Source: Eledone cirrhosa (taxonomy: Eukaryota). Taken from it: a stretch of 64,000 nt of DNA. Where the stretch lies: assembly GCA_964016885.1 (NCBI GenBank), contig OZ024741.1, forward strand, positions 222,704,001-222,768,000, read 5' to 3'. Of the stretch, positions 1 through 64,000 are shown in pieces; the first letter of the stretch is position 1, and every line of letters starts with the position of its first letter. The position numbers and the translations under genes are program-made. The notes beneath the pieces were generated by a model that made no database searches, was not told the DNA's origin, and worked only from the letters and a program-made list of their open reading frames with translations.

Positions 1-2790
1 GGCTGTTCGTATTCTTTTGTTGTTGGTGATGTTGGGCTTGTTGGTAGTGTTTTGTTGGTGTTGGTGTTGTTGGTAGTAATCTGTTGGCGTTGTTGTTTTT
101 GTTGATGGTAGATTTCTGTTGGTGTTGGTGTTGTGGTTGTTGGTAGTGTTCTATTGGTGTTGGTGTTGTGGTTGTTTGTAGTGTTTTGTTGTTGGTGTTT
201 TGGGTAGTGTTGGTGTTGTGGTTGTTGGTAGTGTTTTGTTGGTGTTCGTGTTGTTGTTGTTGTCGGTGTTGGTGGTGTTTGTTTTGTGGTTGTTGTTAGT
301 GTTTTGTTGGTGATGAAGTGGCTGTTGGTAGTGTTTTGTAGGTGTTGATGTTGTGGTTGTTGGTAGTGTTTTGTTGTTGCTGATGTTGTTGGTAGTGTTT
401 TATTGGTGTGTGTGTTTTTTGTTGGTGTTTTTGTTGGTGTCGTGGTTGCTGGTAATGTTTTATTGATATTGGTGTTGTTGGTAATGATCTGTTGGTGTTG
501 GTGTTGGTGTTGGTGTTGGTGTTGTTGGTCCTGTTTTGATGGTGTTGATGTTGTGGTTGTTGGTAATGTTTTGTTAGTGTTGAAGTTGTGGTTGTTGTTA
601 TCGGTGTTCGTGTTGTGGTTGTTTGTAGTGTTTTGTTGGTGCTGACGTGGTTGTTGGTAGTGTTTTATTGGTGTTGGTGTCGTGTTTGTTGATGTTGGTG
701 TTGGTGTTGTTGGTAGTATTTTATTGGTGTTGGTGTTGTGGTTGTTGGTAGTGTTTTGTTGGTGTTCGTGTTGTAGGTAATGTTCTGTTGGTGTTGGTGT
801 TGTTGTTGGTAGTGTTTTGTTGGTGTTGTGGTTGTTGTTGGTGTTGGTGATGTGGTAGTTTGTATTGTTTTGTTGGTGTTGATGTTGTGGTTGCTGGTAG
901 TGCTTTGTTAGTGTTGATATTGTGGTTGTTGGAGTTGATCTTGTGGTTGTTGGTAGTGATTTGTTGGTGTTGATGTTGTGGTTGTTGTTGTTGGTGTTGG
1001 TAGTGTTCTATTGGTGTTGGTGTCGTGGTTGTCGGTAGTGCTTTATTGGTGTTGTTGTTGGTAACGTTCTGTTGGTGGTGTGGTTGTTGATAGTGTTTTG
1101 TGTGTTGGTGTTGCGTTTGTTGGTAATGTTTTCTTTGGAGTTGATGTTGTGGATGCTGGTATTGTTTTCTTGGTGTTAGTGTTGTTGGTAGTATTCTGTT
1201 GGTGTTGGTGTTCTGGTTGTTGGTTGTGTTTTGATGGTGTTGATGTTGTGGTTGTTGTTGTGCGTGTTGGTGTTGTGGTTGTTGGTAGTGTTTTGTTGGT
1301 GTTGATATTGTGGTTGTTGGTAGTGTTCTGTTGGTGTTGATGTTGTGGTTGTTGGAGTTGATCTTGTGGTTGTTGGTAGTGATTTGTTGGTGTTGGTGTT
1401 GTTGGTAATATTCTGTTGGTGTTGGTAGTGTTCTGTTGGTGTTTGTGTCGTGGTTGTTGGTAGTGTTTTATTGATGTTGGTGATGTTGGTAATGATCTGT
1501 TGGTGTTGTGGTTGTTGGTAGTGTTTTGTGTGTTGGTGTTATGTTTGTTGGTAATGTTTTCTTTGGAGTTGATGTTGTGGATGTTGGTAGTGTTTTGTTG
1601 GTGTTAGTGTTGTTGGTAGTATTCTGTTGGTGTTGGTGTTCTGGTTGTTGGTTGTGTTTTGATGTTGTTGATGTTGTTGTTGTTGATGTTGTCGGTGTTG
1701 GTGTTGTGGTTTTTGGTAGTGTTTTGTTTGTGTTGACGTGGTTGTTGGTAGTGTTTTGTGGGTGTTGGTGTTGGTTTTAAGGTTGTTGGTAGTATTTTGT
1801 TGGTATTGGTGTTGGTGTTGGTTTTCTGGTTGTTGGTAGTGTTTTGTTGGTATTATGTTGTGGTTGTTGGTTGTTGGTATTGGTTTGCTTGTGTTGGTGT
1901 TGTGTTTGTTGTTAGTGTTTGCGTTGTGGTTCTTGGTGTTGTGGTTGTTGTTAGTGTTTTGTTGGTGTTGTGTTTGTGGTTGTTGTTTTCGGTGTTGGTG
2001 TTGTGTTTGTTGGTAGTGTTTTCTTGGTGTTGGCGAGGTTGTTGGTAGTGTTTTGTTGTTGTTGGTGTTGTGGTTGTTGGTAGTGTTTTGTTGATGTTGG
2101 TGTTGTGGTTGTGGATGTTGGTTTAGGTGTTGTTGGTAATGTTTTGTTGATGTTAGTGTTGGTGTTGTGGTTCGTGGAAGTGTTTCGTTGATGTTGGTGA
2201 TCTGGTTGTTGATAGTGTTTTGTTGGTACTGGTGTTGTGGTGGTTGGTATTGGTTTGTTGGTGTTAGTGTTGTGGTTGTTGGTAGTGTTTTATTGGTGTT
2301 GTGGTTGTTGGTAGTGTTTTGTTGGTGTTTGTGTTGTGGTTGTTGGTGTTAATAGGGTTTGTTGGTGTTGTGGTTGTTCTTAGTGTTTTGTTGTTGTTGG
2401 TGATGTGGTTGTTGGTAGTGTTTTGTTGGTGTTGGTGTTGTGGTTGTGGTTGTTGGTGTTGGTGTTGTGTTTGTTTGTAGTGTTTTGTTGTTGTTGGTGT
2501 TGTGATTGTTGGTAGTAGTTTGTTGGTGTTCGTGTTGTTGGTAGTGTTCTGTTGGTGTTGTTGTTGTTGGTAGTGTTTTGTTGGTGTTGTGGTTGTTGTT
2601 GTTGTGGTGGTGGTTGGTATTGTTTTGTTGGTGTTGACGTTGTGGTTGTTGGTAGTGCTTTGTTGATCTTGTGGTTGTTGGTAGTGATTTGTTGGTGTTG
2701 AAGTTTGTTGTTGTTGTTGTTGGTTTTTGTTTTGTGGTTGTTGGTAGTGTTTTGTTGGTGTTGAAGTGGTTTTTGGTAGTGTTTTGTAAC
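1..2790. repeat. Degenerate G/T-rich minisatellite (core GTTGGTAGTGTTTTGTTGGTGTTG)
   Basis: The core motif recurs throughout, with a ~428-bp internal duplication (1080 vs 1508). Reading frames are not preserved. Confidence 0.9.
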
Positions 2791-2849
2791 CATATCAGTT
2801 ATGTAACGAAATCCAGGCACCGTTGCCCAACAATGAAGAATCAGCCGCT

Positions 2850-3020
2850 CTTCCATAAGTTTGTCGTCGAACTTATTGCAGTGAAAACTTCTGGCGTTCT
2901 TGGTCCCCAGGCCACCTCCTTACTCACTTATACTGTGGTGGAGTTGGTCACCTGCAGTGGTGAACCCTTCGAGCTGGAATGCTTCCGGGGCAATGCTTTC
3001 TCCACTTTGTCCACTCGGAT
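2850..3020 (+). mobile_element. Relic C-terminus of a CRE-like RLE non-LTR retrotransposon
   Basis: The translation FVVELIAVKTSGVLGPQATSLL...CSGEPFE...RGNAFSTL resembles the recalled 'F.P.AVETxG..G..A...RGNA..IL' terminal motif. Degraded. Confidence 0.55.
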
Positions 3021-3274
3021 CATATGGTGGTTATGCCTGGGATTCTTCATGCTGGAGAGAGTTTTCCCACATCGTCCAGGCCTGTATCATTTGTGTAGTA
3101 CACTTTCTCATATTTTCATCATAAGGTCTTTCTCGTACACCCCCCCCCATACACACACACACATACATTATATCACTATATCTTATTTTGTATATACTTG
3201 TTGATTTCAGCTTTCTCCAACCAAATAAATTATATCATGGAAATAAGTTCGTCTTCGGTTTACCTTTTTTTCAT

Positions 3275-3397
3275 TACTACTACTCTGCTGCTCCTGCTGC
3301 TACTACTACTGCTGTTGTTGTTGTTGCTGCTACTACTAGTACTACTTCTGCTGCTGTTGTTACTACTACTACTACTACTCTGCTGCTGCTGCTGCTG

Positions 3398-3492
<95 letters not shown>

Positions 3493-3564
3493 ACTACTAC
3501 TACTACTACTACTATTGCTGCTGCTGCTGCTGCTGCTACTACTACTATTACAGCTGCTGCTGCA

Positions 3565-3600
<36 letters not shown>
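3275..3600. repeat. Compound (CTA)n/(CTG)n microsatellite
   Basis: Visible directly in the sequence. Confidence 0.97.
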
Positions 3601-3601
<1 letters not shown>

Positions 3602-3703
3602 GTTTCTATTCCCCAAACCCATTTTTTTAATTCGATCTCCAACTTATTACTTTACGCAAGAAACAATTATTTTTAATTCAATTTTAAAGTTCTTATATTA
3701 TAG

Positions 3704-3752
<49 letters not shown>

Positions 3753-3928
3753 GGGGGGGGGATCCGTATGCATATATGTGTGTATACCCATATATACATA
3801 TATGTATCATATATATTTACACACACACACACATATATATATATGTGCGTATACACACATATATACATATACATACACATTTACATATATATGCACACAT
3901 TCATGCAAGTAATAATAATAATAATAAT

Positions 3929-4692
3929 ATGAAAAGAGGAGACCTTAAAAAGGCTACAGAAGGAATGCTAATGGCTGCGCAAGAGCAGGCCCCCAAAACG
4001 AAGTGGCTGAAACACCATATTTACAAGGAGGAGGCTAGCCCACTGTGCAGGATCTGTGGAGAGAGAGAGGAGACTGTAGCTCACATTGTATCCGAGTGTA
4101 AACACCAAGCCCAGACTCACTATAAGGGCTGGAGACATGATGTGATGAGCAGGGTGATCCACTGGCACCTATGCAAAGTAAACAATTTACCACATTCTGA
4201 GAAGTGGTATGAGCATAAGCCAGAGTCGGTGATAGAAAACGATCAGGTGAAGGTGCTGTGGGATTTTAGGATACAGACGGACAAGAAACTGGAACACAAT
4301 AGACCTGACCTGGTGGTTTTGGACAAGGAAAAAAGATCGTGCCTGATTGTGGATGTGCTGCCCATTCGACACGAGAGTGCAAGAGAAGGAGAGGAAGAAA
4401 ATTAACCGATACCAGGACTTAAAGTGGGAGGTAAAAAGGATTTGGAACTGCCATGAAGTCAAAGTGGTCCCGATTGTCATAGGCGCACTAGGTACTATCT
4501 CAAAAGGTTTCCAGGGATGGTTAAAGAAAATTGGCCCCGCCCCGCTTTTTGGAACGCTTCAAAAGGCATGCTTGCTGGGAACAGCAAGAACCCTCCGATA
4601 CGTCCTGAATATCTGAGGCTGCAGGTAGTGGTTTGATATTCATTTCAACAAACTTTCCAGTTAACTAACATCAATGACTGAGACTCAAAGAA
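3929..4692 (+). mobile_element. 5'-truncated R4/Dong-clade RLE LINE with a frameshift near 4358
   Basis: Contains EGMLMAAQEQ, a CCHC knuckle (CRICGEREETVAHIVSEC), RHD, NRPDLVVLDK, KINRYQDL and VPIVIGALG. Stop at 4616, short 3'UTR, and (AAT)n on both sides (3911-3928, 4693-4741). Confidence 0.9.
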
Positions 4693-4693
4693 C

Positions 4694-4742
<49 letters not shown>

Positions 4743-5178
4743 TCATAGAAAAAATAAGAGCATAATAAAATATAACAACTACAGGAAGAATGTTATAGAA
4801 GAAATAGAAAAAAAATGAAATATATGGTAATTCTATTAGTTTACGTTGAAATTTAATTCTGCCAGGTCCCTCTCCTTCTATGTCAACGTTTGAACATTTA
4901 CTAGTAATAAAATATTCTGCATCTATTGCAGAATTTATGTGCACTACTTGCACAATTACATCGTATCTACAACAATTTTATTGCTGCACTTGCTGTTATT
5001 TTTTTTAATATTTTTGTTGTTATTTATGTGTTATTTATGTGTTTTGGATTTTTTTAATTTTTAATTTTTAATTTTGGATTCATGTATTTTTTAAATATTT
5101 TGTAATAATACATACACACACACACACAGAGAAACACACATACACACATCACACACATATCTATATATATTTACATAT

Positions 5179-5214
<36 letters not shown>

Positions 5215-5684
5215 GCATGTGTGTGCGTGTGAGTATATATATATATATGTGTGTGTTTGGGTGTGGGTGTGTATTTGTGTACATATATATGTCTGTGTGT
5301 GTGTGTGTGTGTGTGTGAGTGTATTTATACATGCATATGTATATGAGTATATGATTATATGTATACGCACACGCACACACCTATGCACGTGTATGTGTGT
5401 TGTGTTATCTGCGTGAGTGTTTGTGTCACTGTGTGTTGTATCTTATTTATGTATATGTGTTATGTAAAGTCTTTCTTTTCACTTTTATTGTTTATTTATT
5501 ATTTCTATCATTGTTATTTCTGTTTTGTTTCCTATATTATCATTCATCATATGTCTTTAAAATGCTTCTTTATTAAACATCACCAACTGTTTCCTTCCCT
5601 CTTGCTCTTTACCCTCACTCTCTTCTTTCTCTTTACCCTCACTCTCTTCTTTCTCTTTCTCCTTCGTTCATATATATATATATG

Positions 5685-5828
5685 ACTAAAAATTAATGAT
5701 TTAAAATTAAAATTAAGTGTTGGAGTAAGTTTTTTTCCCCATCTTTCTTGCTCAATTTCCAGCCCAATTTTGAGCAAGAAAGATGGGGAAAAAAACTTAA
5801 TTTCAATTTTAAATCATTAATTTTTAGT
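5685..5828. repeat. Fold-back inverted repeat
   Basis: TTTTTTTCCCCATCTTTCTTGCTCAA pairs with TTGAGCAAGAAAGATGGGGAAAAAAA, and there are outer arms as well. Confidence 0.8.
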
Positions 5829-6129
5829 TTTTAACTCCTATTAATTCTTTTTAATTTTTTATTTCAATACTCAACATTTGATAAGATGAATTTTAATAAT
5901 ACATCGTAACCGGTAATACTTTATATACTTTATATACATTATAAAACTTTTTTTTTAAAGAATTGTCCCTCTCATCTTTTCAATAATGTCATCTTTTCAA
6001 TAATGTCACTTTGACGAATCAAAGAAAGGATAAAAAAAAAGAAAAACAGACCCTAAAATATATTTTCCATGCTATTTCCAACTTCACCTTTTCTCTATAT
6101 CCACTGTTTTGTATAGAACCTTACTTCCC

Positions 6130-6173
<44 letters not shown>

Positions 6174-6402
6174 AGAGTATTGAAGTTTGCTTGAAGCATT
6201 GTGGAACAATAAGTAAATCTGTGTTGTTATTTTTATTTTTATCCTTTATACTCTTCCCTTCATTCTACACATCTCACACATCTTATACACACCACGCATC
6301 TCAACGTACACCCACTTACATCTCTCTCTCCACCACCGGACCTTGTTACCCGGAGATTTACTCATTTGCATTGTCGAGGCTTCCAAACGACTTAAAGATA
6401 TT

Positions 6403-6463
<61 letters not shown>

Positions 6464-6467
<4 letters not shown>

Positions 6468-6542
6468 GATGTCCCCAAAAGATGTATGCACAGGTTTATT
6501 AGAATGCTGTGGAAGTGTGTATACATTTTTGGCACACCGTGT
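6464..6542. mobile_element. Tiny Tc1/mariner-type MITE
   Basis: Imperfect TIRs CAGGATGTCCCCAAAAGATGTA / TACATTTTTGGCACACCGTG in a TA context. A related TIR lies at 6876-6898. Confidence 0.45.
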
Positions 6543-6573
6543 ATGTGTATATATATACATAGAGAGAGAGAGA

Positions 6574-6683
<110 letters not shown>

Positions 6684-6893
6684 GTGTATATATGTGTGTG
6701 TGTGTGTGTATGTGTGTGTATGTGTGTGTGTGTGTGTGTGTGTGTAACAATAAGAATTGCAGCTTTTTGCGAAACTTTATCTCATATTACAATTGTTTCT
6801 ATATCGATCAGCTCGGGTTTAATCAGGCGATCGGATCCCGACTCTCAATCGACACTTCTTCAGATATGAGAGTTTACATTTTGGGGGCACATC

Positions 6894-6933
<40 letters not shown>

Positions 6934-7024
6934 ACAGAGAGGGGTGAAGAGAAAGGAGGAGAGAGATACAGAGATACATGCCATATACATACGTAAATAT
7001 GCACATATGTGTGTGTGTAAATCA

Positions 7025-7200
7025 ATCTCCGTCGGTTTCGATGATGAGTGTTCTAGTTGTTGAGTTAACAGAACGGCCTACTCGTTATATATGGAAACGG
7101 CTAAATATTCCACAGACTCCTGTGTACTTCACATAATTTTAGCAGAGATTCAGTGTGATACAATGCGTGACAATGTTAGACTCTTTGAATTAGAGGTACA
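7025..7200. mobile_element. Degraded retroposon (SINE/LINE tail) copy
   Basis: CTCCGTCGGTTTCGATGATGAG...GAGATTCAGTGTGA...TTTGAATTAGAGGTACA resembles an abundant octopus interspersed repeat (recall, not searched). Confidence 0.45.
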
Positions 7201-7320
7201 ATCCATCCGATGCTTGCATTAGAACAAAACTGCAAATTTGTGAGTAAAGGACTTATATCCAAGATAAAACTTAGACATCGGAACTGCAGTCGGGACATTG
7301 AAGTGAATTAGGTAACTTTT

Positions 7321-7400
<80 letters not shown>

Positions 7401-8165
7401 TCAGCGAGAATCTCATTTCGGCGGGTAGAAAAAGCGAAACGAAACGCAAAATCAGAGTTATGCTGGCAAGTACTCCATAGTTAAAAAACCAGAGCTAAAC
7501 ATATATGTTAAAACGCCATACAAAATTGAAAAAGTGGTCAAGAAGGCATTAACCACCTAAGCCAAAAAACAAGTCAAGCTAAACAGGTCAAACAAAATAA
7601 ATGCTAAAATCATATATATATATATACACACATATACTCATATATAACCGACCTATATATATATATATATATATATAAATGAAACTATAGAAATTATTGT
7701 GAGCGTGAAGCCAACAGTATTTCATAATATATAAGTGACTATAACGTCAAAATGGAAAATAATTAACGTAAGATGTGGGTAAATAATTCAAACTCAATTT
7801 TTAAAAAATCAAGACAGATTTATCCATAGAATTTTGTGAAATCCAGGGAAAAATCAATAGAGCCTTAACTCTGAATAAAATAAAGTTTAAATACTCATGC
7901 TTCAATTTGGCAAAACTACAAATGCTCTGTATAGTCTTAAAAAGACTATTTCACGAAACTTTCAGTGGGAATGGTCCCGGTTGGATTCGTTCATCTGTAG
8001 AGCTCAAACACGGTAACCTTAGCCACTGCCAGAATATGCCAAAAATGGAATTTAAAAGCAGGCTTGTTCACCTCATGCGAAAATATGAAAATAAACACAC
8101 ATGGAGAGACATGGCTGGTGACGTCAGAATGAGACGAATGTCTGTTTACATATATATATATATAT

Positions 8166-8480
8166 ACTGGTTCAGTAGCGTGTCGGGGCGATAATCCCTA
8201 TAATATGCCTTTATTTCAATTTTATTTTAATCCATGTCAGAACATGTCTTTCTTGAAGGATGGTCCCCTTGATTATAACGAATTTCTTTATGAATTGGGT
8301 CAATTTATAATGTTTGTATAACAAACGTTTGTTGTTTTTCCATCTGAGGCCTAGATGCAAAGATTTGTCTGACTTCCTACTCTTGACACCCAATGTAAAG
8401 CTGACCATGAGTGAAGCAGAACTCTTCTTCAACGTGTAAACCAGCAACCGAAAATGTTTGTCCTTGTGATTTGCTGATGC
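8166..8480 (-). mobile_element. 3' relic of an autonomous Helitron (PIF1-like helicase C-terminus)
   Basis: The minus strand reads ISKSQGQTFSVAGLHVEEEFCFTHGQLYIGC, then after a frameshift SRVGSQTNLCI*ASDGKTTNVCY. It ends in a weak hairpin plus CCAG|T at 8166. Not in the ORF track. Confidence 0.85.
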
Positions 8481-8585
8481 CACTTTCACTGAGCCACTTG
8501 TAACGTGCGAACTGATTGTCAAGATTAGTGAACTGAGGTTTTTTTACAAAATGAAAAAAAACGAGGTGTCCTACACGAGTGAAAG

Positions 8586-8926
8586 TATAAGGAAAAAAGA
8601 TGAAATCGAAAATGCAACTGGAGTCTTTTTTTTTTTAATATATTTATTTGGTTCCTTTACCGGCGCGAAATTTATTATATTTATTCACATGACAGTCATC
8701 AACCAACCCAATTACTTTCCTAAAAACCTAGCATTTCGAGTTATTTTTTCCCTATAAAACAGAAGTAACATTCGAACACCAACCAGATGCGAGAAAACCA
8801 CAAACCCTCCATCTCAATTCTACTTTTGAAAAGCACAAGAACTGCGAAACCGGTAAAGGATCCAAATAAATATTTTTTTTTTTTTAAAAAGACTCCAGTT
8901 GCATCTTCGATTTCATCTTTTTTCTT

Positions 8927-8930
<4 letters not shown>
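8586..8930. mobile_element. MITE or fold-back unit with ~75-bp inverted arms
   Basis: AAAAAAGATGAAATCGAAAATGCAACTGGAGTC...CCTTTACCGG at 8592-8663 is mirrored at 8850-8925. Confidence 0.75.
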
Positions 8931-8981
<51 letters not shown>

Positions 8982-9112
8982 AAAGTATTGAGTACTTTGG
9001 TGCGTTATGGTTCACCTGGTTCCTTACCACATTTCCTTCGTTATATATAATGTGACGTAGTTGCTATCTCTTCTCCCCACCCCATATATATCTCTATATA
9101 TATATATATGTG

Positions 9113-9158
<46 letters not shown>

Positions 9159-9364
9159 TATTTGGTCCCGACTTTTTCTAATATAGCGATACTCTGTTAT
9201 CCCAAGTATCGAGTACTCTGTTGACTAATGGTCAAACTAGTTCTATCCTGATATATATATATATGAATAAAAATACCGGATTAAATTACATTAAATCATT
9301 CAATTGACATACATACATACATACATACATACATACATACATACATACATACATACATACATAC

Positions 9365-9776
9365 ATGGTGGCTGCCAACTCGTTTTCGAGTACGGCCACT
9401 ACTTTATATCCATGTAGGAGAACCCCTACCGATGCGCTGAACGAATGTGACTTTTTAGTCCAGCCAGCGACTTGAAAACTCTGGTACAAAGACTACACTT
9501 GTGACCATTATTGACACATAGTGCAGGGCACATGGTACCATGTGATGACAAGTGCTGAGAGATCTCCAGATATAAAGCAATGCCTGTGCTGTGAAGCTTT
9601 TATAGTGAGCAAAGGCACTGCACAAAGCCAGTCCCACTCTCTTAACCAAGATGATATTTACCAAAAAGAAGAACAAGTCAACATCATTGGATACCATCAG
9701 GGTTGCAGGTGTTATATCAGAGTTTTCCTTCTCCTAGAATTCTGCCTTGACAAAGGCTAAGGGGTCATCTCTCCCA
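9365..9776 (-). mobile_element. (ATAC)n-flanked non-autonomous retroposon, truncated copy
   Basis: Near-identical to 17268-17718, with (ATAC)n on both sides. Confidence 0.8.
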
Positions 9777-9874
9777 CATACATACATACATACATACATA
9801 CATACATACATACATACATACATACATGCATACATACATAATATGAGGTGTGTGTATATGTATATAAATAAATA

Positions 9875-9972
<98 letters not shown>

Positions 9973-10577
9973 ACATACATATATAAACACCCGCATGCTT
10001 ACCTACAATATGTTTTCCGGCGGTAATTTTCGGAACAGTAACTATAATTATCTTACGAATAAACAGGAAAAAAAAACGATAGAAAATCAAAAGACAAATC
10101 ACAAAGTGAAAAAAAAAGACACATTTTCATAATCTAAATTTAATTATTCGATGTTTCTAGCGAGGGAGAGAAGGGTATATCTAATTATCTCATCATTACG
10201 AATAACTGAACAATATAAGACAAGTTTATTTATTTTATTTATTTATTTATAATTATTTCGGGGACGATGATCGAAGTATGTATTTTATGATTTATTTTTC
10301 TATTTTTACTGTCATTCTGTAATATCTGTAAATTTTTTTAATTAATTAATTTTTGTGTGTGTGTGTGTGTTCTAAACACAATCTTTCGGGTCTTCATGTT
10401 TGGGGTTTTTTCTTTTTTCTTTTGTGTGTGTGTATTTTCTTAATGTTTAAATAAGTTATTTAGCAAAATGACAACCTCTTTTTGGAAAAATAGATACCTT
10501 AGAGCGTTATGTATTTTTTTCTTTTGTGGAAAATGTGTTGAGGAATTAAATAGTTATCTGCTCATAGTTTCGTGTAC

Positions 10578-10696
10578 CTGATGATAAATGATTTTGAAAT
10601 GAAGAATTTGCAATTCCAAAGTTGATTTTGGTGCATATAACTCGCGGAGACCTTTTTCCCTCAAAGTCTTTCGAAATGTACTTAAAATACTTGTGA
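10578..10696 (-). other. Candidate 119-bp host exon
   Basis: Acceptor CCCCTTCCCTTTTGCCCGCAG and donor CAG|GTACAC. Two frames are open and the sequence looks non-repetitive. No homology recognised. Confidence 0.25.
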
Positions 10697-11035
10697 CTGC
10701 GGGCAAAAGGGAAGGGGTTGTGATTAAATTTATCTGAATCTGATGAGAAGCCAAATATATTAACAATGAAGGTATTTCGTTAAAATGTCATTTATGTGAC
10801 ACACACAAACACATGCAAATACACACTTACTCACACACACGTGCAAGCATGCAAACAAATACATTATTACAGATGCACACACGTATACACTAAACTAGAG
10901 AGGGTCACAAACATACTCATACAATACTACGTATTTACACATATGCACACACACACACACACACACATACACACACACACACACACACGCGCGCACGCAC
11001 GCGCGCGCGATTACTCACACGTAATTGTGTATGTT

Positions 11036-11093
<58 letters not shown>

Positions 11094-11266
11094 TATATAT
11101 ATGCGTATATATGTGTATATATGTATATGTATATGTGTATGCATATGTATATGTGTATGTATATGTATATGCATATGTGTATATATGTATATGTATATGT
11201 GTATATATGTATATGTATATGTATATACACACATACATATACATATATATATATATATACATATAC

Positions 11267-11329
<63 letters not shown>

Positions 11330-11359
11330 TAGAGTCCATAACACCAATCAAACCCCTTT

Positions 11360-11455
11360 TATAGCTCTGACGAATCCTACGGTTACGTAAGGAAGATACA
11401 TTGTAAGCCAATAAAAATCTTTTGATGTTGTAGACGCTCTTGTGTTCTTTATCAT
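11360..11455 (+). mobile_element. PLE-like terminus with a mutated hammerhead motif
   Basis: Copy of 23314-23405 with GAAA changed to GATA, lying in (TA)n. Confidence 0.6.
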
Positions 11456-11591
11456 ATATATATATATGAAACTATTTCGCTTTTCCTTATTCTATATATA
11501 TTTATATATATATATATATATATAAGCAGCGATTCTTTGCTTAAACTTTAATCTGTTATTTTAATAAATATATATATATATATATACATAC

Positions 11592-11675
<84 letters not shown>

Positions 11676-11689
11676 CGAAACAAATGAGA

Positions 11690-11945
11690 TCGTGTAGGTG
11701 TCACGACTAAAAAACACACAGTCCACGCTGTAATGTGGCCGTGTAGGCAACACGGTAAAAACCTCCCAGACCCACACTGTAAATGTGGTTGGTGTTAGGA
11801 AGGGCATCCAACTGTAGAAAACCTGCCAGACAGTCCTATGCGAGCAAGACAATCACTCTTGCCTCAAGTGGGACTACCCCTGTCCAAACCCATGCAAGCG
11901 TGGAACACGGACGTTAAACGTTGATGATGATGATGATGATGATGA
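11690..11945 (+). mobile_element. RTE-related SINE/LINE 3' tail ending in (GAT)n
   Basis: GGTTGGTGTTAGGAAGGGCATCCAACTGTAGAAA...CGGACGTTAAACG followed by (GAT)n. Confidence 0.65.
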
Positions 11946-11955
11946 TATATATATA

Positions 11956-12147
<192 letters not shown>

Positions 12148-12340
12148 GTGTAAAGGGTAAACAGAAATAACAACACAATCAGTACAGTATATGGAAGGTA
12201 TATATTAGGTTAACGCTTGATATAGCATGAAGAGGGTCTTAACGCTTCGGAGGCTAGTCCTTCATCAGAAGAAACAATGAGAAATAAAATAGATTAAGGG
12301 GTCGGGCGGGATGGAATTGGAAAAAATGTCTTTAGATAAA
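12148..12340 (-). mobile_element. PLE pseudo-LTR end, same family as 28640-29345
   Basis: Homologous to 28640-28835. The minus strand carries CTGATGAAGGACTAGCCTCCGAAGC. Confidence 0.75.
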
Positions 12341-12493
12341 AATAATAGGTCCATTCATGTTGACATCTCTTGCAAAACTTGGTGCTGGCGTTTTGTGTAT
12401 GTTTGTTCTTTATATATATATATATATATATATATAACAGGCTGCATATATAAATATACATATATATACACCCTGTTTTATATATATATATAC

Positions 12494-12592
<99 letters not shown>

Positions 12593-12605
12593 CATATATA
12601 TATAC

Positions 12606-12723
<118 letters not shown>

Positions 12724-12782
12724 CGTGAACCTAATAAACTAATATTTGTACTGCCTCTCTGCTTTCGTTCCTGTCTAAGATT

Positions 12783-12825
<43 letters not shown>

Positions 12826-12831
<6 letters not shown>

Positions 12832-13030
12832 AGTTACTTATTGCCACGGGCTTTCCTATGTGGTGCTAACTTAGCCATGGATGTTTGCTAGACAATATAG
12901 CATGAATCACGCACACGAATTGATCTCAGTGATTCTAAAATATGCTTTAAGCGCAGTTTTTCAACATCACTTGCGTGCCTATATTTTCATTCCCATATAT
13001 GTGTGTATATACATACATATATATGTATAT
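12826..13030. repeat. Inverted duplicate of 14880-15084
   Basis: About 200 bp of near-identical reverse complement. Confidence 0.9.
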
Positions 13031-13044
13031 TATATATATATATA

Positions 13045-13092
<48 letters not shown>

Positions 13093-13155
13093 TATATATG
13101 TATATATATATTTATATTTATTAAAATAATAGATTATTACTATATATATTTACTA

Positions 13156-13941
13156 TCTATATATATAAAACAGAGGATGTCTGTGTGTCTGTTTCCCTAA
13201 AACTCGAGAAGTACCCAACCGGTTTTTTTCAAACTTTATACATGTAACTCGTATGACCCCGGAAGTGTTTTGAACAAAAACAATTTCAAATTTTCAATGC
13301 CCTAGGGATCGCATTAGGCGATTTAGCGATCTATTTCTCTTTCTCTTAGTCTTTCTCTTTTTAGATAGATACATAGATATGACGTCGCGCCTTCATAATA
13401 TCTGTCTGTATGCCTGACTGTCTGCATTACGTCATTATGACGCAATCAGTGTGTGTGTGTGTGTATATATTCTTATGCCAGGGAACGTCTTCACGAACCA
13501 AAGTATCGTCTTCCTGTTTTCCAGATTGATTTTTTTAGTTTAAGAAGATCCCGTTAAGGTTGAAAGCAGCGATTCTTTGCTTAAACATTAATATGTTATT
13601 TTAATATAGATATTCGTGTACAGATATTTTTGCATACACAAAAACAAAATATAAACAAACAAGGCCAAAGATTACATCAATTAGTCTTAGTGTATGTACT
13701 TCATACTGCTTTTAGGTAGAATATCCCGTTAAGGGTGAAAGCAGTGATTCTTTGCTTAAACTTTAGTCTGTTATTTTAATATATATATATAATTATATAT
13801 TTATGGACAGATATTTTTGCATACACAATAACAAAATATAAACAAACGTATTTATTTCACGAGGTTCGATAAGGATAAATATATATCAAATATATAAGAA
13901 CCCTATAGCAAATCCCGAGCAACGCCGGGCCATTCTGCTAG
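13156..13941 (+). mobile_element. Non-autonomous Helitron
   Basis: 5' A|TCTATATATATAAAAC; 3' hairpin CCCGAGCAACGCCGGG then CTAG|T. Internal ~180-bp tandem duplication. Confidence 0.85.
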
Positions 13942-14043
13942 TATATATATATTTATTAAAATAACAGATTATTACTATATATATACATATATATAGTAAT
14001 AATCTGCTATTTTAATAAATTTAAATATATATATATATATAAC

Positions 14044-14228
14044 TGTTTCTACTTTAGGCACAAAGCCAGCAATTACCCAGTGCATTACTGGTACTTTATT
14101 TTATCGACCCCGTAAGGATGAAAGGCAAAGTCAACCTCGGCGGAGTTTGAACTCAGATCGTAAAGGGACGTAACTATGCTGGAAAGCATGGCGTCCGACC
14201 CTCTACCGATACTGCCAATCCACCGCCC
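14044..14228 (-). mobile_element. tRNA-derived SINE
   Basis: B-box-like GAGTTCAAA followed by GACTTTGCCTTTCATCCTTACGGGGTCGATAAAATAAAGTACCAGT. About 12 copies in the window. Confidence 0.85.
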
Positions 14229-14244
14229 TGATATATATATGTAT

Positions 14245-14440
14245 AACGAAGGAAATGTGGTAAGGAACCAGGTGGACCATAACGCACCAAAGTACTCAAT
14301 ACTTAGGGTAGTAGAGCGGGTAATAGGAACGAGTAGGACCCCGACGGCTGAGCTCAAGCCGTTTCGACGGCTAATTCTGGACGCAGAATTAGCCGTCGAA
14401 ACGGCTTGAGCTCAGCCGTCGGGGTCCTACTCGTTCCTAT
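14245..14440. mobile_element. PLE-like end ending in a perfect 57-bp-arm palindrome
   Basis: 14323-14440 is a perfect hairpin with loop GACG. Related copies at 39668-39813 and 8980-9045. Confidence 0.7.
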
Positions 14441-14629
14441 ATATATATATATATATATATCCGGGAGCTTCCAACAGTAATGGTTGCATTTTTTAAGGGT
14501 ATGTCAATATTTATTTATAAAACTGATCTATATTATATTTTGTCTGATGAAAGCACACCCTAATTTAACTTGGTGTCCTTGAAATATGTATAATGAACTT
14601 ATAAATATAGTTTCCATTTGTTAATATCG

Positions 14630-14660
<31 letters not shown>

Positions 14661-14719
14661 TTATTAAAATAACATATATATGTATATAGTATATATAAAA
14701 TAACATATATATGTATATA

Positions 14720-14852
<133 letters not shown>

Positions 14853-15499
14853 TATATATACTATATATATATATATACTATATACATATATATGTATGTA
14901 TATACACACATATATGGGAATGGAAATATAGGCACGCAAGTGATGTTGAAAAACTGCGCTTAAAGCATATTTTAGAATCACTGAGATCAATTCGTGTGCG
15001 TGATTCATGCTATATTGTCTAGCAAACATCCATGGCTAAGTTAGCACCACATAGGAAACCCCATGGCAATAAGTAACTACAATAACGTGCAGTACTTGAA
15101 ACAATATCATTTAATTACACGTTAGGAATATGTCATAGCATGCTGCAACTTTCAGAAATACATTTTTTAAATTCTGGCACACGACACTACCATCTGACAA
15201 AATACATGAAGCCGGAAGATCTCCTTACATAAATAACACCGTGTAATATATATTTTGTTCCCTGGTTCTAAGTATCATTTCCTGGTTTGTTATATCCCAT
15301 TATTATTAAAAAAAACACTATTATTTAATCAGAAGTTTGGGTTTGTGGTTAGGAGTTTGATATTTCGAAATGTTCATATTTTTCAAGAAAAAACATTTTT
15401 TTTCAATTTATCAGTTCATATAATTAAATCAACACAGTATATATTTATTTTATTACACAAGCTTATCAAAAGCAAACAAGTAAAAACAAATAACACTTA

Positions 15500-15850
15500 T
15501 AAAGCAACTTATACATGTCAGAAATGACTGGATTTCCTGGATTTGCGGTTGTAGTCCAGGTTGCATTCCCGCACTAGCCCCCAGATATAGTCCCCCATCG
15601 TGTTTTTCATTGTAGTGGACCTGGTACCTCCGCTCTATCTCTTTCACATCTTGGTGGAATCGTTCGCCTTGTTCTTCTGAGTAGGCGCCCATATTGTCCT
15701 TGAATTTTTCCAGGTGAGCGTCCAGCATATGGAGTTTAAGCGACATCCTGCATCCCATGGCGCCAAAAGCCTTTATCAGATCCTGTACCAGTTGCTGGTA
15801 GTTTTCAACTCTGTAGTTGCCCAGGAAGCCCTTAACAACTGCTTTGTTCG
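15500..15850 (-). mobile_element. Chapaev3/CMC-like transposase C-terminal fragment
   Basis: FLGNYRVENYQQLV...MGCRMSLKLHMLDAHLEKFKDNMGAYSEEQGERFHQDVKEIERRYQ. A transposase is clear; the family assignment is from recall. Confidence 0.75.
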
Positions 15851-15929
15851 AAATGCTTTTAATTAAGCATACAGTGTATTGCAAAATACACTATATATAC
15901 ATTCATATATATATCGCTATTTCAGAGCA

Positions 15930-16370
15930 CCAATTCTAATTTTCAATTTCATCTTGAACTTTCCTCGCACTAATTTGTGGTCAGTGCCACATTCTGTACT
16001 AAGCAACACTCGCACTCTACACACATCACTTAGATCTTCTTTACGAGTGATGATGAAATCAATCATGTGTCTTTCGCGTAATTTTTGCATTTTGCTTTAT
16101 TCTTATTCCTTCTCGAGTGAGGTAAAGTAAGCTCTAGGCGCCTGTGTAGACTTATGACTATAAGCTTCCAGCTGGTCAGGTCTGCACATGTTACCATTCG
16201 TCTATCACCGTAGTATTTCAGAAATAGGATAGACGAAGAAAGATGTAAGAGACATCTGTACATCAGTATATGTGGTAAACCCTTGTACAACACGAGTACC
16301 ACTCTCTGAGTATCCGCAACTAGAGTCCAGTGATATGCCGAAGCAAGATGTCTGGGAGTTGCTTCAACCG
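15930..16370 (-). mobile_element. Degraded RTE-type LINE APE endonuclease fragment
   Basis: The minus strand reads HMIDFIITRKEDLSDVCRVRVLLSTECGTDHKLVRGKF (IDY and TDH motifs) at about 16066-15950. The upstream part is much weaker. Confidence 0.75.
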
Positions 16371-16564
16371 CAGGTTTGAAGGAGTTTCCTTCTCACTTAG
16401 TGACACACATACATACCACACACACACACGCTCATGCATGCAAACAACTATATACACGACATTCACTTACACACACTAACACACACACACAACACACACG
16501 CTCATGCATACAAACAAACACATACACGCCATTCACTTACACAAACGCACACAAACGCACACAA

Positions 16565-16676
<112 letters not shown>

Positions 16677-16683
16677 CTGTCAT

Positions 16684-16866
16684 TTGGCAATATCAGTAGA
16701 GGGTCGGACGCCATGCTTTGCAGCAAAGACTTACGGCCCTTTATGGTCTGAGTTCAAATCTCGCCGAGGTTAACTTTTCCTTTCATCCTTACGAGGTCGA
16801 TAAAATAGAGTACCAGTAATACACTGGGATAATTGCTGGCCTTGTGCCAAAAGTAGAAACAATTAT
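16684..16866 (+). mobile_element. tRNA-derived SINE
   Basis: Same family as 14044-14228. Confidence 0.85.
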
Positions 16867-17267
16867 TAATACTATAGATGTGGCAACTGTTGTGTTTTGA
16901 AAGAGTGGGTACAATTGAGGCTGTTAGTGTGTTGCTGTTTATATTTATCGTTTGGTTGTTGTTTTCATAAGCTTTGGTGGTTTTGATTGAATGGTGGTGA
17001 TGGTGGTGGCAGTTGTTGGCTTTTTATCGTTTTGATGCTGCTGTTGTTGTTGTTGTTGTAGATATTGGTGCTGGTGTTCGTTTTGGTGTTGTTGTTGTAG
17101 GTGCTGGAGTTCGTTGACCGTTTTGACTGAGTGGTGGTGATGGCAGTTAATATTGGTTAGCAGTTTACTAGGCCAGTGACTTTAGTCTAAAAATAGATTG
17201 GGGATTGACTCGAAATTAAGAGAAAGAGAACATGCATGCATATATACATACATGCATGCATACATAC

Positions 17268-17916
17268 ATACATACATACATACATACATACATACATACA
17301 TACATACATGGTGGCTGCCAACTCGTTTTCGAGTACGGCCACTACTTTATATCCATGTAGGAGAACCCCTACCGATGCACTGAACGAGTGTGACTTTTTA
17401 GTCCAGCCAGCGACTTGAAAACTCTGGTACAAACACTACACTTGTGACAATTATTGACACATAGTGCTGGGCGCATGGTACCATGTGACGACAAGTGCAG
17501 AGAGATCTCCAGATATAAAGCAATGCCTGTGCCATGAAGCTTTTATAGTTAGCAAAGGCACTGCACAAAACCAGTCCCACTCTCTTAACCAAGATGATAT
17601 TTACCAAAAAGAAGAACAAGTCAACATCATTGGATACCACCAGGGTTGCAGGTGTTATATCAGAGTTTTCCTTCTCCTAGAATTCTGCCTTGACAAAGGC
17701 TAAGGGGTCATCTCTCCCGGTGATTTTGGATGGCCATTGACTCTTAAGAGCTCCTTTGCCCTTTGACAGGTTTTGTTTTTAGTCCTGCAGGATGTCCAAA
17801 GTCACCCTCCTCACCAAGAAACCTTGGTGGGGTTGCCAGTTTAGTCGCCAACGACCCGACCATGGGACAGGTTGTACTGGAATACATGTTACCAGTAGCA
17901 CCAACTGGTGACCTGA
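17268..17916 (-). mobile_element. Longest (~650-bp) copy of the (ATAC)n-flanked retroposon, RTE-like
   Basis: The minus strand has CTAGGAGAAGGAAAACTCTGA (RTE 5'UTR-like) and a (TATG)n tail, with (ATAC)n at both ends. Confidence 0.75.
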
Positions 17917-17996
17917 CATACATACATACATACATACATACATACATACATACATACATACATACATACATACATACATACATACATACATACACA

Positions 17997-18712
17997 CTTT
18001 TAGGCTACGGCCAGCCACGCGAACCTGTAACAGATCCTGAACAAGCAATACCTGTGCTTTGAAGGTTTTTTAAGTGGGAAAAGGCCTTGCACTCGACCAA
18101 TCCTACTCTCTGAGTATCGAAAACACTACCCGAAAAGGAGAACTGGTCAACATCATCGGATGTTTCCAAAGCCACAGGTTGTTTTTTCAGAGTTTCCCTC
18201 TCTTAGAAAGGTGTTGTGACAACTGGGGGCCTTTCACTCCCAGGTGAAAAAAAAAAAAAGTACTATTTGGATGGCCGTTGACTCTGCTGAGTTCCACCGC
18301 CCTTTGCCATGTCTTGTATTTCATCCTACAGGGTGTCCAAATATCACCCTCCTCACATACATACATAAATACATACATACATACATACACATACCTATAT
18401 ACACACACATACATACATGATGGCTGCCCCCTCGTTATCGAGTATGGCCATTGCACGATATAACATTATTAATAATTATCAAGCAATACTTTCGTACAAT
18501 ACCTGTGTGTGAAGATTTTTGTAAAGTGAGGAAAGACTGTGCACTGAGCCAATTCCACTCTCTGAGCGACAGTAGCTATAACCCGAAAAGAAGAAAAGAT
18601 CAACACCATCGGTAACTACTGAGCCGCAGGTTTTATGTCGGAGTTATCCCAGTTTCCTGAGTTGCCTTCTAGAAGAATGCCCTGACAAAGGCTAGGGGTC
18701 CTTCACTCCTAG
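17997..18712 (-). mobile_element. Two diverged relatives of the same retroposon family
   Basis: Share the CCTGTG..GAAG, CAACATCATCGG and GACAAAGGCTAGGGGTC motifs, and are separated by (ATAC)-like repeats. Confidence 0.6.
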
Positions 18713-18832
18713 AGGTTTAACCGCGCGATCGTGTATCCAGCCCGATTATTTCTATTTCCACGCGCATATATACACATGCGTATATATGTATATACATATA
18801 TACATATACACATATGTATATACATATTTACA

Positions 18833-19390
18833 CGGGTCACTCTTGAGTGCTACTGGTAACATGTAACCCAGTACTACTTCTCACATGGTCAGGTCGTTGG
18901 CGACTAAACCATCAACCCCACCAAGTTTACTTGGTGGGGAGGGTGATTTTGGTCACCCTGCAGGACAAAAAACAAAACCTGACAAAGGGCGGAAGAACTC
19001 ATGAGAGTCAGTTTTCCTAGGAGAAGGAAAACTCTGATATAACACCTGCAACCCTAATGGTATCCAATGATGTTGACTTGTTCTTCTTTTTGGTAAATAT
19101 CATCTTGGTTAAGAGAGTAGGACTGGCTTTGTGCAGTGCCTTTGCTCACTATAACAGCTTCACGGCACAGGCATTGCTTTATATCTGGAGATCTCTCTGC
19201 ACTTGACGTCACATGGTACCATGGGCCGAGCACTATGTGTCAATAATTGTCGCAGGTGTAGTGTTTGTACCAGAGTTTTCAAGTTGCTAACTGGACTAAA
19301 AAGTCACACTCGTTCAGCGCATCGGTAGGAGTTCTCCTACATGGATATAAGGTAGTGGCCGTACTCGAAAACGAGTTGGCAGCCACCATG
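18833..19390 (+). mobile_element. Inverted copy of the retroposon with an internal deletion
   Basis: Reverse complement of 17268-17916, with the tail (TATG)n at 19390. Confidence 0.8.
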
Positions 19391-19567
19391 TATGTATGTA
19401 TGTATGTATGCATACATGCATGCATGCATACATATATACATACTCATAAGAGTATGTATGTATGCATGCATGCATGCATGCATGCATACATACATACATA
19501 CATACATACATACATACATACATACATACATACATACATACATACATACATACATACATACATACAT

Positions 19568-19732
19568 AAAGTTGTGCATGGATACTTGAGAGGTAAAACA
19601 CAGACCATAGAGGGGATAAACCACTCACAAAGCCTGGCATGGAGTTCCGACAAGTTTATGACATCACACCTTGAAGGATATCTCTATGCAATACAGGAAC
19701 AAGAACTCCCTACCAAATATCTGCTGCACAAA
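19568..19732 (+). mobile_element. Second R4/Dong-like RLE LINE fragment, fused to a retroposon piece (19755-19870)
   Basis: KVVHGYL...SLAWSSDKFMTSHLEGYLYAIQEQELPTKY matches the EG...AxQEQ block that precedes the CCHC knuckle. Confidence 0.75.
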
Positions 19733-20334
19733 GGGGGGGGGGACCATCAGCTAACAATATTTACCAAAAGGAAGAACAAGTCAACATCATTGGGTACCAT
19801 CAGCGTTGCAGGTGTTATATCAGAGTTTTCCTTCTCCTAGAATTCTGCCTTGACAAAGGCTAAGGGGTCATACATACATACATACATACATACATACATA
19901 CATACATACATACATACATACATACATACATACATACATACATACATACATACATGAAATGAACAACAAATGAAATTCATTCGTTGAATGTCTCAATTCA
20001 GTGAAGAAATCTTATAAATGTAAATCTAAACATTAACAGTCGCTTTTCTGTTCTAGCGAAGCTATTTCTGATATAAACAATATTGTTATATTTCGTAAAG
20101 GTGGGGTGACAGCGAGAAGGAGGGGATGATTCAAAGAAATAATCACGGAATGGAATCAACACTTGAAGATCAAGAAAAAGTCAGCTTCATTTTTTTAAAA
20201 CAAAACAAACGTATTTAAGCCGTAAATGTGTTCTATATTCATAAAGGCATCGGATTAAAGACACTAACGTATGTGGTGTGAAGACGGATTAGCTGCTGGT
20301 TCTAGCAACCAGATCGAGGTAACGTTGAAGGTGG

Positions 20335-20620
20335 CGGCAACGGTGGTGGCGGTGGAGGTGGTGGTGGTGATGATGGTGGAGGTGGTGGTGGTGGTGGTGG
20401 TAATGATGATAATGTCAGTGGTAATGTGTCAGAGTTTGTGGTGTCAATGAAAGTGTTACTGGTGGTGGTGGTGGTGGTGGTGGTGGTGTTGGTGGTGATA
20501 ATGTCAGTGGTAACGTGTCAGAGTTTGTGGTGTCAATGAAAGTGTTACTGGTGGTGGTGGTGGTTATTTTAGTGGTGGAAGGTGGTGGTGGTGGCATGTC
20601 AGTGGTAGTAGTGGTGACTG
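20335..20620. repeat. (GGT)n-rich tract with a ~89-bp duplication
   Basis: GATAATGTCAGTGGTAA..TGTCAGAGTTTGTGGTGTCAATGAAAGTGTTACTGG occurs at 20408 and 20497. Confidence 0.85.
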
Positions 20621-20736
20621 TGGTATTTTTAACATCGATTTTCTAGTTCGATACAATAGATATAATTGGCAATAATTAAGAGGTGGTTGTTTTTGTGTTG
20701 TTAACAGAACTGTCTGGAACACTGACGTACTCACCT

Positions 20737-20787
<51 letters not shown>

Positions 20788-20945
20788 CTCACCCCAGTAC
20801 TAGACTCTCTCTTTCTCTCTCTTCTTCTCTCTTCTTCTCTCTTCTTCTCTCTTCTTCTCTCTCCTCTCTCTACACTATCTACATATCTTTCTCAGCCCTT
20901 CAGCTTCTTCCTCTCAATACAAGCACAAATATGTCATCGGTGTAT

Positions 20946-21036
<91 letters not shown>

Positions 21037-21483
21037 GGAAAAAATGAAACGAAATTTCATTTCCCACTCTTAGTACGGCTGTTACTTAAATATAAGTATG
21101 TACACGTACATACATATATGTATACAGACGTACAGTAGTATGTATATATATATACATACATGCACACATATATATATATGTACGTATGGATTCACCGAAC
21201 ATTTATTATAATGCTCGGTGTGTTTGTAAACAAACATCCCGTATTAAGCCGTAGTGTCTAGCAACCATCGTTGCTCATTTGTTCAACACTGACAAAGGAA
21301 CGCTGTACTAGTTTCAAGCGTATTAGCTATAGTCAGCAGCGTATACCTTCCTGCCAGATGATTGAACGTCTGAAAGTATATACCTTCCTTATGCATATTA
21401 ACGGGTGAGCAGCCTAATTTGCATATCGAGTGGGTTAATCGGCCGAGTGCACCGAAAACGATAAACGGAAAAAATGAAACGAA

Positions 21484-21524
<41 letters not shown>

Positions 21525-21526
21525 TC

Positions 21527-21690
21527 GTGAGTTGTGAGTTCGATTACGATGTGTTATGTCCTTGGGCAAGACACTTTATTTCACGTTGCTCCTTCTACCT
21601 GGAGTTGCGACCGATAGATAGTACTAGCAATTGGAAAGACCAATGGAAACATTGTTTACTCGGTCCGATTTGACGAAAGTCGATTGACTG
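21527..21690 (+). mobile_element. Fragment of a second SINE family
   Basis: GAGTTCGATT followed by TGTCCTTGGGCAAGACACTTTATTTCAC. Confidence 0.55.
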
Positions 21691-21799
21691 TCGATATGTA
21701 TATATATATATATATATATATGGAGGGGGGGGGTACTTTTTATTTTTTCATTTTTCATTTTTTTTTTTTAATTTCCTTCCCTTACTACTTCTCGGTGTT

Positions 21800-22600
21800 T
21801 CTGGTCTTCTCCTATCCGAACTTTCCTGATGAAGGACTTCTGTTCGAAACGTTAAAACCTCCTCCACTCCACCGGTGGAGGGCTTTTGTGTTTGCCGGTG
21901 ATATCGGTTTTTACATTGCTGTGCAAACAAAAAAGCCCTCCACCGTACGGATGCTAATGTAAAAGGCCTGATACATGTCCACTAGACCAACAGTGCAACA
22001 CTCCGGCAGTGATATACCAAGCAGAGGTTACATCCACCAACCAGAACCACCAAACTGAAGCCTGGACCTATGTTGGTATGTCCGAGAGCCAGTTTAAAAA
22101 CCGGTTCTGGAATTACGAAACAACATTCAAATATCCTGATAAAAAACATACCACCCTGCGCGCAAACCACGTATGTGACCTTAAGAACAATGGCATGCTG
22201 TTTTCTATCAAATGGCGTATTTTGGAAAGATCTACCGCCTGCGTAAATGGGTCGAAATTTTGTTGGCTTTGTAATTCCGAAAAATGGTGGATACCCTCAC
22301 AATTGGCTTCGGGTAAGCAGTGCCTCAACACACGACTCGATTGCTTTGGCGGTTGTCCCCATGTGAAGAAATATATTTTGGATAAATGGCTTAGGCCTGA
22401 CTAACAGGTCCAGAAGTATCTTTCGAGTTACTGACTATATTGTATTTCAGTGAAATGTGATCCCTGGCGTCAACTAGAAAAATTGATTGTGCTTCTATTT
22501 CCATTCTGAATTGACTGTGGCCTCTCAAGAGTTACCTCCCTTATACCTTATCCTATTTTTTAAAATAACCCCTTTTTTCTATACTTTTTCTAAATTACCT
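21800..22600 (+). mobile_element. Penelope-like element 3' fragment (GIY-YIG endonuclease)
   Basis: CPLDQQC..VIYQAEV...YVGMSESQFKNRF...IKWRILE...CWLCNSEK...LNTR..CPH. Hammerhead-like CTGATGAAGGAC..GTTCGAAAC at 21826. Confidence 0.88.
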
Positions 22601-22768
22601 GCCCCTGTATATATATATATATGTATATATGTATATATATATGTATATATATATACATATTCATATGTATATATATATATATGTATATATATATATACAT
22701 ATATACAGTTTCAGAAGATCCCGTTAAGGGTGAGAGTAGCGATTCTTTGCTTAAACTTTAATCTGTTA

Positions 22769-22814
<46 letters not shown>

Positions 22815-22819
<5 letters not shown>

Positions 22820-23069
22820 CAACCCTACTAGCATCTACAAACTTACCAATGAGAATTAAGACTATTCTTGCTGACAACATTAAATTATTCCTAACAAGCT
22901 CATATGTCCCAAGGCTCTGATACCATCAACACCATAAACACAGAGCTGGCATATCTAAGAACTGACTAACTGCCAGATGAGGTCATAGCCATTCAATGGC
23001 TATCATCGAAATATATATAGCAGTAAATAAAGGATTATGAGTTCATGCAATTGACTTATGTTTCGTCAC

Positions 23070-23075
<6 letters not shown>
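22815..23075 (+). mobile_element. PLE-like end, family of 42820-43151
   Basis: CAGATGAGGTCATAGCCATTCAATGGCTATCATCGAAATATATATAGCAG. Confidence 0.55.
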
Positions 23076-23101
<26 letters not shown>

Positions 23102-23110
23102 CATATATAC

Positions 23111-23230
<120 letters not shown>

Positions 23231-23249
23231 CATATATATATATATATAT

Positions 23250-23313
<64 letters not shown>

Positions 23314-23316
<3 letters not shown>

Positions 23317-23362
23317 CTCTGACGAATCCTACGGTTACGTAAGGAAGAAACATTGTAAGCTA
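23314..23362 (+). ncRNA. Minimal hammerhead ribozyme-like motif
   Basis: TAGCT-CTGACGA-A-TCCTACG(GTTA)CGTAAGGA-A-GAAAC-ATT-GTA-AGCTA, followed by AATAAA. Stem I is 5 bp; there is an A.A mismatch at the base of stem II. Confidence 0.6.
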
Positions 23363-23410
23363 ATAAAAATCTTTTGATGTTGTAGACGCTCTTGTGTTCT
23401 TTATCATATA

Positions 23411-23443
<33 letters not shown>

Positions 23444-23449
23444 TATATA

Positions 23450-23577
<128 letters not shown>

Positions 23578-24196
23578 GTTTTGCGAGGTTTTTCCAAAGC
23601 TAAACAGAAAGAATGAGTGGAACAACAACAACACCCAAACAAACAACACTGACCTAAGAGAAGTATAAATAAATAAGTAAATTAAATAAAATAAATAAAA
23701 TAAGATAAATAAATACATACACAAGCACATAAACACACACTAGTCACCCAGCAGACACAACACTATACACACTAGTCACACATCACACATAACACTATAC
23801 ACACACGCAAACGCATGCGCAAAGAAGACAAAATAAAATAAGATAAACAAACAAGCAAATAAATAAATAAATATATAGACAGACTGAACAAAAAAAAAAT
23901 GGCGTAGACATACAACACAACAGGAGGAACAATGAATATAACACCACTGACGATGTTGCAGATGTGCAACGAAAGATTTATGTAAATTATGTAAACTATA
24001 TATATATGTGTTTGTCTATATTGTATCTGTATTATTTTTGACCGCCGGTCAGTCAATGGCAACATTGAGGACCGAGTAAGTTAGATCGCAGATATATATA
24101 TATAAAAGACAGCGAGAAGCGAAAACCAACCAAACAGTGAGTGTGTTCTGTCATTAATTCTGGCAATATTACGCAAATATGACCCTCCCCAAATAT

Positions 24197-24435
<239 letters not shown>

Positions 24436-24447
24436 ATATATATATAT

Positions 24448-24595
<148 letters not shown>

Positions 24596-24596
24596 A

Positions 24597-24648
<52 letters not shown>

Positions 24649-24649
24649 C

Positions 24650-24686
<37 letters not shown>

Positions 24687-24994
24687 CATATATATATTCA
24701 TAGAATAATGAGAGAAACTCAACGCAAGAAAAGCTGTTAAAACAGTAATATGCCGCCAATGCCGGTATCAGGTAAAATTTACCTCAAAGGACAGTATTCA
24801 GCAGCTAGAAGTGTGTTGGCCCACAGAAGTGATAAGAAGAGGGGGGAGGCACAGGAAGAAAATGAACGAGACAAGATCACACAAACATCATCTAGCTACA
24901 TAAAGTTGCCGGTTCGTCCAACATAAAATAAATATCTCAACTGGTATGATGTATGCGTGGTAAAACGAACAAACTAGATAGACAGATAGATAAC

Positions 24995-25275
24995 TCGATA
25001 TATCTAAGCTCTTTCGTCACATATTCTGTGACCTCCTTAGTGACTACTTTTGTTGTTATTTTGTTCTCTCCTTTGTTCTGTCCTATATCATCTCCTTTTT
25101 AAAATATAAATAAACACACACACAAACCCAAATATAACGCATGCGGAGCCCAAGTACATAGCTCTCAAAACAATATAGTGCATGACAGAACAAAGGAGAG
25201 ACACAAAATAACAAAATAACAACAAAAGTAGTCACTGGGGAGGTGACACAATGTGACGAAAGAGCTTTGATAACA
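24995..25275. mobile_element. Fold-back unit with degenerate hammerhead-like arms
   Basis: AGCTCTTTCGTCAC...GTGACTACTTTTGTTG is mirrored at 25185-25267. A relative lies at 37458. Confidence 0.6.
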
Positions 25276-25416
25276 ACTAAACAACCATCTGGTTATTAAA
25301 CTAACCGACTAAGAAATTATAATAATATATTGAAGTGAAATTTAACAGGTGTGTGTGTTTTTATTGATAGCATAACCCTCCCAAAGTATAGTAATATATA
25401 TATATATGTCGGATCG

Positions 25417-25506
25417 CCAATCTGAAGAGCAGATCGATAATTGAGTCGGGTTCATAAATTATATGGGTGGTCCTGAACCAATACTCTGCGAAACGCGTGT
25501 AACAGG
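25417..25506 (+). ncRNA. Hammerhead-like motif with an extended stem II
   Basis: CTGAAGA-GCAGA...TCTGC-GAAAC-GCGT-GTA, with a palindromic stem III. Stem I is poor. Confidence 0.45.
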
Positions 25507-25616
25507 TCGATGCACAATAAAAAAACTAAATACATGTAAACAAAACTCCTTCGATTTTGTTAATATATACACTCTGCCTGTGCAGCGAGTGCTTTTTGGG
25601 GGCACCACCATCAGTA

Positions 25617-25698
<82 letters not shown>

Positions 25699-25915
25699 AA
25701 ATTCGTTTTCAAATATAAAAACAGGAAAGGTGTAGTTAAAAAAGTTTTTTAGAATGTAAACAAAACATTCTACGGATTATTGTGCGTTTTAAAAGATGAA
25801 CTTGTGGCATTTATTTATATATTGGTTAATTCCCATGAGTCCCACGAGGGTGAAACAATTGTAAATTAAATTATGATATAAATAATAAGGTTTGGTAACA
25901 CATTTTAATTGATAA

Positions 25916-25961
<46 letters not shown>

Positions 25962-26120
25962 TATATATATATATATGTGTGTGTGTGTAGATAAATCTAC
26001 CAAAATATACGGTAGTGTCCAATCCGTATGAAGAACTCAATGTAATCCCAATATAGAAGATATCATAAAAAGAGAAGATGCGTTCAAAAGTTTACGATAA
26101 AGGTCATAGGAAAACAGAGT

Positions 26121-28630
<2,510 letters not shown>

Positions 28631-28639
28631 GTGTGTGTG

Positions 28640-29345
28640 TGTGTAAAAGGTAAACAGAAATAACACAATCGGTAGAGTCTATGGAAGGAATATATCAGGT
28701 TAACGCTTGAAATAGCAGGAAGAGAGTCTTAACGTTTCGGTCGCTAATCCTTCATCAGAAATAAGAATGAGAAATATGATAGATTGAAGGGACGGACGGG
28801 GTGTAATTGGAAAAAATGTCTTTAGATAAAAATAACTGGTCCAACCCACCCATTACTGCTTTTAAGCGCGCCCGCAACCTCCGCAACATCCGGGTACGCA
28901 GTTCCTTCTCGTCCTCTCCCACGACTCCACCCGGCTCTCATCCTTGTTCTCGTCCCCGTTGCAACATTTGTCCCTTCATTTCCACCCTCACCCCTCTCAC
29001 AGGCCCTAACGGGTCTTTCTGTATCCGCCACTCTTTCACCTACACATCCACCCACGTTGTATATGCCCTCCGGTGTTCCCTTTTCGGGGTTTTTTACATC
29101 GGACAAACGGGACGCCTTATGGCGACCGTTTTGCTGTTATTTTTCGTCTACCTTCAACATGCCCAATATTTTCCAATTCCAACCCGCCCATCCCCTCAAT
29201 CTATCTTATTTCTCATTCTTTCTTCTGATGAAGGACTAGCGTCCGCAACGTTAAGACCTTCTTCCTGCTATTTCAAGCGTTAATCTAATATATTCCTTTC
29301 ATATACTGTACCGATTGTGTTGTTATTTATGCTTACCTTTTACAT
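28640..29345 (+). mobile_element. Neptune-type PLE fragment with inverted pLTR ends
   Basis: AFKRARNLRNIRVRS..PCSRPRCNICPFI..HVVYALRCS..FYIGQTGR. 28640-28820 is inverted at 29165-29345, and both carry CTGATGAAGG. Confidence 0.85.
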
Positions 29346-29356
29346 ATATATATATA

Positions 29357-29883
29357 CTAGCAGTAAAGCCCGACGTTGCTCGGGGTCGCTCAGTAGCTGC
29401 GTTAAAGTTACAATGTTAAGTTTCTTTTTTGGCTTAAAAACTGTAGTGTCTACTGTGCAGACTTGCATGTGGTTTTTTTTTATTAATATTCCCTCAACCA
29501 ACAATATGCCTTATGAAGTTAAGAAAACATAACGATAACCCGAATGTTATAACAAAAGAGGATGTTGGGGATAAAAACTGCACTGGTTATTTATTAACAA
29601 AGATCGAAAATGTAAACACTGCAACGCAGAGAAAAACAACGTAAGACGCTCAATGTAAACAGAACAAAGGGAAATAACTGATAACTTACGCTCAAAAATC
29701 GATACATTATATTCGATTTCGTCACATAGGGTGGGTCAATTTGAAATATTTTTTTCCGATGTCTTCGCTAGGGCTCAATGTACAAGTATAGCAATTTCGG
29801 TGCAATTCCGTGAGAGATTCTAAGAGGAGATGTGTGCCAAAAATCGATAGACAGACAGACAACCACAGTTTTATATATATAGA
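29357..29883 (-). mobile_element. Non-autonomous Helitron
   Basis: The minus strand starts TCTATATATATAAAAC and ends CCCGAGCAACGTCGGG..CTAG|T. Termini match 13156-13941. Confidence 0.85.
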
Positions 29884-30068
29884 TTAGAAATTAGAAAATA
29901 TAAGCTTTCACCGTATTTTAGACTAAAGAAATTTCTAGCCTGATGAATGTTGCCGTACATGGCAACACTCATCTTTTCCATTTCTCCGAGGGTTATAAAC
30001 CCCACTATCAGGCTAGAAATTTCTTTAGTCTAAAATACGGTGAAAGCTTATATTTTCTAATTTCTAAT
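29883..30068. repeat. Fold-back unit with ~62-bp arms
   Basis: ATTAGAAATTAGAAAATATAAGC...TAGCCTGAT is mirrored at 30007-30068. Confidence 0.85.
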
Positions 30069-30125
30069 TTCAAACTCGCGCACCGTTTCAAAAACATACT
30101 TACATGTTTACGTTTAGAATTTACT

Positions 30126-30487
<362 letters not shown>

Positions 30488-30596
30488 ATCTACTCCAAAT
30501 ACTTGTCGAGTGCTTTATATCAGTTATAAAAATATTTACTTGTTGTATCCCAACAATTTAAATAGAACTTTTGCATATATATATATATATATATAT

Positions 30597-30814
30597 ATTG
30601 TTATACTTTGGGAGGGTCATGTTGCCAATAAGAAACACACGCACCAGTTGCTTTCACTGCAATTCCTAAATTTATAAATTTATTATAATAAATTGAAGTG
30701 AAAGCAACTGGTGCGTGTGTTTCTTATTGGCAACATGACCCTCCCAAAGTATAACAATATCGGTTTCAACACACGTTTTCAGATAAAGAATCTTGCTAAA
30801 CAAATTCAGAAACG

Positions 30815-30820
<6 letters not shown>
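30597..30820. repeat. Fold-back unit; relatives at 37236-37385, 25330-25395 and 24150-24200
   Basis: ~62-bp perfect inverted arms between (TA)n tracts. Confidence 0.85.
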
Positions 30821-30878
<58 letters not shown>

Positions 30879-30879
30879 T

Positions 30880-31458
30880 AAAGGTTAATTAGTCTCTAAT
30901 ACTTAAATATTTCAATGAGTGGATAAAATAATTAGATAAGATATCATTCAGAGAAATAATATTATATATTAAATTTAAGTGAAAAGGCCAGACAGACAAC
31001 AAATATTTTACTTATTTTCGCTTATATAAAGATCTCTCTACCATGGTTTCGTTTGAGGAAGAATTTATTATTGGAAGCAGCAATAATTGAAGAATCAGCA
31101 ATATTCTTCAGAGGAGTTTTAATTCTTCATAAAATAAGGGGATATTGACCAAGAAATTACGCTGCATGTTGGTCAAAAACATACGTTGTGTAGTTGAACT
31201 ATTAAATGTTCAAAATACCTGTCAACCTATTAGGACTATGCGACTGGCTTATATGGTGCTTCCAATAATAAATTCTTCCGCAAACGAAACTATGGTAGGG
31301 AGATCTTTATATAAGCGAGAATAGCTAAAATATTGTTTTGTCTGTCTGGCACTTTTCACTTAAATTTAATATATGATATTACTTCCCTGAATGATATCTT
31401 ATCTATATATTTTATCCACTCATTGAGATGTTTAAGTATTAGAGACTAATTATCCTTT

Positions 31459-31460
<2 letters not shown>
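30880..31460. repeat. Large fold-back unit with ~205-bp arms
   Basis: 30880-31080 is inverted at 31255-31460, with (TA)n on both sides. Confidence 0.85.
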
Positions 31461-31533
<73 letters not shown>

Positions 31534-31539
31534 AGAGGG

Positions 31540-31928
31540 AGTAGCAATCAAAATAAGAGAACGATATATTAACTTTTCATTATTTTTCTTATTTGACAAA
31601 ATTTTTCCTTTCAAATTTGAAAGAATATTAGTAGTATATATATTTGTCTTGTGCTAAAATATTTTCTAAATAATCAAGGGTATAAACAAGATATTAATGA
31701 TATACCTTTAATTTTTAAAAAATACACTGATTAAAATAAAAGAACACTCTAGTGATCGTTTATATTTTAGTGTAATTACCTGGATTTTCTAGAAATATGT
31801 GGCAACACTTGTCAACAGGGTCGCGCTACCAATATTTTCCATTTTTCTATCAACTCTCGGCAAGATGTCGACCCATTCCAAGTTTCCTGAAGCCCTCCGA
31901 CGTAAAATCGTTCAGATGAAGAGTGATG

Positions 31929-31997
<69 letters not shown>

Positions 31998-33179
31998 CCA
32001 TTGGAAGGAAAGTTAGCCGTTCTAAAAGTGTAATAGCGAGGATATTGAAATTGTATAATGAAACTAACTCATTCACGTCTACGAAGGCCGGCCGTTCACG
32101 TACAGCAAGTCAATGAGTGGACCGCATGATCCACAGAATGTCTATGGGGAACCGCTTCGACACTGTAGCTGGAATATCTCAACAAATCAGCGCTAATTTG
32201 AGCAACGAAGTGTCTCGGTGTACAGTCTCTCGTCGTCTGGCAGAAGTTGGATTGAAATCCCACTCCCCAGCGATCAAACCTCTTATCAGCAACAAAAATA
32301 AAATTCCTAGACTTACCTTTGCCGAGAAACATGTGATGTGAGGTGAAAAAAACTGGTCCAAAGTTCATTTTAGTGATGAAAGTAAGTTTACTTTGGTTGG
32401 TTCAGTTGGTAACCAAAATGAAAGACATAAAACTGAGGAAAGACTTCTTTCTAAGTGTGTCAAAAAGTCTGTAAAATTCGGAGGAGCCGGTGTCATGGTT
32501 TGGGGAATATTCTCAGCAGCCGGAGTGGGGCCTCTGATACACTTAAATGGTACTGTTAATGCTAATGTTACCAGAACACTCCTTCAGCAATACGCCATTG
32601 CCTCTTTACGGGCTTCTCCCAACCAATCAGCCATTTTTATGCAAGATAATGCTCCGTGTCATACTGCAAAACGAGTGAAAAAATTTCTCGCAGATTAGGA
32701 AATAGAAGTTTTGAAATGGCCAGCCCAGAGTCTCAACTTAAATCCAATCGAGAACCTTTGGAAAATCATTGGGGACAACATCATGGCGAAAAACCCAGCT
32801 TCAACCATTGAATTATGGAAGAAACTGGAAGAGAGGAATAATATCACTACAAAATTGTGCAATACCATGGTGAATTCATGTGGATGCAGATGTGCCGAAG
32901 TCATCCAAAGCAAGGACCTCTACACTTCCTATTGATGTTTGAGAATGCATAAACCCTAGTTTGTAGACTAAATCTCATGTTTAATTGTTTTCGTTCTCTT
33001 ATTTTAATCACTATTTTTTCAAAATTAAATGTATATCATTAATATCTTGTGTATACCCTTGATTATTTAGAAAGTATTTTAGCACAAGACAGATATATAT
33101 ACGACGAATATTCTTTCAAATTTTAAAGGAAAATGTTTGTCAAATACGAAAATAGATTTAAAAATTAATTTATCGTTCT

Positions 33180-33183
<4 letters not shown>
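31540..33183 (+). mobile_element. Tc1 transposon (~1.64 kb) with long IR/DR-type TIRs
   Basis: ~200-bp TIRs at 31540-31747 and 32990-33183, with an internal AAAATAAGAGAAC-like direct repeat. An extra partial TIR lies at 33230-33318. Confidence 0.93.
31865..32935 (+). pseudogene. Inactivated Tc1 DD34E transposase
   Basis: HTH region, FSDESKF, VMVWG, QDNAPCH-x-NPIENLW with 34 residues between D and E. Disrupted by stops, frameshifts and a (CT)n insert at 31930-31994. Confidence 0.93.
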
Positions 33184-33232
<49 letters not shown>

Positions 33233-33334
33233 GCAATCAAAATAAGAGAACGATAAATTAATTTTTTTATCTATTTTCGTATTTGACAAAAGTTTTCCTT
33301 TAAAATTTGAAAGAATATATATATATATATAATA

Positions 33335-36300
33335 AAATAATAGTAGGCTGGACTGGTGTAAATCCTTGAAAGATTTATTATACCATGATCATTTCAATGA
33401 CCGGGTTCAGTATGGATCCGGTGACATCATCAGGTATTCAAAATATAACAAAGGAATATAACAGATAAAATTTATGGGGCGGAAAATCAGAGACAAGAGA
33501 ACAACCGACCATTTAGCAGCTTCTGCCTCGGTCGGCCGCCCTCAAGTGTTGATTATTAAGTCTACTTGTGACCGTCTGGTGAGGGGGCGCAAGCTTATAA
33601 TGTGCTACTACCTCCCCATCAAAGAGAAATGTCAGCGTTGAGGTCATGCCTTAATCAAGCTGATCATGCGTGCTCGAAATTGCCGCGAAAAATGTTTTTT
33701 CAAGGAACATATATCTTCAACAAAGACATATATAGTGGGCGTCTGTATGGTATAATATGTAGACAGAAATTTCGGGTAACAATTAGAAACGTTAAACTTA
33801 TGTTTAGAGTTATAGGATGAAATTAGAAAAATAAGGTTTAAGGTTTGGGTTGTGAGATTTAGTTAAAGAATTTACAGAAGGAGGCTTTTATGGAAAGGTT
33901 TAAGTGTATTATAGATAGTCACGATAAGTTTTCAGGGTAGGATATCGAGTAAAGATTAAGCCTTTGTATAGCGGTCAATAACCAGCGACGACTGCAGACC
34001 CCCGGCTAGCCCTCCCTAACCACGTGCCACCCGTTCCGAGTAATATCGTCTAGCGAAATAAATGGAAATTAATTTTTCCGAGCACTCCAGGAATGTAACT
34101 GTCTTAGGCGTCGGGTGACTAGCAGGAAGTCCGCCACTGCCGGCTGGCCATCGTATATACCAAACGAATACTAGTAATTCACACAGGAGGGGGATTTAGT
34201 TACGTGCTAGTAGAGGGAGGCATAATACAGCTAATAGTTATGATTAAGCCTAGAATTTAAAGGTACCATTTGGCGGTCAAAGCCGGCGGCGCGGCGGGTT
34301 CCAAGTCTGACAGGGCCCCGGGGCGAAGCACCCGTTCCGAGTAATTTTGTTTACCGAAAGAAGGGGAAATTTATTTTTCCAAGCACTCAAGGGAGGTTGA
34401 TCCACCCGAGCGCCTGGTGTGCAGTCGGGAAAGCCGCCACATCCGTCAGATCATCGCGTGTTACCAAACGATTATTATTTATTCACACCCGTGATGTGAG
34501 GTTGAAAACGGTAAAACCCGATGAAATGCCCAAATAGACTATATTTAGTCCCCAGTTAGTCTGGGTTATATGTAGTGTGGTTCTTGGGTGGGTAGGGGGA
34601 GTGAATAAAGATAACCAGATATAAGGGTACAGAGAGTAATATTCTAGGGTCGTGTGCTAATGAGCACAATGATAAGTATATAATGAGAGTAAAGCGAGTA
34701 AATAAATACATAAATAAAAGGAATAATAATCAAAATACATAAATAAAAAGCAAAATACATAAATAAAAATACATAAATAAAATGCAGTCATAACTAGGGT
34801 GGTGATGCATGGAGTAAAACGGAAATGCATAAGAACATATCGAAGAAATCAAAACACAGGGGAAATACAATATAGATCAAGGAGCAGTTGGATAATACAA
34901 GGTTATACATATAGATATAGAGGATGGAAGAGATGGAATGGTATCAGGTGATACCTAGTGTATGTTCGAGTCTTAATATTCAAAGTGAATCCCAAAGGCC
35001 CTGAAGTATAGGATAGAGAATTCAGTCAATACAATACAAGTTATAGTAGAATACGTAGAATTTTTTGAGGAATCTATGAGGTCTGTCGGAGTCTGAATAT
35101 TCCCGACAGAGAAGCAGCAGTGGACCAGGTGGGCGGTAGACAAAGCTCAAAGCAGCCAAAATCCGAATGGTATGTAGATAAGTTAGTCCCATGCTGGCGA
35201 TAGCTGTACACTGGAGTCAGTGCCGCTGTTCATTCCCGCCGAGGTTGACTTTGCCTTTCATCCTTACGGGGTCGATAAAATAAAGTACCAGTAATGCACT
35301 GGGAAATTGCTGGCCTTGTGCCTAAAGTAGAAACAATTATTACATCTGAAAGCGCTCGACATTTCTGGAACATTATTTAGGTTTGTTGGTTCACCACAGG
35401 ATAGAACTGGTCATTCCGTATGGTCAACCTCGATGTAATATTATGGAGAGCACTCAACGTAATGCAACTCACCCGTCTTCGTTTGTGTAGTCGGTGGTGC
35501 GAGTACAAAGTTAACTATTATAAAATAACAGGAGGCTGGACTGGTGTAAATCCTTGAAAGGTTTATTATACCATGATCATTTCAATGACAGGGTTCAGTA
35601 TGGATCCGGTGACATCATCAGGTATTCAAAATATAACAAAGGAATATAACAGATAAAATCCATGGGGCTGAAAATTTGTCGTGACTATCTATAATACACT
35701 TAAACTTTTTCATAAAAGCCTCCTTCTGTAAATTCTTTAACTAAATCTCACAACCCAAACCTTAAACCTTTTTTTTCTAATTTCATCCTATAACTCTAAA
35801 CATAAGTTTAATGTTTCTAATTGTTAACCGAAATTTCTGTCTACACATTATACCATACAGACGCCCACTATATATGTCTTTGTTGAAGATATATGTTCTT
35901 TGAAAAAACATTTTTCGCGGCAATTTCGAGCACGCATGATCAGCTTGATTGAGGCATGACCTCAACGCTGACATTTCTCTTTGACGGGGAGGTAGTAGCA
36001 CATTATAAGCTTGCGCCCCCTCACCAGACGGTCATAAGTAGACTTAATAATCAACACTTGAGGGCGACCGACCGAGGTAGAAGCTGCTAAATGGTCGGTT
36101 GTTCTCTTGTCTCTGATTTTCAACCCCATAAATTTTATCTGTTATATTCCTTTGTTATATTTTGAATACCTGATGATGTCACCGGATCCATACTGAACCC
36201 GGTCATTGAAATGATCATAGTATAATAAACCTTTCAAGGATTTACACCAGTCCATCCTCCTGTTATTTTATAATAATTAACTCCGTACTCGCACCACCGA

Positions 36301-36420
36301 CTACACAAACGAAGACGGCTGAGTTGCATTGCGTTGAGTGCTCTCCATAATATTACATCGAGGTTGACTATACGGAATGACCAGTTCTATCCAGTGGTGA
36401 ACCAACAAACCTAAATAAAT
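33335..36420. mobile_element. Composite PLE-like unit with nested inverted pLTRs
   Basis: 33342-33925 is inverted at 35676-36265, and 35385-35670 is inverted at 36122-36418. Three copies of CTGATGATGTCACCGG..CCGGTCATTGAAAT. A SINE piece lies at 35233-35342. Confidence 0.7.
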
Positions 36421-36436
36421 ATATATATATATATAT

Positions 36437-37204
36437 ATTCCAGCCATCGACCTTGCCACTCTCAGAATATTCAACATCCGGTCTTACAGTCCGTGGAAAA
36501 ACACCCAGGAACATACACACACAAACACTTACACTATTTTCGCAACACGCAACCATACATCCACACCACACAAAAACACACACACACACACGTGCGTATC
36601 CTCACATACCCACAATCAGCCTCCGGACTCCACACGGCCCCTCTCCCCCACCACCTCTGACCCCTCTCCATCTACACGCACACACACACCGACCTTCACC
36701 CCACCCATGTATACACCGGTTTCCCTATTACCCGAACATGGAACCTCGTTCTTCCCCCAACTCACACATTCACATCCACACACACACACGTACACCTACA
36801 CACATACACACACACACGTACACCTACACACATACACACACACACACCACCTTCTTCCCTCCCCGCTCGGAGCCCCGTCTCCCTCTCCCGTCTACACCTC
36901 CTCCACCCACTATCACTCCTACACGCCTCACACCCTTTCACCACTTGTTTCATTTTAATTTTTTTTACCCTCTAAACATTTTTTTCCCTCCTTTTTCAAC
37001 CCTCCCCCCTTTTTAATGTCTTTCCATCACTCCCCCTCACACCCTCGAAACTTTTTTCTTGCCCACTTTTCTCCTGATGAAGGGCTTATGCCCTAAACGT
37101 CGTTCCCCGCCCCCACTCTCAAGCGTGAAACTAATATTAACATTTGTACTGCCTCTTCGCTTCCTAGTTTTTTTTTTGGGGGGGGGGGGGGGGGTTCTGT
37201 CTCA

Positions 37205-37210
<6 letters not shown>
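36437..37210 (+). mobile_element. Probable PLE 3' remnant
   Basis: CTGATGAAGGGCTTATGCCCTAAAC at 37075. The terminal segment is shared with 12722-12790. Confidence 0.5.
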
Positions 37211-37236
<26 letters not shown>

Positions 37237-37779
37237 TTCGTTTCTGAATTTGTTTAGCAAGATTCTTTATCTGAAAACGTGTTGAAACCAATATTGTTAT
37301 ACTTTGGGAGGGTCATGTTGCCAATAAGAAACACACGCACCCGTTGCTTTCACTCCAATTTATTATAAATTAAATTTATAAATTTAAGAATTTATAAATT
37401 TCGGGTTGGTTGGTTGGTTGGTTCCATAACCGGACGGTTGTTCATATATTGTCAAAGTTCTTTCGTCACACATTATGTGACCTCTACAGTGACTGGGGAT
37501 TCTTTTCTTTGTTTTGTGACTCTCCTTTATTCTGTCCTACGCCATCTTGTTTTTGTGTGTGTTGTGCGCTTAGTTTGCGCATGTGTTACATCCGGGTGTC
37601 TGTGTGTGTTTTTATTTGTTTATTTATTATTTATTTACATGTTACTAGTTGGTTGTTTGTTCTATGTGTGTGTGTGTTTTCATTTTGTCCTTAATTTTAA
37701 GTTGTGATGTTGCTATTCCATTCATGTTTTCTATTTAATGTTGGTTGGAGTTCATTTATGTTTGTTGCCTCTGTGCGTT

Positions 37780-38890
<1,111 letters not shown>

Positions 38891-38894
38891 ATAC

Positions 38895-38983
<89 letters not shown>

Positions 38984-39322
38984 AAGATTAGGAAAACTAC
39001 ACACACACATCTACAGAGAGAGTCAGAAAAACAGAGGGAGGGGAAAAGAAAAAGATAGGCCGTTAGACAGAGAGAGATACAATTAAAGTGTTAGTTATTC
39101 AGAGAGAGAGAGAGAGTCGGAAGGACAATGTGACGCGGCAGGGTGTGTGGTTTCTTTGCAGTGGAGTGGTGGGGGCAGGTGTACCTAGCCGGCCGCCATC
39201 CGAACGGGCCAATAAATATATATATATATATATATATATACGGGATAACAAGTTATCGTTATAGGTAATCCAGTTAGAGGTTGTGATATCTACGTACTCT
39301 GATGTGTTGACCAGAGGTAAAT

Positions 39323-39487
39323 AATTGTTTCTACTTTTGGCACAAGGCCAGCAATTAATCCAGTGCATTACTGGTACTTTCTTTTATCGACCCCATAAGG
39401 GATTTTGAACTCAGAATGGCAAGGGCCGTAACTCTATGCATCAAAGCATGGCGTCCAACCCTCTACCGATACTGCCAATTCACCGCT
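39323..39487 (-). mobile_element. tRNA-derived SINE with an internal deletion
   Basis: Same family as 14044-14228. Confidence 0.8.
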
Positions 39488-39608
39488 GGAGATCGAGTGA
39501 CGCAACTTCAAGCGATTAGCGACATCTAGACTCACCTGATCAACGAAACAATTGTCAGTACTTTAAATAAAGCCCCTTATTGTACAGCCAACCATGTTAT
39601 TCTTCATT

Positions 39609-39941
<333 letters not shown>

Positions 39942-39984
39942 AAGAGAGTAAAACAAAGAATCCTTTAATACATCGAAAGTTTTT

Positions 39985-40029
39985 ATTAGCCGACAATGTT
40001 TCGTCCTATTAAGGACTCATCAGGGCAAT
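39985..40029 (-). ncRNA. Minimal hammerhead ribozyme motif with a canonical core
   Basis: The minus strand reads ATTGCC-CTGATGA-GTCCT(TAAT)AGGAC-GAAAC-ATT-GTC-GGC, followed by AATAAA. An inverted copy of the downstream tail lies at 40157-40188. Confidence 0.75.
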
Positions 40030-40285
40030 CAAAACAACAAGAGGTAATTTCGGCAGATACAAGCCAGAAAGTCTGAAGAATATGGAGTGTACATACACTA
40101 ATGTCTTGCAAAGATATACGATAATAAAAATGAAAATAAAGATAAAAATATTAAAGTATTAAAGGATTCTTTGTTTTACTCTCTTAATTTTTTGGCTCTG
40201 TTTAACTGCATTGAGCTATACCTTTTACTGTCATTTCTATAATACGAAGAGGGTGTTTGACTCAAACACGCTCCAGTATCCTAAT

Positions 40286-40402
<117 letters not shown>

Positions 40403-40477
40403 ATATACATATGTATGTATATATATTTTACTAACACTGTTCGTACTGCACTCTTTGTTATTGTTTTTGTTTTTTTA

Positions 40478-40545
<68 letters not shown>

Positions 40546-41258
40546 TGTGCACTTTTACTTAAATGTACGTAGGCACACACTATATACATATGCAAATACA
40601 TACACACATATATGTACACACATATATGTACACACATACATTCACACAAAAATATAGGCGTATATTCACCTATGTTGGAGATGGGGGAATCAGCGGCCTT
40701 CTATGCCATTCTGTGCAGCTTTTTGAAAGAATCAAACATTTCCAAAAAATTCTTAATTTTTATTAATATATTTTTGTCTATCTCTTATTTTAATTTAAAC
40801 CATAAGATGAACGTATTTTAATTGCCAAAGAGTAAAAGAAAATTCAACGAAATAATCCACACTGACAGAAAGCCAGAATTTAAAAAATTAGTAGATCATA
40901 GGAGCCATTTCAGCACTTTCTCCTCTCATGTTTTAGTCCTAATGCGATTCTAGAATGTACATTAAATTCCTGCTTGACTTGAGCAACTTGACTGGTTGGT
41001 GAGAACCCGCAGGGAGTTAGTAAGCCAGTGATTATCAAAATTTTAAGAATATATAATTACGCATTCAATTCCAGTATTAGCAGTCAATACTGCCAATACT
41101 GGAATTGAATAATCAAGACCGTAGCGGTATGTCATATATCAAATCATATATTTTGTCTGATGAGGACGTACTGAAAAAAATAACACAATACCTTTGAAAT
41201 ATATATAATAAAGTATATATTTTGATTATGAGAATATTTTTCATTTGTTAACAGTTTG

Positions 41259-41294
<36 letters not shown>

Positions 41295-41467
41295 ATATAC
41301 AATTATCAGCAATTAAATGATTTGAACATAACTTTGATATTTGTGTAATTTATATTCCTGCTCTGTAAAACGCCTGATGTTCTTACATTCTTACTGGTGA
41401 TAAGGTAGTAATAAATTACTGACCTTCCCTGTTTATGGTATATACATAACTATAAATAATATCATTA

Positions 41468-41835
41468 TTGGCTGTATCGGTAGAGGGTCGGACGCCATGC
41501 TTTGACGCATAGAGTTACGGCCCTTTATGATCTGAGTTCAAATCCCGCCGAGGTTGACTTTGCCTTTCATCCTTACGGGGGTCGATAAAATAAAGTACCA
41601 GTAATGCACTGGGTAATTGCTGGCCTTGTGCCAAAAGTAGAAACAATTATTGGCAGTATCGGTAGAGGGTCGGACGCCATGCTTTCCAGCATAGTTACGT
41701 CCCTTTATGATCTGAGTTCAAATCCCGCCGAGGTTGACTTTGCCTTTCATCCTTACGGGGGTCGATAAAATAAAGTACCAGTAATGCACTGGGTAATTTG
41801 CTGGCCTTGTGCCTAAAGTAGAAACAATTATTATT
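41468..41835 (+). mobile_element. Head-to-tail SINE dimer
   Basis: Two adjacent ~180-bp copies followed by an (ATT)n tail. Confidence 0.88.
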
Positions 41836-41859
41836 ATTATTATATACATATATATATAA

Positions 41860-41895
<36 letters not shown>

Positions 41896-41935
41896 GCACG
41901 CACGCACGCACACGCACGCACGCACGCACACACAC

Positions 41936-43151
<1,216 letters not shown>

Positions 43152-44591
43152 TTACACTTCTTGTTTTTACATTACTTACACTTCTTGTTTTTACATTACT
43201 TACACTTCTTGTTTTTACATTACTTACACTTCTTGTTTTTACATTACTTACACTTCTTGTTTTTACATTACTTACACTTCTTGTTTTTACATTACTTACA
43301 CTTCTTGTTTTTACATTACTTACACTTCTTGTTTTTACATTACTTACACTTCTTGTTTTTACATTACTTACACTTCTTGTTTTTACATTACTTACACTTC
43401 TTGTTTTTACATTACTTACACTTCTTGTTTTTACATTACTTACACTTCTTGTTTTTACATTACTTACACTTCTTGTTTTTACATTACTTACACTTCTTGT
43501 TTTTACATTACTTACACTTCTTGTTTTTACATTACTTACACTTCTTGTTTTTACATTACTTACACTTCTTGTTTTTACATTACTTACACTTCTTGTTTTT
43601 ACATTACTTACACTTCTTGTTTTTACATTACTTACACTTCTTGTTTTTACATTACTTACACTTCTTGTTTTTACATTACTTACACTTCTTGTTTTTACAT
43701 TACTTACACTTCTTGTTTTTACATTACTTACACTTCTTGTTTTTACATTACTTACACTTCTTGTTTTTACATTACTTACACTTCTTGTTTTTACATTACT
43801 TACACTTCTTGTTTTTACATTACTTACACTTCTTGTTTTTACATTACTTACACTTCTTGTTTTTACATTACTTACACTTCTTGTTTTTACATTACTTACA
43901 CTTCTTGTTTTTACATTACTTACACTTCTTGTTTTTACATTACTTACACTTCTTGTTTTTACATTACTTACACTTCTTGTTTTTACATTACTTACACTTC
44001 TTGTTTTTACATTACTTACACTTCTTGTTTTTACATTACTTACACTTCTTGTTTTTACATTACTTACACTTCTTGTTTTTACATTACTTACACTTCTTGT
44101 TTTTACATTACTTACACTTCTTGTTTTTACATTACTTACACTTCTTGTTTTTACATTACTTACACTTCTTGTTTTTACATTACTTACACTTCTTGTTTTT
44201 ACATTACTTACACTTCTTGTTTTTACATTACTTACACTTCTTGTTTTTACATTACTTACACTTCTTGTTTTTACATTACTTACACTTCTTGTTTTTACAT
44301 TACTTACACTTCTTGTTTTTACATTACTTACACTTCTTGTTTTTACATTACTTACACTTCTTGTTTTTACATTACTTACACTTCTTGTTTTTACATTACT
44401 TACACTTCTTGTTTTTACATTACTTACACTTCTTGTTTTTACATTACTTACACTTCTTGTTTTTACATTACTTACACTTCTTGTTTTTACATTACTTACA
44501 CTTCTTGTTTTTACATTACTTACACTTCTTGTTTTTACATTACTTACACTTCTTGTTTTTACATTACTTACACTTCTTGTTTTTACATTAC
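43152..44591. repeat. Perfect 24-bp tandem array (TTACACTTCTTGTTTTTACATTAC) x60
   Basis: 1440 bp; I saw no variant unit. Confidence 0.98.
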
Positions 44592-44662
44592 CAACCTGCG
44601 CACTTCGTTGAGTGCTCCAATCTGCATATTGAAGTGTCGGCAAACAACCAACATATACTCAA

Positions 44663-44778
44663 TCTGAGTTCAAATCCCGCCGAGGTTGACTTTGCCTTTC
44701 ATCCTTACGGGGTCGATAAAATAAAGTGCCAGTAATGAACTGGGTAATTGCTGGCTTTGTGCCTAAAGTAGAAACAAA
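44663..44778 (+). mobile_element. 5'-truncated SINE
   Basis: Same family as 14044-14228. Confidence 0.8.
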
Positions 44779-44852
44779 TATTATATATATATATATACGA
44801 AATTCAAATATATATTTGTATACAGCTATGTTCGAAGCTAAATTCTAATTAA

Positions 44853-45019
<167 letters not shown>

Positions 45020-45072
45020 TATTGCCTATTTCAACAGTAGACTGAATAGGTGACCTGATTTAGCACCATAAC

Positions 45073-45218
45073 CTGTCCTGTGTCTACATAGAGCGGTGTC
45101 CTCAACAATGCTGTTGTAAACATTCAAGTTATATCTTCGTTTTGAGGATACCTCTCCCACACCAATCCCAGAAACCACGAAAGGAATTATGGCTAGTGCC
45201 TTTTTCTCCTTGACTAAA
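45073..45218 (-). other. Candidate 146-bp host exon
   Basis: Acceptor TTTGTTTTTATTTTACAG and donor CAG|GTTATG. One frame is open (LVKEKKALAIIPFVVSGIGVGEV...). No homology recognised. Confidence 0.22.
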
Positions 45219-45344
45219 CTGTAAAATAAAAACAAACGTAGGACAAATAAAATACCCCTAGATATTTAATTGTGGTCTGGGGCGAACTTGTGAACTTAGA
45301 ATAATCATAAAACTAATAATTTTTTTTTTGTTGTTGTTTCTAAT

Positions 45345-46220
45345 TTAGTTACAAAATCAGAAATTTGGGGGAGGAGAACGTTGATTACATCGATCCCAGT
45401 TATTAACTAGTTCTTTAATTTATTGATCCCAGAAGGATGAAAGGCAAAGTTGACCTCAGTGGGATTTGAACTCAATACGTAAAAAGCTTGAGCAAATACC
45501 GCAAAACATTTGACCGAAACTTTAACGATTTTTTTCAACCCACCTTCAATAAGGGTTTCTTATATAGGCACAAGGCCAGCAATTTTGGGGGAGGGGAAAG
45601 TCGGTAAATCAACACCAGTGCGTGACTGGTACTTTATTTTATCGACCCCGTAAGGATGAAAGGCAAAGTTAACCTCGGCAGGATTTGAACTCAGATCATA
45701 AAGCGGCGTAACTCTATGCTGCAAAGCATGGCGTCCAACGCTCTACCGATACTGCCAATCCACCGCCCTCACCACCCTTAATAATGATTTCTAGTATAGG
45801 CACAAGGCCAGTAATTGGGGGAGGGGAAACTCGATTAAATCGGCCCCAGTACGTTACTGGTACTTTATTTCATCGACCCCGTAAGGATGAAAGGCAAAGT
45901 TAACCTCGGCGGGATTTGAACTCAGACCGTAAAGCGGTGTAACTCTATGCTGCAAAGCATGGTGTCCGACTCCCTAGCGATACTGCCATTCCAACCGTCC
46001 TCACCACCCTCAATAATAAATGCTAATTTAGGCACAATGCCAGTCATTTGGATGAGAGGAAAGGCGATTATATGGACCACAGTACTTGACTGGTACTTTG
46101 ATTTATCGACCATGAAAGGATGAGGTCGACGGAATTTGAACTCAGATCGTTAATCGCTGCAACAAGTACTACAAAGTATTTATCTAGCGTTCTAACGATT
46201 CTGCTAAACCATCGCCCTTT
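45345..46220 (-). mobile_element. Tandem cluster of four SINE copies (~200-230 bp each)
   Basis: The GGATGAAAGGCAAAGT..GATTTGAACTC core recurs near 45435, 45654 and 45885, with a degenerate version near 46115. The inner pair is most alike. Confidence 0.85.
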
Positions 46221-46436
46221 ATAAAACTGATAATAATAAATTTACTTTAATTAGATGACAAAAACAGACAGAATTACAAATAAGAAAGAAGTAAAGAAGA
46301 AAAAGTAAAATAAGTAGAAATGGAAAAAAAGAAAGTAAAGATAAAAAGACAAAGAAATTTTGACCTTGAGTCTAGACATGAAGTGATAGGGTGAGGGGGG
46401 GGACTGAAAAACTACTTAAAGCTCAACTTCTGTTTG

Positions 46437-46504
46437 ATAAACATCAGACTGTAGTGTGTGTGTGTATATGTGTATGTGTGTGTGCAAAGGGGGGGGTGTA
46501 TGTG

Positions 46505-46545
<41 letters not shown>

Positions 46546-46661
46546 ATGTATGTGTACGTGGATACATATATGTGTGTGCGTATATCTGTATGCGTATATA
46601 TATATATATATATATACATTATGTACGTATACATATATACATATAATATATGTATATATAA

Positions 46662-46717
<56 letters not shown>

Positions 46718-46747
46718 GTGTGTGTTTATACACACATGCACACACAC

Positions 46748-46799
<52 letters not shown>

Positions 46800-46872
46800 T
46801 ATATATATGTGTGTGTGTGTGTGTACATGTGTGTATAAACACACACATATATATATGTACATATATATATAA

Positions 46873-46928
<56 letters not shown>

Positions 46929-47145
46929 TTATATATACATATATTATATGTATATATGTATACGTACATATTGTATATATATATATACGCATACAGATAT
47001 ACGCACACACATATATGTATCCACGTACACATCCTATATACACATATACAGACATGTATATATATATAGAAACACATAAAACTAACCCCCCCCCCCTTGC
47101 ACACACACATACACACACACACACACACTACAGTCTGATGTTTAT
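46437..47145. repeat. Inverted duplication of a microsatellite-rich block
   Basis: ATAAACATCAGACTGTAGTG...GCAAAGGGGGGGG is mirrored by CCCCCCCCTTGC...CACTACAGTCTGATGTTTAT. Confidence 0.85.
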
Positions 47146-47411
47146 ATATATATATATATGTATGTATATATTCATACATATAAATATATATATATATACA
47201 CACATAAATATGTATATACATATATAAAAACAAAAATTACTTAGATGTCTGTGAGTATCTAAGTGTATTAATATATTGATATTTGTGTGGGTACACTTAC
47301 ATATATATATATATACATATATACATAAATACTAATGTGTGTGCGCGTGTGTGTATGATATATATGTGTGTGTGTGTGATATATACATACACACACACAG
47401 ACACACACATG

Positions 47412-47445
<34 letters not shown>

Positions 47446-47522
47446 TAAAAAAATATATATATATATATACAGTCACACATATGTATATATATTTATATAT
47501 ATACACACATACATACACACAC

Positions 47523-47597
<75 letters not shown>

Positions 47598-47712
47598 TAC
47601 ACACATATACGCACGCACATACACACATACTTACACACATACTGTCTTTGTTTTTTTCAACAGAAATATGATATATTATGTCTGATTAGTTGGAAGGGTG
47701 GGGAGGTTGGAA

Positions 47713-50700
47713 ATGGGTATATTTTTGGATTGTGGGAGAGGTGGTGATGTTAATCTAGTTTGTTGTGATGGTGGTAGTGGTACTAGTGGTGTTGGTAGTG
47801 GTGGTAGTGGTACTAGTGGTGCTGGTGTTGGTAGTGGTGGTAGTGGTACTAGTGGTGTTGGTAGTGGTGGTAGTGGTACTAGTGGTGCTGGTGTTGGTAG
47901 TGGTGGTAGTGGTACTAGTGGTGCTGGTGTTGGTAGTGGTGGTAGTGGTACTAGTGGTGTTGGTAGTGGTGGTAGTGGTACTAGTGGTGCTGGTGTTGGT
48001 AGTGGTGGTAGTGGTACTAGTGGTGCTGGTGTTGGTAGTGGTGGTAGTGGTACTAGTGGTGCTGGTGTTGGTAGTGGTGGTAGTGGTACTAGTGGTGCTG
48101 GTGTTGGTAGTGGTGGTAGTGGTACTAGTGGTGCTGGTGTTGGTAGTGGTGGTAGTGGTACTAGTGGTGTTGGTAGTGGTGGTAGTGGTACTAGTGGTGC
48201 TGGTGTTGGTAGTGGTGGTAGTGGTACTAGTGGTGCTGGTGTTGGTAGTGGTGGTAGTGGTACTAGTGGTGTTGGTAGTGGTGGTAGTGGTACTAGTGGT
48301 GCTGGTGTTGGTAGTGGTGGTAGTGGTACTAGTGGTGCTGGTGTTGGTAGTGGTGTTAGTGATGGTACAAGTGGTACTGGTGTTGGTAGTGGTGTTAGTG
48401 ATGGTACTAGTGCTGCTGGTGTTGGTACTGGTGTTAGTGATGGTACTAGTGGTGCTGGTGTTGGTAGTGGTGTTAGTGATGGTACTAGTGGTGTTGGTGT
48501 TGGTAGTGGTGGTAGTGATGGTACTAGTGGTGCTGGTGTTGGTAGTGGTGGTAGTGATGGTACTAGTGGTGCTGGTGTTGGTAGTGGTGTTAGTGATGGT
48601 ACTAGTGGTGCTGGTGTTGGTAGTGGTGATAGTGATGGTACTAGTGGTGCTGGTGTTGGTAGTGGTGGTAGTGATGGTACTAGTGGTGTTGGTGTTGGTA
48701 GTGGTGGTAGTGATGGAACTAGTGGTGCTGGTGTTGGTAGTGGTGTTAGTGATGGTACTAGTGGTGCTGGTGTTGGTAGTGGTGTTAGTGATGGTACTAG
48801 TGGTGCTGGTGTTGGTAGTGGTGTTAGTGATGGTACTAGTGGTGTTGGTGTTGGTAGTGGTGTTAGTGATGGTACTAGTGGTGTTGGTGTTGGTAGTGGT
48901 GTTAGTGATGGTACTAGTGGTGTTGGTGTTGGTAGTGGTGTTAGTGATGGTACTAGTGGTGCTGGTGTTGGTAGTGGTGTTAGTGATGGTACTAGTGGTG
49001 TTGGTGTTGGTAGTGGTGTTAGTGATGGTACTAGTGGTGTTGGTGTTGGTAGTGGTGTTAGTGATGGTACTAGTGGTGTTGGTGTTGGTAGTGGTGTTAG
49101 TGATGGTACTAGTGGTGTTGGTGTTGGTAGTGGTGTTAGTGATGGTACTAGTGGTGCTGGTGTTGGTAGTGGTGGTAGTGATGGTACTAGTGGTGCTGGT
49201 GTTGGTAGTGGTGGTAGTGATGGTACTAGTGGTGCTGGTGTTGGTAGTGGTGTTAGTGATGGTACTAGTGGTGCTGGTGTTGGTAGTGGTGTTAGTGGTG
49301 GTACTAGTGGTGCTGGTGTTGGTAGTGGTGTTGGTGATGGTACTAGTGGTCCTGGTGTTGGTAGTGGTGTTAGTGATGGTACTAGTGGTGCTGGTGTTGG
49401 TAGTGGTGGTAGTGATGGTACTAGTGGTGCTGGTGTTGGTAGTGGTGGTAGTGGTACTAGTGGTGCTGGTGTTGGTAGTGGTGTTAGTGATGGTACTAGT
49501 GGTGCTGGTGTTGGTAGTGGTGTTAGTGATGGTACTAGTGGTGTTGGTGTTGGTAGTGGTGTTAGTGGTGGTACTAGTGGTGCTGGTGTTGGTAGTGGTG
49601 TTAGTGATGGTACTAGTGGTGCTGGTGTTGGTAGTGGTGTTAGTGATGGTACTAGTGGTGCTGGTGTTGGTAGTGGTGTTAGTGATGGTACTAGTGGTGC
49701 TGGTGTTGGTAGTGGTGTTAGTGGTGGTACTAGTGGTGCTGGTGTTGGTAGTGGTGTTAGTGATGGTACTAGTGGTGCTGGTGTTGGTAGTGGTGTTAGT
49801 GACGGTACTAGTGGTGCTGGTGTTGGTAGTGGTGGTAGTGATGGTACTAGTGGTGCTGGTGTTGGTAGTGGTGGTAGTGATGGTACTAGTGGTGCTGGTG
49901 TTGGTAGTGGTGTTAGTGATGGTACTAGTGGTGCTGGTGTTGGTAGTGGTGTTAGTGGTGGTACTAGTGGTGCTGGTGTTGGTAGTGGTGTTGGTGATGG
50001 TACTAGTGGTCCTGGTGTTGGTAGTGGTGTTAGTGATGGTACTAGTGGTGCTGGTGTTGGTAGTGGTGGTAGTGATGGTACTAGTGGTGCTGGTGTTGGT
50101 AGTGGTGGTTGTGGTACTAGTGGTGCTGGTGTTGGTAGTGGTGTTAGTGATGGTACTAGTGGTGCTGGTGTTGGTAGTGGTGTTAGTGATGGTACTAGTG
50201 GTCCTGGTGTTGGTAGTGGTGTTAGTGGTACTAGTGGTGCTGGTGTTGGTAGTGGTGTTAGTGGTGCTGGTGTTGGTAGTGGTGGTTGTGGTACTAGTGG
50301 TGCTGGTGTTGGTAGTGGTGTTAGTGATGGTACTAGTGGTGCTGGTGTTGGTAGTGGTGTTAGTGATGGTACTAGTGGTCCTGGTGTTGGTAGTGGTGTT
50401 AGTGGTACTAGTGGTGCTGGTGTTGGTAGTGGTACTAGTGGTTCTGGTGTTGGTAGTGGTGATAGTGATGGTACTAGTGGTGCTGGTGTTGGTAGTGGTG
50501 TTAGTGGTGGTACTAGTGGTGCTGGTGTTGGTAGTGGTGTTAGTGGTGGTACTAGTGGTGCTGGTGTTGGTAGTGGTGGTAGTGATGGTACTAGTGGTTC
50601 TGGTGTTGGTAGTGGTGATAGTGATGGTACTAGTGGTTCTGGTGTTGGTAGTGGTGATAGTGATGGTACTAGTGGTGCTGGTTTTGGTAGTGGTGTTAGT

Positions 50701-53700
50701 GGTGGTACTAGTGGTGCTGGTGTTGGCAGTGGTGTTAGTGATGGTACTAGTGGTGCTGGTGTTGGTAGTGGCGTTAGTGGTGGTACTAGTGGTGCTGGTG
50801 TTGGTAGTGGTGTTAGTGGTGGTACTAGTGGTGCTGGTGTTGGTAGTGGTGGTAGTGATGGTACTAGTGGTGCTGGTGTTGGTAGTGGTGGTAGTGATGG
50901 TACTAGTGGTGCTGGTGTTGGTAGTGGTGGTAGTGGTGGTAGTAGTGGTGCTGGTGTTGGTAGTGGTGGTAGTGGTACTAGTGGTGCTGGTGTTGGTAGT
51001 GGTGTTAGTGATGGTAGTAGTGGTGCTGGTGTTGGTAGTGGTGGTAGTGATGCTAGTGGTGCTGGTGTTGGTAGTGGTGGTAGTGGTACTAGTGGTGCTG
51101 GTGTTGGTAGTGGTGGTAGTGATGGTACTAGTGGTGCTGGTGTTGGTAGTGGTGGTAGTGGTACTAGTGGTGCTGGTGTTGGTAGTGGTGTTAGTGATGG
51201 TACTAGTGGTGCTGGTGTTGGTAGTGGTGGTAGTGATGGTACTAGTGGTGCTGGTGTTGGTAGTGGTGGTAGTGATGGTACTAGTGGTGCTGGTGTTGGT
51301 AGTGGTGGTAGTGATGGTACTAGTGGTGCTGGTGTTGGTAGTGGTGGTAGTGATGGTACTAGTGGTGCTGGTGTTGGTAGTGGTGTTAGTGATGGTACTA
51401 GTGGTGCTGGTGTTGGTAGTGGTGGTAGTGGTACTAGTGGTGCTGGTGTTGGTAGTGGTGGTAGTGATGGAACTAGTGGTGCTGGTGTTGGTAGTGGTGG
51501 TAGTGATGGTACTAGTGGTGCTGGTGTTGGTAGTGGTGTTAGTGATGGTACTAGTGGTGCTGGTGTTGGTAGTGGTGTTAGTGATGGTACTAGTGGTGCT
51601 GGTGTTGGTAGTGGTGTTAGTGGTACTAGTGGTGCTGGTGTTGGTAGTGGTGGTTGTGGTACTAGTGGTGCTGGTGTTGGTAGTGGTGGTAGTGATGGTA
51701 CTAGTGGTGCTGGTGTTGGTAGTGGTGTTAGTGATGGTACTAGTGGTTCTGGTGTTGGTAGTGGTGGTAGTGATGGTACTAGTGGTGCTGGTGTTGGTAG
51801 TGGTGGTAGTGGTACTAGTGGTGCTGGTGTTGGTAGTGGTGTTAGTGATGGTACTAGTGGTGCTGGTGTTGGTAGTGGTGGTAGTGGTACTAGTGGTGCT
51901 GGTGTTGGTAGTGGTGGTAGTGATGGAACCAGTGGTGCTGGTGTTGGTAGTGGTGTTAGTGATGGTACTAGTGGTGCTGGTGTTGGTAGTGGTGGTAGTG
52001 ATGGTACTAGTGGTGCTGGTGTTGGTAGTGGTGTTAGTGATGGTACTAGTGGTGCTGGTGTTGGTAGTGGTGGTAGTGATGGTACTAGTGGTGCTGGTGT
52101 TGGTAGTGGTGGTAGTGATGGTACTAGTGGTGCTGGTGTTGGTAGTGGTGGTAGTGGTACTAGTGGTGCTGGTGTTGGTAGTGGTGTTAGTGATGGTACT
52201 AGTGGTGCTGGTGTTGGTAGTGGTGGTAGTGGTACTAGTGGTGCTGGTGTTGGTAGTGGTGTTAGTGATGGTACTAGTGGTGCTGGTGTTGGTAGTGGTG
52301 GTAGTGGTGGTACTAGTGGTGCTGGTGTTGGTAGTGGTGTTAGTGATGGTACTAGTGGTGCTGGTGTTGGTAGTGGTGTTAGTGATGGTACTAGTGGTGC
52401 TGGTGTTGGTAGTGGTGTTAGTGATGGTACTAGTGGTGCTGGTGTTGGTAGTGGTGGTAGTGATGGTACTAGTGGTGCTGGTGTTGGTAGTGGTGTTAGT
52501 GATGGTACTAGTGGTGCTGGTGTTGGTAGTGGTGGTAGTGATGGTACTAGTGGTGCTGGTGTTGGTAGTGGTGGTAGTGATGGTACTAGTGGTGCTGGTG
52601 TTGGTAGTGGTGTTAGTGATGGTACTAGTGGTGCTGGTGTTGGTAGTGGTGGTAGTGATGGTACTAGTGGTGCTGGTGTTGGTAGTGGTGGTAGTGGTAC
52701 TAGTGGTACTGGTGTTGGTAGTGGTGTTAGTGATGGTACTAGTGGTGCTGGTGTTGGTAGTGGTGTTAGTGATGGTACTAGTGGTGCTGGTGTTGGTAGT
52801 GGTGGTAGTGATGGTACTAGTGGTGCTGGTGTTGGTAGTGGTGTTAGTGATGGTACTAGTGGTGCTGGTGTTGGTAGTGGTGGTAGTGATGGTACTAGTG
52901 GTGCTGGTGTTGGTAGTGGTGGTAGTGGTACTAGTGGTACTGGTGTTGGTAGTGGTGTTAGTGATGGTACTAGTGGTGCTGGTGTTGGTAGTGGTGTTAG
53001 TGATGGTACTAGTGGTGCTGGTGTTGGTAGTGGTGGTAGTGATGGTACTAGTGGTGCTGGTGTTGGTAGTGGTGTTAGTGATGGTACTAGTGGTGCTGGT
53101 GTTGGTAGTGGTGTTAGTGATGGTACTAGTGGTGCTGGTGTTGGTAGTGGTGGTAGTGGTACTAGTGGTACTGGTGTTGGTAGTGGTGTTAGTGATGGTA
53201 CTAGTGGTGCTGGTGTTGGTAGTGGTGTTAGTGGTACTAGTGGTGCTGGTGTTGGTAGTGGTGTTAGTGGTACTAGTGGTGCTGGTGTTGGTAGTGGTGG
53301 TAGTGGTACTAGTGGTGCTGGTGTTGGTAGTGGTGTTAGTGATGGTACTAGTGGTGCTGGTGTTGGTAGTGGTGTTAGTGGTACTAGTGGTGCTGGTGTT
53401 GGTAGTGGTGTTAGTGGTACTAGTGGTGCTGGTGTTGGTAGTGGTGTTAGTGGTACTAGTGGTGCTGGTGTTGGTAGTGGTGTTAGTGGTACTAGTGGTG
53501 CTGGTGTTGGTAGTGGTGGTAGTGATGGTAGTAGTGGTGCTGGTGTTGGTAGTGGTGGTAGTGATGGTACTAGTGGTGCTGGTGTTGGTAGTGGTGTTAG
53601 TGATGGTACTAGTGGTGCTGGTGTTGGTAGTGGTGGTAGTGATGGTAGTAGTGGTGCTGGTGTTGGTAGTGGTGGTAGTGATGGTACTAGTGGTGCTGGT

Positions 53701-56700
53701 GTTGGTAGTGGTGTTAGTGATGGTACTAGTGGTGCTGGTGTTGGTAGTGGTGTTAGTGATGGTACTAGTGGTGCTGGTGTTGGTAGTGGTGTTAGTGATG
53801 GTACTAGTGGTCCTGGTGTTGGTAGTGGTGGTAGTGATGGTACTAGTGGTGCTGGTGTTGGTAGTGGTGGTAGTGATGGTACTAGTGGTGCTGGTGTTGG
53901 TAGTGGTGTTAGTGATGGTACTAGTGGTGCTGGTGTTGGTAGTGGTGGTAGTGATGGTACTAGTGGTGCTGGTGTTGGTAGTGGTGGTAGTGATGGTACT
54001 AGTGGTGCTGGTGTTGGTAGTGGTGTTAGTGATGGTACTAGTGGTGCTGGTGTTGGCAGTGGTGTTAGTGGTACTAGTGGTGCTGGTGTTAGTAGTGGTG
54101 TTAGTGATGGTACTAGTGGTGCTGGTGTTGGTAGTGGTGTTAGTGATGGTACTAGTGGTGTTGGTGTTGGTAGTGGTGTTAGTGATGGTACTAGTGGTGC
54201 TGGTGTTGGTAGTGGTGTTAGTGATGGTACTAGTGGTGCTGGTGTTGGTAGTGGTGGTAGTGTTACTAGTGGTGCTGGTGTTAGTAGTGGTGTTAGTGAT
54301 GGTACTAGTGGTGCTGGTGTTGGTAGTGGTGGTAGTGATGGTACTAGTGGTGCTGGTGTTGGTAGTGGTGGTAGTGGTACTAGTGGTGCTGGTGTTGGTA
54401 GTGGTGTTAGTGATGGTACTAGTGGTGCTGGTGTTGGTAGTGGTGGTAGTGATGGTACTAGTGGTGCTGGTGTTGGTAGTGGTGGTAGTGATGGTAGTAG
54501 TGGTGCTGGTGTTGGTAGTGGTGGTAGTTATGGTACTAGTGGTGCTGGTGTTGGTAGTGGTGGTAGTGGTACTAGTGGTGCTGGTGTTGGTAGTGGTGTT
54601 AGTGATGGTACTAGTGGTCCTGGTGTTGGTAGTGGTGGTAGTGATGGTACTAGTGGTGCTGGTGTTGGTAGTGGTGGTAGTGGTACTAGTGGTGCTGGTG
54701 TTGGTAGTGGTGTTAGTGATGGTACTAGTGGTGCTGGTGTTGGTAGTGGTGGTAGTGATGGTACTAGTGGTGCTGGTGTTGGTAGTGGTGGTAGTGATGG
54801 TACTAGTGGTGCTGGTGTTGGTAGTGGTGGTAGTGATGGTACTAGTGGTGCTGGTGTTGGTAGTGGTGGTAGTGATGGTACTAGTGGTGCTGGTGTTGGT
54901 AGTGGTGTTAGTGATGGTACTAGTGGTGCTGGTGTTGGTAGTGGTGGTAGTGGTACTAGTGGTGCTGGTGTTGGTAGTGGTGGTAGTGATGGAACTAGTG
55001 GTGCTGGTGTTGGTAGTGGTGGTAGTGATGGTACTAGTGGTGCTGGTGTTGGTAGTGGTGTTAGTGATGGTACTAGTGGTGCTGGTGTTGGTAGTGGTGT
55101 TAGTGATGGTACTAGTGGTGCTGGTGTTGGTAGTGGTGTTAGTGGTACTAGTGGTGCTGGTGTTGGTAGTGGTGGTTGTGGTACTAGTGGTGCTGGTGTT
55201 GGTAGTGGTGGTAGTGATGGTACTAGTGGTGCTGGTGTTGGTAGTGGTGTTAGTGATGGTACTAGTGGTTCTGGTGTTGGTAGTGGTGGTAGTGATGGTA
55301 CTAGTGGTGCTGGTGTTGGTAGTGGTGGTAGTGGTACTAGTGGTGCTGGTGTTGGTAGTGGTGTTAGTGATGGTACTAGTGGTGCTGGTGTTGGTAGTGG
55401 TGGTAGTGGTACTAGTGGTGCTGGTGTTGGTAGTGGTGGTAGTGATGGAACCAGTGGTGCTGGTGTTGGTAGTGGTGTTAGTGATGGTACTAGTGGTGCT
55501 GGTGTTGGTAGTGGTGGTAGTGATGGTACTAGTGGTGCTGGTGTTGGTAGTGGTGTTAGTGATGGTACTAGTGGTGCTGGTGTTGGTAGTGGTGGTAGTG
55601 ATGGTACTAGTGGTGCTGGTGTTGGTAGTGGTGGTAGTGATGGTACTAGTGGTGCTGGTGTTGGTAGTGGTGGTAGTGGTACTAGTGGTGCTGGTGTTGG
55701 TAGTGGTGTTAGTGATGGTACTAGTGGTGCTGGTGTTGGTAGTGGTGGTAGTGGTACTAGTGGTGCTGGTGTTGGTAGTGGTGTTAGTGATGGTACTAGT
55801 GGTGCTGGTGTTGGTAGTGGTGGTAGTGGTGGTACTAGTGGTGCTGGTGTTGGTAGTGGTGTTAGTGATGGTACTAGTGGTGCTGGTGTTGGTAGTGGTG
55901 TTAGTGATGGTACTAGTGGTGCTGGTGTTGGTAGTGGTGTTAGTGATGGTACTAGTGGTGCTGGTGTTGGTAGTGGTGGTAGTGATGGTACTAGTGGTGC
56001 TGGTGTTGGTAGTGGTGTTAGTGATGGTACTAGTGGTGCTGGTGTTGGTAGTGGTGGTAGTGATGGTACTAGTGGTGCTGGTGTTGGTAGTGGTGGTAGT
56101 GATGGTACTAGTGGTGCTGGTGTTGGTAGTGGTGTTAGTGATGGTACTAGTGGTGCTGGTGTTGGTAGTGGTGGTAGTGATGGTACTAGTGGTGCTGGTG
56201 TTGGTAGTGGTGGTAGTGGTACTAGTGGTACTGGTGTTGGTAGTGGTGTTAGTGATGGTACTAGTGGTGTTGGTGTTGGTAGTGGTGTTAGTGATGGTAC
56301 TAGTGGTGCTGGTGTTGGTAGTGGTGGTAGTGATGGTACTAGTGGTGCTGGTGTTGGTAGTGGTGTTAGTGATGGTACTAGTGGTGCTGGTGTTGGTAGT
56401 GGTGGTAGTGATGGTACTAGTGGTGCTGGTGTTGGTAGTGGTGGTAGTGGTACTAGTGGTACTGGTGTTGGTAGTGGTGTTAGTGATGGTACTAGTGGTG
56501 CTGGTGTTGGTAGTGGTGTTAGTGATGGTACTAGTGGTGCTGGTGTTGGTAGTGGTGGTAGTGATGGTACTAGTGGTGCTGGTGTTGGTAGTGGTGTTAG
56601 TGATGGTACTAGTGGTGCTGGTGTTGGTAGTGGTGTTAGTGATGGTACTAGTGGTGCTGGTGTTGGTAGTGGTGGTAGTGGTACTAGTGGTACTGGTGTT

Positions 56701-59700
56701 GGTAGTGGTGTTAGTGATGGTACTAGTGGTGCTGGTGTTGGTAGTGGTGTTAGTGGTACTAGTGGTGCTGGTGTTGGTAGTGGTGTTAGTGGTACTAGTG
56801 GTGCTGGTGTTGGTAGTGGTGTTAGTGGTACTAGTGGTGCTGGTGTTGGTAGTGGTGTTAGTGGTACTAGTGGTGCTGGTGTTGGTAGTGGTGTTAGTGG
56901 TACTAGTGGTGCTGGTGTTGGTAGTGGTGTTAGTGGTACTAGTGGTGCTGGTGTTGGTAGTGGTGGTAGTGATGGTAGTAGTGGTGCTGGTGTTGGTAGT
57001 GGTGGTAGTGATGGTACTAGTGGTGCTGGTGTTGGTAGTGGTGTTAGTGATGGTACTAGTGGTGCTGGTGTTGGTAGTGGTGGTAGTGATGGTACTAGTG
57101 GTGCTGGTGTTGGTAGTGGTGTTAGTGATGGTACTAGTGGTGCTGGTGTTGGTAGTGGTGGTAGTGATGGTAGTAGTGGTGCTGGTGTTGGTAGTGGTGG
57201 TAGTGATGGTACTAGTGGTGCTGGTGTTGGCAGCGGTGTTAGTGGTACTAGTGGTGCTGGTGTTAGTAGTGGTGTTAGTGATGGTACTAGTGGTGCTGGT
57301 GTTGGTAGTGGTGTTAGTGATGGTACTAGTGGTGTTGGTGTTGGTAGTGGTGTTAGTGATGGTACTAGTGGTGCTGGTGTTGGTAGTGGTGTTAGTGATG
57401 GTACTAGTGGTGCTGGTGTTGGTAGTGGTGGTAGTGTTACTAGTGGTGCTGGTGTTAGTAGTGGTGTTAGTGATGGTACTAGTGGTGCTGGTGTTGGTAG
57501 TGGTGGTAGTGATGGTACTAGTGGTGCTGGTGTTGGTAGTGGTGGTAGTGGTACTAGTGGTGCTGGTGTTGGTAGTGGTGTTAGTGATGGTACTAGTGGT
57601 GCTGGTGTTGGTAGTGGTGGTAGTGATGGTACTAGTGGTGCTGGTGTTGGTAGTGGTGGTAGTGATGGTAGTAGTGGTGCTGGTGTTGGTAGTGGTGGTA
57701 GTTATGGTACTAGTGGTGCTGGTGTTGGTAGTGGTGGTAGTGGTACTAGTGGTGCTGGTGTTGGTAGTGGTGTTAGTGATGGTACTAGTGGTCCTGGTGT
57801 TGGTAGTGGTGTTAGTGATGGTACTAGTGGTGCTGGTGTTGGTAGTGGTGGTAGTGATGGTAGTAGTGGTGCTGGTGTTGGTAATGGTGGTAGTGATGGT
57901 ACTAGTGGTGCTGGTGTTGGTAGTGGTGTTAGTGATGGTACTAGTGGTGTTGGTGTTGGTAGTGGTGTTAGTGATGGTACTAGTGGTGCTGGTGTTGGTA
58001 GTGGTGGTAGTGATGGTACTAGTGGTGCTGGTGTTGGTAGTGGTGTTAGTGGTGGTACTAGTGGTGCTGGTGTTGGTAGTGGTGTTAGTGATGGTACTAG
58101 TGGTGCTGGTGTTGGGAGTGGTGTTAGTGATGGTACTAGTGGTCCTGGTGTTGGTAGTGGTGTTTGTGATGGTACTAGTGGTGCTGGTGTTGGTAGTGGT
58201 GTTAGTGATGGTACTAGTGGTGTTGGTGTTGGTAGTGGTGGTTGTGGTACTAGTGGTGCTGGTGTTGGTAGTGGTGGTAGTGATGGTACTAGTGGTGCTG
58301 GTGTTGGTAGTGGTGTTAGTGATGGTACTAGTGGTGCTGGTGTTGGTAGTGGTGGTAGTGGTACTAGTGGTGCTGGTGTTGGTAGTGGTGTTAGTGATGG
58401 TACTAGTGGTGCTGGTGTTGGTAGTGGTGTTAGTGATGGTACTAGTGGTGCTGGTGTTGGTAGTGGTGGTAGTGATGGTACTAGTGGTGCTGGTGTTGGT
58501 AGTGGTGTTAGTGATGGTACTAGTGGTGCTGGTGTTGGTAGTGGTGTTAGTGATGGTACTAGTGGTGTTGGTGTTGGTAGTGGTGTTAGTGATGGTACTA
58601 GTGGTGCTGGTGTTGGTAGTGGTGGTAGTGGTACTAGTGGTGCTGGTGTTGGTAGTGGTGTTAGTGATGGTACTAGTGGTGCTGGTGTTGGTAGTGGTGT
58701 TAGTGATGGTACTAGTGGTGCTGGTGTTGGTAGTGGTGGTAGTGGTACTAGTGGTGCTGGTGTTGGCAGTGGTGTTAGTGATGGTACTAGTGGTGCTGGT
58801 GTTGGTAGTGGTGTTAGTGATGGTACTAGTGGTGCTGGTGTTGGTAGTGGTGGTAGTGGTACTAGTGGTGCTGGTGTTAGTAGTGGTGTTAGTGATGGTA
58901 CTAGTGGTGCTGGTGTTGGTAGTGGTGGTAGTGGTACTAGTGGTGCTGGTGTTAGTAGTGGTGTTAGTGATGGTACTAGTGGTCCTGGTGTTGGTAGTGG
59001 TGTTAGTGATGGTACTAGTGGTGCTGGTGTTGGTAGTGGTGGTAGTGATGGTACTAGTGGTGCTGGTGTTGGTAGTGGTGGTAGTGATGGTACTAGTGGT
59101 GCTGGTGTTGGTAGTGGTGTTAGTGATGGTACTAGTGGTGCTGGTGTTGGTAGTGGTGTTAGTGATGGTACTAGTGGTGCTGGTGTTGGTTGTGGTGTTA
59201 GTGATGGTACTAGTGGTCCTGGTGTTGGTAGTGGTGTTAGTGATGGTACTAGTGGTGCTGGTGTTGGTGCTGGTGTTGGTAGTGGTGGTAGTGGTACTAG
59301 TGGTCCTGGTGTTGGTAGTGGTGGTTGTGGTACTAGTGGTGCTGGTGTTGGAAGTGGTGTTAGTGATGGTACTAGTGGTGCTGGTGTTGGTAGTGGTGGT
59401 AGTGATGGTACTAGTGGTGCTGGTGTTGGTAGTGGTGTTAGTGATGGTACTAGTGGTGCTGGTGTTGGTAGTGGTGGTAGTGATGGTACTAGTGGTGCTG
59501 GTGTTGGTAGTGGTGTTAGTGATGGTACTAGTGGTGCTGGTGTTGGTAGTGGTGTTAGTGATGGTACTAGTGGTGCTGGTGTTGGTAGTGGTGTTAGTGA
59601 TGGTACTAGTGGTGCTGGTGTTGGTAGTGGTGGTAGTGATGGTACTAGTGGTGCTGGTGTTGGTAGTGGTGTTAGTGATGGTACTAGTGGTGCTGGTGTT

Positions 59701-62700
59701 GGTAGTGGTGTTAGTGATGGTACTAGTGGTGTTGGTGTTGGTAGTGGTGTTAGTGATGGTACTAGTGGTGCTGGTGTTGGTAGTGGTGGTAGTGGTACTA
59801 GTGGTGCTGGTGTTGGTAGTGGTGTTAGTGATGGTACTAGTGGTGCTGGTGTTGGTAGTGGTGTTAGTGATGGTACTAGTGGTGCTGGTGTTGGTAGTGG
59901 TGGTAGTGGTACTAGTGGTGCTGGTGTTGGCAGTGGTGTTAGTGATGGTACTAGTGGTGCTGGTGTTGGTAGTGGTGTTAGTGATGGTACTAGTGGTGCT
60001 GGTGTTGGTAGTGGTGGTAGTGGTACTAGTGGTGCTGGTGTTAGTAGTGGTGTTAGTGATGGTACTAGTGGTGCTGGTGTTGGTAGTGGTGGTAGTGGTA
60101 CTAGTGGTGCTGGTGTTAGTAGTGGTGTTAGTGATGGTACTAGTGGTCCTGGTGTTGGTAGTGGTGTTAGTGATGGTACTAGTGGTGCTGGTGTTGGTAG
60201 TGGTGGTAGTGATGGTACTAGTGGTGCTGGTGTTGGTAGTGGTGGTAGTGATGGTACTAGTGGTGCTGGTGTTGGTAGTGGTGTTAGTGATGGTACTAGT
60301 GGTGCTGGTGTTGGTAGTGGTGTTAGTGATGGTACTAGTGGTGCTGGTGTTGGTTGTGGTGTTAGTGATGGTACTAGTGGTCCTGGTGTTGGTAGTGGTG
60401 TTAGTGATGGTACTAGTGGTGCTGGTGTTGGTGCTGGTGTTGGTAGTGGTGGTAGTGGTACTAGTGGTCCTGGTGTTGGTAGTGGTGGTTGTGGTACTAG
60501 TGGTGCTGGTGTTGGAAGTGGTGTTAGTGATGGTACTAGTGGTGCTGGTGTTGGTAGTGGTGGTAGTGATGGTACTAGTGGTGCTGGTGTTGGTAGTGGT
60601 GTTAGTGATGGTACTAGTGGTGCTGGTGTTGGTAGTGGTGGTAGTGATGGTACTAGTGGTGCTGGTGTTGGTAGTGGTGTTAGTGATGGTACTAGTGGTG
60701 CTGGTGTTGGTAGTGGTGGTAGTGATGGTACTAGTGGTGCTGGTGTTGGTAGTGGTGGTAGTGATGGTACTAGTGGTGCTGGTGTTGGTAGTGGTGGTAG
60801 TGGTGGTACTAGTGGTGCTGGTGTTGGTAGTGGTGGTAGTGGTACTAGTGGTGCTGGTGTTGGTAGTGGTGTTAGTGATGGTACTAGTGGTGCTGGTGTT
60901 GGTAGTGGTGGTCGTGGTACTAGTGGTGCTGGTGTTGGTAGTGGTGGTAGTGATGGTACTAGTTGTGCTGGTGTTGGTAGTGGTGTTAGTGATGGTACTA
61001 GTGGTGCTGGTGTTGGTAGTGGTGTTAGTGATGGTACTAGTGGTGCTGGTGTTGGTAGTGGTGTTAGTGATGGTACTAGTGGTGCTGGTGTTGGTAGTGG
61101 TGGTTGTGGTACTAGTGGTGCTGGTGTTGGTAGTGGCGGTAGTGATGGTAGTAGTGGTGCTGGTGTTGGTAGTGGTGTTAGTGATGGTACTAGTGGTGCT
61201 GGTGTTGGTAGTGGTGGTAGTGGTACTAGTGGTGCTGGTGTTGGTAGTGGTGTTAGTGATGGTACTAGTGGTGCTGGTGTTGGTAGTGGTGGTAGTGATG
61301 GTACTAGTGGTGCTGGTGTTGGTAGTGGTGTTAGTGATGGTACTAGTGGTGCTGGTGTTGGTAGTGGTGGTAGTGATGGTACTAGTGGTGCTGGTGTTGG
61401 TAGTGGCGGTAGTGATGGTAGTAGTGGTGCTGGTGTTGGTAGTGGTGTTAGTGATGGTACTAGTGGTGCTGGTGTTGGTAGTGGTGGTAGTGGTACTAGT
61501 GGTGCTGGTGTTGGTAGTGGTGTTAGTGATGGTACTAGTGGTGCTGGTGTTGGTAGTGGTGTTAGTGATGGTACTAGTGGTGCTGGTGTTGGTAGTGGTG
61601 GTAGTGGTACTAGTGGTGCTGGTGTTGGTAGTGGTGGTAGTGATGGTACTAGTGGTGCTGGTGTTGGTAGTGGTGGTAGTGATGGTACTAGTGGTGCTGG
61701 TGTTGGTAGTGGTGTTAGTGATGGTACTAGTGGTGCTGGTGTTGGTAGTGGTGTTAGTGATGGTACTAGTGGTGCTGGTGTTGGTAGTGGTGTTAGTGAT
61801 GGTACTAGTGGTGCTGGTGTTGGTAGTGGTGTTAGTGATGGTACTAGTGGTGCTGGTGTTGGTAGTGGTGTTAGTGATGGTACTAGTGGTGCTGGTGTTG
61901 GTAGTGGTGGTAGTGATGGTACTAGTGGTGCTGGTGTTGGTAGTGGTGTTAGTGGTGGTACTAGTGGTCCTGGTGTTGGTAGTGGTGGTAGTGATGGTAC
62001 TAGTGGTGCTGGTGTTGGTAGTGGTGTTAGTGATGGTACTAGTGGTCCTGGTGTTGGTAGTGGTGTTAGTGATGGTACTAGTGGTGCTGGTGTTGGTAGT
62101 GGTGTTAGTGATGGTACTAGTGGTCCTGGTGTTGGTAGTGGTGGTAGTGATGGTACTAGTGGTGCTGGTGTTGGTAGTGGTGTTAGTGATGGTACTAGTG
62201 GTCCTGGTGTTGGTAGTGGTGTTAGTGATGGTACTAGTGGTGCTGGTGTTGGTAGTGGTGTTAGTGATGGTACTAGTGGTCCTGGTGTTGGTAGTGGTGG
62301 TAGTGATGGTACTAGTGGTGCTGGTGTTGGTACTGGTGTTAGTGATGGTACTAGTGGTCCTGGTGTTGGTAGTGGTGGTAGTGATGGTACTAGTGGTGCT
62401 GGTGTTGGTAGTGGTGGTAGTGGTACTAGTGGTGCTGGTGTTGGTAGTGGTGTTAGTGATGGTACTAGTGGTGCTGGTGTTGGTAGTGGTGTTAGTGATG
62501 GTACTAGTGGTCCTGGTGTTGGTAGTGGTGTTAGTGATGGTACTAGTGGTGCTGGTGTTGGTAGTGGTGTTAGTGATGGTACTAGTGGTGCTGGTGTTGG
62601 TAGTGGTGTTAGTGGTGGTACTCGTGGTGCTGGTGTTGGTAGTGGTGGTAGTGATGGTACTAGTGGTGTTGGTAGTGGTGGTAGTGGTACTAGTGGTGTT

Positions 62701-63183
62701 GGTAGTGGTGGTAGTGGTACTAGTGGTGCTGGTGTTGGTAGTGGTGTTAGTGATGGTACTAGTGGTGCTGGTGTTGGTAGTGGTGTTAGTGGTGGTACTA
62801 GTGGTGCTGGTGTTGGTAGTGGTGTTAGTGATGGTACTAGTGGTGCTGGTGTTGGTAGTGGTGTTAGTGATGGTACTAGTGGTGCTGGTGTTGGTAGTGG
62901 TGTTAGTGGTGGTACTAGTGGTGCTTGTGTTGGTAGTGGTGTTAGTGATGGTACTAGTGCTGCTGGTGTTGGTACTGGTGTTAGTGATGGTACTAGTGGT
63001 GCTGGTGTTGGTAGTGGTGTTAGTGATGGTACTGGTGTTAGTTGTGGAGATGTTGGTAGTGGTACTAGTGGTGCTGGTCTTGAAAGTGGTGTTAGTGATG
63101 GTACTGGTGTTCGTTGTAAAAATGTTGGTAATGGTACTAGTGGTGCTGGTGTTGGTAATGATGTTTGTGATAGTAGTGGATAG
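47713..63183 (+). CDS. Candidate giant Gly/Ser silk-like frame, ([13 protein letters not shown])n
   Basis: ATG in GAAATGG context and TAG at 63181-63183. Short non-repetitive Cys-containing ends and no signal peptide. Coding status unproven. Confidence 0.3.
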
Positions 63184-63216
63184 GTTAGTATTGGTCGTGT
63201 TATAGTATTTGTTGTA
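47755..63216 (-). CDS. Candidate giant Thr/Asn/Ser mucin-like frame, ([13 protein letters not shown])n, 5153 open codons
   Basis: Exact antisense codon frame of the + Gly/Ser ORF. TAG at 47757-47755 sits at the array edge. There is no in-frame ATG; the T/N-rich ATG frame at 63508 is two 1-nt shifts away. Coding status unproven. Confidence 0.35.
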
Positions 63217-63480
63217 TTAGTAGCGGGAATGTTGGTAGTGCTACTAGTGGCACTGTTGTTGGTAGTGGTGTTTATGATAGTAGTGGCGAAGTTAGTATTG
63301 GTCGTGTTATTGTATTGGTAGTGTTGGTGGTGTTGATAGTGGCGTTTGTGATAGTAGAGGAGAGGTTAGTGGCGGTGATGTTGGTAGTGTTACTAGTGGT
63401 ACTAGTATTGGTAGTGATGTTCATGATATCAATAGTGGTGTTATTATTGGTGGTGTTAGTTATAGTGGTGTTGTTGTTGT
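47765..63480. repeat. ~15.5-kb tandem array of 39/36/30-bp units (GGTACTAGTGGTGCTGGTGTTGGTAGTGGTGTTAGTGAT), roughly 400 units
   Basis: Visible directly. Triplet phase is unbroken from 47.76 to 63.2 kb and degenerates over 63.0-63.48 kb. Confidence 0.98.
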
Positions 63481-63777
63481 TTAGTAAAACAGTGACAACT
63501 CTGGGCATGTTTAGATCTTATTTGACAACATCAGCAAAGCATAGTCTAACCGTATTGTTGTATCTTATGGATTTTAGACTGACTAGAGAATATTATTAGT
63601 ACTTTTGTTAATGAACATTGAGTTGCATAATAACTTAGAATACCGACTAGAATGGGCTATATTCTGGGATACCTTCTGCATGAAAAGCTCATAGTAAAGC
63701 GTACTCTAACATGTTTGATATTGAGAGCGAAAACATTTTAATTAATTAAAATTATACTCCCTTATTCTAGTCACCCT

Positions 63778-64000
63778 CAGGGCCGGATTAAGTCCTTTTG
63801 AGGCCCTTAGCGATTACAAGATTATGGTGCTCAGCATTGCCGGATTTAGGACAAATGAGGCCCTGTGCTAGTTAGGTTATGAGGTCCCTTACTTGGGCCC
63901 TGATTGAGGTAATTCATCGTATATTAATTTGGTAGGAAGATGGATTCCGCTGGCCAACATGGTCCCGTGCTTAAGCACACTTAAGCACAATGGTAAATTC
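63778..64000. mobile_element. Probable hAT-type MITE start, cut by the window edge
   Basis: CAGGGCCGGATT terminus with repeated GAGGCCC subterminal motifs. Confidence 0.5.

Follow-up and report, generated by a model that had tools for sequence, protein, structure and literature searches.

We regard it as likely that the long tandem array in the analysed window (a 64,000-nt stretch of Eledone cirrhosa DNA) is a young, locus-private and non-coding minisatellite with a 39-bp unit, which may lie within an intron, a UTR or a non-coding transcript. Among the readings offered by the initial annotation, the last one (a non-coding satellite) is supported by the lack of a synonymous excess, by the frameshifted old end of the array and by stop-free frames that arise automatically in DNA of this kind. 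Its headline reading, a giant silk-like or mucin-like protein, found no support, as no frame has a synonymous excess and the flanking ORFs scanned yielded neither a mucin nor a silk domain.

The array was delimited by TRF at 47787-63175 (period 39, 402.7 copies). The spacings of 399 anchors placed within it were mostly 39 bp (306 times) and 36 bp (81), with occasional steps of 30 bp (7), 27 bp (2) and 48 bp (2). Its indels fall into seven types, each a multiple of 3; from 47786 to 63035 there are no frameshifts, and the longest in-phase run of the array extends over 15,416 bp. Thus, the spacings, the indels and the TRF result bear out the earlier description of about 400 units of 30, 36 or 39 bp that keep phase over 15.4 kb. 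The core consists almost entirely of the triplets GGT, AGT, GTT, ACT, GCT and GAT (T-ending triplets, 99.6%). A 29-mer of the unit had all of its 297 genomic matches inside the window, which makes the exact unit private to this locus in a 3.0-Gb genome. Duplicated blocks of 1-3.5 kb occur within the array, and the two exact internal matches (1,650 and 1,196 bp, Table 1) point to recent array growth.

Table 1. Coordinates of the features discussed in the text (positions within the window)
Feature	Position	Strand	Description
Acceptor-like site	47643..47663	+	pyrimidine tract and CAG; single copy in genome; candidate splice site
Pro/Leu/Thr frame	47676..63365	-	two stops, at ~54530 and ~57704, same unit variant duplicated
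Gly/Ser/Val frame	47713..63183	+	5,156 aa, ATG to TAG; third position T in 5,125/5,156 codons
Thr/Ser/Asn/Ile frame	47755..63216	-	5,153 codons, no Met, 597 N-x-S/T sequons, 1 Pro, GC3 0.68
Val/Leu frame	47759..63205	+	5,148 codons open; second mechanical ORF on plus strand
Homogeneous core of minisatellite	47787..63035	none	~395 units of 39/36/30 bp; 54 distinct unit strings; without frameshift
Higher-order duplication inside array	51098..56269	none	exact 1,650-bp match at 51098 and 54620, 3,522 bp apart
Higher-order duplication inside array	58359..60718	none	exact 1,196-bp match at 58359 and 59523, 1,164 bp apart
Older degenerate end	63036..63488	none	four diverged 17-triplet blocks at 63049, 63121, 63228 and 63377
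107-bp duplication	63121..63316	none	identical 1-bp frameshift in both copies, with 2-nt remnants (63202-63203, 63309-63310)
78-aa ORF from ATG 63508	63272..63508	-	leaves Thr phase at first frameshift, then stops; no Pfam match
Possible poly(A) signal ATTAAA	63745..63750	+	560 nt after plus-strand stop; predicted

Two other arrays of the window were inspected. The G/T array at 1-2790 had been described as shifting frame, and it does so (period 35, 49 phase shifts); patches of this degenerate 35-bp repeat continue upstream over 20 kb, with many phase shifts and in the strand orientation of the main array. At 43152-44591, 60 perfect copies of a 24-bp unit hold four open frames (486-532 aa); this is, by all appearances, the same multi-frame ORF artefact on a smaller scale, and the product of a very recent expansion.

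Since the units are almost wholly made of NNT triplets, three frames stay open along the main array (Table 1). The caveat that stop-free frames are automatic in such sequence, already raised in the initial annotation, is well founded: none of the 117 single-base changes of the commonest unit gives a stop in the plus Gly or the minus Thr frame. Both giant frames exist as they had been reported, the plus one (given as about 5150 aa) with Cys at both ends, the minus one with 5153 open codons and rich in sequons. The ends of the plus product are ~20 and ~45 residues long, and its composition is dominated by Gly (43%, with Ala 7% and Asp 6%); the motif is GAGVGS, not the fibroin-type GAGAGS to which it had been likened. 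Its N-terminus holds no hydrophobic signal-like stretch (best 8-residue hydropathy 1.40), and its first 200 aa have no Pfam match. In the minus Thr frame ACC is the dominant codon, and the stop, which had been placed exactly at the array edge, is indeed near it but falls ~30 nt outside the first unit. The interval originally proposed (47713-63508) joins a plus-strand ATG to a minus-strand ATG whose frame differs from that of the long minus ORF; owing to two frameshifts in the degenerate end, the latter ATG opens 78 codons only.

The units carry 32 distinct substitutions, spread 14:9:9 over the triplet positions. For the 29 events in full-length units, the synonymous changes observed (and expected) amounted to 8 (7.7) in the plus Gly frame, 12 (8.9) in the plus Val frame, 9 (7.4) in the minus Thr frame and 9 (10.4) in the minus Pro frame (all p >= 0.15); the per-frame counting proposed earlier as a check on the protein reading thus returned no synonymous excess in any of the four frames. 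Weighted by copy, 297 of 318 variants were non-synonymous in the plus Gly frame and 284 of 318 in the minus Thr frame, the commonest ones being non-synonymous in both. We stress that these selection tests (n ~30, low power) remove support for coding rather than disprove it: mucin and silk repeats are weakly constrained, and neutral substitution counts are compatible with coding.

The minus strand had been favoured in the initial annotation on the grounds that many changes at 63.0-63.5 kb are synonymous on it. In this reading, which we consider very unlikely, the array would be a mucin-related exon or gene encoding a 5,153-residue Thr/Ser/Asn rod with dense O- and N-glycosylation, destined for mucus or egg coat. 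The frame has the appropriate composition (81% Thr+Ser, 597 sequons) and a stop near the array edge, and the count behind the argument is real: 24 of the 39 deviant triplets of the old end are possibly synonymous on minus, where the null fraction is 0.37 (p 0.0008 with repeats still included). As coding evidence, however, this nearest-triplet test failed three controls and was rejected. Of 12 frameshifted arrays, 11 show the same excess; the aligned old-end blocks give 6 of 17 changes synonymous on minus (2 of 17 on the plus Gly frame); and the 107-bp copies differ at 11 sites, 1 of which is synonymous on minus. From the make-up of these tracts we infer that the signal comes from their common ATT, AAT and TGT triplets, together with a G-to-A/T bias.

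The minus Thr frame is further weakened as a gene by its start and surroundings. It has no Met, and two real frameshifts separate it from the ATG at 63508; no signal-like peptide was found for it (best 8-residue hydropathy 1.68), and by a simple acceptor rule no acceptor-like site occurs on the minus strand of 47000-64000, a distant signal exon with a weak acceptor being possible. A single Pro among 5,153 residues, a GC3 of 0.68 and the dominance of ACC set it apart from the control exon (one exon, from a hemocyanin gene of the same genome, GC3 0.37; plus Gly frame, 0.00). Protein searches among sequences of similar or greater length returned no homologs of the frame, a weak result for low-complexity queries. 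Likewise, VWD, SEA, CK, EGF and chitin-binding domains had no match in the flanks scanned, and among the 72 VWD matches of the genome the nearest is 3.0 Mb from the array. The Pfam scan covered 296 of 324 flanking ORFs of at least 50 aa (150/170 on minus, 146/154 on plus) and four array-derived peptides, the flanks being 2800-47700, 63480-64000 and 30 kb downstream; exons of fewer than 50 codons would escape it. In these ORFs we found no mucin or silk domain, only transposase, reverse-transcriptase zinc finger and C2H2 fragments and weak matches, plus one DUF3915 match just above the cut-off in an (AG)n stretch.

The DNA between the two G/T arrays of the window is made up of microsatellites, short interspersed repeats and transposon fragments. 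Tc1/mariner transposase fragments, a reverse-transcriptase zinc finger and three short C2H2 matches were located here (32117-32935, 42176-42511, 3704-4616, 9429-9599, 17372-17542 and 19155-19325), two of the C2H2 matches within a duplicated stretch, and the ORFs at 21958-22404 and 27142-27681 look by eye like GIY-YIG fragments but have no Pfam match. As for the molluscan hemocyanin genes of this genome, their domain matches are clustered at C1:173.74-173.91 Mb, C26:21.93-22.02 Mb (two inverted genes) and C27:61-67 kb, with seven domain matches per gene; seven units are the octopod layout. One hemocyanin unit scored 650-659 bits against 6r83, 4yd9 and 1js8, which we take to be squid and octopus proteins; for the best-matching unit of 3j32, presumably a gastropod protein, the E-value was 3e-151. 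These matches and the seven-unit layout indicate a cephalopod genome, probably an octopod one. A tract at C9:37.74 Mb, tried as a real-mucin control, was dropped as it turned out to be another mixed-triplet tract. At ~37,746,200-37,747,700 of C9 there is a 33-bp array with a Cys/Gly-rich plus frame (GGGCGCRCGSV, 497 aa open) in a tract with two frameshifts; this frame resembles what we take to be the pattern of keratin-associated proteins.

The plus strand offers a reading that, judged from the order of its signals, is more coherent than the minus one and that we still hold to be quite improbable: an orphan gene in which a non-coding first exon would be spliced to 47664, and the ATG at 47713 would open a 5,156-aa Gly/Ser/Val elastomer, cross-linked through its terminal Cys and devoid of a signal peptide, a layout presumably closer to loricrin than to silk. 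The acceptor-like site (to 47663), the ATG (47713), the stop and the ATTAAA (63745) follow one another in the expected order, the ATG stands in good context (purine at -3, G at +4), the stop comes 20 nt ahead of the first frameshift, and a Cys cluster lies at either end. Against this, the third codon position is almost invariably T, while it is mixed in the hemocyanin exon; synonymous changes in the frame number 8 of 29 in the core (expected 7.7) and 2 of 17 in the old end; and sister blocks carry GAA or GAG at the position of the TAG, which makes this stop look like decay. Two short upstream ATG frames (47668 and 47678) precede the putative start. The comparator arrays show similar arrangements, with an in-frame ATG opening the same frame in 4 of 9 and an acceptor-like site within 100 bp in 2 of 9 (p 0.07 versus a background of 0.2 such sites per kb). 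Protein searches with the frame returned two marginal collagen-domain matches only (a weak test for a low-complexity query), and it had no Pfam match.

The most conspicuous property of the array, its unbroken phase, was assessed against related arrays. A search of the genome with the old end produced 1,626 candidates, of which 38 were scored and 17 regions fetched; 14 of these gave 15 arrays of at least 1.5 kb, and two C23 regions and one C1 region, in which no array exceeded the threshold, were left out of the counts. These comparators were not drawn at random; several are truncated where the fetched region stops, and a coding function is conceivable for some of them. Frameshifts were present in 14 of the 15, including all nine of at least 10 kb. 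The arrays at C2:386.886-386.911 Mb and C28:56.838-56.867 Mb (at least 25 and at least 29 kb, both extending past the fetched edge) keep phase over 13.4 and 12.1 kb. Their longest open frames (6,713 and 7,224 aa) continue across frameshifts because several frames are stop-free. Over 10 large arrays, 24-mer diversity was correlated positively with frameshift density (rho 0.84, p 0.002) and negatively with the longest in-phase run (rho -0.79, p 0.006). The window array has the lowest diversity and the longest run among the 10 arrays of at least 10 kb examined.

When distinct frameshifts were scaled to distinct third-position changes, 1.8-2.3 frameshifts were expected in the core, and the probability of seeing none was 0.10-0.17 (from 13 or 5 comparators), a value to be read with the fact that the array was picked for its absence of frameshift. 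With all 15 comparators, including two arrays at C4:375 Mb, this probability is 0.02 for the core and 0.005 for the whole array; we set those two aside as probably noisy assembly, given the Ns in one of them and the abundance of scattered 1-bp indels in both. The window array stands at the clean end of its class, not clearly outside it: the phase conservation highlighted earlier is the best among the 10 arrays of at least 10 kb, but given the youth of the array it does not clearly exceed chance. Dispersed non-genic copies of the unit, which the initial annotation had named as grounds for abandoning a gene, present a divided picture, in that the exact unit is confined to this locus, whereas its building blocks recur in arrays scattered over the genome, most of them frameshifted. 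Two arrays, at C2:404.81-404.84 Mb and C4:343.82 Mb, have a common 18-bp unit type (GGCVGS on plus) and are both frameshifted.

The degenerate end is likely to be the seed tract of the array. Its two 1-bp frameshifts (~63202 and ~63309) are one lesion, copied by the 107-bp duplication. Across 63030-63864, short-read contigs of three runs of one sample (which may be the assembled individual) agree with the assembly without a single difference or gap, and the frameshifts there are therefore not assembly errors. A 31-mer of this end (63446-63476) has 7 more copies in an 83-bp array at C24:26668109-26668720 and no other genomic site; a shared seed or convergence could account for this. A mobile element as shared seed was considered and rejected: for the right flank, the fetched loci contained no match beyond the flank itself and one downstream repeat copy, 63490-63780 was matched nowhere else in the genome, and the left flank occurs just once. 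Further right, at 63780-64000, a very high-copy repeat begins (contig depth >40,000 versus ~9 in the adjoining unique flank).

We reason that an older tract of mixed GGT/AGT/GTT triplets would have given rise, at one of its ends, to the 13-triplet unit of the minisatellite. Slippage in triplet-periodic DNA would add or remove whole triplets, and unequal exchange would copy units faster than the rare 1-2 bp indels arise. Phase would then be kept through youth and mechanism, not through selection.

That the length of the array is an assembly artefact, i.e. a short repeat over-expanded by the assembler, appears extremely unlikely. In its favour are the exact duplications of 1,650 and 1,196 bp, a depth per assembled copy of ~0.55 of the flank depth in run X1, and a left junction that is uncovered by short-read contigs. 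RAD runs of three other samples had no reads on this junction and the array start, and the one compared with the old end covered only the flanking repeat. However, for six short-read contigs with k-mers found 49-293 times in the assembly, depth ranges from 228 to 1,500 (4.4-5.1 per assembled copy throughout), which supports the array length in order of magnitude only, k-mer depth not being a copy number. Flank depths in three runs of the sample were 8.8, 6.5 and 4.2, and the lower depth per copy fits a shorter second allele or library bias.

The consequences are in the first place practical, as NNT-triplet arrays of this genome produce silk-like or mucin-like ORFs of 5,000-7,000 codons without sign of selection and call for caution in annotation, and simply counting changes that are synonymous on the Thr strand is misleading as a test for them. 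The 10-29 kb arrays that share GTT-GGT-AGT or GTT-AGT blocks could deserve a short description as a class: we found no published account of them in the open-licence literature (supplementary repeat libraries may list such arrays), and in the main text of PMC13282606 no word begins with 'satellite'. Should one strand prove to be translated, the array would encode a de novo structural protein of very large size. It is conceivable, although unlikely, that we are looking at a newborn orphan gene, in which the 39-bp amplification behind a chance acceptor and ATG would have yielded the 5,156-residue Gly/Ser elastomer, or the minus strand a Pro-free, N-glycan-rich mucin exon; giant GTT-GGT-AGT arrays would then form a standing pool of multi-thousand-codon proto-ORFs, on a scale far above that of codfish antifreeze.

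Silk fibroin heavy chains combine a GAGAGS-type Gly-Ala core with conserved terminal domains and a signal peptide. The plus frame resembles them, or loricrin-type Gly/Ser proteins, in its Gly content (43%), long repeat core, short Cys-containing ends and single large exon; it departs from them in its GAGVGS motif, low Ala (7%), Asp (6%), ends without Pfam match, lack of a signal-like peptide and invariant third codon position. The criterion for a mucin PTS domain in PMC4948705 is at least 40% Thr+Ser, often with more than 5% Pro, and the giant Thr/Ser tandem repeat of the minus frame, at 81% Thr+Ser, lies above the first of these values; a Pro-free Thr/Ser repeat is termed 'mucin-related' in PMC2515642, so that the minus repeat would qualify beside the Drosophila Mur proteins. 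Unlike mucins, this frame contains 1 Pro in 5,153 residues and a frameshifted 5' end, and the analysis turned up neither a start codon nor a signal-like peptide for it, nor an acceptor-like site or a neighbouring VWD-C8-TIL module.

Genes that grew out of repeats provide another parallel. The gadid antifreeze glycoprotein is a de novo ORF from tandem repeats that gained a signal peptide and promoter (PMC6410882), and human orf143 a de novo ORF grown by tandem repeats (PMC12888051); the window array is like both in having a long frame, a proto-ORF, made by amplification of a triplet-multiple unit in non-coding DNA. Transcription or translation was shown in those cases, whereas the frames of the array here are predicted from DNA.

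Minisatellites (VNTRs) consist of head-to-tail units of 10-60 bp at one locus, are shaped by slippage and unequal exchange, and vary in length between alleles. While the window array is unlike them in its 15.4-kb length and in stop-poor triplets that mimic a giant ORF, it agrees with this class in its single locus, 39-bp unit, interspersed variant units, kb-sized block duplications, degenerate edge and neutral-looking substitution pattern.
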